Shown: positions 1-64,000 of the stretch, in pieces
How the letters are laid out: the number at the start of each line of letters is the position of its first letter
Position numbering within the stretch: position 1 is the stretch's first letter
Source: an uncultured Gammaproteobacteria bacterium
GTDB taxonomy: Bacteria > Patescibacteriota > Microgenomatia > Levybacterales > UBA12049
Reading direction: 5' to 3'
Length of the DNA: 64,000 bases
Assembly: GCA_964512695.1 (NCBI GenBank)
Contig: CAZEJU010000004.1
Location: 12,656-76,655, forward strand
Notes under the pieces: generated by a model
Seen by the model: only the letters and a program-made list of their open reading frames with translations
The model's database searches: none
Told to the model about the DNA's origin: nothing
Translations under genes and position numbers: made by a program

Positions 1-1005
1 CATTTTACTTTTTAAAACTGTGTAAATACCAATAAGAAAAAAGGGTAATTCTATAAGATAAAATTGACCGAAGTTTCCAATCCCATGATTACCATGCTCA
101 GATCCACTTATAAAAAATGCTGTGACTGAAAAGTATGATGCAATATGTATAAGATACTGCCATGCTGTCAATAAAAATGTATTAAAAAATATTTTTCCAA
201 AAACATCAGGTAGAGGTACTACATACGAACGTAATTCTAAAAGTGGAGCTTGGACTCGAGCACTAGAAAAAATAAGTGTTCCTCCCGCTGAAGACACTCC
301 TCCTTGCTGAAAGAATGTAAGTATAAAAGGTATAAGGAAAATAACTGATGTAATAGCTGTAATGATTACCTCTTTTTTTCGAATAAAACCTCTATCTTTT
401 CTGAAATATACTAAGAATAGTCCCCATAACGCAGGTGCTAATAATCGAGTCAGATTATATGAATAGAAAGAAATAATAAAACACAAAGTACCTATGAGAA
501 AGAAACCAGTTCGTTTTTTTGTGAAAGCCAATAATAAAAGAAAACCTCCCAGCACAAACAGAAATAATGAAATGCTGACTTCGAATGTTGCTCTATTATA
601 ATGAAGATGCCATGGATTTATTGCTAACAAACCAGTAGCAATTAAAGAAAGTTTTTCATTATTAGAAGATTTTTTAATGAAAACATAGAAAACTATTACA
701 GTTAGGAAGCCAAAAAAAGCAGAGGGAAATCTTACAGCAAACTCAGTCATACCGAAAAGCATTATTGAGGGTATGGTCACATAAATGTACACCGGAAGTT
801 TATAATCTCCAAACGATTTAAAGTATAGAGGCATTGTCTGACCGTATTCATCTTTCCCAGTTTCTATAATTGAAAAAGCGTTATAACCGATAGCTGATTC
901 ATCCTGGTAAAAACCGTACGGTATTTCACCTAGCATGTTAAAACGCAGGATAAATGCAATTAAGAAAATAATTACTAATGCTAATATCTCTAGTTTATTT
1001 CTCAT
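1..1005 (-). CDS. GT-C fold glycosyltransferase, GT39/ArnT-like (N-terminal part only; gene runs off the left edge)
   Basis: My own translation of the minus strand from an ATG at 1005 is stop-free down to coordinate 1: MRNKLEILALVIIFLIAFILRFNMLGEIPYGFYQDESAIGYNAFSIIETGKDEYGQTMPLYFKSFGDYKLPVYIY... The DE-containing first loop followed by multiple TM helices is typical of the PMT_2/ArnT family. The ORF track does not list it because no stop lies inside the window. Its start overlaps the stop of the next gene by 11 nt. Confidence 0.6.
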   Translation of the reverse strand, partial: MRNKLEILALVIIFLIAFILRFNMLGEIPYGFYQDESAIGYNAFSIIETGKDEYGQTMPLYFKSFGDYKLPVYIYVTIPSIMLFGMTEFAVRFPSAFFGFLTVIVFYVFIKKSSNNEKLSLIATGLLAINPWHLHYNRATFEVSISLFLFVLGGFLLLLAFTKKRTGFFLIGTLCFIISFYSYNLTRLLAPALWGLFLVYFRKDRGFIRKKEVIITAITSVIFLIPFILTFFQQGGVSSAGGTLIFSSARVQAPLLELRSYVVPLPDVFGKIFFNTFLLTAWQYLIHIASYFSVTAFFISGSEHGNHGIGNFGQFYLIELPFFLIGIYTVLKSKM

Positions 1006-3352
1006 ATATTTCTGATTTCTTTAAAATGAGTCCAAAAAACAGAAGAGCTATACAACTTATTATAGTGATTCTTGCTCCCCATTGGAAAGACTGTGGATTA
1101 TATGTAAAAATAATTTCATGCTCACCATCCGGTACAACTATTGCTCGAAAAGTATAATTCGCACGCAAAACTTCTACCTGTTTATTATCAACCATTGCTT
1201 GCCAACCAGGATAATATGCATCTGATAAAAATAACAATCGCTTTTTTTGATTCGTGGTTTTTAAATGAACACTATTAGGTCGATACGAAATAATAGTGAC
1301 TTTATCATCTTTATTAGCTGTTCCTAACTCTCCTATTTCTTTCTCCAGAAGTATTATTCTTTTCGAAGTAAAATTTTCTGCAAAAAATTTCTCTTCAAAT
1401 TCTTTATCTGTACGGAACACTTGATAGCCTTCTGCAAAAAACACCCTAGGTAAAGCATTCTTATTTTCATAAATTCTCCAACCATTTTGATTATATTGCT
1501 GAGAAAAACGACTTGGATTAAATGTTTTTTCTGTACTACCGTTTTCTGCTCGGTCTAGAATAGAGTTAACACCTAATACATCTATAATTCGTAATCTATA
1601 AAGGTTTTCACTTAATTCACCTTCAGAGGTAATAATTGCATCAGACCTCGTTCGGTTAGTAAAATTTGTAATTAACTTCCCCTTCTCAGCTGACTGAATA
1701 AATGCTCCATATCTTCGAGAATATAATGGGTCATATCCATCTACCGCGAAAAGAGAATACTGTGTAGCGTAGTTTGGTTCTATACCAGCAGCTTTATATC
1801 CCCAAAACCTTCCGCGATTATTATCTAACTCATCAATAACCTTAGCTGTTGGAAACACAAGTTCTTTTGGAATAAAAGGGTTAAATTTATGGAAAAAATA
1901 AAAAAGATCTAGTACAGTTACACAGATAAATAAATAAAGAATTACTTTTTTAAGTCTAATAAAATAAGTACTTAAGAAAAACATTGATAAAAAAGCTATC
2001 AAAAGACTGCTTGAAAATAATATGTTTTTTACAGAAGGTGTTTTACTTGAGAGTAATAATCCAAGTATTAATAAAACAGAAAAAACTGAAACTGAGAGCA
2101 ATAAGTATCTTCCATGTATTTTTTTATTTTCTTTCTGCCAATATTCATAACCAAAACCCGCAAGAATAGCCAAACTAAAACTTATAAGAAAAATGGAATT
2201 TGTGGGTGAACTTGTAGATATAAATGGAATTTGTAATCTATACAGTAATTCTGTAAAGGGCGATCGTACGAGAAAGAGCAATAATAGGGCAATAGTTATG
2301 GTAAAAAAACGCTTATGATAATTATTTTTATTATGTACCAAGGTAAATAATCCAAAAAGAAAAGGAATAACACCTATATAGAGAGCCTTACCAGGATATG
2401 GATCGTTAAGAAGATAGTTTCTCGTCGCGGGATTGCCAAAAAAATCAGGAATAAAGAACATGATAAGTTGATAAGGCTGAATCAACAATATATTAATAAG
2501 AAAGTCATATTCCTGAGATACTCTAGCAGCATTATTAAGTAGTTCTAAAGTAGGTAAAAATTGTATAGCACATATACCTATAACTAATAAAAATAAGAAA
2601 AAGAGGAATCCCGCATAAAGTATTTTTTTTCCTTGCTTTCTCTTAAGGATACCTAGTAAAGCGTAGATAACTACAAAAGAAAATACTAATGCTGAAAGTT
2701 GTAAATGCCCTGCAAGAAAAGAAAATACCAGACTACCTATTAACATGATTACAGAAGTGTATCGTACTTTTTCTAGTAAATTTTCAGTCGCGAACAGTGC
2801 GAAAGGTAACCATAAAATTGCATGATTAATCGTATTATATTCAAGAAAAACAATCATAAATAACGAAAAACTAAATGCAAATGCAGAAAGAAATGAAGAG
2901 AAAGCATTTAATCCTAGTTTTCTTGCATATAAAAAAGTTCCTATCCCTGCTAAAAAAGGTTGTAAAAAAATAAGAAGTGTCCAAGCAACAATTTGTGAGA
3001 AAAACATATAAAAAGCAGAGAATGGATAGAAAACAGCTGACTGATAATTGGCAAGAAGAGGACTCCCAGAAAAATTATAGGGATTCCATAAAGGTATTTC
3101 ACCATTTTTTATCATAGAAACAGTTAATGTTTTCCATGGATAAATTTGCCGGATAGTATCAAAGTATTGCGCTTTATTCGGGTAAGAACCAGGATTATAT
3201 CCTAGATAAGAATAAGTTTTCCAAGGACTATATTCTGCGACTAATAAGTCTCCAGGAAACGGTATAAGACCAAATAAAATTGTCTTATAAAAAAAAACTA
3301 ATGTGATAAGTAAAAAAACAACAAAAAAAATAAGTAATTCTCTGTGTTTCAT
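995..3352 (-). CDS. YfhO-family integral membrane glycosyltransferase (GT-C)
   Basis: 785 aa polytopic membrane protein. The N-terminal block ...GEIPLWNPYNFSGSPLLANYQSAVFYPF... matches the conserved YfhO signature. Its start overlaps the upstream gene's stop by 4 nt (ATGA). Confidence 0.7.
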   Translation of the reverse strand: MKHRELLIFFVVFLLITLVFFYKTILFGLIPFPGDLLVAEYSPWKTYSYLGYNPGSYPNKAQYFDTIRQIYPWKTLTVSMIKNGEIPLWNPYNFSGSPLLANYQSAVFYPFSAFYMFFSQIVAWTLLIFLQPFLAGIGTFLYARKLGLNAFSSFLSAFAFSFSLFMIVFLEYNTINHAILWLPFALFATENLLEKVRYTSVIMLIGSLVFSFLAGHLQLSALVFSFVVIYALLGILKRKQGKKILYAGFLFFLFLLVIGICAIQFLPTLELLNNAARVSQEYDFLINILLIQPYQLIMFFIPDFFGNPATRNYLLNDPYPGKALYIGVIPFLFGLFTLVHNKNNYHKRFFTITIALLLLFLVRSPFTELLYRLQIPFISTSSPTNSIFLISFSLAILAGFGYEYWQKENKKIHGRYLLLSVSVFSVLLILGLLLSSKTPSVKNILFSSSLLIAFLSMFFLSTYFIRLKKVILYLFICVTVLDLFYFFHKFNPFIPKELVFPTAKVIDELDNNRGRFWGYKAAGIEPNYATQYSLFAVDGYDPLYSRRYGAFIQSAEKGKLITNFTNRTRSDAIITSEGELSENLYRLRIIDVLGVNSILDRAENGSTEKTFNPSRFSQQYNQNGWRIYENKNALPRVFFAEGYQVFRTDKEFEEKFFAENFTSKRIILLEKEIGELGTANKDDKVTIISYRPNSVHLKTTNQKKRLLFLSDAYYPGWQAMVDNKQVEVLRANYTFRAIVVPDGEHEIIFTYNPQSFQWGARITIISCIALLFFGLILKKSEIYEK

Positions 3353-4983
3353 TTTGTTTTTAGTCTACCTCTGCTCGAATAATATACAAATAAAACAAAA
3401 AGAAGAAATGCAGTTAGGAAAGAAGTAATATTTGTTACCAATCGTAATTTTGTTTCACTAAATATAAGTTTCACTGTATGTATTCCTTTCGGTACAGAGA
3501 AAACTATTTCTCCTCTATGGTTTGGGTCTTGGAATTGGATATCAGTCTTTGTCTTATCATTAATATAAACTTCCCATCCAGGAAAATACTGTGTATTACT
3601 TACTAAAGAAACATTTGTATCTGCATGAATAGTAAATGTCTGAATATGATTTTGTTTTTTAAAGTTTTCTATTTTACCTTTTCCGCCTATTATTTCTATT
3701 CTATCTTTAGGATATGTCTTAGCTGGTCCAGCTGACCATATAACATCTGTTTCACCATAATATGTAGTATTTAAAGGAAAATTCCAGTAATATTCTTCGT
3801 CAACCTTATCAAAACCCAAAGATGGATTCCAGTACCATACACTGGAAAGAATAGTGAGAACTATTAATAGTATATAAACACTTCTTCTTTTAATAATATC
3901 TAGATAAAAGTATCCCACCGCAGCTAAAGACGTAGAAAAAACAGCTACAGCTAAAAAACGCCAAGGGAACTGGAATTGACGAAGTAAACTTATTTGCTCC
4001 CATAATAATTTTGAAAGAGGAGACATAAAAAAGAACGTTATAATAAGTAGAAAAACAATAAATATTTTTAAATTTTTTGTGGTCTTTTCCTTATTTTTAA
4101 ATTTCAATAGTAAAAGAATTCCAATAATATGAAATAAACCCAACTGTACAGATATACCACCTGTCTGTAACGATTCAGCATTTATGAAATTGGGTATAAA
4201 AAATTTGTAGAGAGGTGCGAAATGTTCTAAATAAAGATTCTTCATGAATAAATTTCCATATGTATATTTATGCTCCACAATAGCAGGTAACCAATAATAC
4301 ATCGATAAGAATAACCCAATTATAAGAGATAGAAATCCCATCAAGCGTTCTTTCCATGTTCTGATTATGAATAATAAGAATAACGCAGCAATACCAAAAA
4401 ACATCAGACTTACTGAATTATGAGAAAGAATTAATAATGCTGTTGCTGCTGCTGTTAGAATAAAGTAGTTAATTTTTTTCGTTTTTTCCAACTGTACTAA
4501 ACCATATAAAATCCAAGGTAAAAAAGAGTAAGTAAACACTTCTCCGAAACTTCCCCTGATAAATAATTCAATAAGGCGAAACGTCGCGAACTGATAAAAA
4601 ATAGTAATGAGAAAAGCTTTCTTCTTATCATGAAACAAGGCATTCGAGAATAAATACATGCCAACTCCTGATAAAAGATAACTCACGAGAAGTGTAAGTT
4701 TAAATGCTACAACCAAACCCGTTCCCAAAAAGAGAAATATGGAAGCAATAATGTATGGCATATGGTAAACAAAGTTAAACAACGGCATACCATATCCATA
4801 ATTAAGATCCCCTGCCCATCGTACAGGAATATGTCCGGTCATTAGCGCTTTATAAAACGCAGCCATGCGAGGAAGATGTACCAAACCATCATGTGTATGT
4901 GGCAGCTCTGAAGTTATAAAAATAGGAATAAATGGAAGAATTGATAGAACAATTATCAAAAAATATTCTCGAGAGATTTTCAT
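3349..4983 (-). CDS. PTPS-related-domain polytopic membrane protein, putative GT-C glycosyltransferase
   Basis: 544 aa. HTHDGLVHLPRMAAFYKAL at the N-terminus, many TM helices and a large C-terminal extracytoplasmic domain. 4-nt overlap with the upstream gene. Confidence 0.5.
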   Translation of the reverse strand: MKISREYFLIIVLSILPFIPIFITSELPHTHDGLVHLPRMAAFYKALMTGHIPVRWAGDLNYGYGMPLFNFVYHMPYIIASIFLFLGTGLVVAFKLTLLVSYLLSGVGMYLFSNALFHDKKKAFLITIFYQFATFRLIELFIRGSFGEVFTYSFLPWILYGLVQLEKTKKINYFILTAAATALLILSHNSVSLMFFGIAALFLLFIIRTWKERLMGFLSLIIGLFLSMYYWLPAIVEHKYTYGNLFMKNLYLEHFAPLYKFFIPNFINAESLQTGGISVQLGLFHIIGILLLLKFKNKEKTTKNLKIFIVFLLIITFFFMSPLSKLLWEQISLLRQFQFPWRFLAVAVFSTSLAAVGYFYLDIIKRRSVYILLIVLTILSSVWYWNPSLGFDKVDEEYYWNFPLNTTYYGETDVIWSAGPAKTYPKDRIEIIGGKGKIENFKKQNHIQTFTIHADTNVSLVSNTQYFPGWEVYINDKTKTDIQFQDPNHRGEIVFSVPKGIHTVKLIFSETKLRLVTNITSFLTAFLLFVLFVYYSSRGRLKTK

Positions 4984-6497
4984 GGATTAACTTTATAAAT
5001 GATCAAATAACGGTCTACGTTTACTTTTTTATATCTAACTTTCTCCTCTAAAGGCCATGAATCTGGTGCGTCACCCGGAAACTCACATAAGTGACATGGT
5101 TGGTAAAATGCTATATATGTAGGCATCTTTTTCGCGGTAGTAATGATTTCTGTAGAAGGAGCATCTTCTACGGGCCAAATCCCTTTTACTATGAATGAGT
5201 CATCTTTTCGTGTATACACTTCATAGGCATAAGGCATCAATCCAAATGTTCCTTGGGTATACAATGTAATCCTTTTCCCTTTTTCAAGATTTTTAAGAAA
5301 CTTTATTGACTCCTTTATCCCAGTACCTGATGGCCAGTCATTATTGTACTGATCTCTATCTGATTTAGGAATTTGTGCATGAGCAAAATCCGTCAAAACT
5401 TGAAAAAACGTCCATAACGGGACTATCAGGAATGTTACTATAAGAATAGAGGCAATTGCTTTATTTTTTATCATAAAGTACATCTCATAGAGGGCCAATG
5501 CCACAAGTGGTAATAACGATAAAGTCATGAAAAATATATACCGAGGATAGAGTGTATTGCCAAAAAGGGCTAAAGCGAAAAAAGGGGCGGCAAACCAGGT
5601 GAATAACAATAATTTTTCCTTAAAATACTCTTTTTTTACTACAAAAGATAGAATAGTAAGAAGAAGAAAAGGATATGACAAATAACGAATTAACCAATCC
5701 CGCATACCCACCCAAAGATTACCCCAGAAGTATGTGAAAGGATGTTGAAGCCATTCTTTAAAGGGGTAAACAAAAATAGCATTTTTCTGTCCGATAATAT
5801 AGTAAAAAGGAGATAAACGTAAAATAGCATACATGCTATACGTTAATAAAATAGCAACTACACATAAAGCTCCCCATTTAAAAAATTTTTTAAAAACTTT
5901 CTTATCTTTCCAGGAAAATAAGAGTAAAGAAAGAGGTATTAAATATAAAGTAAAAAATCCATTTGATTTATTTAATACGCCTAATCCACTCACAATACCT
6001 AATAGAAGAGCTATGTCTAATCGTATATAGCGGACTAATAATATAACTAAATATAATCCCCAAACAGCAAAAGTGCCTACAAGAGAATCATAAAGCGCCA
6101 TCCTATCATAAACAAGGGAAAATGGATAAAAAACATATAACGCAGATGTTACTATAGCTATCTTTTTACTTTTAAAAAGCTCATTAGTTAAACTAAATAA
6201 ACCAATGATGGTAAAAAAACCAGCGAAAACAGAAACAATCCTACCGGCAAAAAGTGGATCACTAAATAGCCTTACGCTTATCATAGCCATCCAAATAAAT
6301 AATGGCTGTTTTCCATCTGTTAAAGAAATAAAACGCCAATTTGCATCTTGAGAAGCCACTTGCGCCCAATGAATATAAATAGCTTCATCTGTAAATATGG
6401 GTAGGGAGAGTAATGTCGTAAGACGAGTTATAAAATAAATACTAATAAGTAAAAAAGAAATACCTACAGGCCAGGAGTACCGCTTTAAATAATACAT
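4980..6497 (-). CDS. GT39/GT83-family (ArnT/PMT-like) membrane glycosyltransferase
   Basis: 505 aa. N-terminal LPIFTDEAIYIHWA (the DE/DEA catalytic loop of ArnT/PMT enzymes) followed by about 11 predicted TM helices. Confidence 0.65.
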   Translation of the reverse strand: MYYLKRYSWPVGISFLLISIYFITRLTTLLSLPIFTDEAIYIHWAQVASQDANWRFISLTDGKQPLFIWMAMISVRLFSDPLFAGRIVSVFAGFFTIIGLFSLTNELFKSKKIAIVTSALYVFYPFSLVYDRMALYDSLVGTFAVWGLYLVILLVRYIRLDIALLLGIVSGLGVLNKSNGFFTLYLIPLSLLLFSWKDKKVFKKFFKWGALCVVAILLTYSMYAILRLSPFYYIIGQKNAIFVYPFKEWLQHPFTYFWGNLWVGMRDWLIRYLSYPFLLLTILSFVVKKEYFKEKLLLFTWFAAPFFALALFGNTLYPRYIFFMTLSLLPLVALALYEMYFMIKNKAIASILIVTFLIVPLWTFFQVLTDFAHAQIPKSDRDQYNNDWPSGTGIKESIKFLKNLEKGKRITLYTQGTFGLMPYAYEVYTRKDDSFIVKGIWPVEDAPSTEIITTAKKMPTYIAFYQPCHLCEFPGDAPDSWPLEEKVRYKKVNVDRYLIIYKVNP

Positions 6498-6538
6498 ATA
6501 GAACGATTATACGAAAGGCTAAAACGAGAAGCAAATTA

Positions 6539-7711
6539 TTATGTTTTCCTGTAAAAAATAAGACATGAAATAAGAGAAAATACTATAGTAACACTATAGA
6601 TAGCTTTCAAAATATCGGGTACAGGTTTATCCCAATTACCAAAATACAAATAAGGCACATATGTTAACAATGCACCGAAGCTTAATACTATTCCAGGTGT
6701 GGAAAGAAAAGGTTTAAACGCTAAAAGTGCTATGAAAGGAAGAACAAATATGAGATACCATGGCTGAAAATTACCGGAATGTTGCGATGCTGCAAGCACT
6801 CCTAAAAACATACAGATAATTAAGCTCGATATAAATGAAAGCCAAGGAATTTTCTCTCTTATCATTTGCATGACTATTATGGCTAAAAAAATAGGAAAAA
6901 GAAAAATCGTTACATATTTTATTCCAATGGAGAGAACAAAAAATAAAAACGATTTCCAATACTTTTTCTCAAGTATAAAATATAAACTTGCTAATGCAAA
7001 AAACATCATCACAGTATCATGGTGAGCAGAGACAAGAGATTCGATGATTACGAGAGGATTTAATCCCCAAAAAATCAAAGCCGTTAACTCATTTCCTGGC
7101 GAAATTTTCTTAATAATTTTCTGAATATAATAAATGCTTCCTATATAACCTGCCACAACCACAGCCTTAAACAATATTAACGTTAATAAAAATATTTGGA
7201 TACCAAAATATGATAATGGGATGCTTAAAAGAAGCCATGTCGGACCGTAGGGAAATGTTCTGTGTGTCCAATGCATAAAACTGAGCATAGGATCAGCAGG
7301 GAAATCAAGTGCTTTATGTTCATATGGATTTTTTCCATAATACGTCAGAATCTTAGCATCAAAAATATAATTAAATACGTCATAAGAAAATGCCGGATAT
7401 GATAATAATAACAAAGCACAAATTAAAAAAATTATTTTCCATACATCCTTCGTATCTTTAAAAGTTTTTTTCGCATTTCGAAGTAAAAATATATATGTAA
7501 TAAAAAGTAATAGTAAAATACCGATAAACAAAGCCGTAGCAAGTGGCCGATTAAAAAAACCTATTTGTTGAAAAGAACGTTGTATTGAGAATAAGGATGG
7601 ATACTTCGTTAAAGCAAGACCAAGTGAAATTTGAGTAAATGAATAGAAAAACAATCCGATAATAGCAAATAGATAGAAAAAAAGTGCTTTAGAGGAAAAA
7701 ATATTCTTCAT
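6539..7711 (-). CDS. polytopic membrane protein, possible glycan polymerase or additional GT-C member
   Basis: 390 aa, highly hydrophobic, in the same operon-like block as the GT genes. No motif that I can assign with confidence. Confidence 0.35.
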   Translation of the reverse strand: MKNIFSSKALFFYLFAIIGLFFYSFTQISLGLALTKYPSLFSIQRSFQQIGFFNRPLATALFIGILLLLFITYIFLLRNAKKTFKDTKDVWKIIFLICALLLLSYPAFSYDVFNYIFDAKILTYYGKNPYEHKALDFPADPMLSFMHWTHRTFPYGPTWLLLSIPLSYFGIQIFLLTLILFKAVVVAGYIGSIYYIQKIIKKISPGNELTALIFWGLNPLVIIESLVSAHHDTVMMFFALASLYFILEKKYWKSFLFFVLSIGIKYVTIFLFPIFLAIIVMQMIREKIPWLSFISSLIICMFLGVLAASQHSGNFQPWYLIFVLPFIALLAFKPFLSTPGIVLSFGALLTYVPYLYFGNWDKPVPDILKAIYSVTIVFSLISCLIFYRKT

Positions 7712-7713
7712 AT

Positions 7714-8469
7714 TTATGCATATTTCCCTGCCAGATCGTTTCTTTTTATACGAATTAGGTCTAAAACTCCCTCTATAGAATCTCTCACTGGACTTACGCG
7801 GCGAGTTTCCACATACAACCAGTTTACTGGTACTTCTTTAATTGTGTAGCCTGATTTACTTGCGATATAGAGCAATTCCATATCAAACCCTGCTTTTACC
7901 GAAGAACCTTTAATTGCTTTATACCCGTCATGTATGTCCTTAACTTTAGCAAAAAGTTTATGTGCCACATCATGTTTAAATGCTTTAAAACCACACTGTG
8001 TATCTTTAATCTCAGACTGTCCGAGAATCAACTTGCGCAGTAATATGGCAGAACGTGCCATAATAATTCTAGAAAGAGGGGCTCCTTCACGATTAGTATC
8101 TCGAGACCCTATAACAATATCAAAATCTTTTTCGAACTCAGGAAGTACTTTATCGATTTCTTCAATAGGAGTTGCCTGATCCATATCAGTAAATAAAATT
8201 ATGCTACCCTTTGCACTAAGCACGCCTTTCGTTACAGCTCCAGCTTTACCCATATGTTCACTCGTAATTAAACGAAAATGAGGATATTCTTTTACAAATT
8301 TTTTAATAAAATCAACACTTCCATCGGTAGAGCCATCATCAACTATGATTACTTCATAAGAATATTTCTGCTTACTTAGAAAGTGTTCGACTTTATCGAG
8401 GACTCCTTTACGAAGATTAGCCAATTCATCGTAACAAGGAATGATAACTGAAAGGAATGGTTGTTTCAT
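7714..8469 (-). CDS. GT2-family polyprenyl-phosphate glycosyltransferase (DPM1/GtrB/CsbB-like)
   Basis: LSVIIPCYDE...IIVDDGSTDGS...FTDMDQATP are the classic GT-A/GT2 motifs of dolichyl- or undecaprenyl-phosphate sugar synthases. It is the first gene of the GT cluster on the minus strand. Confidence 0.8.
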   Translation of the reverse strand: MKQPFLSVIIPCYDELANLRKGVLDKVEHFLSKQKYSYEVIIVDDGSTDGSVDFIKKFVKEYPHFRLITSEHMGKAGAVTKGVLSAKGSIILFTDMDQATPIEEIDKVLPEFEKDFDIVIGSRDTNREGAPLSRIIMARSAILLRKLILGQSEIKDTQCGFKAFKHDVAHKLFAKVKDIHDGYKAIKGSSVKAGFDMELLYIASKSGYTIKEVPVNWLYVETRRVSPVRDSIEGVLDLIRIKRNDLAGKYA

Positions 8470-8824
8470 CTTTGACAGGATTTAATCTGCATAAGCTCAT
8501 TAATATGAGATCATGAAGAGTCATATCTATTATACACCAACATTTCTATCTCTACCAAAACTCAGCGAATAATTCTCTGCAACCTCTTACATTACACATG
8601 AAATTTATTTATCAGTTATAACAATGCTCCGTTACTATGAATTTTACAGTAAACTATGGAAGCTGCCGCAGCAGTCGGAGATGACAAAATACAACACAAA
8701 ATGACAGGCTGTATAAACCCTAAGAGCTGGACTCATGGTTCATCATAACAACGCATTGAGTGGTTTAATCGCGGATAGAAATATTGTGATCTTTTCTCAT
8801 GTGATACATTCTATTAAGGAAATA

Positions 8825-9415
8825 TCAATTCCAACGTCTTAGAACTTCATCAAATCTAAACCAGAATTCTGGATAATGTATGTCAATAATTGGTTTCATA
8901 ATTTTAACAGTTTTATGTATATCCTGGTTTCGTAATCGTTGGTTATTCGACATCGCTAAAGAACGAGTGTTGTCTAATTTATCAGCTATTTTTATCTTCA
9001 GTATTTGTTGGTTACCAGACAGAAAAATTTCCCTTGCATATTCTGCCCAGTCTTTTTCTCTTGGACGAGTTAATAATTTTACACCTTCTAGAATTCGTAT
9101 TCCAAATTCTTTCAAAAGCATTTCTTCAGAATATGATGTATCTTCTAAGATATCGTGAAGCACTGCAATAATAATAGTATCACTCTGAACTTCATTCATT
9201 TCTTCACTTAAAATTCGTGGAACTCTCAGAAGATGAACATTTGCTATCCCTACTCCATCCAGTCGAGGTTCACTATGCAATCTTTTTACAAGCTCAACTG
9301 CTTTGTAAATTTTTTCTTTATCTTCTAAGTTCCAAATTTCACTCAGTTTTAATATATAGTCTTTCTGATATTCCCAATTTGTAAACAGTCTTCTGTCAAA
9401 CCAATATGTATTCAT
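8825..9415 (-). CDS. HD-domain (p)ppGpp hydrolase-like protein (RelA/SpoT hydrolase domain only, SAH-like)
   Basis: VHLLRVPRIL...AVLHDILEDT...KIKIADKLDN reproduce the H...HD...D metal-binding residues and the KLADRLHN-like motif of SpoT-type hydrolases. I set the start at the internal ATG (MNTYWFD...) at 9415, because the longer ORF to 9466 would overlap the ABC transporter by 32 nt. The start is uncertain. Confidence 0.55.
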   Translation of the reverse strand: MNTYWFDRRLFTNWEYQKDYILKLSEIWNLEDKEKIYKAVELVKRLHSEPRLDGVGIANVHLLRVPRILSEEMNEVQSDTIIIAVLHDILEDTSYSEEMLLKEFGIRILEGVKLLTRPREKDWAEYAREIFLSGNQQILKIKIADKLDNTRSLAMSNNQRLRNQDIHKTVKIMKPIIDIHYPEFWFRFDEVLRRWN

Positions 9416-9434
9416 ACCGCAATTCGAGTTTGTT

Positions 9435-11192
9435 TTATAATGTTTGCTCTTGCCACATTTTTGCAAAAATATGTTTCTTTTTCAGTAATGCCTCGAAGCT
9501 ACCTTCTTCTTTTATCTCTCCATCCTGCATAACAAGAATTTTGTCCATTTCTTTAATTGTAGATAAACGGTGTGCAATTACTATCGCAGTACAAGTTCCG
9601 AATGCTTCATGTAACGCTTCTTGAATCTGCTTTTCTGAATGAACATCAAGATGCGATGTTGCTTCATCTAATAACAAAATTTCTGGTTTCCTATAAAGTG
9701 CGCGTGCTATACCGACACGTTGACGTTGCCCACCTGAGAGTTTAATTCCTTTTTCTCCTACTAAGGTATCTACTCCTTGAGGTAATTGGGAAATAACATC
9801 TTCTAGATGAGCAGTTTGTATGACAGACATAAGTAACTCTGGATCTTCTTTCTGGCCTGGAACTGCTGTAATAGTGATATTATCTTTTAATGACATATTA
9901 AATAATTCCGTATCTTGTAAAACGACTGATACATTATCGATATATGACTGGCGTTTTATAAGTTTTAGGGGAACATCATCGAAGAATATCTCGCCTTCAT
10001 AGGTTTCATAAAGATCCATAAGTAGTTTAAAAAGCGTTGACTTTCCAGAACCAGAGATGCCTACAATACCTATTTTTTCACCTCTCTTAATAGTGATCGT
10101 TATATCACGGAGTACATCCTGAGTGTTATACATGAATTTAACATTTCGTATATGAATTTTTTCCCATGTGTCTGGAAAATTTAGTTGAGATTTCAATTTT
10201 TCAGGATTTTCAATTTCAGGCCTTGTATTGAGGATAGCACGTACTCTTCCAACCCAAATTTTCGAAATCACTATATCCTGAGTCACATCCATTAACTGCC
10301 AGACAGATTCTCCCATCCGCTGAAATAAAGTGACAAACAGGATAAGTAAACTGACATTATAAAATCCATTTAGTATCCCATAAATAATAAACCCTACTGC
10401 AGTCACTTCAAAGACACTGTAATAGAGATTTAATATACCGCTTTGCACTCTAAACCAAAAAATTCGTTTTCGGATTTCATCCACAAGTAATACAATTTTT
10501 TTTAAGATAACTAAAGAAATGTTTTTATCGATTGCTAAAGCTTTTATAGTACGAATATTGTTTAACCCTTCGAAAGTTATCCCTCCAAGATCTTCATCTT
10601 TCTGACTCGCACGTTTTTCATAATAAGATGCTCTACCTAGTAACATCACTCCAATAGTATAAAAACTAATCATAAAGAATAATAAAGCAAGCCCAATAGC
10701 CATATTTTGATTAACAAAAATTAAAAAAATTCCAAAAGTATTTACTACTACTTCAATAAAAACACTGAATATTTTTCTAATTATTTCGTTCATGCCATCT
10801 CTACCCCTACTAATTCGTTTAAATTTATTACCGCTGTTTTCAATTTCTTGCCATGATAAATCTAAGGCGAATATGTGCTTGAGACAGTCCCGATAGATAT
10901 CTAGTCCGGCCTGTTCTGCTACTTGAAATCCATAGTATTTTGCTAATTCTTTTGAAACACTCCTGTACGTGATTGCAAAAAGCCAAAAAAATAATAACTG
11001 CATTACAGATAAAAAAATGTCTTGATCTCTATTGGTGGTTAATAACAGAATAATTTGACTTAATGCAAAAGCAGGATATAATCTGGCGAGATCACTTGTG
11101 AGACGGAAAAAAAACGCCAGAAGGAACTTTACCCGGTAAGGTTTTACATAAAAATAAATGTCGTGAATGAATTGCGAATATGAATATGACAT
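9435..11192 (-). CDS. ABC transporter, fused permease/ATP-binding protein (MsbA/exporter type)
   Basis: 585 aa. Six-TM N-terminal half, Walker A GISGSGKST, signature LSGGQRQRVGIARAL and Walker B ILLLDEATS. Confidence 0.85.
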   Translation of the reverse strand: MSYSYSQFIHDIYFYVKPYRVKFLLAFFFRLTSDLARLYPAFALSQIILLLTTNRDQDIFLSVMQLLFFWLFAITYRSVSKELAKYYGFQVAEQAGLDIYRDCLKHIFALDLSWQEIENSGNKFKRISRGRDGMNEIIRKIFSVFIEVVVNTFGIFLIFVNQNMAIGLALLFFMISFYTIGVMLLGRASYYEKRASQKDEDLGGITFEGLNNIRTIKALAIDKNISLVILKKIVLLVDEIRKRIFWFRVQSGILNLYYSVFEVTAVGFIIYGILNGFYNVSLLILFVTLFQRMGESVWQLMDVTQDIVISKIWVGRVRAILNTRPEIENPEKLKSQLNFPDTWEKIHIRNVKFMYNTQDVLRDITITIKRGEKIGIVGISGSGKSTLFKLLMDLYETYEGEIFFDDVPLKLIKRQSYIDNVSVVLQDTELFNMSLKDNITITAVPGQKEDPELLMSVIQTAHLEDVISQLPQGVDTLVGEKGIKLSGGQRQRVGIARALYRKPEILLLDEATSHLDVHSEKQIQEALHEAFGTCTAIVIAHRLSTIKEMDKILVMQDGEIKEEGSFEALLKKKHIFAKMWQEQTL

Positions 11193-11249
11193 GGATTAAT
11201 TATACAATTATTTACAGCTGAGTTGAAGGACATAAACAGAAACAAGGAT

Positions 11250-11265
11250 TCGAACATTTGTTCGA
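11250..11265. promoter_or_regulatory. perfect 7-2-7 palindrome TCGAACA-TT-TGTTCGA in the divergent promoter region between the ABC exporter and tRNA-Glu
   Basis: Read directly from the sequence. It lies 58 nt upstream of the ABC transporter ATG. A candidate operator, cognate regulator unknown. Confidence 0.3.
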
Positions 11266-11437
11266 TATAGGTAAATATTCGAAAGATCTGGGGGAGTTGA
11301 GCGCTTCCGCAAACATAGTGACCTACTACATTAGTATTTTTACATATATCCTACGTTTGTCTTACTTTCTTAAATACGGTAAAATATGCTACAAGCAACT
11401 ACTATTAGCCATCTGCTATTAGCTATTTGTCAGTAAC

Positions 11438-11510
11438 GGCCCCATCGTCTAGTGGCCTAGGACGTCAGGTTCTCATCCTGAAAACCGGGATTCGACTTCC
11501 CGTGGGGTCA
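11438..11510 (+). tRNA. tRNA-Glu (anticodon CUC)
   Basis: I folded it by hand. Acceptor GGCCCCA/TGGGGTC, D-arm CGTCTAGTGGCCTAGGACG (as in E. coli tRNA-Glu), anticodon stem TCAGG/CCTGA with loop TTCTCAT (CTC at 34-36), variable AAAC, T-arm CGGGA-TTCGACT-TCCCG. CCA is not encoded. Confidence 0.8.
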
Positions 11511-11538
11511 CTTCGGCAAGCTCAGTGCAAGCACATAT

Positions 11539-11829
11539 ATGGTTAACGCAATACCATGGTTTGTATATATGCTTCTTTGCGATGGTAAAACTTTCTATAT
11601 TGGTATAACTAATGATATTCCTGTTAGATATAATGACCACAAAAAAACCGGCTCATTCTGTATCGAACGAACCGGTTTTTATATATATTGGACAGATAAC
11701 TTTCTTCAGCCCATGAGCCTGTCCTTCTCAAGGACTGGAGAAAGGAGCGGATATACTCTTCCACTCTTGTTCATTTACTTTCCTCACTCCACGATTTTTA
11801 ATCATGATTTGGGGGAAGGGAGCGTTTGA
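11539..11829 (+). pseudogene. GIY-YIG nuclease-family (UPF0213/YhbQ-like) gene, apparently disrupted after about 35 codons
   Basis: The N-terminus FVYMLLCDGKTFYIGITNDIPVRYNDHKK is a clean GIY-YIG motif. The expected GAKYTRGRGPW... continuation is missing. The reading frame runs straight into the GC-rich segment that begins near 11700. Confidence 0.4.
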
Positions 11830-12193
11830 CTCACCCCTTACCTTTGACTCTCCGATGTTACATCGGAGGAATCCCTTGCGGGATTTGAAACCATATTTGG
11901 ATACACGGATTACTCCATGCACCTTAACCTCTCTGCCCGCTACCTGATACGGATCGGGCTGGTTTCTGGTCCTTATTTCTAAGAACCTTGGAGAGGTGCT
12001 ACCAGTATCGGCTGCTTACGCTTATGGCTCATCTCACTGGTTTAAGTAAGCCATAGGCGTCTGACGGTCACCCGGCAGAATAACTCTATTCAGAGTCAGA
12101 GAGCGTTTGTTACGCTGAGGCCTTACGGCATCTCAGACCCTATATCACAAGGGTGCTTTTCGCAGTACTCTCAGGCTGTATTTGGCAGATTAT

Positions 12194-12640
12194 CTAAAAT
12201 TCAATGTCGAATTTGATAACCTGCTGGAGAATCTCCTCGTCAGTCAATCCACCCACGGTCAAACCGCGGAGGGAAGCAACTGCTCGAACATCCTCTCCAC
12301 TCCAGGAAGCATAATACTGCTTTACTTCCTGGTATCGATCCGGCTCTACAGCTGTGGAAACCGGCTCCTCCAGACTGATACTGGGATTAAGACCATGGGT
12401 CTTCCCCCCTCCATACCAGTACCAACGGTCGCAGTATACACCGCGCTGAAGGTGGGAGTGGTGACCCCCATATGGCGAATGATTACGACGATACAACTCC
12501 GTCGCACATTCGTCGCACAGCCACACCCCACACGTCCATACCACTCGGTCGCGGTGGAAGTATCGCCACTTCACCCGTCGGCCGCATCCCCACTCGCAGA
12601 GAATTGGGGATCCTTTATCTGGACCGCTGCCGGTAGGCAT
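12194..12640 (-). CDS. Cys/His-rich small protein with an HNH-like zinc-finger pattern, encoded inside the GC-rich segment
   Basis: ...CEWGCGRR...WTCGVWLCDECATELYRRNHSPYGGHHSH... contains H-x2-P-x-GG and flanking Cys pairs reminiscent of HNH/His-Me finger nucleases, with an acidic C-terminus. A fully overlapping plus-strand ORF of similar length is low-complexity and probably a shadow. Coding status is uncertain. Confidence 0.3.
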   Translation of the reverse strand: MPTGSGPDKGSPILCEWGCGRRVKWRYFHRDRVVWTCGVWLCDECATELYRRNHSPYGGHHSHLQRGVYCDRWYWYGGGKTHGLNPSISLEEPVSTAVEPDRYQEVKQYYASWSGEDVRAVASLRGLTVGGLTDEEILQQVIKFDIEF

Positions 12641-12678
12641 ATGTAGATGAACAAAAGACACATAAACAGTCTATAGAG

Positions 12679-12918
12679 ATGAATAAATATCTTACTGAGG
12701 TTACAAGAGATACACTTGAGAATTGGCAATCAGAGTTTCTTCAACTGATCTGTCAAGTAGCTGGTCTAGCATTTCTCTGGCATATTGGCTCACCACAATC
12801 AAAAGAAGGAGATGATCGGAAAGAAGAAAAACTTGATGCAATATTAAAAAAGTTAAGTGGAAAAGAAGGGGAGAAACTAATCACTTCGTTAGATAAAAAG
12901 TATCCGAGAAAAGGTTGA
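12679..12918 (+). CDS. small hypothetical protein (79 aa), charged C-terminus
   Basis: ORF only. It lies between the GC-rich segment and pyrD, with no recognisable motif. Confidence 0.25.
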   Translation: MNKYLTEVTRDTLENWQSEFLQLICQVAGLAFLWHIGSPQSKEGDDRKEEKLDAILKKLSGKEGEKLITSLDKKYPRKG

Positions 12919-12995
12919 TAATGTCTTCGGAGGCGGAGTAAGCTACTACAGACGAACATTCACTGACACTATGCGTATCTATTCTTTTAAATAAC

Positions 12996-14138
12996 TTACC
13001 TTATATTTTTTGAACCCACTGCTTCTGCGACATGACTGAATCCATCCTTTTTTAATAATTCTACCAATCGAAGATTTATATCCGCTATTAGCTGAGGGCC
13101 TTGGAAAACCATACCAGTAATTAGTTGGACTAATGACGCTCCTAATGTAATTTTCACATATGCATCTTCTGCGCTGAATACACCACCGCAACCGATAATG
13201 ACAAATCGTTTTTTATAGTTCTTATACGCTAAGGCAATCAACTCATTCGAGCGATCAAACGTAGGTTTCCCACTGAAATTTCCCCTGGGAAACTTCGCAA
13301 CTTCACTAGTGACTAAAGACGGATCTTTTCTGTTTTTTTGTAAATTTCCGAAAATTATGCCTGCGGGAGAATGCTTCGCAATTACTTTTAACATAGCGAG
13401 AACTTCTTCATTGTCTTTTTCAATCGGCATTTTTATAAACACCGGACGGGATAAACGTAACATATCAACTTCTTTCAGTAATTCTTCTAACTTTCTAGGT
13501 GGGTAAAAAGTAACATCACCGTATAAGTTCGGACAACTAATATTTAATTCATAATACGAATGATGCAAAGGATAAGATTCGAATGTTTTAAATGAACGAA
13601 GAATATCCACAATACTCTCTTCTTGATCTAAAGCAACTGTATTTGTTCTTCCTACGCTTATTCCTACAGGAATTTGAAAATACTGATGAGACAATAATTT
13701 TGCGACATGTGTAGCTCCATCATTTTTAAAGCCTTTATTTACCATTAGTGATTTAGATTTCGGTAGCCGACCTAAACGAGGCTTTTTATTACCTCTATAT
13801 GGCAAATATGTAATAGTACCAACTGTTTGAAACCCAAATCCTACAGATGGTAAAATATTTGTTAATTGAGCCTGATAATCAAAACCCGCAGCTAGGCCTA
13901 TCGGATTTTCAAATTCTATTCCTGCAATCCTTTGCTCCAACACTTTATGCTTATATTGAAAAGCATAAGCAAATACCGTCCTTATCGGAGAGAAATGACC
14001 TAAGAAGTTTCCAGTTTTTGTCATGCGGTTATGCACCGTCTCTGGATCTATAAGAAAAAATAAAGGTTTTAATAGATACGCATACGCAGTTTTCGATAAA
14101 AAAATACAGCTTTTTTTAAAAAACAATTTCATTGGCAA
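12996..14138 (-). CDS. pyrD: dihydroorotate dehydrogenase (quinone), class 2
   Basis: FENPIGLAAGFD, GFGFQTVGTITYLPYRGNKKPRLGRL and GIIFGN motifs, with the N-terminal membrane-associated extension of class 2 DHODH. Confidence 0.8.
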   Translation of the reverse strand: MPMKLFFKKSCIFLSKTAYAYLLKPLFFLIDPETVHNRMTKTGNFLGHFSPIRTVFAYAFQYKHKVLEQRIAGIEFENPIGLAAGFDYQAQLTNILPSVGFGFQTVGTITYLPYRGNKKPRLGRLPKSKSLMVNKGFKNDGATHVAKLLSHQYFQIPVGISVGRTNTVALDQEESIVDILRSFKTFESYPLHHSYYELNISCPNLYGDVTFYPPRKLEELLKEVDMLRLSRPVFIKMPIEKDNEEVLAMLKVIAKHSPAGIIFGNLQKNRKDPSLVTSEVAKFPRGNFSGKPTFDRSNELIALAYKNYKKRFVIIGCGGVFSAEDAYVKITLGASLVQLITGMVFQGPQLIADINLRLVELLKKDGFSHVAEAVGSKNIR

Positions 14139-14169
14139 ATCTAGACTACAGGATTACAAAAATGAGTTA

Positions 14170-14185
14170 TGTGATTTTTGTCACT
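14170..14185. promoter_or_regulatory. CRP/FNR-type site TGTGA-N6-TCACT upstream of pyrD and immediately downstream of the crp/fnr-family gene
   Basis: Seen in the sequence. 15/16 match to TGTGA-N6-TCACA. Sits in the 55-nt gap between pyrD and the Crp/Fnr gene. Confidence 0.35.
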
Positions 14186-14193
14186 AGCCACCA

Positions 14194-14850
14194 TTAATGA
14201 AGCTCAGAAGTCAACTCAGATTCTAGCCCTTCTATATCGATAAACATAGCATTATTTTTCGAAAAACTAACAAACCCTTTATTTTTTAGTTTTTTCATCT
14301 CCCGACTTACTGTCTCCCTTGTAATACCTATATGTGAAGCCAACTCTTTCTCTGTAATAGTAATTGCAGCTTTACTCTCATGATCTGTTTTGTCACCGAA
14401 ACGTTTAGCATAAATGAGTATTTCGTTAATAAGTCTTCGGTAAGCCTGACCTGATTTAAGATAAGCCATGCGAAGTAATAAACCATCAATACCGCTATAG
14501 ACTCTACGTAACAAATCAAATAAAACATCTGGATTATCCCACAAGAATGTTAAAACAGCTTCTTTAGGCATCCTCCACACTTCTAGATCATTTATAGCCT
14601 CGAAAAAATATTTATTTTTTGTGCTATTGACAGCCCACGACATGGGGAAAAAGGAGTACGGTTTAAATATATTAAGAACGAGTTCATCGCCGTTTTCTGA
14701 AATACTGTACATTTTTACAGTACCCTGCTTTAGAAAAAAAATACCAGCTGGTTCTTCATCAGCTCGAATAAGAACTTCACCTTTTTTAAAAGTTTTATGC
14801 TGTCCGGTCGTAAAAAAGTTTTCTATTTTAGATGAAATTGTTTCGTCCAT
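14194..14850 (-). CDS. Crp/Fnr-family transcriptional regulator
   Basis: N-terminal cNMP-binding beta-roll (GEVLIRADEEPAGIFFLKQGTVKMY). C-terminal HTH ...LASHIGITRETVSREMKKLKNKGFV. Confidence 0.8.
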   Translation of the reverse strand: MDETISSKIENFFTTGQHKTFKKGEVLIRADEEPAGIFFLKQGTVKMYSISENGDELVLNIFKPYSFFPMSWAVNSTKNKYFFEAINDLEVWRMPKEAVLTFLWDNPDVLFDLLRRVYSGIDGLLLRMAYLKSGQAYRRLINEILIYAKRFGDKTDHESKAAITITEKELASHIGITRETVSREMKKLKNKGFVSFSKNNAMFIDIEGLESELTSELH

Positions 14851-15013
14851 GCCTGTATTGTAGCAAATTATAGAAGAGAGTAAAGAAAGTAGGTAAACAA
14901 CAGGCTTGAGATGTTTTTATTCCGCGAAGGATAATGAGAAGTTAATAGACTAATACCGGATTTCACCATCGAACAAATATAAACAGAATAATATTTTATA
15001 AATCAATTTAAAG

Positions 15014-15505
15014 CTATATTTTTAATATATTTCCCACAAACAAGCCTATACTCGTAGCAAGCGCACCGATAATAAATAATTCGACAGCACTTCTGAGAGG
15101 TTTCATTTGTACTAACTTACCTTTAATATATCCAATAATAAATAACCCAATAAACGCAAGAAGAATGCTCATAATTTTCGCTTCTGGCTGACGATACAAA
15201 AGTACAGGAGCGATAGGAATCATACCTGCAGCGAAATAACTAATGAACATTAATAATGCTCCAAGTAATAAACTGTCCGTGTGTTTACCAGTCTTATCCA
15301 TTTGATGAACAGCTTTTTCAGAAGAATACTGTCCGGCTGCCATAGATGAGGCTTCGACAGTTATAGCGACTAAAGAAGCGAGAATAATAATCCCTTTATC
15401 ACTTACACCGCTGCTAATTCCCGCGACAACACCTGTTGTAGAGACAAGCCCATCTTGTAAGCCAAATAAAATACTTCTTAAATAGTCTTCGTGTATTCTG
15501 GGCAT
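15014..15505 (-). CDS. VIT1/CCC1-family iron/manganese transporter-like membrane protein
   Basis: LRSILFGLQDGLVSTTGVVAGIS, characteristic of the VIT family. Three to four predicted TM helices. Confidence 0.55.
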   Translation of the reverse strand: MPRIHEDYLRSILFGLQDGLVSTTGVVAGISSGVSDKGIIILASLVAITVEASSMAAGQYSSEKAVHQMDKTGKHTDSLLLGALLMFISYFAAGMIPIAPVLLYRQPEAKIMSILLAFIGLFIIGYIKGKLVQMKPLRSAVELFIIGALATSIGLFVGNILKI

Positions 15506-15506
15506 G

Positions 15507-17975
15507 TTATTTTCTTAAAGAGTCTTCTACTTCTTTAATGCGTATCGATGTTTTAAGAACTGTATCCGGTTGTAACGCGATAGAATCTATACCTTCACGC
15601 ACGAGAAATTCAGCAAAATCCGGAAAATCAGATGGACCTTGACCACAAATACCTACTGGGAGGTCAAGTGTATGTGCCATGGAAATTAATGATTTAATCA
15701 ATTTCTTCACAGCATTATTCCGCTCATTACCAACATGCGCAACAAGTTTGGAGTCGCGATCTAACCCCAGTGTTAATTGGGTCAAATCATTCGACCCTAT
15801 AGAGAAGCCATCAAAAATAGCTGCAAATTCTTCCACAAGAAGAATATTTGAAGGAATCTCTGCCATAACCCACACTCGAAGTTCTTTATTAATGGTACTT
15901 TCGTTTGCTTTTGCTCGTGCCTGGTCAACTTTCTGATGTTTTAATCCGTATTTTGCCATAACATCAAGTACTTTTTGTCCTTCTTCTGGAGTTCGGCAGA
16001 ATGGTATTAAAATTTGCAGATTATAGAGCCCCATCTTCTCACGAACCCTCTTCACTGCTTCACACTCAAGTGCAAAAGCAGCTTCAAAATTTGGGTCATA
16101 GTAACGGCTAGCACCTCGCCAGCCAATCATCGGATTTTCCTCATCCGGCTCGTATTCACGACCGCCTAAAAGTCCTGCATACTCGTTGGATTTAAAATCG
16201 CTAAATCGTAAAAGTACTTCATGCGGATAAAACGCAGCAGCGACAATACCTATGCCATAGGCTAGCTTTTCAACATAATATTCGGTCTTACTCCTATATC
16301 CAGCAGTTAGCTCGTCAATTTGCCTTTTAACTGTTTTATCAGTCAATGTATCGTAATTTAATAATGCATTTGGATGGATTCTTATAAAATTTGAAATAAT
16401 AAATTCTTCTCGTGCTAGTCCCACGCCTCTATTAGGAATAAAAGAGTATTTAAAGACAAATTCCGGATCAGCGACTATCATTTTTATTTTCGTCTTTGGT
16501 GGATTAAAATTCTTTAAATCTGTTTGTTTTACATCATATTTCAATATTCCTTTATATACTTTTCCCTTCTCCCCTTCTGCACAAGAAACTGTTACTTCAG
16601 TGCCTGTTTTCACTACCTTCGTCGCGTTTCCACAACCAACTACAGCTGGAATTCCTAATTCTCGAGAAACAATAGCTGCATGACTCGTACGTCCGCCTGA
16701 ATTCGTAACGATAGCACTGGCAATTTTCATAATAGGTTCCCAATCGGGATCAGTAATCTCTGCTATTAATACTTCACCTTTTTGAAAGGTATCTAGTTCA
16801 CTTGGGTCTTTAATATACCGAGCTTTTCCTTGGCCAATTTTCGCTCCAACTGCTGCACCTTCTGTTAATACATCACCGTGACTTTGTAAAATATATTCTT
16901 CCAGGACATTGGTATCTTTTCTAGCTTGTACCGTTTCTGGACGTGCTTGAACGATAAATAAATCTTTCGTTTCACTATCATATGCCCATTCGATATCCAT
17001 AGGCTTTTTATAATGTTCTTCGATAATCATTCCCCATTTGGCAAGCTTAAGTACTTGCTCGTCTGACAAAACGAATTTATTTCTATCTTCTTCGTTCACA
17101 TGCAATTCTTTTGTAGCTTTTGTCCCTTCAGTAGAATAGACCAGCTTTTTTTCTTTCGTACCTAATTTTTTATTAATTAACGCGTGGTATCCTTCTTTCA
17201 ACGTTGGTTTAAATACCATGAATTCATCTGGTGTAACAATACCTTTGACTATATATTCTCCAAGTCCCCATGATCCATTGATCAAGACTACGTTGCGAAA
17301 ACCACTATCACTATCAAGTGTAAACATAACACCACTACAACCCCTATCGCTCCTGACCATTTTCTGGACGGCTACAGAAAGTTTTACTTTAAAATGATCG
17401 AAATGTTGATCTTGTCGATATGATATTGCGCGGTTTGTAAAAAGGGAGGAAAATGCTTCTTTTATAGCAGTAAGCAAATTATGTTTTCCGTGAATATTGA
17501 GATATGATTCTTGTTGCCCTGCAAAAGATGCATCAGGGAGGTCTTCAGCTGTTGCAGATGATCGAACCGCCACATCCAACTCATGGGGTTTTATATCCAT
17601 TTTCTCAGCCATTTTACTATAAGCAAGCCAAATCGCCTCTTCTAAATCTTTCGGAAAATCTGCTGAGAGTATCATTTCACGAATACTCGTGCCACATTTT
17701 TCGAGTGAATGAATATTAGCCGTATCCAAACCTTCCAAGACTGCACGAATTTTTTTGTCAAGTTGGTTTTGTTCTATAAAGTATTGGTATGAATAAGCAG
17801 TTACTGCGAATCCGTAAGGGACTCTAATTTTTTCATCTTTAAAGGTAGAATTTGTGGCATTCGTAAGGTTCTGATACATCTCACCAAGATTTGCATTCTT
17901 ACCTCCCACAAGAGGAATATCATCTTTATTTATTTCATCAAACCAGAGGGTATATTTTTTCAATTTACTATCCAT
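15507..17975 (-). CDS. ppsA: phosphoenolpyruvate synthase (pyruvate, water dikinase)
   Basis: 822 aa. N-terminal VGGKNANLGEM, central phospho-histidine domain GGRTSHAAIVSRELGIPAVVG, C-terminal PEP-utilising TIM barrel. Confidence 0.85.
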   Translation of the reverse strand: MDSKLKKYTLWFDEINKDDIPLVGGKNANLGEMYQNLTNATNSTFKDEKIRVPYGFAVTAYSYQYFIEQNQLDKKIRAVLEGLDTANIHSLEKCGTSIREMILSADFPKDLEEAIWLAYSKMAEKMDIKPHELDVAVRSSATAEDLPDASFAGQQESYLNIHGKHNLLTAIKEAFSSLFTNRAISYRQDQHFDHFKVKLSVAVQKMVRSDRGCSGVMFTLDSDSGFRNVVLINGSWGLGEYIVKGIVTPDEFMVFKPTLKEGYHALINKKLGTKEKKLVYSTEGTKATKELHVNEEDRNKFVLSDEQVLKLAKWGMIIEEHYKKPMDIEWAYDSETKDLFIVQARPETVQARKDTNVLEEYILQSHGDVLTEGAAVGAKIGQGKARYIKDPSELDTFQKGEVLIAEITDPDWEPIMKIASAIVTNSGGRTSHAAIVSRELGIPAVVGCGNATKVVKTGTEVTVSCAEGEKGKVYKGILKYDVKQTDLKNFNPPKTKIKMIVADPEFVFKYSFIPNRGVGLAREEFIISNFIRIHPNALLNYDTLTDKTVKRQIDELTAGYRSKTEYYVEKLAYGIGIVAAAFYPHEVLLRFSDFKSNEYAGLLGGREYEPDEENPMIGWRGASRYYDPNFEAAFALECEAVKRVREKMGLYNLQILIPFCRTPEEGQKVLDVMAKYGLKHQKVDQARAKANESTINKELRVWVMAEIPSNILLVEEFAAIFDGFSIGSNDLTQLTLGLDRDSKLVAHVGNERNNAVKKLIKSLISMAHTLDLPVGICGQGPSDFPDFAEFLVREGIDSIALQPDTVLKTSIRIKEVEDSLRK

Positions 17976-18148
17976 ATCTCAACAATAGCATATTCTAAGA
18001 ATAATCCCAACTATTACTTCGATATATTTTAGTAATAAATTTTGTCACTCACTGTGATCTCTATCATTTACACCATACGCGCTATCAAGTAAAAAGCAGA
18101 GTAGCTTTTTAAAGAAGTTACTCTGCTTTAAGGATACCATGTACCGTT

Positions 18149-18565
18149 TTAAAAACTCTGTTCAGGAGTTATTTTTTCAATTGGTGACAAGGTAGGCTCT
18201 AATTCTCTTGACGGTACTGGTGTTATAGTGGGAGTAAGCTCTTCTTCTGTACTACCCCCGACACCTACTTCTGGTCTTCCGTTCATAGAATCTCTTTGTG
18301 TATCAGTCTCTCGAAATGTCTGAGTATCACTTGTATTCTTATTATTCTGTCCATACGGTAAGAATAATAACCCTAAAACCAAAAGAGGAAGTAATAATAA
18401 CGGTAACCAACCAAGGCCTAAGCCTTTATTCTCTTTATGTGTATTATCTACCACTAATGGTTCTTCTTGGCGAGCCACAGTGTCATGTTCTGCCACAGCT
18501 GGCTCTTCATGTATGTCGTTTACACCTTCCGTTTGTGTATTTCTTTGTCTCGGCATTTTCTTCAC
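18149..18565 (-). CDS. hypothetical single-pass membrane protein with a Pro/Thr-rich tail
   Basis: ORF with one strong TM helix (LGLGWLPLLLLPLLVLGLLFL). No conserved motif. Confidence 0.35.
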   Translation of the reverse strand: MKKMPRQRNTQTEGVNDIHEEPAVAEHDTVARQEEPLVVDNTHKENKGLGLGWLPLLLLPLLVLGLLFLPYGQNNKNTSDTQTFRETDTQRDSMNGRPEVGVGGSTEEELTPTITPVPSRELEPTLSPIEKITPEQSF

Positions 18566-18731
18566 CTCCTTTTCTTATATACAGAATCTAATAGATAGGA
18601 TTAATAACTAGGTGAAGTGTGGGTAATATTCGAGTAAGAGTTAGTCTCAATACAGTAAAGCCAATTGCTAAAGTAATGAAAAGTCAGCAATAAAAGTATA
18701 TAATATCATTACTGCTCAAAGAAATTTCCTT

Positions 18732-19319
18732 ATGCTAAAAGCGTTTATCGGAATACTCGGCATAATGCTTTTACTTGCTGGTATTTTTGTACGTAATAAT
18801 GTAGAAAAAAGCGAAAAGCTTGCTTTTGCACTCGACGATAAAAGAACCGCATTTGCTGTTATCGGAGATAATACGCCTCCTCCATGTATCTGGGAAACAA
18901 AAGAGCCAGAAAGAGTCATGGCAGAGAATAAAACACAAGCAGTTTCTATTTCTGTTAACAACTCTGCGGAAAAACCTTGTGAAACATACCTTTCTCTTCG
19001 CGCGCCAAATTTCGATTTAAGCCCGTCAAAGGAAGAACAAAAAATCACCTTACCGTCAAAAGGGAAAGGATCACTTTCTTGGATTATGACCCCAAGAAAA
19101 ACAGGAACTTTCGATCTAGCAGTTTCAGATGTTATTAATACCCAAGTCTTCGGAATTACTGTTACGAATATGTTCGGTCTAACCGCTGCACAAGCGAAAA
19201 TTTTCTCTATGCTAAGTACTCTTTGCGGTCCGATGCTTACAGTACCATGGTGGGTGGAAAAATGGATGCAAAGAAAAAAGAAACAAGAACCCTCTAAAGA
19301 AGAACATGAAAAAAAATGA
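18732..19319 (+). CDS. hypothetical membrane or secreted protein (195 aa)
   Basis: N-terminal signal/TM helix and a C-terminal TM helix. No recognisable family. Confidence 0.4.
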   Translation: MLKAFIGILGIMLLLAGIFVRNNVEKSEKLAFALDDKRTAFAVIGDNTPPPCIWETKEPERVMAENKTQAVSISVNNSAEKPCETYLSLRAPNFDLSPSKEEQKITLPSKGKGSLSWIMTPRKTGTFDLAVSDVINTQVFGITVTNMFGLTAAQAKIFSMLSTLCGPMLTVPWWVEKWMQRKKKQEPSKEEHEKK

Positions 19320-19535
19320 AATAATATTTAAGCCAAAGTTCTTTACCATTCATTCTGCATCAAACGTGACAAATATAGCAACCAAAAGCAATTAACCTTT
19401 ACTTCCAGGACGTAACATCACTCCAGTTCTTGACATCCGTGCGCCAAAACTAAGATAAAATATATCGTCTCAAGGCTGTAGATCTTCCATAACTCTTGCT
19501 TGCCTTTTGGGATATCCCAGGCATATAATCCTCTT

Positions 19536-19907
19536 ATGTCTGATCTCGATAAATTAACGAGAAGTATTATTAAATTCCGAGATGCCAGGAATTGGAAACA
19601 ATTCCATAACCCTAAAGATCTATCGCTTTCTTTAGTACTAGAAGCTACTGAAGTAATGGAACATTTCCAATGGAAGAGTAAAGAAGAAATCGAAGGATAT
19701 ATAAAAACGAATAGAGATGCTATCGCAGAAGAACTTGCAGATACGCTTTACTGGATTCTTTTACTAAGCAATGACTTGCATATAGATATTGGAGAGGCGT
19801 TAAAGAAAAAAATGGAACAAAATGAAAAAAAATACCCAGTAGAAAATCAAAAAATTCACATAAAAAATATACAGAACTATAATGATGGAATACAATACCA
19901 CGACTGA
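19536..19907 (+). CDS. MazG-like nucleoside triphosphate pyrophosphohydrolase
   Basis: MSDLDKLTRSIIKFRDARNW...EATEVMEHFQW...EELADTLYWILLLSNDL is the MazG/NTP-PPase EExxE/D fold signature. I prefer the ATG at 19536 over the TTG at 19500. A TATAAT sits 7 nt upstream of that ATG with no Shine-Dalgarno sequence, so the mRNA may be leaderless. Confidence 0.65.
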   Translation: MSDLDKLTRSIIKFRDARNWKQFHNPKDLSLSLVLEATEVMEHFQWKSKEEIEGYIKTNRDAIAEELADTLYWILLLSNDLHIDIGEALKKKMEQNEKKYPVENQKIHIKNIQNYNDGIQYHD

Positions 19908-19946
19908 TTACATATGCCCCTGTCTGCTATAGGATATAATTAATTC

Positions 19947-20561
19947 ATGAATAGAGAATACGATCTCATACGATTTGAAAAAGCAAGTGATTTTAACATG
20001 CGAAAGTTCGACGCTAGCAAAAAAACTAAAAGAAAGCTTACCGAACAGCCTACATGGATACATAGTAATAGAGTAGCAACAATACTCTATCAAGTTGGAG
20101 CTGATGAAGATACGATAGTGGCAGGTTATGTACATGACACACTTGAAGACACTGAAACGACATACGAAGAGTTAGTTAAAAACTTTGGAGAAAATGTCGC
20201 GAGACTTGTTTATGCAGTTACGGAAAAAGATAGATCACTTCCATGGAGAGAAAGAAAACAAAGGGCTAGAGCAGAAATCGTAACAATGTCCGAAGACGAA
20301 CAGTTATTAAAAACCGCTGATCTTATCGATAATATTACTGATTTCATTATTTCATACCCAGATCGTGGAGATAGTATGTTTGAAATATTTAATGCAGGAA
20401 AAACTAACCAGTACGACCGTTTCAGAAAACTTGCTGAAACATTACGGAATACATGGTCAGATAATCCTTTACTCCCTGAGTTCGAAAAAGCCATACAACA
20501 CTACGAGATTGTGGTTATGGGTATAAGGCCAAATTCCTACGCAGTAGAACACTTTGCATAA
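19947..20561 (+). CDS. HD-domain (p)ppGpp hydrolase-like protein, second paralog
   Basis: HSNRVATIL...AGYVHDTLEDT...LLKTADLIDN is the same H/HD/D RelA-SpoT hydrolase signature as the protein at 8825-9415. Confidence 0.6.
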   Translation: MNREYDLIRFEKASDFNMRKFDASKKTKRKLTEQPTWIHSNRVATILYQVGADEDTIVAGYVHDTLEDTETTYEELVKNFGENVARLVYAVTEKDRSLPWRERKQRARAEIVTMSEDEQLLKTADLIDNITDFIISYPDRGDSMFEIFNAGKTNQYDRFRKLAETLRNTWSDNPLLPEFEKAIQHYEIVVMGIRPNSYAVEHFA

Positions 20562-20619
20562 AAAAACACTTGATCCAGTTCCCCTTCACAAGTGTTTTTC
20601 GGAAATAGAAAAAAAGAGA

Positions 20620-20940
20620 TTAATAACCTCCTTGTCTTCTATCGTCTCTTCGGTCAAATCTCTGACCGCCACCATTTCTTGGACCTCGATCTTCTTGAGG
20701 TTTTGCCTCATTGACCTTAATAGGTCTTCCATCGAGTTCTTTTCCATCAAGCATTTCAACTGCTTTTTGTGCTTCTTCTTCCGAACCCATTTCTACAAAT
20801 CCAAATCCTCGAGATCTTCCTGAATTTCTATCTGTTATAACCTTTGCTGAAACAACTGTACCTGCTTGTGAGAAAAAATTACCGAGACTTTCATCTGTGG
20901 TCGCCCATGCGAGACTTCCGACGAATAATTTAGTACTCAT
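20620..20940 (-). CDS. RRM-type glycine-rich RNA-binding protein
   Basis: RNP2 LFVGSL and RNP1 RGFGFVEM motifs plus an RG/RGG-rich tail. I moved the start to the MSTK ATG at 20940, which has an AGGAGG Shine-Dalgarno sequence 5 nt upstream. Confidence 0.8.
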   Translation of the reverse strand: MSTKLFVGSLAWATTDESLGNFFSQAGTVVSAKVITDRNSGRSRGFGFVEMGSEEEAQKAVEMLDGKELDGRPIKVNEAKPQEDRGPRNGGGQRFDRRDDRRQGGY

Positions 20941-21111
20941 GATAACCTCCTTTCTTTTCAAATTGTGGAAAGCACTGGTTATCGTACTAGGGGAACTTTT
21001 AAAAATAAAAGCTGAACCTAAACTAACACACGCAGTCTTATCTACACTAACCGAAGTATATCATATCGTACAAAAAAAGCAATCAACAGTCTGGTATAAT
21101 AAAATGCAATC

Positions 21112-21891
21112 ATGAATGATTATAGAACTTTTGCAATTGAACTGGCCCAAAAAGCTGGAGAGATTATGAAAGCTAACTTCTCGCTTGGCATGAAGAAAGA
21201 GTGGAAAGCAGATCATACACCTCTCACGGTTACAGATACTTCAATAAATGAATTAGTTCTAAACTCAATCAAAGACGCATACCCTGAACACTCAATCCTC
21301 GCTGAAGAAGGCAGTCATTTAATAAAAGACTCTGAATATACATGGGTATGTGATCCTATTGACGGAACAATTCCTTTTTCTCATGGAATACCCATATCCA
21401 CGTTCACCTTAGCTTTAACAAGAAATGGTGAAAGTATATTTGGTATTATTTATGATCCGTATCTTAATCGACTATTTACCGGGGAGAAAGGAAAAGGCGC
21501 ATTTTTACATAACAAACGAATCTATGTTTCAGAATTATCTAGCCTCGCAGCTACTGCTATGAATATCGAAGCCTTTAAAGGAGCAACATATAATTTAATA
21601 GGTATCCAGGAAAAACTCTACGAAAAAAAAGTTAAACTATTTACTCTCTGCTCATATATTTATTCTGCTGCATTGGTCAGTTGTGGAGAATTAATAGGAG
21701 CAATATTTGCAAGTAAAACACCTTGGGATGTAGCAGCTGCAAAAATAATCATCGACGAAGCTGGAGGAAAAGCTACGGACCTTTTCGGAAACGACCAACG
21801 ATATGATAAAGATATAAAAGGTTTCGTGGCAAGTAATGGCCTAGTCCATGATGAGTTACTGCAGTTAATCAAGACTACTCTTAAGGTCTGA
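21112..21891 (+). CDS. inositol monophosphatase-family phosphatase (SuhB/IMPase-like)
   Basis: WVCDPIDGT and downstream WDVAAAKIIIDEAGG are the IMPase metal-binding motifs. Confidence 0.75.
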   Translation: MNDYRTFAIELAQKAGEIMKANFSLGMKKEWKADHTPLTVTDTSINELVLNSIKDAYPEHSILAEEGSHLIKDSEYTWVCDPIDGTIPFSHGIPISTFTLALTRNGESIFGIIYDPYLNRLFTGEKGKGAFLHNKRIYVSELSSLAATAMNIEAFKGATYNLIGIQEKLYEKKVKLFTLCSYIYSAALVSCGELIGAIFASKTPWDVAAAKIIIDEAGGKATDLFGNDQRYDKDIKGFVASNGLVHDELLQLIKTTLKV

Positions 21892-22038
21892 TTATTAGAA
21901 ATCTTCAAGAATTAACTAACCGAATACAATGCTACATCTTATTTGCACTTTTTTACTGGCATAATTTCATTCATTATTGATTTCTAGAAAGTAAGTAATT
22001 GTATTCAAATTATACATATAGTAGGATACAACTACTCA

Positions 22039-23208
22039 ATGCTACAGCTATATAACTCCCTAACAAATAAAAAAGAGACATTTACTCCCATAAATGATAA
22101 AAAGGTCTTACTATACGTTTGTGGTATTACACCTTATGACACAACTCACCTCGGACATGCCTTCACATACATGATATTCGATGTACTGCAGAGATATCTA
22201 CACTTCTCTGGTTATACAGTAAAATATGCACAAAACGTCACTGATATAGACGATGATATTCTTAAAAAAGCTAAAGAGGTAAAAAAAGATTGGAAAGAAC
22301 TCGGAAATTACTGGACTGAACGATTTCTTAAAGATTTAGACTATTTACACATTCAATCTCCAACTCATTACGTTAAAGCAACAGATTCATTATCTACGAT
22401 CATTAAAATTATTCAGCAGCTTGAAAGAGAATCAATAGCATATAACCGTCATGGTACATTGTACTTCGATGTACAAAAATTTCTTCCATATGGCAAATTA
22501 TCGAAATACTCTTTTGAAGACATGCTGTTACTATTAAAAGAACGAGGCGGTAATCCAGACGATCCTGAAAAAAAATACCCTCTCGACTTCATTCTTTGGC
22601 AGCCTTCTCGAGATGATGAACCTTTTTGGAAGTCTCCATGGGGAAACGGAAGACCTGGATGGCATATCGAATGTTCTGCAATGAATTTTGATTATCTAGG
22701 TGAACAAATTGATATCCACGGAGGTGGTGCTGATCTCATCTACCCTCATCATGAAAGTGAAATCGCTCAGTCTGAAACGTTTACTCGAAAAAAACCATTT
22801 ACTAAACATTGGATGCATATTGCAATGGTTCGTTATCAAGGGGAAAAAATGTCAAAGTCACTAGGTAATTTAATCATGATATCAAACCTTCAGGAACAAT
22901 ATAGCTCTAACGCTGTTCGATACACGCTTTTATCTCATCATTACCGTGAAACTTGGGAATTTCAAGAAAGTGAATTGGCTGAAGCGCAAAAAACAGTAGA
23001 ATCAATTGAAAAAAATATTAGATTATTTAGAAATCTACCCCCAGCTCCCCATGATAATCATTATATGAAACAATTTATCGAATTTATGAATGATGATATA
23101 AACACACCAGCTGTATTAAAACTTTTAACCACGTTACAAAAGAGAAAAGAAGCAATTGATGCTACACAAGCACTTCATACAATATTTACTCAACTTGGAT
23201 TTCAATAA
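22039..23208 (+). CDS. cysS: cysteine--tRNA ligase (compact form)
   Basis: YVCGITPYDTTHLGHA (HIGH), GWHIECSAM and KMSKSLGN. At 389 aa it is shorter than the canonical ~460-aa enzyme; the C-terminal region looks reduced. Confidence 0.8.
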   Translation: MLQLYNSLTNKKETFTPINDKKVLLYVCGITPYDTTHLGHAFTYMIFDVLQRYLHFSGYTVKYAQNVTDIDDDILKKAKEVKKDWKELGNYWTERFLKDLDYLHIQSPTHYVKATDSLSTIIKIIQQLERESIAYNRHGTLYFDVQKFLPYGKLSKYSFEDMLLLLKERGGNPDDPEKKYPLDFILWQPSRDDEPFWKSPWGNGRPGWHIECSAMNFDYLGEQIDIHGGGADLIYPHHESEIAQSETFTRKKPFTKHWMHIAMVRYQGEKMSKSLGNLIMISNLQEQYSSNAVRYTLLSHHYRETWEFQESELAEAQKTVESIEKNIRLFRNLPPAPHDNHYMKQFIEFMNDDINTPAVLKLLTTLQKRKEAIDATQALHTIFTQLGFQ

Positions 23209-23256
23209 AATTATGTATTAAATATTAGATTTTGGCACAGATTGACCTGGAAGAAG

Positions 23257-25665
23257 TTAATCCGCGGGTACTGGTTGGGTGGCATGAGCATGTATCATCG
23301 GATGAGATGTAGCAAGTGCCTCATCGTTTTTCTTTCTCTTAACTTTTACAGGCTTCACGAAAGCGAGATCCAAAACTTCATCCATGTGAGAGACAAACTT
23401 AAATTCCAAATCTTTCAACACTTCTTTTGGTACATCCTCTAGATCTTTCTCATTATCCTTTGGCATGATAATCATCTTTAATCCTGCACGGTGTGCTGCA
23501 ATAATTTTTTCTTTCACTCCACCAATTTCGAGTACTTTTCCTCGTAACGTTACCTCTCCAGTCATACCTACTGTACGCTTGATAGCGTTCTTTGTTAACG
23601 CAGAAGCAATGGCAGTAGTGATAGCAATACCTGCTGATGGACCATCTTTAGGAGTAGCCCCTTCTGGAACATGAACATGGACATCTAACTTTTGATAAAA
23701 TTTATCCGATAGTCCTAATTCAGCCGCCCGGGAACGAATATATGACATCGCGGCTTGACAGGACTCTTTCATAACGTCACCTAGCTGCCCAGTAAGAATC
23801 AGTTGACCTCTTCCAGGCATAAGTGCTACTTCTATGAATAGAATATCTCCACCTGCTTCAGTCCATGCGAGACCAGTTGCTTGACCTATTTCATCTTTTT
23901 TCTCAATTAACGTAGCACTGTATTTAATAGGTCCAAGATAAGTAGGAATATCAGTAGCTTTTACCATAATCTTTTCTTTTTCACCTTCAGCGATTTTCTT
24001 CGCTATTTTACGTAATACTGTGGCTATTTTCCTCTCAAGATTTCTTACACCGGCTTCTCTCGTATAATGGAGAATAATAAAACGTAATGCTTCGTCTGTA
24101 AGGTCTACCATTTCATTTTTTAGACCATGTGCTTCCATTTGTTTCTTAATAAGGTATTCTTTGGAAATTTTAAATTTTTCATCATGCGTATATCCTGTAA
24201 ATTGAATTATTTCTAGTCGATCTCGAAGCGCTGGGGGGATAGTATCGAGAACATTTGCTGTTGTGATAAACATGACATTTGATAAATCAAACGGTACTTC
24301 AAGGTAATGATCTGAAAATTGCGAATTTTGTTCTGGATCGAGTGCCTCTAGAAGAGCCGACGAAGGATCACCCCGAAAATCTGTTCCTACCTTATCGATT
24401 TCATCAAGCATAAAAACTGGATTTTTAGTTTCTGCATCTTTAATGCCTTGAATAATTCGTCCCGGCAGAGCGCCGACATACGTTCTTCTATGTCCTCTAA
24501 TTTCCGCCTCATCCCGAATACCTCCGAGAGAAACCCGAACAAATTTCCTACCTAATGCTCTGGCAATAGATTTACCGATAGATGTTTTACCAACACCGGG
24601 AGGACCAGCAAAACAAAGGATAGGTCCTTTAATCTTACCAGCTAGTTGATTTACCGCTAGATACTCTATAATTCTTTCTTTTGCTTTCTGTAATGCATAA
24701 TGATCTTCATCGAGTATTTTTTCCGCTGCTTTTATATCATTATTGCTTTTACTTTCCTTATTCCAGGGAACACTAATAAGCCAGTCTAAATAATTTCGGA
24801 TATAACCAACCTCAGGATTGAACTGGTTCATACCCTGTAATTTTTTCAATTCTTTTTCTGCTTTCTCACGAACTTCATCTGGCATGCCAGCTGCTTTAAT
24901 TTTTTGCATTAACTCTTTGGTGTCGTCATCACCATCTGTATCATTCAATTCTCTTTGAATTGTCTTTAATCGTTCTCGTAGCATTGCTTCTCGTGCGCCT
25001 TTTTCGAATCGTTCTTGTGTCTTTGAAGCAATTTTCTTTTCTAGCTCTAGTACTTTAATTTCTTTCGCGAGAAGCTCTGTCAATTTTTGTAATCTCTTTT
25101 TAACATCTGAAATTTCCAGAAGTTCCTGTCGCTCAACAGGTTTTAAATCTAATGCAGATGCGATGAGATCTGAAAGTTCAGAAGGAGAATTCTCAGACAT
25201 AATATTCATGAAAACGAGAAAATCCGCAGACTTACCGAAATTCATTGCTCTTCGAAACTCATTTGTTAGATGGTTACATAATGCAGTTATTTCTGGAGTA
25301 TTCTCGATAACATCTGGTATTTCTTCAACCCGTGCCATCAAGAATGAATCATGTTGTTCGAAAGATAAAATTTTCACTCGTGAGAGTCCACGAACTTGTG
25401 CATTAATTTCGCCATCGGCCCGAATCATCCTTTCAATTCGTGATAAAGTTCCTACACTAAATAGATCAGTTGTGGAAGGATCATTAATTCTCGAGTTTTT
25501 TTGCAAAACGAAGCATACAATTCTTTCATGCTGGAAGGAAGATTCTAAAGCAGCAAGACTTTTCGGCCGGCCAAAGGTAAGCACTGAATCTGTATTAGGA
25601 AAAATGATACCATCTCTTATCGGGATTATTGGAACTATTTTTTGTTGTGTGTTATTTTCTTCCAT
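23257..25665 (-). CDS. lon: ATP-dependent Lon protease
   Basis: 802 aa. LON N-domain, AAA+ GPPGVGKTS, proteolytic domain with DGPSAGIA (catalytic Ser). Confidence 0.9.
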
Positions 25666-25701
25666 AAATGGGTATGTATTAGTGGTGAATGTATAGAACC
25701 A

Positions 25702-25728
25702 TTAGCAATCTATCATACTGTTTGCTAA
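25702..25728. promoter_or_regulatory. CIRCE-like inverted repeat (TTAGCAATC-N9-GTTTGCTAA) in the lon promoter region
   Basis: Seen in the sequence. Exact N9 spacing, and 15/18 arm matches to the HrcA operator consensus TTAGCACTC-N9-GAGTGCTAA. Sits 37 nt upstream of the lon start codon. Confidence 0.5.
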
Positions 25729-26034
25729 TTGTCAACCCCCTTATTAAAAAGTTTGAGATGGAAGTTCGGGGACTTGAAATTGATAGAATAAAATCTTCAG
25801 ATATTGATTCTAATAATTCAGGCTTTCTCGATTCAGTATTCAATAATCAAGGATATCAACTTCTAAATCTTAAAACATCCAATTTTAGAGTGCAACTAGG
25901 TTACCATGTACGAAATCAATCCACAAGTGATCAAACTATAACATTTTTTTCTTGCGTAAGAAATAAGTTAGGTTACATTTTTTAACTTTTTTTCTATCGA
26001 ATTACTTCTTTGGGTATGCTACACTTCTTACATT

Positions 26035-26565
26035 ATGAATAACAAAAAAACATTTGATCAAAACGAGAGAAGACAACGATCACTATTGCGAAGGCTGAAC
26101 TCACGCGAAGGTAAACTTGCTGAAAAAATAACTAACTTTGCAGGCAGTATGGATTTCGTATATTTTCATGCATTATGGTTTATGATATGGATTGGTATAA
26201 ACCAAGGTTATTTTAAACCTTATATACCTATTTTTGATCCATTTCCATATGGACTCTTAACTATGGTCGTATCTCTTGAGGCTATTTTTTTATCGACCTT
26301 TATTATGGTAGCTCAAAACCGACAATCGTTATTGGATAAATATAGAGATTTGGAAGAAGATATAGAAGAGAGAGAAGAAGAGATTGAGCAGCAGGAGTTA
26401 GAAGAAGATGTAGAAGGATTACAAGAAGACGTTCAGGATATCCAAAAAGATATGGACACGATACAAAAAGATCTTGATCAAATCATAAATTCAATTACAA
26501 CGTTACAGCAAAAGTTATCAAATACAATTGATAAAACGAGAACGGAAAATCAAATCAAAGGATAG
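26035..26565 (+). CDS. DUF1003-family membrane protein with an acidic coiled-coil tail
   Basis: FHALWFMIWIGIN... two-TM core typical of DUF1003. C-terminal EEDIEEREEEIEQQELEEDVEGLQEDVQD repeats. Confidence 0.5.
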   Translation: MNNKKTFDQNERRQRSLLRRLNSREGKLAEKITNFAGSMDFVYFHALWFMIWIGINQGYFKPYIPIFDPFPYGLLTMVVSLEAIFLSTFIMVAQNRQSLLDKYRDLEEDIEEREEEIEQQELEEDVEGLQEDVQDIQKDMDTIQKDLDQIINSITTLQQKLSNTIDKTRTENQIKG

Positions 26566-26902
26566 AGCGTTCGACTTTACCTAATAAATCACCAATATCG
26601 AATGGTTTTTCTAATACATCATGCGCGCCTATTTTTTCCGCTAACTCTTTGACATTCTGCTGCGCTGAAAGAAGTATAATAGGCACATCTGTAATGTATT
26701 TTATAACCTCAGCACTATCTCTCCCCCATAACCAACCATCTAATAAAACTAATGAAAATTTTTCAATTTTAAGAGCATGAACAATATTCTCAAATGATGC
26801 TGGGCATATCACTATATACCCTGCATCTTCTAATACAGTAGTCGTGATTTCTGCTATCGCATCATCATCTTCTGCAAGAAGAATCTTTTTGCCTTTTTTC
26901 AT
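26555..26902 (-). CDS. single-domain response regulator (REC/CheY-like)
   Basis: KKILLAEDDDAIAEITTTVLEDAGY...LVLLDGWLWGRDSAEVIKYI. Receiver fold with the phospho-acceptor Asp. It is convergent with the DUF1003 gene and overlaps it by 11 nt. Confidence 0.7.
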   Translation of the reverse strand: MKKGKKILLAEDDDAIAEITTTVLEDAGYIVICPASFENIVHALKIEKFSLVLLDGWLWGRDSAEVIKYITDVPIILLSAQQNVKELAEKIGAHDVLEKPFDIGDLLGKVERSIL

Positions 26903-27014
26903 GAATGTATACTATCATATTTTTTAACTACACAAAAAAACTCCTCAGGTAAGCAACGTCTTATTCCTTTATTGTAGACCGAATGCAAAGGATCAACGTA
27001 TATATAAATCGTAT

Positions 27015-27266
27015 CTATATATTCCTATATGCAGTTGTAAATAATACAAAACAGGCTCCACAAATAGCTATAAAGAATGAAACTAGACTAAATTGTTCAA
27101 TAGGAATATTAAGAATGATATTTGTTAACAGTCCAGTAATTATCGCTCCTCCTACGCTAAGCATGAATGTATATTTATTTCGTAAGGAAGGTTCGAGAAT
27201 ATACGAAAGTCCTCCAACCACACTTCCGAAAATTATCCATGTTAGAAAATTTGTAAACATACTCAT
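27015..27266 (-). CDS. GlsB/YeaQ/YmgE-family small membrane protein
   Basis: MSMFTNFLTWIIFGSVVGGLSYIL is the transglycosylase-associated-protein family signature. 83 aa, three TM helices. Confidence 0.6.
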   Translation of the reverse strand: MSMFTNFLTWIIFGSVVGGLSYILEPSLRNKYTFMLSVGGAIITGLLTNIILNIPIEQFSLVSFFIAICGACFVLFTTAYRNI

Positions 27267-28115
27267 GATGCGATACTAAACTGTACTGATAAGATATAAA
27301 GCATAAAAAAGTAAGGATTATGTAAACATGCATACCTTTAGAAAAATTATGATAATTCTTACGATGGTTTTACGTATATTTACACGCTTATAACAAACGA
27401 AAATTATTATAGAAAATACATTATGAGCAATCTGCCCAGAAAGAATATCTATGATAATCGTAAATACATTATTAAGAAAACTTGTAGTTTATATAACACA
27501 AAAACGACATTTTTACCTCGTGAAGGTTTGTGCGTGGTGTCCGAAAAGTAGCTATCCGAAGTTACATCTATGGCAGTCATATACGCATGGTTTATGCCGC
27601 AAGCATTACTTGCTTCTCCAGAAAAACCATCAAAGACCACTACCACAGTTCGATTTCGATAAAGTTCTTTCTTTTCTTTTTCCCCATCAGAAAATGGCTT
27701 GATCATAAAGATGTATGAATTATTTAATACTCAACGTTGAAATTTTTAGAAGTTTTATAATGACGCCATCACTACTTCATCGGAAATTGCATACAGAAAG
27801 TATGAACAATTAATCTAGGCGTCCTGTATTAGAACCTCCTCTCGGAACTGTTCGATCACTGTCTACCGTAGACGTAACAGTGGTCAGGGGAAAAGCCTGA
27901 GGTTTCTTAGTAGAACTTACATCGCTGTTTGAGTTGAGGATTACCCGAAAACCACATGTGCCGCTAACGTAAGACAAATAAAAAATGTTAATAATGCGAT
28001 AACACTAGTTTTTAACATATTCCAACTCCTTTCTTGAAAAGTGTTTATATACGAATGTATTTTATTCGCATCTGAAGCAGATGATAAATGTGTAAGAGCA
28101 ATATAATAAGAGAAA

Positions 28116-30305
28116 TTAACGCAGTATTTGTGTTGGAGATAGTTGTTGAAACTGTTGGATTTGTACTTGTATTTGCTCTTCTTGTTTCTTAAACTCTTTC
28201 TCTATTTCCTGCTTTACTTGTTGCTGAATCTGATCGAGATTACCTGCTTGTGGTCCACCAATATCCTGCCATTTTTTCTGGTTCTTATCTTCTTTATCTT
28301 TTTTACCGTCGATTGGAAAAACAGGTTGGTTTGTAGGCTTAGGAATATAACAAACTCTACTTGGTTCTGTTCCAGCAATGAAATATTCTGTTTTACCACC
28401 TGTACCTACACCCGCTAATAAACCGTTATAGTTACATACCGAACGTTGAGAGATTCCTTCTGGTGGTTCAAATGTTTCAACCGCGGTATCTTTTAAAGTA
28501 TGTTCAAGCAGTGATTTCCATAGAGGAGCTGCACCTAACGACCCTGCAACTCTATCCATGGATGCATTATTATTATTACCCACCCAAACACCCACTACAA
28601 TACCCGGGGTATAACCTATTGTTAATGCATCTTTGTAGTCCTCTGCAGTACCTGTTTTCACAGCTGCAGGTCGTGCTGTATCAAGTTTGTTACCGAAAAC
28701 CTCCATACGCGCATTTCTATCAGATAGAATAGAAGAGATAAGAAACGCTATTTCTTGTTCTAGAACCTGCTCCTGGCTCTTTTTGTGCGTATAAATCATT
28801 TTCCCATGTTTATCTGTAATAGATAATATAGGTGAAAGACCATGTTTCGTTCCTGCATCCGCAAAAGTAGCATATGCATGCGTCATTTCTAAAAGACTTA
28901 CCTCTCCAGTTCCTAAGATAAGTGAAACACCATAGTTTGATGGATCTTTCAATGATGTAATACCTAGACGCCTCGCCATTTCAAGACCAGATGAAATACC
29001 CACTTTTTCCATGACTTCTACAGCAGGCACATTTAAAGAGTTTGCAAGTGCACGTCGAACAAGAACTGTACCGCGAAATGTTCTATCATAATTTTGGGGA
29101 CGATAAGTACGCTGAAATACTGTAGGAACATCTTTTAACGCAGTAGCTGGAGTAATAAGACGTTCTTCGAAGGCTGCAGCATATATAATCGGTTTAAAGG
29201 AAGAACCTGGAGAGCGGGGTGTCGTCGCCATATTAACTTTTCCGAAAGAGGTGTTATACCAGTCCATACTTCCAACTAACGCTTTAATTTCACCATTCTT
29301 AGGGTCGAGAATTACAGCTGCTCCATTCGTAACATTATTTTTCGCAAGATCGAGTACATGTTTTTTAACTGTTTCTTCTGCATATTTCTGTAAAGTAAGG
29401 TCAAGTGATGTTCTCACTTTAAATCCAGACCTGGATATCTGTTCCTCTCCATATTGTTTTTCTAAAATATCTTTTACCATTAAAGCAAAATGAATACCGA
29501 CAGAGTTAATATCTTCTGTTTTTTTAGTAAACGTAAGTGGTTGTTTCTCTATTTCCTTCTTTTTCGCAGTTGTCACGAATTTCATACTTTCCATCGCATT
29601 TAAAACATATGCTTGCCTTTTTCGTACTAATTCACGATTTTCATGTATTGGAGTATATCGAGATGGAGAATGCAAAATACCAGCGAGTATTGATGCTTCT
29701 CCTACAGTAAGTTTTTCTGTTTCTTTCCCGAAAAAAGCTTGCGCTGCTTGTTCAATACCAAAAGCTCCTTCACCGAAATAAACTGAATTAAGATACATTT
29801 CCAGAATTTCATCTTTTTTATAACGCCTTTCTATTTCTTGGGCTAAAATAACTTCCTGATATTTTCTCAAAAAATTTTTTTTGGGTGATAACAGAAGATT
29901 TTTTACAAGTTGTTGAGTAATTGTCGATCCCCCAAATGTTGTCTCCCGTTTCTGAAAATTTAAATAAATCGAACGTAAAATTCCCCGAAGAGAAAAACCC
30001 TGATGTGTATAAAATTCTTTATCTTCAGCAGCTATTATAGCTTGTTGAACGTGCCTCGGAATTTTTGAAAGCGGAATTACCTTCTTATATGTAGCGTCAT
30101 AAAAAGTAAAGAATGGTTTATCGTTTTTATCATAGAGAATGAGTCCTGTGTTTGTCCTATTCATAATATACTCTTTACTAGAAAGGTCTTGAGCGAAATA
30201 GAGATACGTAAAGAATGGTATAAACGCAAGAACAGTAATACTTGAGAGAAAAATAGTAGCGAAGTGAAAACGTACAATTCGTAAATATTTTTTTATTCTT
30301 TTCAT
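28116..30305 (-). CDS. class A penicillin-binding protein (PBP1A-type glycosyltransferase/transpeptidase)
   Basis: GT51 motifs EDKEFYTHQGFSLRGILRS and GGSTITQQL. Transpeptidase SxxK (SGSSFKP) and KTGT. N-terminal membrane anchor and a Gln/Glu-rich tail. Confidence 0.85.
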   Translation of the reverse strand: MKRIKKYLRIVRFHFATIFLSSITVLAFIPFFTYLYFAQDLSSKEYIMNRTNTGLILYDKNDKPFFTFYDATYKKVIPLSKIPRHVQQAIIAAEDKEFYTHQGFSLRGILRSIYLNFQKRETTFGGSTITQQLVKNLLLSPKKNFLRKYQEVILAQEIERRYKKDEILEMYLNSVYFGEGAFGIEQAAQAFFGKETEKLTVGEASILAGILHSPSRYTPIHENRELVRKRQAYVLNAMESMKFVTTAKKKEIEKQPLTFTKKTEDINSVGIHFALMVKDILEKQYGEEQISRSGFKVRTSLDLTLQKYAEETVKKHVLDLAKNNVTNGAAVILDPKNGEIKALVGSMDWYNTSFGKVNMATTPRSPGSSFKPIIYAAAFEERLITPATALKDVPTVFQRTYRPQNYDRTFRGTVLVRRALANSLNVPAVEVMEKVGISSGLEMARRLGITSLKDPSNYGVSLILGTGEVSLLEMTHAYATFADAGTKHGLSPILSITDKHGKMIYTHKKSQEQVLEQEIAFLISSILSDRNARMEVFGNKLDTARPAAVKTGTAEDYKDALTIGYTPGIVVGVWVGNNNNASMDRVAGSLGAAPLWKSLLEHTLKDTAVETFEPPEGISQRSVCNYNGLLAGVGTGGKTEYFIAGTEPSRVCYIPKPTNQPVFPIDGKKDKEDKNQKKWQDIGGPQAGNLDQIQQQVKQEIEKEFKKQEEQIQVQIQQFQQLSPTQILR

Positions 30306-30446
30306 ACAGAATTCCCTAACTGTACTATAAAATTTACGATACCCAAAACCTGTAAGACAAAGGAAAAAGAAGTGTAAGAGGATAACGATTTTTAATTTAT
30401 ATAACCTTTTAAAATTAAATAAAAATTAAAAATTTCAAATTTAAAA

Positions 30447-30524
30447 TTATCTTGCTTTAGCGTATGCTGGTGCTGGTTGAGGAATCAATACTTCTACTAA
30501 TTTTTGGATAAACCGCTTTATCAT
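30447..30524 (-). CDS. candidate 25-aa small ORF (MIKRFIQKLVEVLIPQPAPAYAKAR) with a strong Shine-Dalgarno sequence
   Basis: AAAGGAGGTG lies 7 nt upstream of the ATG. It sits in the 300-nt gap between the dacA-like gene and PBP1A. Too short for the ORF track. Confidence 0.2.
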   Translation of the reverse strand: MIKRFIQKLVEVLIPQPAPAYAKAR

Positions 30525-30606
30525 AAATACACCTCCTTTCATCTACCGATGATAAAGAGTCTCTGCTTATAAGTCTCCTATATCTACGGACAGAATAGTC
30601 AAGCAA

Positions 30607-31665
30607 TTATTCAAATAATCGCTGCCATGAAATATATTTTTCTCGTAACTGTTCTTCTGTTATAGCCACTGGATCAAGTTTCATTGTTTCTTCATAAGCA
30701 AGATCAAGAAGTTGCGCTGCCCATAAATCTCTCTGAATAATTCCAGGGGCACCTAGAACGATAGCCATTACTTTTTTTCCTTCTCTTTCTGAAACAACTA
30801 CTGTTGTCTTACCTGCATCGCCTGTGTTACCGATCTTTACACCTGTCGTGGCAGGGTAGACTCCGATTAAACCATTCCAATTAGGTAAATGATACATTCC
30901 ATGAAACGAATCTGGCTGAAGTCTTAAATAGTCTTTTTTTGCTATCTCTGCAAGAAGAGGATAGTTAGCAATCGCGTAGTGAGTTAAAATTGCAAGATCT
31001 TCTACACTACTATAATTATTAGGATCATCGAATCCTTGAGGGTTTGCGAAAGACGTATGCTGTAAACCCAAGCTTTGAGCTTTCTCGTTCATTGCCCGTA
31101 TAAATACTTTTTTTCCATATTTTGCATCGATACCATCCTTTAAAGCACCTGCTGCATCATTTGCTGAAGTCATAAGAGTGGCATGAAGTAGTTCATCAAC
31201 TGTAAATTCTTCACCGATAGGAGCTACTAATTTCGTCGGGACAGCTGCTGCTGCTGATTTCGTCATAGCGAATCGTTCAGAAGGGTCTGCCAGATCTAAG
31301 GCTACTATAGATGTCATAATTTTCGTTAATGATGCGATAGGAAGAGCTTTCGATAAATTTTTTGAAGCGATTATATCTCCTGAATCAAAACTCACTACAA
31401 CATATGCAGACGCTTCTTCGTACTCACCTGTAGCATGTGCCTTGGGAATAAACTCTTGTTTTTTATATAAACGATATGTACTCCCTTTTTCCTGTAACTT
31501 AGGAACGATAGTATCGAAGAAAACATCTGGTTCGGTAGGTAATGGAACAATAAGTTGCGGGGCTTTAATCCCAATAAGATGCAATGATGTAAGAATAAAT
31601 ATCGCGATAAGAGTACTTAAAAAAATCTTCAAACTTTTTATTGGTAGAGCAGGTAAATGTTTCAT
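30607..31665 (-). CDS. D-alanyl-D-alanine carboxypeptidase (peptidase S11, PBP5/DacA-like)
   Basis: Signal/TM helix, SxxK (ASLTKIMTS), SAND-like TSANDAAGAL and KTG (VKIGNTG) motifs. Confidence 0.8.
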   Translation of the reverse strand: MKHLPALPIKSLKIFLSTLIAIFILTSLHLIGIKAPQLIVPLPTEPDVFFDTIVPKLQEKGSTYRLYKKQEFIPKAHATGEYEEASAYVVVSFDSGDIIASKNLSKALPIASLTKIMTSIVALDLADPSERFAMTKSAAAAVPTKLVAPIGEEFTVDELLHATLMTSANDAAGALKDGIDAKYGKKVFIRAMNEKAQSLGLQHTSFANPQGFDDPNNYSSVEDLAILTHYAIANYPLLAEIAKKDYLRLQPDSFHGMYHLPNWNGLIGVYPATTGVKIGNTGDAGKTTVVVSEREGKKVMAIVLGAPGIIQRDLWAAQLLDLAYEETMKLDPVAITEEQLREKYISWQRLFE

Positions 31666-31668
31666 GGA

Positions 31669-33120
31669 TTAATTAATTTTTTTATTATTCTCTTGCATGT
31701 TTAATGACACTTCTGTTGTAACCCACAAGTCATAATATTCTTCTCCAGCTTTAACTGCTGATGTCGCTTCCCAATCAAGCGGATTCCATTTTCGTAATGC
31801 TCGAATTCTTGGATCTTTTCGTGTGAACGCAAGATTAGCATCATTACTACTAAGTACTGCATATCCAGGTCGAACTACATGAGTTACGTTATCAACATCC
31901 ATCTGGCGATGGTAGAATTCACTACTGAGATAAAGATAAGTAAGGATAGTTCCAGTCCATGGGTTAAAAAGATTAGCAGCTGGTAAACTATTTCCTAATT
32001 TTTTATTTGCTTCCTCGTACCAGCTCATAAAAAGTCTTGCGTTAATAGGCATAAACTGTGGACCTATAGCTCCGCCGCTTCCATCTCCTGAACCCCGAAG
32101 AGATCCAGGAATCTTTTTTACGTGTTTTAGATATGGAAGTCCTGAATCTTTTTCAAGTATACTCGCTATCCAAAGAAGATCATCATGTCCTGAAGGAAAC
32201 CATGAATCAGATAAGTTAAGAGCTTCCCATGCAGTTTCACTACCGATATTTACAAATGCTCTTGTTTTTCCAACTCTAGAGAAATCCCATGCAAACCCGA
32301 GTTTTTCTGCATCTCTAATAATATTTTCCGCTCTCCAACCTGTTTCCATCATCTGTAACTTCGCAATAACAGCTGGATTAGGGATATATTTTTCAATATT
32401 ATTTTCTCTAGCTTTACTTTGGGAAGCTTCGAAGAAAAGTTCTGGTTTTGCTTGTATCAGATGCAATGTACTCCCATAGATATCAGTTGCGATAGCAAGC
32501 ATGCGAGGATCAATATTTTGAGATTCGGCCCAGGCAATTTTTACTTCATCAAGTGGAAAGATATTATAGTTTACTAAAGCCCCTTCTTGACGTAGCTTCC
32601 ACAGATAATCCATTGCCCAAGCCCGCCCAGGTTTTGTAACAACTGCTTGAGAACCAAGTATTATATCTGCTGCTGACGCTTGTTGTTCTTCAAGATATGT
32701 AAGCATAGCCAATTCCTTCACAACTCTTTTTTCTGAATCAGGGAGAAGTCCCATAAAACCATCTGCTTGTTCTTGGATATATCTAGAGAATCGAAGGTTA
32801 TCGGTAAATAATCCTCGAAGGTCTGGAAGTGCAACAGTTTTTCCATTTGTTAAAGTAAGTGTTTTAAGTTCTGTTGTTTTTTGAGGAGTAGTATACCTAG
32901 CAATAAATTCACTAAGCGGAGAGATAAGAGATATTCTTACTGGAGTATAAGAAATACTAATGACAATTAGTAAAGCTGTTGTACTAAGAAAAAAAGTGAT
33001 AACAGACCACGTTTTTTCGAAAGGGGTCATGGTGTGAGGTGTTGTAAGAACTTTATATAGGTAAGTTTTATTTTTATTTTGAGCAGGAATTCCTAACATA
33101 CCAAATAGTGTAATGATCAT
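31669..33120 (-). CDS. lytic murein transglycosylase B-like protein (GH103/MltB family) with an N-terminal membrane anchor
   Basis: GSGDGSGGAIGPQFMPINARLF matches the MltB AMGxxQFMPsT catalytic-region signature. It is co-oriented with dacA and PBP1A, with a 3-nt gap to dacA. Confidence 0.55.
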   Translation of the reverse strand: MIITLFGMLGIPAQNKNKTYLYKVLTTPHTMTPFEKTWSVITFFLSTTALLIVISISYTPVRISLISPLSEFIARYTTPQKTTELKTLTLTNGKTVALPDLRGLFTDNLRFSRYIQEQADGFMGLLPDSEKRVVKELAMLTYLEEQQASAADIILGSQAVVTKPGRAWAMDYLWKLRQEGALVNYNIFPLDEVKIAWAESQNIDPRMLAIATDIYGSTLHLIQAKPELFFEASQSKARENNIEKYIPNPAVIAKLQMMETGWRAENIIRDAEKLGFAWDFSRVGKTRAFVNIGSETAWEALNLSDSWFPSGHDDLLWIASILEKDSGLPYLKHVKKIPGSLRGSGDGSGGAIGPQFMPINARLFMSWYEEANKKLGNSLPAANLFNPWTGTILTYLYLSSEFYHRQMDVDNVTHVVRPGYAVLSSNDANLAFTRKDPRIRALRKWNPLDWEATSAVKAGEEYYDLWVTTEVSLNMQENNKKIN

Positions 33121-33478
33121 CTAGTTTTATAACTCATCAATATCCTAGAGTATTTAATCGTTACAAGACCGGATTGTAAAGGATAGGTAAGAACATGTCA
33201 AGACCTATATTAAAATTACCTTGAAAAATAGTAAGAAATAAGCAAGAAGCTAAAAAAACTTACCAAAAATTTACACTGGTGCTTTATCTTATAGTTGAGT
33301 TAGCAAATAGAAAAGAAGGACAGTAATTGGTTTTCCCGCAAGGGGACTATCTTCTGCGAAGTGTCGCAGTTTTCCGTTTTCATGTAATAGTTACTCAGTC
33401 ATCAGTTTCCCTATTATTATCTGACAGACAGATTGCCGACAACAGACTACTGAGAACTGATAACATAAAAATAATGTA

Positions 33479-34789
33479 TTAGTGAGTCAATAAATCTAAT
33501 GCTGCAGCTGCACTCCATGCTTGTCTTTTGCAACTTTCTTCACCGTGATCGTTTCTATATAAACAATATTTTCCACCTTCATCTTTCACATATACCTCTA
33601 TAGGTGACCCAAAATAGTGTATTGGTTTTAACGTTGCCCACTTTAGTAAATCTGCCTCTCTATAATAACCAACATTCAGTAGTCCCTCATGACTCATGCC
33701 GTTAAGCTTCGGCCAAAAACTTCCATTATGATAAGAATTTCGTCCAGGCCTAAACGTCTCCGCTTTCGTACTCATTGTTCGAATACCAGCATCTTTATCA
33801 AACATATCATCCATTAATGCTCGGCGAATAATATCGGATATATACGAATTCCGTACAATAGTCTCTACTTTTTCATCTTTTTTATATGCTGCCCAAAGAA
33901 GCAGAAGTGGATTACCAGTAATTGTTTTTATCTGGTTTTTATGTCCATCTAAGGCTTGTGCCGCATAGTAATGTCGACCTTCTTTAAAAATAAAAAGTCT
34001 ATTAAATTGTTTTTTTAACTGTCTTGCTTGCAAACGAAGCATTCTAGCGAAACGTTTTGAAGTCGATACATGAATTGTACTATCGGTATAAAAATCTGCC
34101 CAAAGTCTTAACGCTAACCAAGCATATCCTTGTACTTCAACTGGAGCGATAGGATAATCAGGTAAGTTACCGTTTATATCCATCATCGATTCAGGAGAGT
34201 CAGTCCAGGACTGAACGGCTAAGCCTCCATGTTCTCTATATGAAGGTAATTCAAACTCCAAAAGAAAGTCTTTATCACGATCACCATATGAAATTATCCA
34301 ATTTAAACCAGCCTCTACAGCTGAAAGTGCTGAAAAAAGAAATTCATCATCACGAGAAATAGACCAGTATCTATATATAGCTATTAAACACAGAGGAGTT
34401 GAGTCTAATGAATCATAGTTACGAAGCACACCATCTGGATAAATATACCAAGGACGAGAATATTGAGTGACTCGTTCGTAATTATCTGGCCTATATTCAT
34501 GAATGAATTTCCCTGGCTCTTCTCCACTTTCTATATTCGTTTTTTTTCCTTGAAGTGTTATCAGGGTCTGCAATCCTCTTTTACAAATCCCTAGAAGCCG
34601 TTGTGTTTCGATATAGTTGTTCGCAGTATTATTCTCACAAACATTAAGAAGCTTTAATATCGTAATAGCACTATCTCTTCCGAAAATGCAACCATATATA
34701 TCTTCTTTACCTGGAGCATTGATTCCTTCTTCTGTCGCTAACTCAAGCACGCAATTATAAATATTTTTCTTTAATATATCTGTATCCAT
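33479..34789 (-). CDS. six-hairpin glycoside hydrolase of the amylo-alpha-1,6-glucosidase / GDE_C family
   Basis: The N-terminal FGRDSAITI motif and overall length fit the (alpha/alpha)6-barrel debranching-enzyme/trehalase-like superfamily. Confidence 0.55.
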   Translation of the reverse strand: MDTDILKKNIYNCVLELATEEGINAPGKEDIYGCIFGRDSAITILKLLNVCENNTANNYIETQRLLGICKRGLQTLITLQGKKTNIESGEEPGKFIHEYRPDNYERVTQYSRPWYIYPDGVLRNYDSLDSTPLCLIAIYRYWSISRDDEFLFSALSAVEAGLNWIISYGDRDKDFLLEFELPSYREHGGLAVQSWTDSPESMMDINGNLPDYPIAPVEVQGYAWLALRLWADFYTDSTIHVSTSKRFARMLRLQARQLKKQFNRLFIFKEGRHYYAAQALDGHKNQIKTITGNPLLLLWAAYKKDEKVETIVRNSYISDIIRRALMDDMFDKDAGIRTMSTKAETFRPGRNSYHNGSFWPKLNGMSHEGLLNVGYYREADLLKWATLKPIHYFGSPIEVYVKDEGGKYCLYRNDHGEESCKRQAWSAAAALDLLTH

Positions 34790-34996
34790 GGGCAGTTAAA
34801 ATTTAAAAAAGTAATGTAGTAAATAAAACTGTATCAATAAAAACATGTAAGAGTCAAGCACAACTATGAAGAGTTTAGCTTTAAAAAATGTAAGAAATTT
34901 TTCTTACAAAACAATCCTATAAACTATTGTAAGGAAAAAGCAAGAAACACGACTATTACATTGTCTTTCTATAAATTGTTGGTATAATATGAACCT

Positions 34997-35668
34997 ATGA
35001 CCCAGTCGATTCTCGTAGTAGAAGATGATAAAGGATTACAAAAATACCTAAAAGAACTTCTCTTAGATAATGGGTTTGCAGTCCAAGTAGCCGGTGACGG
35101 TATTATAGCCCTCGACTATTTACAGAAAACACAACCAGATCTGGTAGTACTCGATCTAGGACTTCCCAACATGTCAGGTGAAACAGTTTGTTTGGAAATA
35201 AGAAAGAAGTATAAAGATCTCCCTGTTATTATTCTCACTGCACGCGATAGTGTTTCTGATATCGTGCAAGGTTTAAACCTCGGTGCAGACGACTATATTA
35301 CGAAACCTTTCGTTGCTGATGAATTCTTAGCTCGTATTAAAGCTCGGTTACGAAGACAAGGCGACGGAGATACAACGTTAAAAGTTGCAGATCTCGAACT
35401 AAATAATAAAACGCTTGAGGTTAAACGTAACGGTAAACTTATTCAGTTAACACCTCAAGAGTTTAAATTACTACAATATTTAATGAATAATAAAGGCCGT
35501 ATATTAACACGTGAGATGATTCTCAATAGGATTTGGTTATATTCGTCTGATGTTGAGACACGAGTTGTAGACGTTTATATGGGATATTTACGAAAAAAAA
35601 TTGACAATGGCCACACAAAAAAGCTTCTCCATTCTATCCGCGGATTCGGATATGTAATTAAAGAATAA
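34997..35668 (+). CDS. OmpR/PhoB-family two-component response regulator
   Basis: REC domain (ILVVEDD...VVLDLGLPNMSGE...ADDYITKPF) and winged-helix output (LTPQEFKLLQYLMNNKGRILTREMILNRIW). Confidence 0.85.
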   Translation: MTQSILVVEDDKGLQKYLKELLLDNGFAVQVAGDGIIALDYLQKTQPDLVVLDLGLPNMSGETVCLEIRKKYKDLPVIILTARDSVSDIVQGLNLGADDYITKPFVADEFLARIKARLRRQGDGDTTLKVADLELNNKTLEVKRNGKLIQLTPQEFKLLQYLMNNKGRILTREMILNRIWLYSSDVETRVVDVYMGYLRKKIDNGHTKKLLHSIRGFGYVIKE

Positions 35669-35768
35669 TTACTGTAATAAAACTAGCGGAAATCTCAATT
35701 AACTACAGATATATATTAGCAAATTCAGGATCACTTTCTACTTGAGTCCAAGGAGCGTTAATTAAAGC

Positions 35769-36773
35769 TTATTCATTTCCGAAACCTCTAGGAAAAGGAA
35801 TCTGAACATCAGAAAGCCGCTTATTTTTTTTTATGATGTAATCAGCTGGTGACATCCCAAATCGCTCTAGTAACATACCCATTCTATACATGTGAACTGA
35901 TGTCCAAAGCTTAGTATTTACTTGCAGGTCAGAGTAACTATAATCTGGAAGTTTGCGTTTTCCTCTTGCTTGACTTCTGATCTGCTCTTTTTCCCGTATT
36001 GCATGTTTATCGCCGTTAACTTTATGTTGTCTCACTGTTCTTCTATTCCCCCAGCTTCCTGACCAAACATCTCTTCGAGTCGGTGAAACATCGAAGATTA
36101 CACCATGTTGGTTTAACGCTGTTTGTAATTTTTTCATTTCATCTAATGGCTTTTCATCACCCATTTCATGGATAATTTCCCGTAGCTGCATACCTTGTTC
36201 TTGTAGCTCTAGTTCAGGAATAATTCCTATTGCCTTCACCATATAGTTAGGATCATATTTTGCACGTTCACACGCCTTCTCTATGACAGAACCGGTAAAT
36301 GGCCAATAAGGATAACCGAAAAAACCACCTTCTACAATATCCATAGCGGGCTTTCCAGATTGATAGAAACGTTTTTCTAAAACGTCATTTAGTATATCGT
36401 TAGATGTGGCGACTTCATCACATGTAAAACTTCCAATAGGAGAGTTAATTAGACCTGCCTCTCTACCTAACCAATTAGCCATGGGTGTTGAAACTATACC
36501 ATATGATAGTTTTCCTCTTTTTCCCTCATATTTATTCACAATAGGCCTAATATTTTCCCCATATAATTGCTGCCAAAGAAAATTTTTTGTAATTAGTTCC
36601 TTTCCTGCAGAAACCGGACCAAGGATGAATAATGTAAGATGAGCATCAGGTTTCTGAACCATCTCCCTCATTATTTTTTTATGAAATGGTCCTAAACGTA
36701 AAGCGTCATATACAGGAGTCTCTTTCGATAACTGCATTTCAGGTCTTGGAGTAAATGACATTTCATACATCAT
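35769..36773 (-). CDS. hypothetical 334-aa cytoplasmic protein with an atypical P-loop-like motif (LFILGPVSAGKE)
   Basis: No family assignable. Its ATG overlaps the histidine kinase stop (ATGA), implying translational coupling. Confidence 0.35.
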   Translation of the reverse strand: MMYEMSFTPRPEMQLSKETPVYDALRLGPFHKKIMREMVQKPDAHLTLFILGPVSAGKELITKNFLWQQLYGENIRPIVNKYEGKRGKLSYGIVSTPMANWLGREAGLINSPIGSFTCDEVATSNDILNDVLEKRFYQSGKPAMDIVEGGFFGYPYWPFTGSVIEKACERAKYDPNYMVKAIGIIPELELQEQGMQLREIIHEMGDEKPLDEMKKLQTALNQHGVIFDVSPTRRDVWSGSWGNRRTVRQHKVNGDKHAIREKEQIRSQARGKRKLPDYSYSDLQVNTKLWTSVHMYRMGMLLERFGMSPADYIIKKNKRLSDVQIPFPRGFGNE

Positions 36774-37927
36774 ATTTTTGAAATAGGCAGTTTAATGTGA
36801 ATAGTAGTCCCTTCTTTCACCTTTGATTTGACTGTAATATCTCCTCTATGCTGACGAATTATATTTTCTACAAAGAGTAAACCAATTCCCATGCCTTCTT
36901 CACCACTTTCTCCTTTATGATGCCCAGCAAAAATATATGGTATGTCTTTTTCGTCAATCCCTCTCCCCTGATCTTTTATAATAATAATAAAGGAATTATT
37001 ACTTTTTGAAATGGCTACATAAACCGCAGTATGCTTTGCGGAGTATTTGAATGCATTATCTAAAATATTGTCGAAGACTTTTACTAGCTTTTCACTATCT
37101 CCTATCACAGAACCCGAATAACCAATATTATTTTTAAAATTTAATTCACGTGAAGGAAATCGTTGTTGCACATCAGTAATTGCTTGTTTTACTAATTCAA
37201 CTATGTTACATTCCTGCCACTTGAATTGTAGTTGACCTGCTCGAATTCTATTGACATCTAATAATTCTCGAACGAGCGTCATAAGTCGTTTATTTTCTTC
37301 GTAGAGAGCAAGTACCCATTTCCCTTCACTTGTTTCGTGTTTTCCTAAGCGACTATAAAGTAGCTGAATATATCCGCTAATAGATGTTATCGGGGTACGA
37401 AGTTCATGCGCGGCCATAGAAATGAAAATATCACGAATCTCTAAAGCTTTTTTCATATCGCTATAGAGCTGAGACTTTTTAATAGCCAGAGTAGCAAGTG
37501 AACCATATAATTTAAGGATTGATAACTCTTGTTGTGTAAATACTTTATTTTCCTTATATGACCTCACTACCAGAGCGCCTATCAACGTCGAGTGGTAGGA
37601 TAATGGAATAAAAATCCATGATTTTACACCTAACGCGACGGATTTGGGGTCATGCGGTTTAATATCGTCCCTTCCTACGACGAAAGCTTTCTGCTCTTTG
37701 TATGCTATATATGCGAAACCCTTATTTCGTGCCTTTACAGCAGCTGCTGCTGGAGAAGATCCATAAACAGTCTTTAACGAATCCCCTTCTTGGAGTAAAA
37801 TAAGTCCTTCATCTGCTTGTACAAGCTTTATGGCTTCTTCAACTATGGTTTCGTAGGTTTCTTGTGTCGTTAACTTATCCAAAAATCGTAGGCTTGCTCG
37901 ATTAATATCTTCCAATATTTTTTCCAT
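36770..37927 (-). CDS. cytoplasmic GAF-domain sensor histidine kinase
   Basis: N-terminal GAF. H-box AAHELRTPITSI. HATPase_c N/G boxes (DNAFKYS, DQGRGI, GMGIGL). No TM helices. Confidence 0.8.
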   Translation of the reverse strand: MEKILEDINRASLRFLDKLTTQETYETIVEEAIKLVQADEGLILLQEGDSLKTVYGSSPAAAAVKARNKGFAYIAYKEQKAFVVGRDDIKPHDPKSVALGVKSWIFIPLSYHSTLIGALVVRSYKENKVFTQQELSILKLYGSLATLAIKKSQLYSDMKKALEIRDIFISMAAHELRTPITSISGYIQLLYSRLGKHETSEGKWVLALYEENKRLMTLVRELLDVNRIRAGQLQFKWQECNIVELVKQAITDVQQRFPSRELNFKNNIGYSGSVIGDSEKLVKVFDNILDNAFKYSAKHTAVYVAISKSNNSFIIIIKDQGRGIDEKDIPYIFAGHHKGESGEEGMGIGLLFVENIIRQHRGDITVKSKVKEGTTIHIKLPISKI

Positions 37928-38050
37928 GCAGTGTTAATTATCCTATAAAAGTAATAAAATTCAAGTATTTTTACGATTTTCTAGGCTATTCTTATCAAAT
38001 TCTTACCAATTCATTATTCTATTATTATTGATGAAGGGTAAGGTATATGA

Positions 38051-38743
38051 ATGCTACAACAAGACGCGTTAGGGAAATTAGACGTGTTTTTTAACCAGTA
38101 CAGGCCTCTTACCTATAAACAAAGGTCTGTGATCTCATATGGGATAGACTCTGAACTAAGTGTTTTTTATATAAAACATGGTTTCATGAGGGTATTTAGA
38201 CTATCAGAACAAGGCGAAGAACTTACGCTAACTATTTTAAAACCTAAAGACTTTTTCCCTCTCACATACGGGATGACCAATTCATCCTTAAAACAATCGT
38301 ATTACCTGGAGGCTATAACACCATTAGAAATTTGGAAAGTACATTCACAACAATTCCTTACTTTTATCAAATCTGACCCGAATATTTATTTCGAGCTAAC
38401 CCGAAGAGCTATGGTTCGTTTTGATAATGTATTAACGAAAATGGAATATCTTATCTTTTCAAACGCATATACGAAAATAGCAGCAACACTGTTATCATGT
38501 GCAAAGAAATTTGGTGAGGTCTACGGTAATTCAGTTCGTATTCCAGTTCCCTTAACGCATAAAGATATTGCAACACTAGTAGGAATTACACGTGAAACAA
38601 CATCTCTAGAAATGAAAAAGTTAGAAAAAAGAGGGTATCTATCACGAAATGGTAGATTATTTGTTTTAAACAATCTTGAGAAATTAGAAGAAGAAATTAT
38701 TCTACAAACTGGTGGAAAATCTCCTTTATCTCATTCAATTTAA
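38051..38743 (+). CDS. Crp/Fnr-family transcriptional regulator (second copy)
   Basis: cNMP-binding domain plus C-terminal HTH (IATLVGITRETTSLEMKKLEKRGYL). Confidence 0.75.
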   Translation: MLQQDALGKLDVFFNQYRPLTYKQRSVISYGIDSELSVFYIKHGFMRVFRLSEQGEELTLTILKPKDFFPLTYGMTNSSLKQSYYLEAITPLEIWKVHSQQFLTFIKSDPNIYFELTRRAMVRFDNVLTKMEYLIFSNAYTKIAATLLSCAKKFGEVYGNSVRIPVPLTHKDIATLVGITRETTSLEMKKLEKRGYLSRNGRLFVLNNLEKLEEEIILQTGGKSPLSHSI

Positions 38744-38851
38744 TATTTAACTAAAGTAATCAGGTGATTTTCAATTCTAGTTTGAGTTTCATATCCACAA
38801 AAAAGAGCCAAAGACATTTTTTTATTACAATACCTTTGACTCTCCTTTATT

Positions 38852-39109
38852 TTACTCTTCATCACGTTCTTTAATCACTTTATGGGTAGTACCTTCTGCC
38901 TCTTTTATAGCGTTATCTGTACCCTCTGAAGATTTCAATTTTTCTGTAGTTTTCACTGCCCATTTTTTAACCTTTGTTATGGAATCTTTTACTTTCTCCT
39001 GGTTCTTTTTATCGCTCAACGCAACAGCAGCTGCCCCAAATGCTGCGCCGACTGCTAATCCAGCAGCTAAACCTGTTGTCCCTTTTACTTTTCCCGTTGA
39101 ATCTTTCAT
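38852..39109 (-). CDS. YtxH-like (DUF948) small stress protein
   Basis: GLAAGLAVGAAFGAAAVAL hydrophobic segment followed by a Lys/Glu-rich helix. I chose the MKDSTG start, which has an AAAGGTGGTGA Shine-Dalgarno sequence. Confidence 0.5.
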   Translation of the reverse strand: MKDSTGKVKGTTGLAAGLAVGAAFGAAAVALSDKKNQEKVKDSITKVKKWAVKTTEKLKSSEGTDNAIKEAEGTTHKVIKERDEE

Positions 39110-39198
39110 ATGCTCTTCACCACCTTTCATTTTTTTATGTAATTCAAAAGTTACATTTCGTAACACCTCACGTAACCTTTGAATTACTCTTATACTAC

Positions 39199-39450
39199 TT
39201 ACGCTCTTCGAAATACCCTCGAACCAAACAGAACTACTAAAGATCCTGCAACAGCTACCATAAACGATGTTATATCAAAAGCTGCAATACCAACCCCAAA
39301 CAGCATGTTTGCGAGAAACCCTCCTACCAATGCTCCGGCAACTCCGAGTAGAATTGCACCCAGTACTCCCCCTTCGTTTGGCGCGGGATCTATAGCATTT
39401 GCTACAATGCCGACAATTAAACCAAATAACATCCATGAAATAATATTCAT
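39199..39450 (-). CDS. GlsB/YeaQ/YmgE-family small membrane protein (second copy)
   Basis: MNIISWMLFGLIVGIVANAI... signature. The ATG start has AGGAGGTG 6 nt upstream. Confidence 0.6.
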   Translation of the reverse strand: MNIISWMLFGLIVGIVANAIDPAPNEGGVLGAILLGVAGALVGGFLANMLFGVGIAAFDITSFMVAVAGSLVVLFGSRVFRRA

Positions 39451-39633
39451 ACTTTTCACCTCCTAAACTTGTAAAATATCACATCTACGATAGAACTAAC
39501 TATACGTTATTAACTCTGTGGTCCTCATGACATCTAGCCTTGAGACTTTCTCATTTAATACTAGAGTTTCTATTTAAGAGAACAACCAATATCAGGTAAG
39601 GAAAGCGCAAGAAGTAGAAATGATCATTTAACT

Positions 39634-39668
39634 AAAAAAATGAGCATCTATCAGATGCTCATTTTTTA
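39634..39668. terminator. bidirectional rho-independent terminator (A7-TGAGCATC-TATCA-GATGCTCA-T6)
   Basis: Perfect 8-bp GC-containing stem and 5-nt loop flanked by A and T runs, read directly from the sequence. Lies between the YeaQ-like and KGG genes. Confidence 0.6.
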
Positions 39669-39721
39669 CCATTAATGATAAAAGATAAAATCGTTCAGCT
39701 GCATAGGGCAGCTGAAAAGTA

Positions 39722-39919
39722 TTATTGACTGGAACGGTTTTGGTGGCGTGCTTTTCCACCTTTTCGTCCTGCTGCTCTTGCTTCTTCTGAAGTCCATTTA
39801 TGAGCAGTCCCTTTTTTGTGAGCAGTTTTACCGCCTTTACTTGCAATCATGCGTTGTTTGTCTTTATTCATTGATGCAAATCCGCGGCCACTTTTTCCTC
39901 CTTGTAATTGATTAGCCAT
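39722..39919 (-). CDS. KGG-repeat stress-induced protein (YciG/general stress family)
   Basis: GGKSGRGFASM...KGGKTAHKKGTAHKW...RKGGKARHQ. Repeated KGG(K/Q) motifs. Start set at MANQ (GGGGGTGG Shine-Dalgarno sequence). A hairpin CAGCTGC-ATAGG-GCAGCTG sits immediately 3' of the gene. Confidence 0.55.
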   Translation of the reverse strand: MANQLQGGKSGRGFASMNKDKQRMIASKGGKTAHKKGTAHKWTSEEARAAGRKGGKARHQNRSSQ

Positions 39920-40198
39920 AACTTTCCACCCCCTCTCTTGAGCCTTTAGTTCATAGGAATACTCCACCTTCTTACTCGCACATATCCGTCGAAGATAGTT
40001 ATAAACTATACCCCTTACCCGGATACTATGGATTTAGATGCAACTAGTATTCATTCGATAATATACATCTCAACGTTAAGAGTTAGAAAAATAACTCGTA
40101 AGGATTAAGAAAGAAACAGAGCTTTTATTAAAATCTCTTATAGAAGTTTACAGATTGTAATAGATGAAAATAGAAAAGTAAACTGAAAAAAATAAAAA

Positions 40199-40555
40199 CT
40201 ATACAGTGTTTAGGATAACTTCTCCCTCTACGACTGAATGGGCATATGTCTCAAGTATCTTCATGTTTTTCGAGTTTGCTCGATACACCACATCAGCTAA
40301 ATCACCCAGAAAGGGAAATAAACCTATGAGAAAATCTAAAATAACGTTTCTCACCATCTCGACAATTTTCTCTTGAGGTATTTTCATCTTTATACCTATC
40401 CAAACAAGGTATAATGAAAAACCAAGTGTAAAGATATCACCAAAACCGGGAATTGCTCCGATAAGGGGATCAAACCCGAATTTAAACTTACCAATACCGA
40501 ATTTATTTTCTAACAAATCGGTAATAAATCTAGCCATTTTTAAATGTTTTTCCAT
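40199..40555 (-). CDS. DUF4112-family small membrane protein
   Basis: FGFDPLIGAIPGFGDIFTLGFSLYLVW...FLGDLADVVYRANSKN. The start is set at the internal MEKHLKM ATG (AAGGAGA Shine-Dalgarno sequence). The longer track ORF would overlap the upstream gene by 70 nt. Confidence 0.5.
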   Translation of the reverse strand: MEKHLKMARFITDLLENKFGIGKFKFGFDPLIGAIPGFGDIFTLGFSLYLVWIGIKMKIPQEKIVEMVRNVILDFLIGLFPFLGDLADVVYRANSKNMKILETYAHSVVEGEVILNTV

Positions 40556-40704
40556 ACAACCGCTTCTCCTTATAACTCTCTCCTCAAAGGATGATTCTGA
40601 CACATGTCGGGATATGTCAGGGCATAAGGTATGTAAATTCCTGCTAATATAACTTAGAAACTTCAACAATCTTATAAGAAGAGGTAAGAGTTTTGCAAGA
40701 AGAA

Positions 40705-41880
40705 CTAAGCAGCTCGAGCAGAAAATAGTTCCTGAATCACAGGAAAGTGTAATGGTTCTTGATTTCTCAACCATTGTTGCCTAGCCTCTTCTTCAGCTAA
40801 ATAGGCAGCTATACGCGCATCAACTACTAAATGAATAGCCCTTGCTCTTCTTTCTAAGGGTTGATATCGTGGCTTCAATCCAGGCATCCTTTTAAGATTT
40901 ATATCCTCCAAATCTTCCATCGGTCCAGCACCTGAATACGGTTGTGTACCAATTTTTGCAACAAGTTCTCCTCTTCTTATTGGTTCTCCCTCTACGACAT
41001 CTTCTTCCTCATCTGCTATATATACCGCCATTCTCCAGGTTTTTCTCATTAATTTTGCTCTTTCGGTTATAGGAAATCTATCAAGTACTGTATCTAATCT
41101 CTCATGAACACTAGCATGTGCGCCAAGAACCCTTCGTATTCTTTCGATGTTTGCCGGAAATAAAAGTTCATCTTCAGGAATTGGAAAAACAAAACCATAT
41201 ACCGGACGATCTTTTTCTTGAATTAGCCGTGCTCCATTTGCCATCAAATCCTGCTGTAGTAATATCTTACCTCTATTCAAATATCTTGGTAAAAGCCGAC
41301 GTTTTGCTTCTTGTTCTTTAAGAAGATGATCAAACCTCCATTCTTTCGTTTGAGGAATTAAATTGGATTTATCTATAACACTTACCCGCAAATGAGGTTT
41401 TGCAAGTGTTTTTGAGGGGTCTTTGCCATTTTGATCTCTCACCCACATACTATTATTTTCACGAAGCTTGACTGACATACCAGAATATTTATTCCGGGCT
41501 TCTTTAAGCAAGGCTATTCCACCTTGTAGGTACCTAAATTGCGTTAAGGGGCTATAATCCCAAATAATATCTGTACTAACATGTCCATCGCTGTCGGGTT
41601 GTAATCTATTCGATTCCGTTGCCCAAAAGAGAACATCGAGATCTCCGTATTGTCCAGGTGCTTCAGTATATGCAAATAAACTATGACGTTCAGGAGTAGC
41701 TACAGTGGTTATTACGTATTTATCACTTCCATAAAAAATATTCTTAATTTGTTCTACGGTGTTTTTACCACGGAGTTGCTCTTTCCTTGTTTCAGGCGCG
41801 TCACCTGGGTTAATTCCCCAGTCTGCGGCAGTTCTTAATTCATATCCATAAAATGACTCATTCAACATATTATTTGTCAA
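40705..41880 (-). CDS. hypothetical 391-aa Cys-free, Arg/Glu-rich cytoplasmic protein
   Basis: Long clean ORF with slightly elevated GC compared with its neighbours. No motif I can name. Confidence 0.4.
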   Translation of the reverse strand: MTNNMLNESFYGYELRTAADWGINPGDAPETRKEQLRGKNTVEQIKNIFYGSDKYVITTVATPERHSLFAYTEAPGQYGDLDVLFWATESNRLQPDSDGHVSTDIIWDYSPLTQFRYLQGGIALLKEARNKYSGMSVKLRENNSMWVRDQNGKDPSKTLAKPHLRVSVIDKSNLIPQTKEWRFDHLLKEQEAKRRLLPRYLNRGKILLQQDLMANGARLIQEKDRPVYGFVFPIPEDELLFPANIERIRRVLGAHASVHERLDTVLDRFPITERAKLMRKTWRMAVYIADEEEDVVEGEPIRRGELVAKIGTQPYSGAGPMEDLEDINLKRMPGLKPRYQPLERRARAIHLVVDARIAAYLAEEEARQQWLRNQEPLHFPVIQELFSARAA

Positions 41881-41976
41881 ACAAATTCATTAAATGTCTT
41901 AACTTTTATTATATGTTGTATTGTATGTAATAAACTGGACAATATCTAGTCATCTTTTTCTACGGTAATCGTCAGG

Positions 41977-42636
41977 ATGCTTACAGACGGAAAACATGGT
42001 ATAGTTTATCCTGTAAACATGAAACTGTCCAAACGTCAAAAAAACATTTTGTTAACAGCAATTTTTTTACTTATTTTTTTGTTAGTTAGTAATTCTCCTT
42101 TTGCTAACAAACAAATTACTACCTCACCCCAATCTTCTAGTGCGCCTACGAAAAAAACAATAGAAACTGTAAAAGGGGAAAAGATCAGCCAGCCACCAAA
42201 GCTCACTCTTAATCCTAATGAACAGACCGTATTAGTCACCAAAATTATTGATGGAGATACAATTATTATTGAAGGAGACCTAAAGCTCCGCTATATTGGT
42301 ATTGATACTCCTGAAACCCTAGACCCCAGGCGAAAAATACAATGTTTTGGAAAAGAGGCAAGTGCAAAGAATAAAAAGCTCGTACTCGGAAAACAAATCT
42401 ATATCGAAAAAGATGTTTCAGAAACAGATAGATTCGGAAGATTATTGCGGTACGTTTATAGTCTCAACGATCAAGGAGAGAAAATCATGGTAAACGAGCA
42501 GCTAGTAAAAGAAGGCTTTGCATACGCATCAGCATATCCACCAGATATTAAATATCAAAAAAAATTAGAAGAAGCTGAAGTAGAAGCACGAGAAAAACAA
42601 AGAGGATTATGGCATAAATGTAATGTAAAAAGTTAA
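41977..42636 (+). CDS. thermonuclease / staphylococcal-nuclease-like secreted nuclease
   Basis: KIIDGDTIII...LRYIGIDTPET...RFGRLLRYVY are SNase fold motifs. N-terminal TM/signal helix, and an internal ATG (MKLSKRQ) is a possible alternative start. Confidence 0.7.
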   Translation: MLTDGKHGIVYPVNMKLSKRQKNILLTAIFLLIFLLVSNSPFANKQITTSPQSSSAPTKKTIETVKGEKISQPPKLTLNPNEQTVLVTKIIDGDTIIIEGDLKLRYIGIDTPETLDPRRKIQCFGKEASAKNKKLVLGKQIYIEKDVSETDRFGRLLRYVYSLNDQGEKIMVNEQLVKEGFAYASAYPPDIKYQKKLEEAEVEAREKQRGLWHKCNVKS

Positions 42637-42694
42637 AAAATAACGAGGAAAATATATTTTCTATTTAGTCTTTAATATTTGATATTATTACCCT

Positions 42695-45334
42695 ATGGAT
42701 CAATTTACTACCCCAATGATGAAGCAATATTTCGATATTAAAAAGGATTATCCTGATTGCCTTTTGTTCTATAGAATGGGCGACTTCTATGAACTTTTTT
42801 TGGAGGACGCATATATAGGAGCTAAGGTACTAGATATTACCTTAACAGGAAAATCTAATGGTAAAAACGAACGAATACCTATGGCAGGAGTACCCTACCA
42901 CGCTGTGGATAGTTATCTCCATAAATTGGTAAAAGCTGGATATAAAGTAGCAATTTGCGAACAAATGAGCCCTCCTTCTAAGTATGTCTTAGTAGAACTT
43001 GACTTCGTACTAATATTAACACCTGGCACGATTCTTGATGATAAAGCGCTTGAAAAAAATAGCAATAATTTTATCGTAAGTCTTTATATAGATAAAAAAA
43101 TAATAGGTATAAGTGCAGCTGATGTTTCTACAGGATACTTTCAGACGACAGAAATAGTGGCAGATAACTGTGAACAAACAATAAAAGACGAATTAGCTCG
43201 TTTACATCCTTCAGAATGCATACTTCCTCCCGAAATTTACAATAATCCTGAAATTCTTACAATTTTAAAAAATGAAAGAGGAATGAATATATACTGCTTT
43301 CATGAGTGGAGTACGTTTAGTAATCAAGCAGAAAGTTACATCAAACGGCATTTTAATATGATGAATCTTGGGGCTTTTAATTTAGTTAATAAACATATTG
43401 CACAAGCTACTACTGCAGCACTTCTGGGATATCTTCACCAAACACAAAAAACTGCAGCAAGTCATATTAAAAAAATCTTCTATATTTCTTCAGAGAAGTA
43501 CATGCAACTTGATAAAGCTACGGTAATTAATCTAGAGTTATTTTCAACAATACGTGAACATGATCTGAAAGGATCACTGTTATCCATCTTCGATCACACT
43601 ACTACTAGTATGGGGGGAAGATTACTAAAAGACTGGTTAAGAAAACCTCTTCTTGATAAGGATAAAATTCAATACCGTCAAGATTGTGTTGAGATATTAA
43701 TAGATGAAAAGCAAAAAAGAGAACGTATTATAGAATTATTAAAAGAAGTTGTTGATATAGAACGTTTACTGTCGAGACTAACACTTGGATTAGGTAACCC
43801 GTATGATCTAAATAGGCTGAAAGATTCATTAAAAATTATTATTGATGTAAAACAAGAACTTAGCCAATTTACTTCTCCTCTTTTTTTATCCCTTCAAAGT
43901 ACTATTTCAGATAATTTACAATCTGTTATTGCGGAAATATCTCGTATCATTAAAGAAAATCCCGGCATCGATATAAAAGGTGGTAATATCATCAATGAAG
44001 GGATAGCTGAAGATTTGGACAAATTACGTAAACGAGTTGTTCATAGCCGGACTTGGATAACAGAACTCGAAAAGCAAGAGCGTGAACGGACAGGTATTTC
44101 TTCTTTAAAAGTACGGTATAACAAAGTATTTGGTTTTTATATTGAAATTAGTAAAGCTAATCTTTCTTCTACCCCTGCTGACTATATACGTAAACAAACT
44201 CTTGTCAATGGAGAAAGATTTATAACTCCTGATTTAAAAAAGCATGAAGAGATAATTCTTAACACAGAAGATGAAATAAACAAAAAAGAGTATCTCTTAT
44301 TTCAAAAAATAATCGACTATACTCTCTCATACACAAAAGAACTTCAGGATGCTGCATATGCTATCGCAGTACTAGATTGCTTGACAAACTTCGCCTACAT
44401 AGCAGAAAAGAATAGTTATATAAAACCACAACTTATTGACACAGGAGAGATTCATATAAAACAAGGTCGACATCCTGTTGTAGAGAAACTACTGGATGAA
44501 GAGAACCAGTTTGTCCCTAATGATATTACCCTTAACCACGACAATCAACAAATTCTCCTAATTACAGGACCAAATATGGCAGGGAAATCAGTATTAATAC
44601 GTCAAGTTGCTCTCATTATTCTCATGAATCAAATTGGTTCTTTCGTACCCGCAGAAAAAGCAACGCTTAGTTTAGTTGATCGTATTTTCGTTCGTTCCGG
44701 AGCTTCAGACGTTATTACTTCTGGTCTCTCGACATTTATGGTAGAGATGGTAGAAACAGCATATATTCTTCATCATGCAACAAAAAACAGTCTCATTATT
44801 ATGGACGAAATCGGACGAGGTACGAGTACATATGACGGTATGAGTATCGCATGGGCTGTTGCTGAGTATCTCGCAATCAATAACACTATAACTCCTAAAA
44901 CATTATTCGCAACACATTACCATGAATTACAAGCATTAGAACAAGAATATCAAGGAAGAATTGTTAATTTCCAAATGGATGTCATAGAAGAAAATAATCA
45001 ACCCATTTTTTTACACTCTCTCCAACCGGGAGGCGCTTCAAGCAGTTACGGCATAGCTGTTGCCAAAATGGCAGGTATTCCGGATCTAGTAATAAAAAGA
45101 GCCAAAGAAAAACTAGCTGAGATGGAAAATAAAAATACACAATATGCAAATGCAATGTACACGCCAAGTGTTGAACAAACTATTAGCATTATAGAACACG
45201 TAATAACTGATGAAATACTAAATGTAGATCTTCATCAAATGACGCCACTTGATGCTTTAAATTATTTGGCAGGTTTAAAAGAAAAATTACGAATTATTCC
45301 AACATCAAAGATTTCTTCTCTTGACATTGACTGA
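42695..45334 (+). CDS. mutS: DNA mismatch repair protein MutS
   Basis: 879 aa. Mismatch-binding N-terminal domain (MGDFYELF), Walker A GPNMAGKS, ...DEIGRGTSTYDG. Confidence 0.9.
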   Translation: MDQFTTPMMKQYFDIKKDYPDCLLFYRMGDFYELFLEDAYIGAKVLDITLTGKSNGKNERIPMAGVPYHAVDSYLHKLVKAGYKVAICEQMSPPSKYVLVELDFVLILTPGTILDDKALEKNSNNFIVSLYIDKKIIGISAADVSTGYFQTTEIVADNCEQTIKDELARLHPSECILPPEIYNNPEILTILKNERGMNIYCFHEWSTFSNQAESYIKRHFNMMNLGAFNLVNKHIAQATTAALLGYLHQTQKTAASHIKKIFYISSEKYMQLDKATVINLELFSTIREHDLKGSLLSIFDHTTTSMGGRLLKDWLRKPLLDKDKIQYRQDCVEILIDEKQKRERIIELLKEVVDIERLLSRLTLGLGNPYDLNRLKDSLKIIIDVKQELSQFTSPLFLSLQSTISDNLQSVIAEISRIIKENPGIDIKGGNIINEGIAEDLDKLRKRVVHSRTWITELEKQERERTGISSLKVRYNKVFGFYIEISKANLSSTPADYIRKQTLVNGERFITPDLKKHEEIILNTEDEINKKEYLLFQKIIDYTLSYTKELQDAAYAIAVLDCLTNFAYIAEKNSYIKPQLIDTGEIHIKQGRHPVVEKLLDEENQFVPNDITLNHDNQQILLITGPNMAGKSVLIRQVALIILMNQIGSFVPAEKATLSLVDRIFVRSGASDVITSGLSTFMVEMVETAYILHHATKNSLIIMDEIGRGTSTYDGMSIAWAVAEYLAINNTITPKTLFATHYHELQALEQEYQGRIVNFQMDVIEENNQPIFLHSLQPGGASSSYGIAVAKMAGIPDLVIKRAKEKLAEMENKNTQYANAMYTPSVEQTISIIEHVITDEILNVDLHQMTPLDALNYLAGLKEKLRIIPTSKISSLDID

Positions 45335-45380
45335 TATTGAATATATCTCTTTCACTGCTGTATGATGTATAAACTTTCTC

Positions 45381-47060
45381 ATGAGAAAAATTCACAAACT
45401 TCCTGATCATATCGTTGCACAAATCGCTGCTGGAGAAGTCATAGAAAGACCTGCATATGCATTGAAAGAACTACTGGAAAATGCTGTAGATGCGAAAGCA
45501 GATAGAATCCAAGTTTACCTTGAAAACGCAGGCTTAAAGAAAATTATGGTCATCGATAACGGTGAAGGTATGAATTATGAAGATATCCAAGAGTCTTTTA
45601 AACACCACACTACCAGTAAACTCCATAAAGAGCTTATCGGAATTAAATCACTTGGGTTTAGAGGTGAAGCACTTTCGAGCATTGCAGCGATAAGTAATTT
45701 CACGATAAAAAGTAAACAAAAAGAATCTTCTTCAGGTAATGTTATTTTCATCCGTAATGGTAAAGTCGAATATTTTTCACCTTTAGGAATGCCACATGGA
45801 ACAACAGTTATGGCAGAACATCTGTTCTTCTCTTTTCCCGCTAGAAAAAAGTTTTTAAGAAGCAATCGTACAGAAATGCGATACAACACAGATGTTTTCT
45901 TAAAGATGGTTTTAGACTATCCTACAATCCATTTTTCCTTCATTCATAATAAACGACTTCTTTTTGACTTTCCGAAGACAAATGAAGAAACTGAAAGAGT
46001 TAAAAGTATTTTAGGTAACGATATTTTTTCTCAACTCATACCAGTCCAATATAACGACGGTTACATAGAAATTAAAGGGTTTATCTCCAAACCAAACATC
46101 ATCAATATAAATACGTACAAACAATATTTATCTGTGAATGGCCGACAGATAAATGATAAAAAAATTAGCCAAATAATAAAAGACTCTTATGAAGGACTGC
46201 TAGATGCCCAAGCTTATCCCATATTCGTTCTGCAATTGACTATTCCTCATGAGTCAGTTGATGTGAATGTACATCCTAGAAAAGAAGAAATTGCTTTTTT
46301 GAATGAAGAGGAACTATATAAAACAATTGGAACTACTATTAAAAAAAGCTTACAGACTTCCAACTTAACGCAAACAGCAAGTTTTCTTCTTAATACCTCC
46401 AATAATATGCCCTATCATGCCACTGGTGTACTACGTGATGAATTAGCGTCGTGGGATTGGCTGAATATAACGAAAATTCTGCCTTCTTCGGCTATTATAC
46501 AGATACATAAAACATATATTTTAACCCAAACGTATACTGGTTTTTTGTTAATAGATCAACACGCTGCACACGAAAGAATTCTTTACGAAGAGCTAAAAAA
46601 AACATTTTTAAAAAAGAAAGAAAAATCGTTCACTCATGCATTAAAAAACCCACTCACTATAGAAATGACTTTTGAAGATTTAAATATTGTTATGGAAAGT
46701 AGGCAGAAATTGGGGAGATTTGGATTTATAGTAGAAGAATTCGGTACGAATACTCTAAGAATAACTCATATACCTGAATTGTTTAAAGATCATAATCTTA
46801 AAAAATTATTCTTTGAAATAGTTTCTACGTTTCAGAAAAATCGACTGACGAATATCGATTCGCAAAGCGAAGTAATGTTACAGTTTCTAGCATGTAGAAG
46901 TGCTATCAAAGCAGGAGACATTCTTAGCACAAAACAATGTAAACAATTAATTGATCAGTTAGAAAAAACTCCAAATAATTATACTTGTCCGCATGGTCGT
47001 CCGACGAAATCAGAATTCTCATTGAGAAATCTCCACAAGCTTTTTAAGCGAATCTCATAA
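45381..47060 (+). CDS. mutL: DNA mismatch repair protein MutL
   Basis: GHKL ATPase N-terminus (IAAGEVIERPAYALKELLENAVDA, GFRGEAL). C-terminal dimerisation/endonuclease region. Confidence 0.9.
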   Translation: MRKIHKLPDHIVAQIAAGEVIERPAYALKELLENAVDAKADRIQVYLENAGLKKIMVIDNGEGMNYEDIQESFKHHTTSKLHKELIGIKSLGFRGEALSSIAAISNFTIKSKQKESSSGNVIFIRNGKVEYFSPLGMPHGTTVMAEHLFFSFPARKKFLRSNRTEMRYNTDVFLKMVLDYPTIHFSFIHNKRLLFDFPKTNEETERVKSILGNDIFSQLIPVQYNDGYIEIKGFISKPNIININTYKQYLSVNGRQINDKKISQIIKDSYEGLLDAQAYPIFVLQLTIPHESVDVNVHPRKEEIAFLNEEELYKTIGTTIKKSLQTSNLTQTASFLLNTSNNMPYHATGVLRDELASWDWLNITKILPSSAIIQIHKTYILTQTYTGFLLIDQHAAHERILYEELKKTFLKKKEKSFTHALKNPLTIEMTFEDLNIVMESRQKLGRFGFIVEEFGTNTLRITHIPELFKDHNLKKLFFEIVSTFQKNRLTNIDSQSEVMLQFLACRSAIKAGDILSTKQCKQLIDQLEKTPNNYTCPHGRPTKSEFSLRNLHKLFKRIS

Positions 47061-47098
47061 ATAAACACGGCTGTTAAAATTCACTGTAAAGCCCTATT

Positions 47099-48205
47099 TC
47101 AACTCAACGTTTTTTCTATGGCCTGGTATAAATCTCTTATTCCCTCGTCCTTTTTTACTGATATCGCTATTGGTGTATATTCTTTATAGTCATCTAATAG
47201 TTTTACTCTTTCTTCATCGGGTAACAAATCTATTTTATTAAAAACGTATAGTTTCTTTTTATCCTGTAACTTCATGTCTGATAGAATACTATTCACAATA
47301 GAAATTTTTTCATGCTTATTCTTATCAGATGCATCTATCACATGCAGTAAAATATCAGAAGTTATTGTTTCGAGAAATGTTGATCGAAATGCATCGATAA
47401 GATTTGCGGGTAAATTACGAATAAAACCTATTGTATCTGATACGAGAATTTCTTTGTTTGTAGTAGGTAATCTAACCTTACCTACAGCACTATCTAATGT
47501 AACAAACAACGCATTCTCTACATGTTTATCTTTCCCTGTTAGATGATTAAAAAGAGATGTCTTTCCTGCATTTGTATAGCCAATAAAGGAAATTGTCCGC
47601 AGTCCAATTCTCTGTCTTCTTAACAATTGTCTTTTTCTATCATCAGATAATTTAACTAATTTATCTTTTATTTTTTTCATTTGTTCTCTCCAATGCCGTT
47701 TCATTAACTCTGTGTTCGTTTCACCTATTCCTCGCGTTCCAATTCCACCAGTCTGCCTGGAAAGAACCATCCCCATGCCATAAATACGAGGCCCCATGTG
47801 TCGCATGGCAGCAAGTTCAATCTGTAATTTTGCTTCTGTAGTATGTGCGTGTTTAGAAAAAATCTGAAGAATTAAGTCTACGCGATCCCAAACATGAATA
47901 TGAGGATTACTTTTTATAAATAGTTTTTTCATCTCATAAATATGACCAGGCTTTACTATAGCATTTAAAACAACGATATCAATTTTTTTCTCATGAATAA
48001 TTCTAACAGCTTCGTGCATTTTACCTTTACCGATGTAACTACCTTTGTCGTGTATTTCACGTCGCTGGATCAGCAGTTCAGCTAATTCCGCGTTATATGT
48101 CTCAAGAAGTTCCTTAACTTCTTGAAGCTCTTCTAAAGCGAGTTCATCAGGCAGTGCTTTAGGAAGAATACTGATCAGAAGACATTGTGGGTGTATTTTC
48201 TGCAT
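47099..48205 (-). CDS. hflX: GTPase HflX
   Basis: HflX N-domain then G-domain (G1 GYTNAGKTS, DTIGF, NKID). Confidence 0.85.
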   Translation of the reverse strand: MQKIHPQCLLISILPKALPDELALEELQEVKELLETYNAELAELLIQRREIHDKGSYIGKGKMHEAVRIIHEKKIDIVVLNAIVKPGHIYEMKKLFIKSNPHIHVWDRVDLILQIFSKHAHTTEAKLQIELAAMRHMGPRIYGMGMVLSRQTGGIGTRGIGETNTELMKRHWREQMKKIKDKLVKLSDDRKRQLLRRQRIGLRTISFIGYTNAGKTSLFNHLTGKDKHVENALFVTLDSAVGKVRLPTTNKEILVSDTIGFIRNLPANLIDAFRSTFLETITSDILLHVIDASDKNKHEKISIVNSILSDMKLQDKKKLYVFNKIDLLPDEERVKLLDDYKEYTPIAISVKKDEGIRDLYQAIEKTLS

Positions 48206-48256
48206 GTCTAGTAGTTATCACGTATAATACAGAAAATATCTATTAAGAATCAATCT

Positions 48257-48763
48257 ATGTTTATAGAACTACTCAGTGTAATAATCCCTATTGCTTTCAT
48301 AATCCTAATGATGGGACTTATTTTTTATATACAAGGTCCTCCGTATGTTCAAACGGACGATAAAACAGTTGCTATATTTTTAGAATATATCCGGAAACAT
48401 AAGAAAAAAAATATTATAGATCTTGGATCGGGCGATGGTAAATTACTTATAGCAATTGCTCATGCCGGCTTTAAGGTAACAGGTATAGAAATTAATCCTC
48501 TACTTGTTTTTAAGTCAAGACAACTAATTAAAAAGCATAAATTAAACAAAAAAGCCAAAGTAATCTGGGGAAGTTTCTGGAACATAGACCTTTCAAGCTA
48601 TGACTGTGTAGTAGTTTATGGTATTAAACATATAATGAAAAGGTTAGGTAATAAAATGACAAAAGAACTACCCTCTAAGGCACTCATACTAACTAATTAT
48701 TTTATATTTCCTCAATGGAAAGAATATGAGAGGAAAGGAAAAGTTAGAATATATTATAAATAA
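48257..48763 (+). CDS. class I SAM-dependent methyltransferase (small, membrane-anchored)
   Basis: Motif I IIDLGSGDGKLLIAIA and an acidic post-I residue (TGIEINP). Confidence 0.55.
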   Translation: MFIELLSVIIPIAFIILMMGLIFYIQGPPYVQTDDKTVAIFLEYIRKHKKKNIIDLGSGDGKLLIAIAHAGFKVTGIEINPLLVFKSRQLIKKHKLNKKAKVIWGSFWNIDLSSYDCVVVYGIKHIMKRLGNKMTKELPSKALILTNYFIFPQWKEYERKGKVRIYYK

Positions 48764-48769
48764 TTCAGT

Positions 48770-49993
48770 TTATAAATATTGTTGTACTGAAGCTTCGGCA
48801 ACATCGTGGAATTTTACTACTCCTAACATGTGTCGGTCATTATCCGTAACAGGCAAGATACTGAGTTTATATCTGATCATTCTTTTTAAAACTATTTCTT
48901 GAGGAGTACTTAAATGAACAACAACAATATTCTGCTTCATTATATTTAATAATGGCGTGTCTGAAGGATTTGTAACAAGATCTACAGCTTTTATTACCCC
49001 TATAAGCTGGGATGCATCATTTAGAGTATAAATATAGGGTAATATGGAATGAAATCCTCTATCTTGTTTTATAACTTCGATCGCTTGCTTTACTCTAAAC
49101 TTTGATGATATTGTGAGATAATCTGTAGATATTAAAGCTCCTATAGGAGTTTTCGAAAGCTTAATGAGATCTTGAAGCTGTTTTCTCTTTTCGGGAGATA
49201 AACTTGAAAGAATATTGTTTCTTTTTTCTCGAGTTAATGTAAGAAGAATATCTACAGCTTCATCAGGATCAATTAACTCTATTAATTTAGCGGATTTTTC
49301 AGAGGAGAATTTTCGAAATAATGCAGCCTGATAACTAGTATTAAGATCATTAATAACCTCTACTGCGTGATCCTCATCAAGATTATTTAATATTCTACGT
49401 ACATTTTTAATAGTAGTTTTTTCCAAATAGTCAGCAAGGTCTTCAGGATGCATTCGCTCCATTTTCTCTAACGCATTCTTTAACTGCACTTTTCCTCGGG
49501 AAAGTTCAAGTGGCTGAATATCAGCCCAAGATAAAAAATGAGGATGAGACTCAAAACGGAAAAATGTGTACAGAGGTCTAAAAAAGTTTTCCATACCTAA
49601 TCTTCTTAAGATACCTCTCAGTCCTATATCAACGCCTGATACATAATGAAGAGGCTTTTCAGCCCCTTTTCCGTCTATTGTAATGTCATTTACACGAATG
49701 ACCTTGTGACCTTCTACATCAATAATTTGCTTATCAAGCAAGTTCCTTATAATCGATAATTCATTATCATTTATCTCGGTATTTCTATAGTCTTTAGAAA
49801 TAGTTATCACACTGTTTACTTTTTTAATAGTGTCGATTGGTATTGTTAAAAAAATATTATTAGTTTGTTTAATCGAAAGTTTTGTTATAAGGGGTGTTTC
49901 TGAGGCGAGAAAATACAGGTCATCTAATGTGCCCACAAGTCGTTTATCTTCAGTCACTACTTTTTTATTCTTCAACAAAGAAAAATATAACAT
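48770..49993 (-). CDS. cytoplasmic PRC-barrel / MgtE-N / CBS-domain protein (no channel domain)
   Basis: N-terminal PRC-barrel-like segment, an MgtE_N-like helical region and tandem CBS pairs. No TM helices. Confidence 0.45.
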   Translation of the reverse strand: MLYFSLLKNKKVVTEDKRLVGTLDDLYFLASETPLITKLSIKQTNNIFLTIPIDTIKKVNSVITISKDYRNTEINDNELSIIRNLLDKQIIDVEGHKVIRVNDITIDGKGAEKPLHYVSGVDIGLRGILRRLGMENFFRPLYTFFRFESHPHFLSWADIQPLELSRGKVQLKNALEKMERMHPEDLADYLEKTTIKNVRRILNNLDEDHAVEVINDLNTSYQAALFRKFSSEKSAKLIELIDPDEAVDILLTLTREKRNNILSSLSPEKRKQLQDLIKLSKTPIGALISTDYLTISSKFRVKQAIEVIKQDRGFHSILPYIYTLNDASQLIGVIKAVDLVTNPSDTPLLNIMKQNIVVVHLSTPQEIVLKRMIRYKLSILPVTDNDRHMLGVVKFHDVAEASVQQYL

Positions 49994-50168
49994 GCAGGTA
50001 TATATTTTAGTAAACAGTAAAGGAAGAATAACTTAGGAATAATAATTTCTAGCAGATGTTACAAAATAAAAAAATAGTGTTTTTGCTTCCCAATGCCAGT
50101 TCTCCTTTATGCTTTATACCAGCATTCTAAGCCTTCTATCCAGGTTTTGTCAATAATACTCATCAATT

Positions 50169-51410
50169 CTAAAACTTGTAGAGACTTGCTAAAACTGCAA
50201 TTATAGTCGCTATAACTATAAAAACTGAAGCGCTAATTGAAAGAATATTATACAGCCTGCTGTTAATGTGTCTACCTAAAAGGTCCGGGTTATTGGCAAA
50301 TTTAATAAGGAAAAAGAAAAAGATAGGAAGTAAGATTGCGTTTAATGACTGAGTATAAACTACTATACTAAATAGTGGAAAATATGGAGTTAGTACTAAA
50401 AATCCAGAAAGAAGAAGGTTGACTAAAAATATAGTATAAAATGTTCGACTTTTTTTATAAGGTTCATCTAAAGAACCTGTAAAACCGAAAAATTCTGAGA
50501 ATGCGTAGGCAGAAGATAGAGAAACTATTATCATACCAATGATAGCAGCGTTCACTAAACCTACACCAAATAATATACTCGCTAACTCACCTGCAAAAGG
50601 TTTAATTGCTAATGCTGCTTGTTCTCCAGAAGTGAGTGGAATTTTATGAATGAAAAGTGTAGCTGCAGTGGCAATTATTATAAAAAATGTAAAAAAATTA
50701 GATACAAAGGCACCTAAATATGCTTCAATTCTAGAAAATCCTACTTTCTCTATTGGAACATTTTTATCTTTCATATAGCTTTGAACAAAAAATTGTCCCC
50801 AAGGCGTAATTGTCGTACCTAATACAGCTATTGCAGTTACTAGGTATTCTTTTGTAAAAAGACTCTGAGTAGGAATAAACAAATGCTGGAAGGTTTTACC
50901 CCAATCAGGATTCCCTTTAACCGCTGAGAATACATATGCGAAATAAAAAACTATTCCACTTAGAAAAATGTTCTGGCTTTTTTCATAACTTGAAACAGCT
51001 ACCAGAAGAAACGAAACTGTTATAGCCATAATGATAAAAGGTAACGGTGGAATCCCTAAAAGTTCGCTTGAAGTTTTTACAGCAGCTACATTTGTAATAA
51101 TCGAACCAAAATTTGCAATACTCAGAAGTAAAAAAATAGTTAACGAAGTTTTTATACCAAATCGTTCGCGAATGAGATCTCCTAAACCTTTTCCAGTCAC
51201 AATGGCAATTCTACTACCCATTTCTTGCGTTATTGCGTATAAAATAGTTAACAATGGAAGCGTAAGAAGAGCAGCGTAACCAAGTTTAGCACCAGCAACT
51301 GAATACGTTATGACACCTCCACCATCGTTGCCTGCCATTGTCGTAATAACAGATGGTCCTAACACGGATAAAAAAATAATAAATTTATTAAAAAAGCGAT
51401 TTTTTGCCAC
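50169..51410 (-). CDS. NRAMP-family divalent metal (Mn/Fe) transporter
   Basis: LGPSVITTMAGNDGGGVITYSVAGAKLGY matches the Nramp TM1 DPGN-type motif region. About 11 TM helices. Confidence 0.75.
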   Translation of the reverse strand: MAKNRFFNKFIIFLSVLGPSVITTMAGNDGGGVITYSVAGAKLGYAALLTLPLLTILYAITQEMGSRIAIVTGKGLGDLIRERFGIKTSLTIFLLLSIANFGSIITNVAAVKTSSELLGIPPLPFIIMAITVSFLLVAVSSYEKSQNIFLSGIVFYFAYVFSAVKGNPDWGKTFQHLFIPTQSLFTKEYLVTAIAVLGTTITPWGQFFVQSYMKDKNVPIEKVGFSRIEAYLGAFVSNFFTFFIIIATAATLFIHKIPLTSGEQAALAIKPFAGELASILFGVGLVNAAIIGMIIVSLSSAYAFSEFFGFTGSLDEPYKKSRTFYTIFLVNLLLSGFLVLTPYFPLFSIVVYTQSLNAILLPIFFFFLIKFANNPDLLGRHINSRLYNILSISASVFIVIATIIAVLASLYKF

Positions 51411-51457
51411 GTTTACAATATATTATACTAGAATATTAAACTTATAGTAAGATGTTC

Positions 51458-52015
51458 TTAAGGTTTGATAAATGTGCTGGCTGATAAAATCAGAATAATA
51501 CCAATAGCATTAAAAATAAATGAGAGTAGTATAAACCTATAGGTTTTCATCCGTGATAGGCCTAATAAACTAACACCTAGTTCATCTGGTAGAGGTGAAG
51601 CCATAACTAAAGCTCCTAAAAGAGGTAACATCCAGTGAAAATATTTCGTATGGAGTAAGGCGTTGAGTTGCTTACCACCTAAAAGTTCATATAAAGGAGT
51701 TAGCTCTTCTAATAATCTATCTTTTACAACCCGGAAGATAATAAAATCGCCTACTACAGAACCTATTCCCGCAATTATTCCCAGCTCAAGTATATGATAT
51801 TTTTCTGCTAAGACAAGTAACATAACCACACCTGTAGGCATAGTAAATGTAGATACAAGAAGTATCCCTACTAAAAACGCGCTGAGATAACCAAACTCAC
51901 CTAAATTTAATAGTAGATTATGAAAGGCTTCAAACCTAGCAAGTAAAAAACCAACGATTAGCGAAAGTAAAAAAATAGTTACGTTTTTATATTTATAATG
52001 TTTCCAGAATTTCAT
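51458..52015 (-). CDS. hypothetical polytopic membrane protein (possibly DedA/VTT-like)
   Basis: Hydrophobic 185-aa ORF. Weak resemblance only. Confidence 0.35.
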   Translation of the reverse strand: MKFWKHYKYKNVTIFLLSLIVGFLLARFEAFHNLLLNLGEFGYLSAFLVGILLVSTFTMPTGVVMLLVLAEKYHILELGIIAGIGSVVGDFIIFRVVKDRLLEELTPLYELLGGKQLNALLHTKYFHWMLPLLGALVMASPLPDELGVSLLGLSRMKTYRFILLSFIFNAIGIILILSASTFIKP

Positions 52016-52086
52016 AACCTTTGTAGTATAACAGAAGTGTATACCTTAGTAGATGATGCGAGTGAATCTTCTATATAACGTTAAAA

Positions 52087-53406
52087 CTATAATGAAAACT
52101 TCTCATAATGGATTTGTGTCTTGGAGATACCTGCACGTATAAGACCACCCCTTAGCCTATCCATCATAGGAATAGGCCCACAAATAAAAACATCCCTCTC
52201 TTTAATATCCTTCACTAAATTCATTACCTTATCTGCGTCAACTCTGCCGAATGAATACCCGTTTTTTTGCTCTTGGCTGAGAAAATAGTATATCGGGAAT
52301 ACATATTGTTTTTGAAGAGCATCAAATTCATTTTTAAAAACAATTTCATCAACTGTTTTATTACTATATATAAGTATAACGCTTATCTTTTCCTTTAATA
52401 ACTGTTCCACAAGAGAACGAATTGGAGTTATACCTATTCCTCCAGCTATTAACACTGCCTTTCTTTTGGTCATAAGGTTTTTCGTAAAAAGCCCGTATGG
52501 CCCATCTATATATATTGCGACGTTTTTTTTAATTGTAGAAATAAGTGAAGTAAAATCACCGACATTTTTTATGGATAAACGTAATGTTTTTACATCTGGA
52601 AGTCTGGATAAAGAAAATGGATGTGTTTGCCACCATATACCTTTTGTTAAAAAACGCACTAACATAAACTGTCCGGGATTTATTTTAAAATTCTCCATAT
52701 TTCTACCTCCTATAATAACTGATGTAACATCTGAAGATTCTTTTACAATATCCAGAACGAAAAATCTATGTTTCATGAAAAAATACCACGGACGAATAAA
52801 TCTAAATATTATGTGACTCCCGAGAACGAAAATATATAAACCATACCAATACCAAACAAATAAATTATTTATGTGAAAGTCTTCACCAAACTTCAGCTGA
52901 TGACCCCATGATAAAAAAACTGCAAGGTAGGTAAACAGATGAACGAAATACCACGTTTCATATTTCAATCTTTTGCGAGCAATTGACAGTGATAAAAAAA
53001 CTATAATAAAAAAAAGATTCACAGCGAAATATGCCTGAGGAACATCTTCATAGTTTGTGAGAAACTGAAGATGTTGGTCGAGAAAACTTATATTCGCTGA
53101 TATTGAATAACCAGCTATCAATAACAAAGGGTGAAGAAGAATAAAAATTATTGCAAGTTTTCCATTTAAAGCATGGATACGAGTAAGTCGATCAAGTCCA
53201 AATGCTCTCTCTATCCACGGAGATCGACCAATAAGAAGGAATTGAAAAAGTACAAAATATACTGCAAGCAACCCAGATAATCTTCCTAACGCCATAAAGG
53301 CTAAAGCTGTTCCTTGGAAAAGAAGTGGTCCCGAACTACTTGCCCAGAAATAAAGAATGGTTAAAAAGTTAAGTACGAAAAATAATAAAACTGCTAATTT
53401 TCTCAT
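52087..53406 (-). CDS. ferric-reductase-like transmembrane oxidoreductase (FRE/NOX family; FAD/NAD-binding)
   Basis: N-terminal haem-binding TM domain. HPFSLS (FAD-binding HPF[ST]) and GGIGITP (NAD-binding) motifs. Confidence 0.65.
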   Translation of the reverse strand: MRKLAVLLFFVLNFLTILYFWASSSGPLLFQGTALAFMALGRLSGLLAVYFVLFQFLLIGRSPWIERAFGLDRLTRIHALNGKLAIIFILLHPLLLIAGYSISANISFLDQHLQFLTNYEDVPQAYFAVNLFFIIVFLSLSIARKRLKYETWYFVHLFTYLAVFLSWGHQLKFGEDFHINNLFVWYWYGLYIFVLGSHIIFRFIRPWYFFMKHRFFVLDIVKESSDVTSVIIGGRNMENFKINPGQFMLVRFLTKGIWWQTHPFSLSRLPDVKTLRLSIKNVGDFTSLISTIKKNVAIYIDGPYGLFTKNLMTKRKAVLIAGGIGITPIRSLVEQLLKEKISVILIYSNKTVDEIVFKNEFDALQKQYVFPIYYFLSQEQKNGYSFGRVDADKVMNLVKDIKERDVFICGPIPMMDRLRGGLIRAGISKTQIHYEKFSL

Positions 53407-53455
53407 GATCAGAATAGGTTAATTATACCTTATTTTGAGGATGTTTAAGAAACTT

Positions 53456-54004
53456 TTACTTTATTAAAATCCAATATCGAAGTTTTGCGGGTTTTCCTTT
53501 GTGAAGTTGTAAACGATTTTCTAGAATACCCCCATTGGCTTCTATAATTTTTTTGGAAGCAATATTCGTCTCATCACATGTTATTAGAACTTTCTCAATA
53601 CCTAACTTTTTTGCCTCTTGTAATGCAAGCTCTAATATCTTCTTCCCATATCCCATCTTCCTTTTACCAGGACGTATATCATAACCGATATGTCCTCCTA
53701 CTTTTAACAAATGCTCCGTCAAAGTATGTCTGATTGAAACTCGACCAATAAATCTCTCATTATCTATAAGCCAAAATGTTGTTTGAGGAACATATCCTTC
53801 TGGCAAATTTTCACCTTTTGATTCGGATAGTAATGTATAAATATAATCAGAAAAATTGTTTTCCAAATATACTCCATCCAGTTCATAAATATCCCGCCTG
53901 TCATTTGATTCCACAGCCTGATATTCTTTTACTGCTTCGATAAAGCTATTCTTATATTGAACCGATGGAAGTATTAATTTCATAGTGGTTATTATAACAA
54001 ACAC
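53456..54004 (-). CDS. GNAT-family N-acetyltransferase
   Basis: Acetyl-CoA-binding motif A region ...RKMGYGKKILELALQEAKKLG... Confidence 0.6.
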   Translation of the reverse strand: MFVIITTMKLILPSVQYKNSFIEAVKEYQAVESNDRRDIYELDGVYLENNFSDYIYTLLSESKGENLPEGYVPQTTFWLIDNERFIGRVSIRHTLTEHLLKVGGHIGYDIRPGKRKMGYGKKILELALQEAKKLGIEKVLITCDETNIASKKIIEANGGILENRLQLHKGKPAKLRYWILIK

Positions 54005-54018
54005 AACAGCAACAAATA

Positions 54019-54273
54019 TTACTTACCTATAAATAAAAATCGTGAAACTTTCTTACCGTTTACTTCAACGTCTTCTAAAAACATTGTTAATGGTCTTACC
54101 CATAAGGCATCTGGACCAAATTCCTTACTCGTATATAATGCTTGATACACCACTAACTCTTCATGTGTTTCTGTGTGAACTGCAACACCCAAGACTTTAT
54201 AGTACTTCCCTTTATAATGCTGATACTTCCCTTTTTTAAGCTTAGTATCAGAAGGGAGTTTCGAAGTAGTCAT
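54019..54273 (-). CDS. DUF1653-family small protein
   Basis: YQHYKGKYYKVLGVAVHTETHEELVVYQALY...WVRPLTMF is the characteristic DUF1653 pattern. Confidence 0.5.
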   Translation of the reverse strand: MTTSKLPSDTKLKKGKYQHYKGKYYKVLGVAVHTETHEELVVYQALYTSKEFGPDALWVRPLTMFLEDVEVNGKKVSRFLFIGK

Positions 54274-54281
54274 ATATAAAA

Positions 54282-54578
54282 CTAAAAAGGAATATCTGTG
54301 TCTGGAAAAGAGTCTTTTTCTTCTGTAGTAATTACAACAGTTTGTATATTCTCTGTCGTACTCGTGTCTTCAACATCAGTCGAAATTTCAGCTTGAATTT
54401 CAGCAAACTCATTCTCAATCTCACGCAATCTTGACTTGCTTTCTTTAATGAGGATAGCGGCTTCTTTTACTTTTTTTAAACCTTCTTCCACATCGATTTG
54501 CGTTTGCTGATCAAACCAGTCTGCTATTTTATGAAGTTTCTCTAGATTATCCGTAAGGTTAATTTGTGTCTGAGCCAT
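54282..54578 (-). CDS. xseB: exodeoxyribonuclease VII small subunit
   Basis: Small helical protein (LEKLHKIADWFDQ...EEGLKKVKEAAILIKESKSRLREIENEF) directly downstream of xseA. Confidence 0.65.
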   Translation of the reverse strand: MAQTQINLTDNLEKLHKIADWFDQQTQIDVEEGLKKVKEAAILIKESKSRLREIENEFAEIQAEISTDVEDTSTTENIQTVVITTEEKDSFPDTDIPF

Positions 54579-54594
54579 GTTTTTCCACCTTTAC

Positions 54595-55935
54595 TTATTT
54601 AACAAGTGACGAAATAGATCCATCACCTGTAGTGATTATGAGTGTTTCACCAATTGTAACATCTTTTGCACTTTTAACAAGTCGTCCTTCTTGTCCTCGA
54701 ACTAAACTATAACCTAGTGCGAGTTGTCTCATAGGATCGTACACGTTAATTAACCGTTGTTTTGCTTCTAATTGCTCCTTTATGTTCCCTACAGCGAAGG
54801 AAAAAAGACGTTTTATTTTATCTTTGTTTATAGTTTCTAATTCCACATTCTGACTAACTACTGCATCTCCCATATGGCTAAAAATGTGCTGTTCATGTCT
54901 AGCAAGATTCTCAGAAAGAAGGACTAACTCGCGTGCAATTTGTGATACATATTCTGGCATATGCGAGGTAGTATATGAAAAAACATGAAGGATACGATTA
55001 AACTTATCTAACATACCTACCTGCTTTAATTGTATTGTTAAACCGACATCACTTAAAGCTTGTTTATAAGAAGTTACGATTTTTTGATAATCTATTAAGA
55101 CATTTTGACTACCTTTTTCCCAACTACTATTAAGTACGTTTGCAGCTGCAGTCGGAGTAGAAACCATCATATCGGCAGCTAAAGCACAAAGAGGCACATC
55201 TTGATGGTGTCCTATCGCGGCAATAATAGGCATGGGACATGTGGCAACTTCTCTAACTAACTGCTCAGCATCAAATGCCGCTAAAGATTGCAAAGAACCC
55301 CCACCCCGCATAAGTACAATAACTTCTACATCTCTCTTTTTCATAGTACGAAGAGCCCGATATAAGTCAGGAAGTGCATCTTGACCTTCAACTTTTGTAT
55401 TAAGTAAAGTTAACTGAAAACCATGCCGTGAAAGATTATTCATGAAATCATGGATAACAGCTCCTTGCTTTGAAGTAATAATTCCTATCTTCTGGGGGAA
55501 TAATGGTATAGCACGTTTTTTTTCTAAAGCGAATAATCCTTCTTTTGACAAGCGTACTTTTAATGCGTCATACGCTTTTTTTAATGCTCCTTCTCCGACC
55601 AGCTCTACAGAGCTAGCGATAAAACTAAGTCTACCTGAAGGGGCATATATATTTGCTTGTCCTGATGCGATAAGCTCCATTCCTGCTTCGATTTTTATGC
55701 CATACAAACTATAAAGATGTTTCCATAACACACAATCTAAAACAGATCCATCTTCTTTATCTTTTAACGTGAAGTAAACATGCCCGCTTGACCATATTTT
55801 TACTTGTGTTACCTCACCTATAATACTGGCTTCATAAAATTTTAGCTGTTCATTGAGTAACGCTATATAAGACGAAATTGATAATACTGTTTTTTCTTGA
55901 TTCATATTTAAAGAAATAAATTTTTTATTTAACAA
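54595..55935 (-). CDS. xseA: exodeoxyribonuclease VII large subunit
   Basis: N-terminal OB-fold (VTQVKIWSSGHVYFTLKD) and catalytic core ...GGGSLQSLAAFDAEQLVREVA... Size 446 aa. Confidence 0.8.
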   Translation of the reverse strand: MLNKKFISLNMNQEKTVLSISSYIALLNEQLKFYEASIIGEVTQVKIWSSGHVYFTLKDKEDGSVLDCVLWKHLYSLYGIKIEAGMELIASGQANIYAPSGRLSFIASSVELVGEGALKKAYDALKVRLSKEGLFALEKKRAIPLFPQKIGIITSKQGAVIHDFMNNLSRHGFQLTLLNTKVEGQDALPDLYRALRTMKKRDVEVIVLMRGGGSLQSLAAFDAEQLVREVATCPMPIIAAIGHHQDVPLCALAADMMVSTPTAAANVLNSSWEKGSQNVLIDYQKIVTSYKQALSDVGLTIQLKQVGMLDKFNRILHVFSYTTSHMPEYVSQIARELVLLSENLARHEQHIFSHMGDAVVSQNVELETINKDKIKRLFSFAVGNIKEQLEAKQRLINVYDPMRQLALGYSLVRGQEGRLVKSAKDVTIGETLIITTGDGSISSLVK

Positions 55936-56020
55936 ATTTTGGAGTTTTTAAGGAGAAGTGCTTTCTGATTATATCAGGTAATTTATTTAAAACTAAGTAT
56001 ATATTTTATTACACAAATAC

Positions 56021-56503
56021 CTATATGCTTTGTCGAAGTTCTTCAACCTTTATATGAGCTTCTCGGGGAGTATTTATAAAATTGTTCTCTATATCTTCTA
56101 ATAACCAATCCCGTATTTCTAACGGATAGACTAACATAGTTTTCAAATTCTGAACAGGAAACCATTGTGGTTTGTAGTAATTATTTCCATCCTTCATTTT
56201 TTCTTTTTCTATTGAGTCTCCTAATATAGGCTCACCTGATAAATATGAGCATAAATAAAAAAATTGACTACTTCTCTTTCTAAATGCACTATCGTAATAA
56301 TGAGTGTATAGTTTCTTTTCTATCTTTATTGATAAGGTAGTTTCTTCCATTACTTCCCGTAAAACAGCTTCTTCTATAGACTCTCCCTCTTCAACTCCTC
56401 CACCAGGGAAGACAAAATAATGTCTCCCATTATTTTTTCTTTCCATAAGAAGAACATCGTTACCCTTTATTACTAGTGCAACTGCTCGTTGGGGAAACTG
56501 CAT
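56021..56503 (-). CDS. NUDIX hydrolase
   Basis: NUDIX box GGGVEEGESIEEAVLREVMEETTL. Confidence 0.75.
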   Translation of the reverse strand: MQFPQRAVALVIKGNDVLLMERKNNGRHYFVFPGGGVEEGESIEEAVLREVMEETTLSIKIEKKLYTHYYDSAFRKRSSQFFYLCSYLSGEPILGDSIEKEKMKDGNNYYKPQWFPVQNLKTMLVYPLEIRDWLLEDIENNFINTPREAHIKVEELRQSI

Positions 56504-56651
56504 ACTAACTATATTGATTATACCACCCTAGCACAGTAGTCCAACCCCAACTAACTTTGCTATTTAACGTACATGGGTGGTATAGAATGTTAACACCTAA
56601 GGATAGCTCAAATAGCTTTTTCATGGGTTACTTGGTAAAATAACCCTACTT

Positions 56652-56722
56652 TGCCAAGTCGTCTAATGGTAGGACAACGGACTCTGAATCCGTTTATTCT
56701 GGTTCGAATCCAGGCTTGGCAG
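56652..56722 (+). tRNA. tRNA-Gln (anticodon CUG)
   Basis: Folded by hand. Acceptor TGCCAAG/CTTGGCA (7 bp, perfect), D-loop AATGGTA, anticodon stem ACGGA/TCCGT with loop CTCTGAA (CTG at 34-36), T-arm TCTGG-TTCGAAT-CCAGG, discriminator G. Confidence 0.75.
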
Positions 56723-56777
56723 CTCAGATATATCAAACTGTATCAGTTCTTTTAAATAACTGATATTCTTATAGTTT

Positions 56778-57467
56778 TTATGATTGTTTGTGAAATTCCC
56801 CAATTTTTGAGATTAATTCGTCAATCTCATAATTTGACGTATTGATGTTGTGTTCTGAAAATGTACGGAGTCCCTCTATAATTTTCTGTACGAGTAAAGC
56901 TTTAGTTTTATTTAAATGTCCGATTTTAATATCGTTTTGTACATAGGTACGTGATACAACTTGGAGCGTTGCAAAGAACATTGATGATTCTATAAAGACA
57001 TTTGAAATATCTTTTATTTCTACACTGTGAGACTGTGATGAGAGAAATTGACTGAATTTAAAAGTGATCCTGCTTTCTTCTACTTCTATTGTATCCGGAA
57101 AAAAACTCCAAGGAAACGAAGAGGAAATGCTAATAATGCGTCTGTTTGATTTCTTTACCAAATCATTTACCATTTGTTTGTCTGCCTCGTTTTTCTCCGC
57201 AGCTGTTCTTGTGTGTGCATCAATTCCTGATTGCATTTGATTTTTGGCTTTTTCTTTAGAATTATTTTCTTTTTCTAATTTTTCAGCAGCATGGGTCTTT
57301 AATTGTTCCTCTTCTCTACGATTGTTATCTATTCTTACTTTCTCTCCCTGAATATGAAGTTTTTCTAGCCAATCGCTTATTTTATTATTTTCAAGATCGT
57401 CGGGTGAATTTTTTGGAATAATTAAAGGGATTCTTGAAAAAATCGTTTTTGATTTGTTGTCTACCAT
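56778..57467 (-). CDS. hypothetical protein, Lys/Glu-rich N-terminal half with a bacterial-PH-like C-terminal half
   Basis: ORF only. The C-terminal ~110 aa (...ITFKFSQFLSSQSHSVEIKDISNVFIESSMFFATLQV...) resembles bPH/YdbT-type domains. Weak. Confidence 0.35.
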   Translation of the reverse strand: MVDNKSKTIFSRIPLIIPKNSPDDLENNKISDWLEKLHIQGEKVRIDNNRREEEQLKTHAAEKLEKENNSKEKAKNQMQSGIDAHTRTAAEKNEADKQMVNDLVKKSNRRIISISSSFPWSFFPDTIEVEESRITFKFSQFLSSQSHSVEIKDISNVFIESSMFFATLQVVSRTYVQNDIKIGHLNKTKALLVQKIIEGLRTFSEHNINTSNYEIDELISKIGEFHKQS

Positions 57468-57882
57468 TTCAATAGTATAGACTTCTAATAAATGAATTGC
57501 GTAAGTGCGCTCATTTGGACTAACATTTACTTCCCAGCTATAGATTAAGAATAATTTGATCGAAAATAGTCCAAGATAGTATTTAAATACTAAATCATTG
57601 GATGTACATATAGTTACGTTGATAAAAAGTTCCTACACAGTCCAGGATGGCCAGCTGTGTTTTTAGCCACAAATTAGCTTCAAAATTTCTCGTATTCTTA
57701 CAAACAGGAGTCTGGATTCGAACTTTAGGTATACTGTACCTATGCTTTAGAAAAAGTGAAGTCCTCGAAAAATTTAAAAGAAATTCATAATGTGGATAAT
57801 GACACTGAAGAAAGAGGAATACATGTAGTAATTAGACACAGGGATATGACTACGTGTGACCTTTACCCAGACTTACATTTGA

Positions 57883-58266
57883 CTACTTATGATCAGCCAG
57901 CCATGCAACAGCCTCTGATTCTTCGCTAAAGTATCGTGTAGGCACAAGTATATCTAGCTCGTCTTTTATAAACTGCAAATACTCCTTTGGCATAACCAAT
58001 GCTATCTTGGACTTACCTGCTTTGGCTACGCGTGGGTGATATTCTTTATTTCGAAATTCAATGTTTTCAGATGGAAGCTCAAACCTAAAATTGGTTGTGT
58101 CTACGAGAGTGCGGGTGGCTTTGTATTCAATATTATAGCCCGCAAGATTCATTAATGCATCTTTAAAATCTTGAAAGTCCATATGAGCGGTATTTTCAAG
58201 CCAGCGATTAATCAGAATATTATCGCGTAATTCTATTTCATAGTATTTTGATTTATAAAGTTTCAT
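57883..58266 (-). CDS. hypothetical 127-aa protein, divergent partner of the HxlR regulator
   Basis: ORF only. No confident family. Confidence 0.35.
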   Translation of the reverse strand: MKLYKSKYYEIELRDNILINRWLENTAHMDFQDFKDALMNLAGYNIEYKATRTLVDTTNFRFELPSENIEFRNKEYHPRVAKAGKSKIALVMPKEYLQFIKDELDILVPTRYFSEESEAVAWLADHK

Positions 58267-58348
58267 AACTTTTCCTTATGGATCTTTTAGTGTATACTTA
58301 TGATAAGTTAGTGCAACTATTTATACAAGTACTAACAAAGTAGTAAGT

Positions 58349-58780
58349 ATGAAACATAAAATGAGCCAGGAAGAGATATTAAAAATTCTACCCAAACAAG
58401 GAGATTTGTATAATCCACTTTGTCCAACTAGGTCTATTATTGATCATGTTTCAAGTGTGTGGGGTTCGATAATCTTAAAAGTGTTGGCAGAAAATGAAAC
58501 AATGCGTTTCGCAGAATTAAGGCGACAAATTGCAGGTATTTCCGAAAGAATGCTGGCTCAAACACTTCGTCATTTTGAACGAGATGGTCTAGTAACTCGG
58601 AAGAGCTACCCTGTCATACCTCCTAAGGTTGAATATTCGCTAACGCCGTTAGGTCGAGACTGTGCAGAAAAAGTTATTTCTTTTTGCAGTTTCATAGAGG
58701 ATCACATGCTCACTATAGTCAAGAATCAACTAAAGTATGACGAAACACCAAATAAGGCTTCATGGCAAAAACTGTCATAA
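58349..58780 (+). CDS. HxlR/YodB-type winged-helix transcriptional regulator
   Basis: CPTRSIIDHVSSVWGSIILKVL...FAELRRQIAGISERMLAQTLRHFERDGLVTRKSYPVIPPKVEYSLTPLG is the canonical HxlR family pattern. Confidence 0.7.
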   Translation: MKHKMSQEEILKILPKQGDLYNPLCPTRSIIDHVSSVWGSIILKVLAENETMRFAELRRQIAGISERMLAQTLRHFERDGLVTRKSYPVIPPKVEYSLTPLGRDCAEKVISFCSFIEDHMLTIVKNQLKYDETPNKASWQKLS

Positions 58781-59026
58781 GCAAAAAGGGTTTAGATAAA
58801 CTATCTATCAGAAATTGTCTTTTAAAATGTTAATCTCTCTAATAGTTTGTAATATTACTCTATAAGCTCGTATAAAGTTGATTACTGTAAAAAGTTCCTA
58901 CATAGTCAACCAGTGCCAGCCAATCACCAGATTTTGCCCGTGCTGATTTGTTTCAAGTCTTTCTGATTGTCGTTTTCCAAGAAAAAGAGGTTGTATGGGG
59001 TGTAAATAGTATATAATAGCCTTTAC

Positions 59027-59683
59027 ATGAAAATTTCCGCATCAGATCTCTGTAAGCAATTACTAGATAAGGAAAAAATACTTAATTCCGAGGGTAAGAT
59101 ATTATTTACCTTAAATGGGCTTTCTACTTTAGTGAATGATAAAAATATTATCGGAAACGTTCTCCAGGATTGGCTTGCTGAGTGGATGATAAAAAATGAG
59201 ATAGAGTTTGTTAAACCACCAAATAGTCAGGAATTTCCCGATTTCTACTTAGATCCTTCGAACCCAGAAGCTAACCTACTAGAAATAAAAGCTTTTGATA
59301 TAAATGCCGGGGCAAATTTTGATATTGCAAATTTTGAAGCATATTGTAGCTCTCTAATAACCAAAAGATATAGATTAGACGCAAATTACCTAATATTTGG
59401 TTACGAGTTAATTGATGGAAAACTTATTATCAAAAATCTTTGGTTGAAAAAGATATGGGAGATATCTGGTCCCAGTGAAGCTTATCCTGTTAGGGTTCAA
59501 CAGAAAAGAGGCATGATATACAATTTGAGGCCAATTAATTGGTTTTCAGAAGGTAGGATAACTTATAAGGGGTTTGGATCAAAAGAAGAGTTTTTAACTG
59601 CACTACATAAAACGCTGCTCATGTATGTAAAGACTTCAGAACAATCTATCGAATGGCTAAAGCAGGTATCAGAAAAAGTTTAA
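59027..59683 (+). CDS. candidate type II restriction endonuclease (PD-(D/E)xK)
   Basis: Convergent with the C5-MTase and overlapping it by 4 nt. Contains a PD...(D/E)xK-like arrangement (FPDFYLD ... LLEIKAF). Specificity unknown. Confidence 0.45.
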   Translation: MKISASDLCKQLLDKEKILNSEGKILFTLNGLSTLVNDKNIIGNVLQDWLAEWMIKNEIEFVKPPNSQEFPDFYLDPSNPEANLLEIKAFDINAGANFDIANFEAYCSSLITKRYRLDANYLIFGYELIDGKLIIKNLWLKKIWEISGPSEAYPVRVQQKRGMIYNLRPINWFSEGRITYKGFGSKEEFLTALHKTLLMYVKTSEQSIEWLKQVSEKV

Positions 59684-60993
59684 CTCATTGATGTAATCAA
59701 TCTATCGGCTACTGCTTCTACGACTTTTACAGTAATAGTATTCCCGAGTAAATCAAACCCGTCTTTCACAGGTATATCCATCTTAAAATCTTCTGGAAAT
59801 CCAAATAGCCTTAATCCTTCTCGTAAAGTAAGCTTTCTTATTCCGTCTCCATCAGGCACTACGAGTCTTTCAACATCTGTGGCTACTAATGTAGGCGCGA
59901 GACCATTAGGATCAAGTATTTTATTAATCTCGTAACTTAATTTTCCTGTCACAATATTATACCCTTTCTCAATTTTAGTATTTTCTTTTCGGCTTGAAAT
60001 CTCATTCCCATATATGTCTGTTTCCATAACCATATCTTTAGGATGTTCAAATTTCAAATACCCCTTTGAAACCAAGTCATCTAAGTGTTTTTTTAGATCT
60101 TTGATATCAAATACAGATTTTATCTCATCATAGGTTAAAGGCATCCCATCCATCCACTTTATCCCTTTCTTTTTTGCCCAATGCTTCTTTCTTCTTTCTC
60201 GAAGTAAGAAGTCAAGTATCTGTATTTGTTCTTTATTTACCGGACCTCTTAACTCAAGATCCCAACCATGAATGTTATTTTCCCCGCCACGTTTGTCTTT
60301 GATAGATTTTCCGTATAATTCACGTACCTTATATTTTTTTAATAACGTCTTAACGAAAGGTGTATGGAGAGTTTCTAGTCCCTTCTCTAAAATTTCACCT
60401 AAATGGGTTTCTTTTTTATCGATAAACTCTAAAGGAATTAGAGTATCTTTTGTGCCAACAATATAAACTCTTTTTCTACTTTGGGGAACTCCAAAATACT
60501 GCGAATCAAGAAGTGCCCAGCTCGTTTTATATCCTAAAGCTTCTAATCGGTCAATTATAGTCTCCAGAGTTCTTCCAATTAATTTATTTTTATCAACCCT
60601 ATCATGCTTTACCAAACCCTCAACGTTTTCTAGTAAGAAGCCGTACGGTTTTTTATCTTTCAGAATTCTCTCTATTTCAAAAAAAAGTGTCCCTCGCGTA
60701 TCGAGAAATCCTTTCCTAGACCCTGCAGAGCTAAATGGTTGACATGGAAATCCAGCTAATAAAAAGTCAAAATCAGGTATTTCTGAGGAGGCTATCTTTG
60801 TAATATCACCGGATACTTTTTCTTTTGGAAAATTTTGTTTTAGCACCTTAATTGCATGATCTTTAATCTCTGATATGAAGACACATTCAATATCTAATCC
60901 GTGCTTTTTTGTAGCTTGTTCAAACCCTATGCGTGTCCCGCCAATACCTGCAAAAAGATCAATAATTTTTATAGTTTTCTTCTTGTTGATCAT
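59680..60993 (-). CDS. DNA (cytosine-5)-methyltransferase
   Basis: Motif I IDLFAGIGG, motif IV GFPCQPFS, motif VI ENV, and C-terminal motif X (LLGNTITVKV). Confidence 0.9.
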   Translation of the reverse strand: MINKKKTIKIIDLFAGIGGTRIGFEQATKKHGLDIECVFISEIKDHAIKVLKQNFPKEKVSGDITKIASSEIPDFDFLLAGFPCQPFSSAGSRKGFLDTRGTLFFEIERILKDKKPYGFLLENVEGLVKHDRVDKNKLIGRTLETIIDRLEALGYKTSWALLDSQYFGVPQSRKRVYIVGTKDTLIPLEFIDKKETHLGEILEKGLETLHTPFVKTLLKKYKVRELYGKSIKDKRGGENNIHGWDLELRGPVNKEQIQILDFLLRERRKKHWAKKKGIKWMDGMPLTYDEIKSVFDIKDLKKHLDDLVSKGYLKFEHPKDMVMETDIYGNEISSRKENTKIEKGYNIVTGKLSYEINKILDPNGLAPTLVATDVERLVVPDGDGIRKLTLREGLRLFGFPEDFKMDIPVKDGFDLLGNTITVKVVEAVADRLITSMS

Positions 60994-61265
60994 TGAGTAA
61001 TTATATCAGTTTATTCTTAATGGTTTCAGAGTCTATTGTAGGTTTAAATGAATAAATTGCTTATTGAAAAGTGGTTACTAGGTTTTTGATACTCGAAGTC
61101 ATATCTATAGTGAGACGTAGATAGTAAAAAAAGTCTTCAAATGAAGGTTGTATTTATTTCTATATTCATAGGTTGCTTTACAATCTCTCTCTTTACAGGG
61201 TAGTCTAAGTAATACTAATTCGTGATATAGAACTATTTCATCCCATTTAGCGGTTCGAATATCGT

Positions 61266-62045
61266 CTATGTCCGCCAGCATGTAAGGATTTTATAAAGCT
61301 TGACCCATTGTTCTAAGCTTACAAAGCTAGGCTTTACATCACGATTCAAATTAATAGTTCTCATAGCTTGAAGTACATTGTGCTTTCCATACTGTTTCTT
61401 TAGATTATCCTTTAGACGCTGTCCATATCCAAAACCAATCTCTACAAAACGCTGATATTTTGCAATATCGTTCCAAATTAATAGAGGTTCTTTTCTCTTT
61501 CTAAAATTTAACATTACAGCATCCACACTCGGTACGGGTTCGAAGTCTGTTCGTCTGAACAGATGGTACATTGAAAACTCGAACCATGGTTTATGCATAA
61601 TAGAGAACATATTTTCTTTATATGGAGCTGCTAACCTGTACGCTAACTCTTTCATCATTACTAGATAACAATCCTCAGGAGGATTTTTAGCATCAATAAG
61701 CTTTCTAATAATCTTTCCTTCAATGGAAAATGGAATATTCGCAAAGACTTTATATGGTGCAGAAGGCAATGTATATTCAAGAAAGTCTTTCTGATACAGC
61801 GTGAAATTGTTCTTACTACTGAATTTTTGCTGGAGGTATTTGTACCAATATGTATCAAGCTCAACTGCGATTACATGCTGCGCTTGCTGTACAAGACGCT
61901 CAGTAATGATACCTTTGCCAGGTCCAATTTCTAAAACGAGATCATTTGTACCAATAGAGGAACGTCCAAGAAGTTTAGCAACTAACTTCCGGTTATGAAG
62001 AAAGTTTTGAGATAGGAGCTTGCGACGTAGATTGTACACGTCCAA
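61266..62045 (-). CDS. rRNA adenine N6-methyltransferase of the Erm/KsgA family (Erm-like features)
   Basis: LSQNFLHN, LEIGPGKGIIT (the GxGKG variant typical of Erm rather than KsgA's GPGxxxLT) and FANIPFSI. A TTG start with a GGGAGG Shine-Dalgarno sequence is the first in-frame start after a stop. Confidence 0.65.
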   Translation of the reverse strand: MDVYNLRRKLLSQNFLHNRKLVAKLLGRSSIGTNDLVLEIGPGKGIITERLVQQAQHVIAVELDTYWYKYLQQKFSSKNNFTLYQKDFLEYTLPSAPYKVFANIPFSIEGKIIRKLIDAKNPPEDCYLVMMKELAYRLAAPYKENMFSIMHKPWFEFSMYHLFRRTDFEPVPSVDAVMLNFRKRKEPLLIWNDIAKYQRFVEIGFGYGQRLKDNLKKQYGKHNVLQAMRTINLNRDVKPSFVSLEQWVKLYKILTCWRT

Positions 62046-62271
62046 GCACCTCCCTCATGAAAAATCGAGTATTCATGCCTAACTATTATAACTTTATTAA
62101 CTTTGAAAAGCAAAAACTGGCACAAACTTGCTATCGAGTTTTTCTAAATAAATTAGAATAGCGTCTATGTCTACCACCTACGTTTGACAAACTCCCTCTA
62201 GATATAAACTGTCAAATGGTTTGTCCTCGCAAAGAAAACTTTAGCGCCATCGGGTGGAAAAAGTAAAAAAT

Positions 62272-63654
62272 TTACTCAGGAAGCAGTTTTCCAGGATTTA
62301 ATATTCCTTTTGGATCAAGTAAATCCTTAAGTGCATGCATTAAATGAAGACTTGTCGGGTGTTCAATGGAAAGAAATTTTCTTTTTCCTATACCCACTCC
62401 ATGTTCTCCTGTCGTTGTTCCACCAACATTAATTGCGAACTTGATTAACTCTTCATTAAGCTTTACTACTCTTTTCCAGGACTCATCGTTACTAAGCTCA
62501 TATAATGCCCATCCATGAAAGTTTCCATCTCCCATATGACCAAACATCACTGTTTGCAATTCATACTTTTTTGAGACTTCTTTCGCTTTTTCAAGCAAAT
62601 TTGATACTTGTGATACAGGCACACCGACTTCCGCTGATAATACACCTATATTGGGAAGCAGAGTGGAAAGAACTGGCCGTACAGCTCTTCTGTACTCCCA
62701 CAATTTTGTCAGCTCGTCTTTTGTAGTAAATCCCTGATAATAGATTGCATTATTGTTTTCGCAAATGGATTGTATATGAGTCATATGCAAGGCTAGAACT
62801 TTTTTATTTCCATGCAGCTCAATAAGTAATGTCGGTTTTTCATGTAATTTCGTGCCTTTTGCTTTATTAACCAGCATGACATAGGTATCATCCATAAATT
62901 CAACAGAAGCAGGTTTTATATCTGATTTCAATAAATCAAGACACGTATTTGCAGCAGCAGTGTAACTTGAAAATGAGGCAAGTACAGCAATCTTTGATTC
63001 CGGTAAGGGTGTTAACTTTAATACTGCTTCAGTTATAACACCTAGCGTTCCTTCAGAGCCAATGAAGAGACGTTTCAAGTCGTATCCGGAAACCGACTTA
63101 AAAGATCTGCTTCCTAGCCGAATTATAGTACCGTCTACAAGCACAACCTCAAGCTCTAAGACAGCATCTCCGACAACCCCGTATTTTACTGCATGCATAC
63201 CGCCTGCATTATTAGCAATCATTCCTCCGATAGTTGCTAAATGTTTACTTCCTGGAGCAGCAGCAAACCATAAATTATAAGGTCTCAATTGTCTATCCAG
63301 TTCTTCGCCTATTATTCCTGGTTGTACGCGTACTTGTAAATCTTTCGGAATAACTTCCAAAATTTTATTCATGCGAGTCATGTTCAATACTATTCCGCCG
63401 CTAAGAGGAATGGGATTCCCTTCAAGACTTGATCCTCCTCCCCAGGCAGTTACAGGGATTTTATGCATATTAGCAAGCTTAAGAATTTTACTTACTTGTT
63501 GCGTATTTTTCGGCCAGATAACAATTTCGGGGGAGGCTTTCTTGTGGAACGACATATCTTTCGAGTGTTTTTCCAGATGTTCTTTTTCAAGAGATAGTTG
63601 TTTTTCACTGACAATAGCCGTAAGGCTTTCTATAATATTTCTCGTCATTTTCAT
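62272..63654 (-). CDS. FAD-linked oxidase (GlcD / D-lactate dehydrogenase family)
   Basis: FAD-binding PCMH domain (TAWGGGSSLEGNPIP) and a C-terminal FAD-oxidase domain. Confidence 0.75.
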   Translation of the reverse strand: MKMTRNIIESLTAIVSEKQLSLEKEHLEKHSKDMSFHKKASPEIVIWPKNTQQVSKILKLANMHKIPVTAWGGGSSLEGNPIPLSGGIVLNMTRMNKILEVIPKDLQVRVQPGIIGEELDRQLRPYNLWFAAAPGSKHLATIGGMIANNAGGMHAVKYGVVGDAVLELEVVLVDGTIIRLGSRSFKSVSGYDLKRLFIGSEGTLGVITEAVLKLTPLPESKIAVLASFSSYTAAANTCLDLLKSDIKPASVEFMDDTYVMLVNKAKGTKLHEKPTLLIELHGNKKVLALHMTHIQSICENNNAIYYQGFTTKDELTKLWEYRRAVRPVLSTLLPNIGVLSAEVGVPVSQVSNLLEKAKEVSKKYELQTVMFGHMGDGNFHGWALYELSNDESWKRVVKLNEELIKFAINVGGTTTGEHGVGIGKRKFLSIEHPTSLHLMHALKDLLDPKGILNPGKLLPE

Positions 63655-63900
63655 AATCTTACAAACGTAATCACATGATTATACTATAACGCAGAAATAT
63701 AATGAGATTAAAAGTAAATTCGAACATAGTCCCAGATGACCTGTCTCTTCCATTCTTTATGCGCAAAGCTATTATCTCCAGTCATTAGGGGGTGTTAGGA
63801 TATTCTTTTCTTTATGAATTTTATGGAGTGTCGAAAATATATTCATCTCCATAAATCTCATTTATTTAATACCCTGAAAGCAGTATAATTCGAGATAGTT

Positions 63901-64000
63901 ATGGATGAGAAAAAGAAAAAACTTCTTGAATTTATAAAGAAACAAACTCTTGCAGTTATATCTACGACAAATGCCGAAAATAATTCAGAATCGGCTGTAC
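63901..64000 (+). CDS. pyridoxamine-5'-phosphate-oxidase-like (general stress protein 26 type), 5' fragment running off the window
   Basis: MDEKKKKLLEFIKKQTLAVISTTNAENNSESAV... fits the N-terminus of the PNPOx-like/GSP26 family. Only 33 codons are visible. Confidence 0.3.
   Translation, partial: MDEKKKKLLEFIKKQTLAVISTTNAENNSESAV

Follow-up and report, generated by a model that had tools for sequence, protein, structure and literature searches.

What is the GC-rich segment that lies beside a tRNA-Glu gene in a 64-kb stretch of Patescibacteria DNA (the whole stretch that was analysed, hereafter the window), and how did it come to be there? The preliminary description of the locus offered two answers, namely a small selfish or mobile insertion (homing-endonuclease-like, or an unrecognised structured RNA element) that interrupts a GIY-YIG gene, or an assembly chimera. 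The jump in base composition that it placed at approximately 11700–12660 is seen again in 200-nt windows, in which the GC fraction rises from 0.33–0.38 to 0.46–0.60 over approximately 11700–12700 and then falls back, but the foreign stretch itself ends at approximately 12618–12636 rather than at 12660. In 300-nt windows, it is the only stretch more than 2.5 sd over the mean of 0.349 and thus forms the sole GC island of this 35%-GC window. The segment and its surroundings comprise the following features, with the junctions placed to within approximately 20 nt on both sides:

11438–11511, plus strand: tRNA-Glu gene (anticodon CTC; 55.3 bits with the Rfam tRNA model, and found by ARAGORN), which anchors a GIY-YIG cassette
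11511–11533, plus strand: conserved left-end linker of the tRNA-linked GIY-YIG cassette, CTTCGGCAAGCTCAGTGCAAGC, beginning directly after the tRNA 3' end
11539–11645, plus strand: remnant of a GIY-YIG gene, approximately 35 N-terminal codons (Pfam PF01541)
11643–12636, minus strand: the whole putatively foreign segment, 994 bp at 50.3% GC, with flanks of 32–35% GC
12618–12637, unstranded: right junction zone, from tblastn and from DNA alignment with loci L082, L083 and L086
12637–12918, plus strand: remnant of a DUF6766 gene (Pfam PF20554), retaining residues 34–125 of a family of approximately 125 aa

The GC contrast and the position of the tRNA-Glu gene sustain the earlier view of a compositionally foreign segment adjoining a tRNA gene. 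The left flank is recognisable as the recipient site. The linker motif lies directly 3' of other tRNA genes in loci L030, L038 (one base different) and L084, and in L085 it follows a 9-nt tRNA-end remnant. The linker together with the N-terminal 35 codons is common to the window, L003, L038, L084 and L085, but the copy in the window lacks the 3' half, the right-end motif and the 17–19-nt repeat of the tRNA 3' end that characterise such cassettes in Patescibacteria. The called ORF (11539–11829) continues past the GIY-YIG remnant through foreign sequence to 11829, and it matches PF01541 at profile positions 2–41 of 78 only (E 2.2e-6). The N-terminal GIY...YIG strands are therefore present in the remnant, while positions 42–78 (in this subfamily the C-terminal half, REKQLKGWSR.KK) are unmatched. 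Across its first approximately 35 residues the remnant is 71% identical to the homologues P0126 and P0127; past approximately residue 40 the alignment to relatives fails, homology to the full-length relatives (100–104 aa) stops at approximately 11645–11660, and DNA identity to L084 and L085 collapses beyond CACAAAAAAA. Both the missing C-terminal half and the break at the 11643–11680 hairpin, as first described, are thus real features of this gene. Nevertheless, "interrupts" does not describe the arrangement: the missing half and the 3' end motif of the cassette are absent from the whole window, and the segment substitutes for sequence rather than splitting it.

The right flank is also truncated, which the preliminary description had missed. 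Unambiguous DUF6766 homology starts at 12637, and residues 34–125 of the full-length homologue P0007 align to 12637–12912 (tblastn). The 2680 DUF6766 homologues are typically 122–126 aa, and the remnant falls short of the full length of approximately 125 aa by its N-terminal hydrophobic segment. It is in frame and stop-free, with its first in-frame ATG at 12679. Next to it, TGGACCGCTGCC (12620–12631) may be either microhomology or decayed host sequence. Consequently, the segment stands in place of the 3' half of the GIY-YIG gene, the spacer and codons 1–33 of DUF6766.

An abrupt jump in composition and orphan content, in a metagenome-assembled genome, could also arise if a fragment of a GC-richer organism had been mis-joined into a Patescibacteria contig. 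However, Logan contig L081 (run SRR8893623) is 100% identical over 12029–13308 and spans the right junction; this independent assembly reproduces that junction, and a chimera is therefore unlikely there. For the left junction, which has no independent assembly support, look-ups of exact products returned nothing on record. Against mis-joining, two chimeric joins would be required, and approximately 1 kb further on the contig is back in host sequence, with a gene remnant that keeps the same orientation. An assembly chimera is thus very unlikely indeed.

If the segment is a real part of the chromosome, then its boundaries and content bear on how it arrived. No terminal repeats or target duplication were found at the segment, the ORF list and Pfam show no recombinase ORF between 11500 and 13000, and no second copy of the tRNA-Glu 3' end (≤3 mismatches) is present in the window. 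A tRNA-targeting integrative element was rejected, as it would require an integrase gene and a far boundary marked by a direct repeat of the tRNA 3' end, neither of which was found. An IS200/IS605-type element (TnpA Y1, TnpB/IscB) was likewise rejected, since the ORF in the segment has no Pfam match and neither HEARO nor any other Rfam family matches. By eye, no boundary motifs of integron cassettes or attC sites were matched. The ORF, moreover, has no start of its own, Shine-Dalgarno sequence or detected promoter. Therefore, the segment looks like a captured fragment of foreign DNA rather than an autonomous element, and the proposal of a small selfish mobile insertion is not supported.

Comparative searches returned no relative of the segment. 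Neither 165 related loci nor collections of phages, plasmids and viruses contained a similar sequence: blastn and nhmmer against the 165 loci (1.4 Mb) gave a match at the DUF6766-derived edge only, blastn against phages and plasmids gave nothing, and four exact 20–26-mers gave nothing in viral contigs. Nor did the collections searched offer an empty site in any closely related genome. With DHODH as the anchor, the best relatives in GTDB genomes and JGI metagenomes were at 63–68% identity and showed no synteny, and the inspected contigs around the closest DUF6766 homologues were not syntenic. The putative foreign origin is thus based on composition and the truncated flanks, the searches having found neither donor nor homologue.

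On the minus strand, the segment runs from an orphan ORF through approximately 490 nt of structured RNA to a terminator at the left junction:

12194–12640, minus strand: orphan ORF, 148 aa from ATG or 155 aa from a GTG at 12661 (ORF list, AlphaFold and shuffles)
11705–12193, minus strand: structured non-coding RNA region, approximately 490 nt, 48% GC (fold energy and GNRA loops)
12126–12123 (GUAA), 12071–12068 (GUGA), 11979–11976 (GAAA), 11913–11910 (GUAA) and 11879–11876 (GCAA), minus strand: GNRA loops
11636–11680, minus strand: intrinsic terminator that closes the minus-strand unit, consisting of a stem of 16 bp (11643–11680) followed by U7 (11642–11636)

The RNA region has a minimum free energy of −190.5 kcal/mol and, as is typical of evolved RNAs, lies far under its shuffled controls on one strand (z −7.43 on the minus strand, −3.67 on the plus strand). 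On the minus strand within 11600–12100, windows of 200 nt have fold z-scores between −5.4 and −8.0, whereas the local background is −0.04 ± 0.97 and goes no lower than −2.7. The four hairpins listed originally are all found in the sequence and, given these scores relative to the background minimum, are therefore not due to chance. There are five GNRA tetraloop hairpins, compared to a mean of 0.14 in 300 shuffles (maximum 2; none of the 300 reached five) and none on the plus strand; three of them, with uninterrupted stems of 6–10 bp, make up the densest bin in the window. A closing helix is predicted between 12177–12164 and 11722–11710. The suggestion of an unrecognised structured RNA element is thus borne out and can be assigned to the minus strand, which had been left open. 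The best reading of this evidence, which is thermodynamic and motif-based and comes from one sequence, known in one copy and without covariation, is a genuine structured RNA of an undescribed class.

No Rfam family matched the RNA at E≤10 in cmscan searches of 11400–13000 and 11630–12210 with 4227 families of Rfam 15. All matches were sub-threshold (13–22 bits) and to unrelated families, and at the gathering threshold the whole window gave two tRNAs and nothing else. This agrees with the initial failure to match RNase P, tmRNA, SRP, rRNA or group II domain V. Rfam searches ruled out RNase P, tmRNA, SRP, rRNA fragments, group I and II introns, HEARO, ROOL and GOLLD, with no covariance-model match at E≤10 to ROOL (RF03087), GOLLD (RF01998), OLE or raiA. 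Additionally, ARAGORN found no tmRNA, and a rod-like viroid or Obelisk-type fold was rejected because the RNA is predicted to form a domain of multiple hairpins. The group I model (RF00028) had no match at E≤10 on either interval; in the same search, the intron in L084 served as a positive control and scored 61.1 bits. The placement is also unsuitable for a group I intron, as there is no minus-strand host gene and the flanks are antisense to the GIY-YIG and tRNA genes on one side and DUF6766 on the other. Similarly, group II introns were rejected for want of an Rfam match (RF00029 domain V/VI and the D1–D4 models) and of an RT domain, and a class C group II intron inserted after a terminator was rejected because the structure is on the wrong strand and lacks a GUGYG 5' end and a domain V.

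Structured RNA genes classically stand out in AT-rich genomes as GC-rich islands between genes. The RNA might then be the selected cargo, that is, a laterally acquired RNA gene of a new class that is expressed and maintained, to which the ORF is incidental or accessory. Its extreme and strand-specific structure, its enrichment in GNRA loops and its intact terminator are all in keeping with this, as is the GC content of the segment, which has not drifted toward the 35% of the host. However, no minus-strand promoter was detected upstream, the RNA is known in a single copy with no homologue in 1.4 Mb of related loci, and a recent arrival accounts equally for the unchanged GC. Indeed, the undrifted GC of the segment and the stop-free DUF6766 remnant fit a recent event and, equally, selection to keep the RNA. 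Overall, we consider selected RNA cargo unlikely.

The orphan ORF remains open up to the right junction, with its ATG inside host-derived DUF6766 codons, and probably represents the 3' part of a gene of the donor. Upstream of it, no Shine-Dalgarno sequence can be seen and a promoter scan detected no minus-strand promoter. As originally reported, both strands carry ORFs of more than 150 aa (154 aa on the plus strand; 155 aa on the minus strand, or 148 aa from ATG). In none of 2000 shuffles were both strands fully open, whereas ORF length alone is not significant, with a fully open frame in 4.9% of shuffles of the ORF part. The minus-strand product was also correctly singled out as the more protein-like. 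In single-sequence AlphaFold models, its residues 100–148 have pLDDT values of 72–91 and residues 1–99 are below 50, while the plus-strand product is below 50 almost throughout and nowhere reaches 70. The protein contains a Cys cluster (C15-x3-C19...C42-x2-C45) and a three-helix C-terminus.

Its proposed HNH-like character, in contrast, was not supported. No profile of the HNH/His-Me finger families (PF01844 and related) was matched: neither the 148-aa nor the 155-aa product matched any Pfam family at E≤10 or E≤1; NCBIfam gave only a spurious match to MotB (E 0.028), and PDB sequences gave none at E≤10. The H-S-P-Y-G-G motif is at residues 54–59, beyond both Cys pairs, an order unlike that of HNH domains. 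The Cys/His spacing (C15-x3-C19...H29...C42-x2-C45) is compatible with a beta-beta-alpha-metal fold, with no Asn in register. Foldseek searches of PDB and BFVD with the models of the ORFs gave no significant match; the top PDB fold match for the minus-strand product was T4 endonuclease VII (E 2.3), and BFVD matches had E≥0.23. Among these weak fold matches, SAP-domain proteins were the best superposed, and Rho-N- and HeH-domain proteins were also listed. Sequence searches of approximately 15 billion proteins returned no convincing homologue, the sole identical or near-identical copy coming from the same sample. A word-indexed search of 5.8 billion clusters recovered the ORF itself only, and phmmer against 1.8 billion representatives gave three weak matches to repetitive proteins. 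No PHROGs profile matched, and nothing was found by tblastn against phages and plasmids or by a back-translated scan of viral contigs. As a separate and weak lead, the N-terminus of the ORF resembles the repeated CxCGCG..W module of the protein P0005, which itself matches DUF6527; the ORF gave no match to DUF6527.

These results also bear on whether an autonomous selfish element occupies the tRNA-proximal GIY-YIG cassette, combining an HNH-like homing-endonuclease gene with a structured RNA (for instance, a degenerate intron of group I or group II, or a nuclease and guide RNA of the IS200/IS605 kind). A segment of approximately 1 kb with a small Cys/His-rich ORF and a structured RNA does resemble an intron with a homing-endonuclease gene. 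The C-x3-C...H29...C-x2-C array can be threaded onto a beta-beta-alpha-metal finger (predicted strands at 21–29 and 32–40, helix at 43–52), and T4 endonuclease VII, although non-significant, heads the PDB fold matches. However, the ORF has no nuclease profile match at E≤10 and no fold match with E below 0.2, and the RNA matches neither group I or II introns, HEARO nor any other Rfam family in a search that gives a Patescibacteria group I intron 61 bits. There is also no minus-strand host gene to splice from, no terminal repeat, target duplication or start codon belonging to the ORF itself, and no second copy anywhere searched. Group II introns, furthermore, are reported to be absent from Patescibacteria (PMC13011429). 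Taken together, these observations make such an element very unlikely.

The left junction coincides with the terminator. On the minus strand, this is an uninterrupted stem with a 6-nt loop (−25.3 kcal/mol, z −6.5) followed by U7, as in intrinsic (Rho-independent) terminators; on the plus strand, the same hairpin is mismatched and reaches only −14.6 kcal/mol. Relatives lack the hairpin at the same position. The left edge is exactly the U-tract, and thus the transcript end, abutting an A-rich run of the host, and the other end severs the ORF at an arbitrary point. This would be the outcome if, as in a 5'-truncated retrocopy, the host A-run had primed cDNA synthesis from the 3' end of a terminated transcript of foreign origin and the cDNA had been joined in at a break; the geometry would fit priming by the plus-strand A-run on the U-tail. 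However, the locus has no known reverse transcriptase, the coincidence can be accounted for by A/T microhomology during ordinary end joining of DNA, and uptake of foreign DNA is simpler than uptake of foreign RNA. We therefore regard RNA-mediated capture as highly improbable.

The explanation that we favour, with roughly an even chance of being correct, is that the segment is a fragment from a GC-richer foreign donor that was joined to the chromosome with loss of host sequence, and that its minus strand is the tail of a transcription unit. The donor would be a GC-richer phage or mobile element, or another bacterium. The tail would begin with the 3' portion of a gene whose protein product has a Zn-ribbon-like Cys cluster and a small, helical and possibly nucleic-acid-binding C-terminus. 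It would continue with an evolved, highly structured and GNRA-rich RNA of approximately 490 nt, which may have been structural or catalytic in its donor, and end in a canonical intrinsic terminator. Joining would have cost the host the 3' half of the GIY-YIG gene, the spacer and DUF6766 codons 1–33. It may have been illegitimate or microhomology-mediated; the candidate microhomologies are an A-run at the left junction and TGGACC.CTGC at the right one, and the break may have begun in or near the mobile GIY-YIG cassette. The fragment would then persist as a passive relic rather than as an autonomous element.

How Patescibacteria, with their tiny genomes and their dependence on other cells, gain and lose DNA is poorly documented. 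This locus provides a clear case, in which two genes at a homing-type cassette linked to a tRNA gene were each partly overwritten by a putatively foreign fragment. The RNA that it carries has the hallmarks of an evolved fold (z of approximately −7 to −8, five GNRA tetraloops and its own terminator) and no Rfam family. If homologues exist, the RNA would seed a new class of large RNAs; if they do not, the segment is an orphan relic of limited consequence.

Among known systems, the large "ornate" RNAs ROOL, GOLLD and OLE are similar in being several hundred nucleotides long, rich in GNRA hairpins, far more stable than shuffled sequences, and GC-rich within an AT-rich genome. The vicinity of tRNA genes and phage or mobile DNA are frequent locations for ROOL and GOLLD. 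In contrast to them, the RNA described here has no Rfam match at E≤10, one known copy and no covariation support, and it lies directly downstream of an ORF and has its own terminator. It is conceivable, although improbable, that the RNA at 11705–12193 is the first sighted member of an undescribed large, GNRA-rich class comparable in kind to ROOL, GOLLD and OLE, which reached Patescibacteria on mobile or phage DNA and has the upstream Zn-ribbon/helical protein as its partner.

Group I introns with homing-endonuclease genes are common in the tRNA and rRNA genes of Patescibacteria, and in L084 a genuine group I intron lies within the tRNA that adjoins a sister GIY-YIG cassette. Such introns share with the segment a total length of approximately 1 kb, a small ORF, a GNRA-rich RNA and a tRNA-proximal neighbourhood rich in homing endonucleases, but the segment has no RF00028 match, lies outside any minus-strand gene and encodes no recognisable endonuclease domain. 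Similarly, HNH/His-Me finger proteins such as T4 endonuclease VII are small and have two Cys pairs flanking a beta-hairpin and helix, as predicted for the ORF, whose H29 ends the first predicted strand. The ORF differs from them in having no profile or significant fold match, no Asn/second-His motif in register, and approximately 100 additional residues past the second Cys pair. Captured "filler" gene fragments, finally, resemble the segment in that their composition is atypical, the genes on both sides are truncated, the two junctions may show microhomology and mobility genes are absent; unlike them, the segment carries an unusually structured RNA and an intact terminator.

The GC content of the window, 34.9% overall, rises from ~0.33–0.38 to 0.46–0.60 over about 11700–12700 before dropping back, in line with the preliminary description, and this stretch is the sole part of the 64 kb to lie more than 2.5 sd over the mean GC. 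The genes around it (an ABC-transporter-like ORF, a dehydrogenase, and a Crp-like regulator, the first and last labelled from sequence alone) look like ordinary host genes. The best relatives of the dihydroorotate dehydrogenase are in Patescibacteria/CPR metagenome-assembled genomes (Levy-, Roizman-, and Gottesmanbacteria) at only 63–68% identity, and thus the host lineage is poorly sampled. The neighbourhood comprises:

9435–11192, putative ABC-transporter-like ORF
11438–11511, tRNA-Glu(CTC)
11511–11645, GIY-YIG cassette remnant, after tRNA-Glu
12996–14138, minus strand, dihydroorotate dehydrogenase
14194–14850, putative Crp-like regulator

The GIY-YIG gene is truncated, its ORF (11539–11829) matching Pfam GIY-YIG at profile positions 2–41 of 78 only; full-length relatives are 100–104 aa. 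The remnant has 71% protein identity to these relatives across its first ~35 residues, and its DNA identity to L084 and L085, two comparison loci from related genomes, is high as far as CACAAAAAAA (~11645) and collapses beyond. Neither the C-terminal half (REKQLKGWSR...) nor the cassette 3' end motif was found anywhere in the window. Therefore, although the truncation proposed initially is borne out, the segment replaces host sequence rather than simply interrupting one gene.

This gene belongs to a family of small cassettes located directly behind varied Patescibacteria tRNA genes, of which a literature search found no description. The cassettes are ~400 bp, encode a ~100-aa GIY-YIG protein, and follow tRNA-Glu, -Arg, -Gln, and one intron-containing tRNA. 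Outside the window, the following were located in the comparison loci:

L003 10976–11423, minus strand, cassette after tRNA-Arg
L038 1719–2119, cassette after tRNA-Gln
L084 297–703, cassette after an intron-containing tRNA
L085 431–870, cassette
L030 5754–5772, minus strand, solo linker with no gene

The cassette starts with a conserved linker, CTTCGGC(A/T)AGCTCAGTGCA, which occurs once in the window. The far end in L084 and L085 carries a partly inverted linker copy (GTTTACCCTG(A/G)AGCA...GCCGAAGG), and behind the cassette in L003, L038, and L084, 17–19 nt of the tRNA 3' end recur as a direct repeat. The cassette resembles a mobile element with the 3' ends of tRNA genes as its target. Its left third alone survives in the window, so the foreign fragment appears to have landed in, or beside, a mobile homing-type cassette. 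Decayed cassettes are present elsewhere too, since the L085 gene (468–770) is interrupted in frame by a TAA following codon 60, with homology running past the stop (…REKQIKGWSRAKK…). Additionally, L084 carries a group I intron (32–267; Rfam, 61 bits) inside a tRNA gene not called by ARAGORN, with the cassette directly after the tRNA, in agreement with a recent paper reporting that group I introns conceal tRNA genes in Patescibacteria (PMC13011429). A second tRNA gene in the window, Gln (CTG) at 56652–56723, is not followed by the GIY-YIG linker motif.

On the right, an ORF overlooked previously (12679–12918) matches DUF6766, homologues of which (n=2680) are typically 122–126 aa. Residues 34–125 are encoded in frame and stop-free from exactly 12637 (AYVDEQ...), directly adjoined upstream by a TAG stop and then by GC-rich sequence unrelated to DUF6766. 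The first 33 codons, a hydrophobic segment, are missing at the locus and were found nowhere else in the window. Because the 12 nt at 12620–12631 (TGGACCGCTGCC) are similar to the host consensus TGGACCACTGCn, the junction is placed within 12618–12637, possibly at a microhomology. The remnant (12637–12918) retains 92 codons without a stop and ~80% identity to homologues, and it contains an ATG at 12679. Either the gene was truncated recently, or the cell still makes a protein lacking the N-terminus. A separate Logan assembly of run SRR8893623 yields a contig that spans this junction and is 100% identical to 12029–13308, the independent support applying to the right junction only. For the segment as a whole, we regard an assembly chimera as very unlikely.

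The left break is marked by a hairpin (11643–11680) whose 16-bp stem is unbroken on the minus strand (-25.3 kcal/mol, z -6.5) and leads into U7, whereas on the plus strand the hairpin is mismatched and reaches just -14.6 kcal/mol. Relatives of the cassette have no hairpin at the equivalent position. We read it as a predicted intrinsic terminator of a minus-strand transcript and part of the inserted unit, which sets the foreign segment at 11643–12636 (994 bp, 50.3% GC vs 32–35% in the flanks). The U-tract and a host A-run both lie at this left edge, as would suit capture of a transcript 3' end as cDNA, a reading that we consider very unlikely.

Upstream of this hairpin on the minus strand, a non-coding region of ~490 nt (12193–11705) is predicted to fold much more stably than its shuffled versions. 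The surrounding 12195–11690 (506 nt) reaches -190.5 kcal/mol vs -139.9 in shuffles (z = -7.43; plus strand, z -3.67), and 200-nt windows across 11600–12100 give minus-strand z-scores of -5.4 to -8.0 against a local background of -0.04 ± 0.97 (minimum -2.7). The minus-strand minimum-energy structure contains five GNRA tetraloop hairpins (GUAA twice, GUGA, GAAA, and GCAA), compared with a mean of 0.14 and a maximum of 2 in 300 shuffles and 0 on the plus strand. In a model-free count, the region has three GNRA hairpins with uninterrupted 6–10-bp stems, the densest bin of the window; every hairpin listed in the preliminary description was also found. The predicted folds and GNRA enrichment are typical of an evolved RNA, with the minus strand as the transcribed one. 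No family matched this region in Rfam 15 at E≤10, while the identical search recovered the L084 group I intron (61 bits) as a positive control. The RNA is unclassified and was seen as a single copy, its structure being predicted from one sequence; that it is a functional new RNA gene, maintained as such, is conceivable but unlikely. Among the comparison loci from Patescibacteria, 31 contain 32 GC-rich islands (400–1300 bp, GC at least 0.12 over the locus median; e.g. L057 10551–11850, L121 5201–6200, and L104 101–1000), none similar in sequence to the segment; these may be tRNA clusters, other RNA genes, or foreign DNA.

The remainder of the segment is occupied by an orphan minus-strand ORF (12640–12194; 148 aa from ATG). 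Long ORFs had been noted on both strands and are indeed present (154 and 155 aa). Both strands were fully open in 0/2000 dinucleotide shuffles and a single frame in 4.9%; joint openness is seen in genuine coding DNA and the antisense frame that shadows it. AlphaFold without an alignment gave pLDDT 72–91 for three helices (residues 100–148) of the minus-strand product, and <50 nearly throughout the plus-strand product (six residues at 50–70, none at 70). Local windows across the ORF give ordinary RNA-fold z-scores (-2.1 to +0.4). We hold with moderate confidence that it is coding. The ATG arises from the complementary strand of DUF6766 codons (GCA TAT) that derive from the host, and the reading frame is therefore open all the way to the junction; since it also has no Shine-Dalgarno sequence before the ATG and no promoter was detected upstream, the ORF fits better as the 3' portion of a gene from the donor than as an intact gene.

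Among ~15 billion proteins, the only counterpart is an identical sequence that comes from this very sample. tblastn against phages and plasmids gave no match, and the three phmmer matches among 1.8 billion representatives were weak and all to repetitive proteins. One of these, the metagenomic protein P0005 (270 aa), has five tandem ~45-aa modules (P-x-C-x-C-G-C-G-x3-4-W...RW...GH), each matching the start of Pfam DUF6527 and similar to the ORF N-terminus (LCEWGCGRRVKW), with which they have CxCGCG..W in common. The product had been described as HNH-like, but it has no match in Pfam, PHROGs, NCBIfam, or PDB sequences and no significant fold match. Its Cys spacing (C15-x3-C19...H29...C42-x2-C45) and predicted hairpin and helix would be compatible with a treble-clef/beta-beta-alpha-metal finger; this is a resemblance rather than a test result, and HNH membership is thus unsupported. 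We consider an autonomous HNH-type or intron-type element very unlikely.

We favour, with middling confidence, capture of a foreign DNA fragment. The fragment would have been joined illegitimately into the chromosome with removal of about 300–400 bp of host DNA, and the captured piece would be the tail end of a transcription unit from the donor, comprising a gene 3' part, a structured RNA, and a terminator. Laterally acquired fragments are themselves an already known kind of feature.

Follow-up and report, generated by a model that had tools for sequence, protein, structure and literature searches.

The DNA downstream of tRNA-Gln(CUG) in this uncultured Patescibacteria (CPR) bacterium is, we think, probably an old array of gene modules that lacks an integrase and occupies a recombination hotspot at the tRNA, its parts separated by copies of a short repeat that we term M. 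Under this explanation, the stretch would be a mosaic of independent modules of one to four genes, and the separators would be direct copies of the ~35-45-nt M that descended from the 3' half of tRNA-Gln. The hotspot is built from known parts. A first-pass annotation had listed the 229-aa gene, 127-aa gene, HxlR regulator, restriction endonuclease (REase), C5-cytosine methyltransferase (MTase) and Erm-family methylase in this order, which we recover; the genes and the repeat that it described are real, while its "orphan proteins" and its single acquired island are unsupported. The features below lie within the window, by which we mean the whole 64-kb stretch of DNA that was analysed.

56652-56723, + strand: tRNA-Gln(CUG), which anchors the array (ARAGORN; Rfam RF00005, 63.4 bits)
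56778-57467, - strand: 229-aa protein with long N-terminal helices and a PH-like C-terminal domain (homologs, AlphaFold model)
57468-57621, - strand: U, upstream region of the 229-aa gene (homology to L015)
57622-57655, + strand: M1, decayed tRNA-Gln 3' half (T-loop-like GTTCCTA, CACAG insertion, TCCAGG, ATGGCCA-GC)
57656-57728, + strand: F, copy of the 3' flank of tRNA-Gln(UUG) of relatives, ending in an inverted T-arm fragment (57711-57723)
57883-58266, - strand: 127-aa STAS/SpoIIAA-like protein, presumed HxlR target (PF11964, 25.6 bits, marginal; structural model)
58292-58312, no strand: conserved palindromic candidate operator GTATACTTATGATAAGTTAGT between the divergent 127-aa and HxlR genes
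58349-58780, + strand: HxlR-family winged-helix regulator (PF01638, 1.3e-23)
58888-58921, + strand: M2, second repeat copy, with a right half, AGTGCCAGCCAATC, that matches the M ahead of the L015 homolog of the 229-aa gene
59027-59683, + strand: NgoBV/NlaIV-family type IIP REase (PF09564 RE_NgoBV, 7e-54; PD...EIK motif; PADLOC REase_II)
59680-60993, - strand: C5-cytosine DNA MTase, the cognate methylase (PF00145, 3e-81; TIGR00675, 336 bits)
61266-62045, - strand: Erm-family rRNA adenine-N6 methyltransferase (NF000499, 234.8 bits)
62272-63654, - strand: GlcD-like FAD-linked oxidase, in the array between M2 and M3 (PF01565 and PF02913)
63713-63745, + strand: M3, third repeat copy AAATTCGAACATAGTCCCAGATGACCTG, intergenic and beyond the stretch first annotated

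Repeat M descends from the 3' half of tRNA-Gln

The ~35-nt direct repeat reported earlier is real and its copies do bracket the HxlR/127-aa pair, but it is longer than described, spanning 57622-57655 (M1) and 58888-58921 (M2). These copies are 82% identical over 33 nt, with 19/20 matches in the left part, and none of 100 shuffles reached the two repeat matches found in the window. Nor is the repeat limited to the stretch first annotated: a third copy at 63713-63745 (M3) carries the array past the GlcD-like gene. M3 was recovered by nhmmer at E=1 before its use in training and at 9e-5 afterwards, and it has an exact 14-mer, TTCGAACATAGTCC, in common with the M of L029. All three copies lie on the strand of the tRNA and within 7.1 kb downstream of it, and none was found in the other 56 kb of the 64-kb window, the one window from which the distribution of M in this genome is known.

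The likeness of M1 to the tRNA 3' end had also been pointed out, and it reaches further than was noted. Positions 57641-57724 match, at 82% identity, the final 15 nt of tRNA-Gln(UUG) together with its downstream flank (L018, 2349-2266), and M1 plus F aligns with the tRNA-Gln(UUG) 3' end and flank of both L018 and L029, the latter of which holds both the tRNA with F and an M with a corresponding flank (F'). The fragment TCTGGATTCGAAC, earlier placed at 57700, is present but lies at 57711-57723 and copies the tRNA T-arm in inverted orientation. Every copy of M has a CA(Y)AG insertion that separates T-loop from T-stem. Judged from these alignments, M is a decayed tRNA-Gln 3' half with a 5-nt insertion, and both M and F are of tRNA origin. 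The hairpin has decayed in M1 plus F (z = -0.55, versus -4.7 for the intact tRNA-Gln and F in L018). M recurs in at least six other genomes, and arrays in which tRNA-Gln or M is followed by genes and then by M are found in L029, L030 (four copies) and L035 (the tRNA and two copies).

We therefore infer that the copies of M arose by, or serve, site-specific recombination and that the recombinase acted, or acts, in trans. M, chiefly M1 with F, would represent either traces of recombination at the 3' end of tRNA-Gln or sites for it, the duplication being of the attL/attR type produced by integration into tRNA genes, and the present copies would form an integrase-less, partly decayed tandem array. 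The earlier suggestion of an old, degraded integration site thus holds for the recombination footprints, namely direct repeats of the tRNA 3' half in the orientation of the tRNA, a duplicated tRNA flank and no integrase, but not for a block acquired as one. As the first-pass annotation had it, no integrase is present: a Pfam scan of the ORFs of 110 aa or longer in the 64-kb window, complete but for five (xseA at 54595-55935 and four overlapping ORFs), gave no match to a recombinase. As neither a recombinase nor a circular junction nor a precise empty site was seen, the case for mobility is drawn only from comparisons.

A portable HxlR/STAS cassette, probably inserted at M

The 127-aa gene is divergently paired with an HxlR regulator, as first described (gene order and PF01638 match). 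Its product is no orphan, having 20 homologs and a predicted STAS fold (pLDDT 95; top matches RsbS and anti-sigma-antagonist folds). The 127-aa gene adjoins HxlR in 3/3 homolog lineages with contigs looked up, and the cassette occurs in three other genomic contexts, four in all, at 75-87% protein identity. At the DNA level, homology among these cassettes is bounded exactly by the two stop codons (57884-58780), and the flanks differ entirely. Most positions of the GTATACTTATGATAAGTTAGT block are invariant in the window, L019, L022, L026 and L027, and the sequences on either side diverge.

In one of the other contexts (L019, L020 and L021), an M-like direct repeat, TTCCAACgTCGTCCCATgGC (18/20), lies on either side of the cassette and is oriented relative to it as M is in the window; no M was detectable at the cassette in the other two of the three contexts (L022-L025 and L026-L028). 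L015 carries U, then the left half of M and then an M2-type right half, without the cassette, which is the arrangement expected prior to insertion at M. Positions 57468-57636 of the window share 90% identity with the DNA ahead of the 229-aa homolog in L015, and this homology stops inside M1. These comparisons support the HxlR/127-aa pair as a repeat-bracketed portable module, in which regulator, operator and divergent target would have inserted together at an M site and turned one M into M1 and M2.

HxlR may regulate the STAS gene. As with other HxlR-family (MarR-like) regulators, the HxlR domain is accompanied by a divergent gene, 82 nt away, and a candidate palindromic operator between the two; the presumed target differs in being neither an oxidoreductase nor a detoxification enzyme but a small STAS/SpoIIAA-like protein, and the two genes move together from one genomic context to another.

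The gene next to the tRNA is a conserved neighbor

The 229-aa protein, also called an orphan, has 523 homologs at 54-88% identity and belongs to a conserved Patescibacteria family. Among 21 tRNAs near these homologs, nine are tRNA-Gln, each of them downstream of the 229-aa gene (L013, L016-L018, L029, L031, L034, L041 and L045). From this gene order, the 229-aa gene is an old, conserved neighbor of tRNA-Gln in the closest relatives and not cargo, and the switch from housekeeping to accessory genes that had been placed at the tRNA is accordingly not clean. The suspected bPH-like C-terminus is borne out by an AlphaFold model (C-terminal domain pLDDT 80-90), with top PDB fold matches that are nearly all PH or PH-like domains. 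Like these, the C-terminal 120 residues are modeled as a seven-stranded sandwich with a helix cap; unlike them, the protein has a long, charged helical region as its N-terminal half, and a Pfam scan matched no bPH or other family at E<=0.01.

A long-resident restriction-modification pair

Between M2 and M3 there are three units: a GGNNCC m5C restriction-modification (R-M) pair, an Erm-family methylase typical of CPR genomes and the GlcD-like oxidase. The R-M pair is as first described, its REase and C5-MTase genes converging with a 4-nt overlap. It resembles NlaIV/NgoBV (GGNNCC, GGNN-5mC-C), for which the NlaIV site and m5C methylation are documented (PMC4676702), in the full-length PF09564 match and PD...EIK motif of the REase, in the adjoining, convergent and overlapping C5-MTase with all core motifs (FAGIGG, PCQ and ENV) and in the strong, specific avoidance of the predicted site in host DNA; it differs in that the host is an uncultured Patescibacteria bacterium and that specificity and activity are predicted.

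GGNNCC, the predicted REase site, occurs 12 times in the 64-kb window versus about 44-55 expected (54.8, z = -7). Its observed/expected ratio of 0.28 (maximal-order Markov model) is the lowest of 117 palindromes tested, with control palindromes at 0.9-1.1. In relatives the ratio is 0.7-1.37, a slight depletion at most. Because GGNNCC is purged across the whole window, the R-M pair is not a recent arrival, and the loci of the closest relatives, identified by the 229-aa gene, are not depleted (0.91), which argues that the pair was gained after the lineage split. The pair would have been resident long enough to purge about 70% of GGNNCC sites from the genome; the system is probably active, with an REase that presumably cuts, although the depletion could also be due to another R-M system of the same specificity, encoded elsewhere in this genome. 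The label "defence islet" suits the R-M pair but not the rest of the block, in which PADLOC found only a partial mad2-model match, on the Erm-like methyltransferase.

An Erm-family methylase common in CPR genomes

The proposed Erm-like identity is upheld, with a score above the cutoff of the NCBI Erm model (NF000499, 234.8 versus 212) and below that of ksgA (158.6 versus 171). The putative enzyme resembles Erm 23S rRNA A2058 methyltransferases in passing this NCBIfam equivalog cutoff and in its best solved relatives, ErmE (6nvm) and Erm38; it differs in not being close to any named clinical Erm class, with at most 75% identity to anything on record. There are 576 homologs at E<=1e-20, and for those in Parcubacteria and Pacebacteria the NCBI name is Erm. 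The gene is of a type typical of, and widespread in, CPR genomes, in which erm-like genes have been reported as the commonest resistance-type methyltransferase, with 13,375 erm matches in 12,552 CPR genomes (preprint, doi 10.64898/2026.07.13.738296).

Composition of the block

Composition gives no signal of an island: GC is flat through the block, with no step at the tRNA boundary, and outlying codon usage is limited to the 127-aa gene, the other block genes being near normal. Within the 64-kb window, codon usage deviates most in the 127-aa gene, which also has the highest GC3, and the GC3 of the six block genes is raised (Mann-Whitney p = 0.002). Synteny around xseA is not conserved in the nearest available genomes.

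Alternative explanations

M could instead be a lineage-specific cis-regulatory or structural intergenic motif made from a tRNA fragment (such as an operator, UP-like element or REP-like repeat), with no role in mobility and with ordinary chromosomal genes as the modules; we regard this as unlikely. M is always intergenic or borders on intergenic DNA, often preceding a start codon of the same orientation by 100-190 nt (106 nt for M2 and the REase, 152 nt for the copy in L035 and HisKA, 147 nt for the copy in L030 and a 168-aa gene), and its right half contains palindromic hexamers (TGGCCA, ACCGGT and GCCGGC). Its conservation exceeds that of flanking intergenic DNA in genomes whose neighboring protein is 65-88% identical, and this, with the shared insertion, fits a functional motif of another kind as well as it fits att scars. 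However, M does not suit a sigma-70 promoter, as its spacing from an upstream TTGAT(A/T) hexamer, the candidate -35 element, ranges between 11 and 17 nt. The REase gene carries a TATAAT of its own, 9 nt ahead of its ATG. A motif of this kind also sits poorly with the clustering of M by tRNA-Gln and its absence from the other 56 kb, with the continuation of M1 into the native flank of the tRNA, with the M-like repeats that bracket the same cassette in an unrelated locus and with the homology breakpoints with L015 and L018 inside M.

It is quite improbable, in our estimate, that the whole block is vertically inherited core DNA, with M1 plus F, M2 and M3 left over from an ancient duplication of part of the tRNA-Gln locus and with differences from relatives due solely to the gene-order scrambling that is general in these genomes. 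Flat GC and near-normal codon usage, the long residence of the R-M pair indicated by GGNNCC avoidance, the spread of the Erm-like and 229-aa families in the lineage and the unconserved synteny at xseA would all suit such a history, but it is countered by the HxlR cassette in four unrelated contexts, with high protein identity and homology that stops at the gene ends, by the deviant 127-aa gene, by the upward GC3 shift and by the undepleted loci of the closest relatives. We give very little credence to the first-pass idea in its strongest form, a single, recently acquired defence/resistance island integrated at tRNA-Gln. Proximity to a tRNA, a complete R-M pair, an Erm-family gene and direct repeats are what prompt it; yet no integrase was found among the scanned ORFs, the gene adjoining the tRNA is its conserved neighbor in relatives, the GGNNCC purge across the window needs long residence, composition has no step at the boundary, and the repeats subdivide the block and extend past it instead of bracketing it. 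The conserved 229-aa gene, the widespread Erm family and the long-resident R-M pair likewise speak against one acquired island.

Comparison with known systems

Some genomic islands at tRNA genes grow by accretion into tandem arrays, and derivatives of these that lack an integrase are cis-mobilizable elements (CIMEs). Our preferred explanation, a module array at tRNA-Gln, shares with these the direct repeats of the tRNA 3' part in tRNA orientation, which part successive segments downstream of an intact tRNA, and the lack of a recombinase within the segments. It differs in the tiny size of the segments (0.9-4.8 kb, one to four genes), in the 5-nt insertion that every repeat has and the tRNA lacks, in the one copy that also carries the downstream flank of the tRNA and in the conserved chromosomal gene adjoining the tRNA; a cognate integrase or parent element was not found. 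Integron cassette arrays and Acinetobacter pdif modules offer a resemblance in possible working, not membership: short conserved sites lie between small recombinase-free modules, which here hold defence, resistance-type and regulatory genes. Unlike those systems, the array has no intI, and M has no attC-like hairpins and no likeness to dif; its sites are all direct, not alternating, and derive from a tRNA.

The accessory region is an array of modules split by tRNA-Gln-derived repeats

The region 3′ of tRNA-Gln is an integrase-less array of modules that are split by repeats derived from tRNA-Gln (termed M), and it reaches position 63745. It is made up of a conserved tRNA-neighbour gene encoding a 229-aa protein, a portable HxlR/STAS cassette, an apparently long-resident restriction-modification (R-M) pair with predicted GGNNCC specificity, an Erm-family gene typical of CPR bacteria, and a GlcD-like oxidase gene. 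The first-pass annotation had placed an accessory stretch at 56652-62100 and listed its ORFs as we find them, with labels that agree with family scans. Its reading of the stretch as an old, degraded integration site holds in part: tRNA-Gln-derived repeats are present and no integrase was found, but the modules are split by M and do not make up one island. Nor does the array end at 62100; it continues to 63745. The features needed here are as follows.

56652-56723, tRNA-Gln(CUG)
57468-57621, U, the region upstream of the 229-aa gene
57622-57655, M1, first copy of repeat M
57656-57728, F, a copy of the tRNA-Gln(UUG) downstream flank, ending in an inverted T-arm copy
57883-58266, minus strand, 127-aa STAS gene of the cassette
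58349-58780, plus strand, HxlR regulator gene of the cassette
58888-58921, M2, second copy of repeat M
63713-63745, M3, third copy of repeat M

Domain scans of nearly all window ORFs of at least 110 aa (all but xseA and four overlapping ORFs), and of the small ORFs of the region, detected no recombinase, transposase or integrase domain, in keeping with the earlier remark that no integrase is present. PADLOC and PHROGs returned no match for the 229-aa, 127-aa, 57-aa or 58-aa ORFs, so that the 229-aa and 127-aa proteins, considered earlier as subjects for defence annotation, receive none from PADLOC. The 57-aa ORF (57756-57929) and the 58-aa ORF (61105-61281) overlap with real genes, and neither is likely to be genuine. 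The GC content of the window is ~35% and is flat across the region; the 127-aa gene is the sole outlier in codon usage (chi2/df 2.0), and GC3 of the six genes is modestly above that of the rest (p = 0.002). Elsewhere in the window, two stretches of 1.2-1.5 kb each (26903-28115 and 38744-40198) are devoid of ORFs of 110 aa or more and of Rfam matches at the gathering threshold.

Repeat M aligns with the 3′ half of tRNA-Gln

The direct repeat reported to bracket the HxlR/127-aa pair is real: its copies at 57622-57655 and 58888-58921 share 82% identity across 33 nt, with 19/20 positions matching in the left part, and no shuffle of the window yields two matches to it. The resemblance of the first copy to the 3′ end of tRNA-Gln was likewise borne out, and the alignment runs on into the tRNA flank. 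Window positions 57468-57636 are 90% identical to the upstream region of a 229-aa homolog in L015 (L numbers denote loci or contigs from other genomes compared with the window), and this homology breaks off inside M1; 5 nt further, positions 57641-57724 match, at 82% identity, the final 15 nt of tRNA-Gln(UUG) and its downstream flank in L018. All three window copies align with the tRNA-Gln 3′ half, with M1 extending into the flank. Judged by these alignments, M is a decayed tRNA-Gln 3′ half. Its structure, read from pairwise alignment and a multi-genome alignment, comprises six parts.

Part 1, variable-region remnant GTTGAT
Part 2, T-loop, GTTCGAA changed to GTTCCTA in the window
Part 3, 5-nt insertion CA(Y)AG, which real tRNAs lack
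Part 4, T-stem 3′ strand TCCAGG
Part 5, acceptor-like strand of 7 nt, variable
Part 6, GC

A TCTGGATTCGAAC fragment that had been placed at 57700 does exist; it lies at 57711-57723 and is the inverted T-arm copy that closes F. The intact tRNA and F form a long inverted repeat in L018 (z = -4.7) and L029 (z = -2.4), and the same pairing has decayed in M1+F of the window and in M+F′ of L029 (z about 0), a locus that holds both tRNA+F and M+F′. Rfam matched only the two tRNAs, with no match for M or F.

Several observations concern the tRNA-derived sequences themselves. The acceptor-like strand of M1 (ATGGCCA) matches neither tRNA-Gln(CUG) nor tRNA-Gln(UUG). In the two closest relatives, L018 (2258-2362, minus strand) and L029 (2204-2312, minus strand), an inverted, near-perfect copy of the T-loop, T-stem and acceptor strand lies 45-50 nt after the intact tRNA-Gln(UUG) and pairs with the 3′ half of the tRNA in a hairpin of 13-18 bp; the copy follows each tRNA's own T-stem sequence (CCAGG vs CCATG) and may serve as a terminator, as a signal for processing or as a site of recombination.

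A profile of M located the third window copy, M3, between GlcD and the next gene; this copy scored E=1 before its use in training and 9e-5 after, and has an exact 14-mer in common with the M of L029. The three window copies all lie on the tRNA strand, and there are none in the other 56 kb. In other genomes, M lies upstream of the 229-aa homolog in L015, L029, L030 and L035/L036, with extra copies in L030 (four in 2.6 kb, including a tandem partial duplication) and L035 (two, plus tRNA-Gln), while L089 has a single M ~2 kb upstream of its 229-aa homolog. Every copy in these loci has the orientation of the tRNA. The tandem partial duplication (L030:188-254) consists of a left half plus TCCAA followed by a complete M, and its junction falls just past AGTCCA, the same point as the homology breakpoints in the window. 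Two further sets of candidates were set aside. A scan of viral contigs with the M core gave 38 contigs, all with 16-mer-only matches that we judged to be chance, the two copies in L140 being located inside large ORFs; and a 24-nt repeat around the Erm gene (61254-61277 and 62153-62176, 83%), considered as a further M pair, is at about chance level in 5.9 kb and was detected by no M model.

The 229-aa gene is a conserved neighbour of tRNA-Gln

The 229-aa protein had been called an orphan, a label that 523 homologs (54-88% identity, all unannotated) contradict. The C-terminal 125 residues are nearly invariant in the family. The predicted model places a PH-like sandwich (pLDDT 80-90) after long N-terminal helices, and almost all of its top PDB fold matches are PH or PH-like domains; the earlier guess of a bPH-like C-terminus therefore stands at the level of fold. 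A phage origin of the family was rejected, as it has no relatives in IMG/VR.

A neighbourhood survey of the homologs collected 86 loci, with 21 tRNAs in reach, of which 9 are tRNA-Gln. Each of the nine is located downstream of the 229-aa homolog, and they come from closer relatives with 62-88% identity (L029, L018, L045, L016, L017, L013, L031, L034 and L041). The 229-aa gene is thus a conserved tRNA-Gln neighbour and not cargo. The gap between the tRNA and the gene is 54 nt in the window vs 0.5-8.6 kb in relatives, where different genes lie inside each time. In this genome, virtually nothing occupies the canonical insertion point directly 3′ of the tRNA.

The window and its closest relatives differ in the anticodon of the tRNA-Gln next to the 229-aa gene, which is CUG in the window vs UUG at the equivalent position in L016, L017, L018, L029 and L045. 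The 64-kb window contains no tRNA-Gln(UUG), and one must therefore sit elsewhere in the genome. A 7-bp hairpin (ATCAGTT-N9-AACTGAT, 56742-56764) between the convergent tRNA-Gln and 229-aa gene looks like their shared terminator. Synteny of the NUDIX gene with L016 was dismissed, since at only 26% identity the two are not orthologous. In the nearest GTDB species-representative genomes, xseA is 33-56% identical and the tRNA-Gln neighbourhood is kept in none. The xseA relatives with a taxon label are mostly Parcubacteria, Saccharibacteria and Kaiserbacteria MAGs, several being labelled only "bacterium" and one Gammaproteobacteria; for the 229-aa and Erm-like proteins, most of the named homologs are from Microgenomates, Pacebacteria, Woesebacteria and Patescibacteria MAGs. 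On these grounds the contig belongs to the Patescibacteria (CPR). A 1.7-kb piece identical to the window is present in SRR8893623.

An HxlR/STAS cassette recurs in unrelated contexts

The regulator of the cassette carries an HxlR winged-helix domain (PF01638, 83.1 bits). Its divergent partner, the 127-aa protein, is no more an orphan than the 229-aa protein: it has 20 homologs and a predicted STAS/SpoIIAA-like fold (pLDDT 95), with a marginal match to PF11964. The annotation can therefore be corrected, as both "orphans" belong to families, the 229-aa protein to a large, conserved PH-like one that is linked to tRNA-Gln and the 127-aa protein to a small STAS one that accompanies HxlR. For the three homologs examined, the divergent pairing is present at 10/10 of the listed places, which fall in three other, mutually unrelated contexts (L019-L021, L022-L025 and L026-L028), giving four contexts with the window included. 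The two stop codons exactly delimit the DNA homology of the cassette to the window (57884-58780), and a palindrome between the divergent genes, ACTAACTTAT..TAAGTATA at 58292-58312, is conserved, with most positions invariant, and is the candidate operator.

In L019, L020 and L021 the cassette is flanked by an 18/20 direct repeat that is M-like, TTCCAACGTCGTCCCATGGC, and is oriented to the cassette as M1 and M2 are in the window; no M was found near the cassette in L022 and L026. L015, in turn, has no cassette; it contains U, the left half of M and, as the right half, a sequence of the M2 type (AGTGCCAGC-AATC). Taken together, the stop-to-stop homology, the M-like repeats of L019-L021 and the cassette-free M of L015 suggest that the cassette entered at an M site, where a single M would thereby have become M1 and M2. 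None of the relatives was closely enough related for an exact comparison of empty sites, and neither a precise empty site nor a junction was seen.

L019 has two copies (9250-9358 and 10569-10728) of a palindromic element of ~100-150 nt immediately outside its M-like repeats, with stems GCATTTACCTTTTGAAAA / TTTTCAAAAGGTAAATGC. In L022 (14110-15759) and L025 (5804-7453), a gene for a 549-aa RVT_1 reverse transcriptase is located ~4 kb from the cassette.

M compared with known recombination systems

Among known concepts, the array comes closest to tandem accretion at tRNA genes together with integrase-less (CIME-like) derivatives. It resembles a tRNA-integrated genomic island in having direct repeats from the 3′ part of a tRNA and differs from one in that no integrase or recombinase was found among the scanned ORFs in or beside it. 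It is like a CIME in that the same cassette is bounded by M-type repeats in the window and in L019-L021, although L022 and L026 lack them. Unlike an integron, the window has no intI (no tyrosine recombinase was found in the scanned ORFs) and no attC hairpins at M. Indeed, M or M+F as an attC-like hairpin was rejected, since shuffled sequence folds just as well as the M regions (z -0.55 to +0.66), and M as a sigma-70 promoter or intrinsic terminator is at odds with inconsistent spacing and with scans at background level.

At present, the array is a well-documented recombination scar. We consider it a long shot that, in Microgenomates-type Patescibacteria, M is the working site for a site-specific recombination system not yet described, which would act in trans, inserting and shuffling integrase-less cassettes of one to four genes into tRNA-Gln-anchored arrays. 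Such a system would be functionally analogous to integrons and pdif modules but with a site derived from a tRNA 3′ half, and the highly conserved 229-aa PH-like protein beside M might be its accessory factor. M as a working recombination site is the sole part of these findings with real novelty: the abundance of R-M systems and erm-like methylases in CPR bacteria is already known, and the individual genes here are ordinary for CPR. Mobile elements are poorly described in the reduced genomes of this group, and the array offers a lead on CPR gene movement, in that small modules may shift between tRNA-Gln-derived repeat sites with no recombinase of their own. If true, such movement would add a new route to the gene flux of CPR bacteria.

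The R-M pair is predicted to recognise GGNNCC

The complete, convergent type II R-M pair described at first pass is confirmed by family scans and by coordinates, the endonuclease (REase) and C5-methyltransferase (C5-MTase) genes being convergent with a 4-nt overlap at 59680-59683. The REase matches PF09564 (RE_NgoBV) at 7.2e-54 over profile positions 1-216 of 238, and its translation contains a PD-(D/E)xK motif (FPDFYLD...LLEIKAF). The C5-MTase matches PF00145 (3e-81) and TIGR00675 (336 bits vs a cutoff of 100.65), with motifs I, IV and VI present in translation (FAGIGG, GFPCQPFS and LLENVEG). Enzymes of the RE_NgoBV family recognise GGNNCC, which we predict to be the site of this pair. NlaIV has the same site and methylates it as GGNN-5mC-C (PMC4676702).

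The window is strongly depleted of GGNNCC, with 12 sites observed vs 54.8 expected from third-order Markov simulation (z = -7.0); a maximal-order model expects 43.5 (O/E 0.28). Controls of the same composition are normal (CCNNGG 1.11, GCNNGC 0.90, CGNNCG 0.96, GGCC 1.0), and GGNNCC has the lowest O/E among 117 palindromes tested, with no other comparably depleted. In the loci of relatives its O/E is 0.7-1.37, and 0.91 in the closest 229-aa loci. The remaining sites are at 8080, 11438, 12363, 12608, 16735, 27054, 30748, 41529, 47790, 50709, 53327 and 59468, the last of which falls within the REase gene. As the depletion is also seen in the 56 kb outside the region, this R-M system, or an isospecific one, appears to have long been at work on the lineage and would not be a recent acquisition. 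Sites could have been lost through restriction or through deamination of 5mC. Host DNA reshaped at GGNNCC argues that the pair is resident and probably active, and the specificity could in this way be called from sequence alone.

The Erm-like methylase is typical of the lineage

The Erm-like protein, previously labelled an rRNA methyltransferase, belongs to that family by its score against NF000499, the broad NCBI Erm model (234.8 bits vs a cutoff of 212), and falls below the KsgA cutoff (TIGR00755, 158.6 vs 171). Among relatives of solved structure, ErmE and Erm(38) match it best. There are 576 homologs at E<=1e-20, the closest with 75% identity; some are named Erm by NCBI, in Parcubacteria and Pacebacteria MAGs. 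No paralog was found within the 64-kb window. In a survey of 12,552 CPR genomes, erm was the commonest resistance-type methyltransferase, with 13,375 hits (2026 preprint, doi 10.64898/2026.07.13.738296); CPR methyltransferases expressed in E. coli gave no resistance phenotype in that study, a test from which MLS genes were excluded (doi 10.64898/2026.07.13.738296). The gene, a predicted rRNA methylase, is typical of its lineage.

In a different context, L109:6896-8768, a 72%-identical Erm homolog directly follows an APH-family (PF01636) kinase gene, with a SIR2_2 gene, a TraG/TrwB-like ATPase gene and a zeta-toxin-like gene nearby; here another CPR genome may carry a cluster linked to resistance or mobility.
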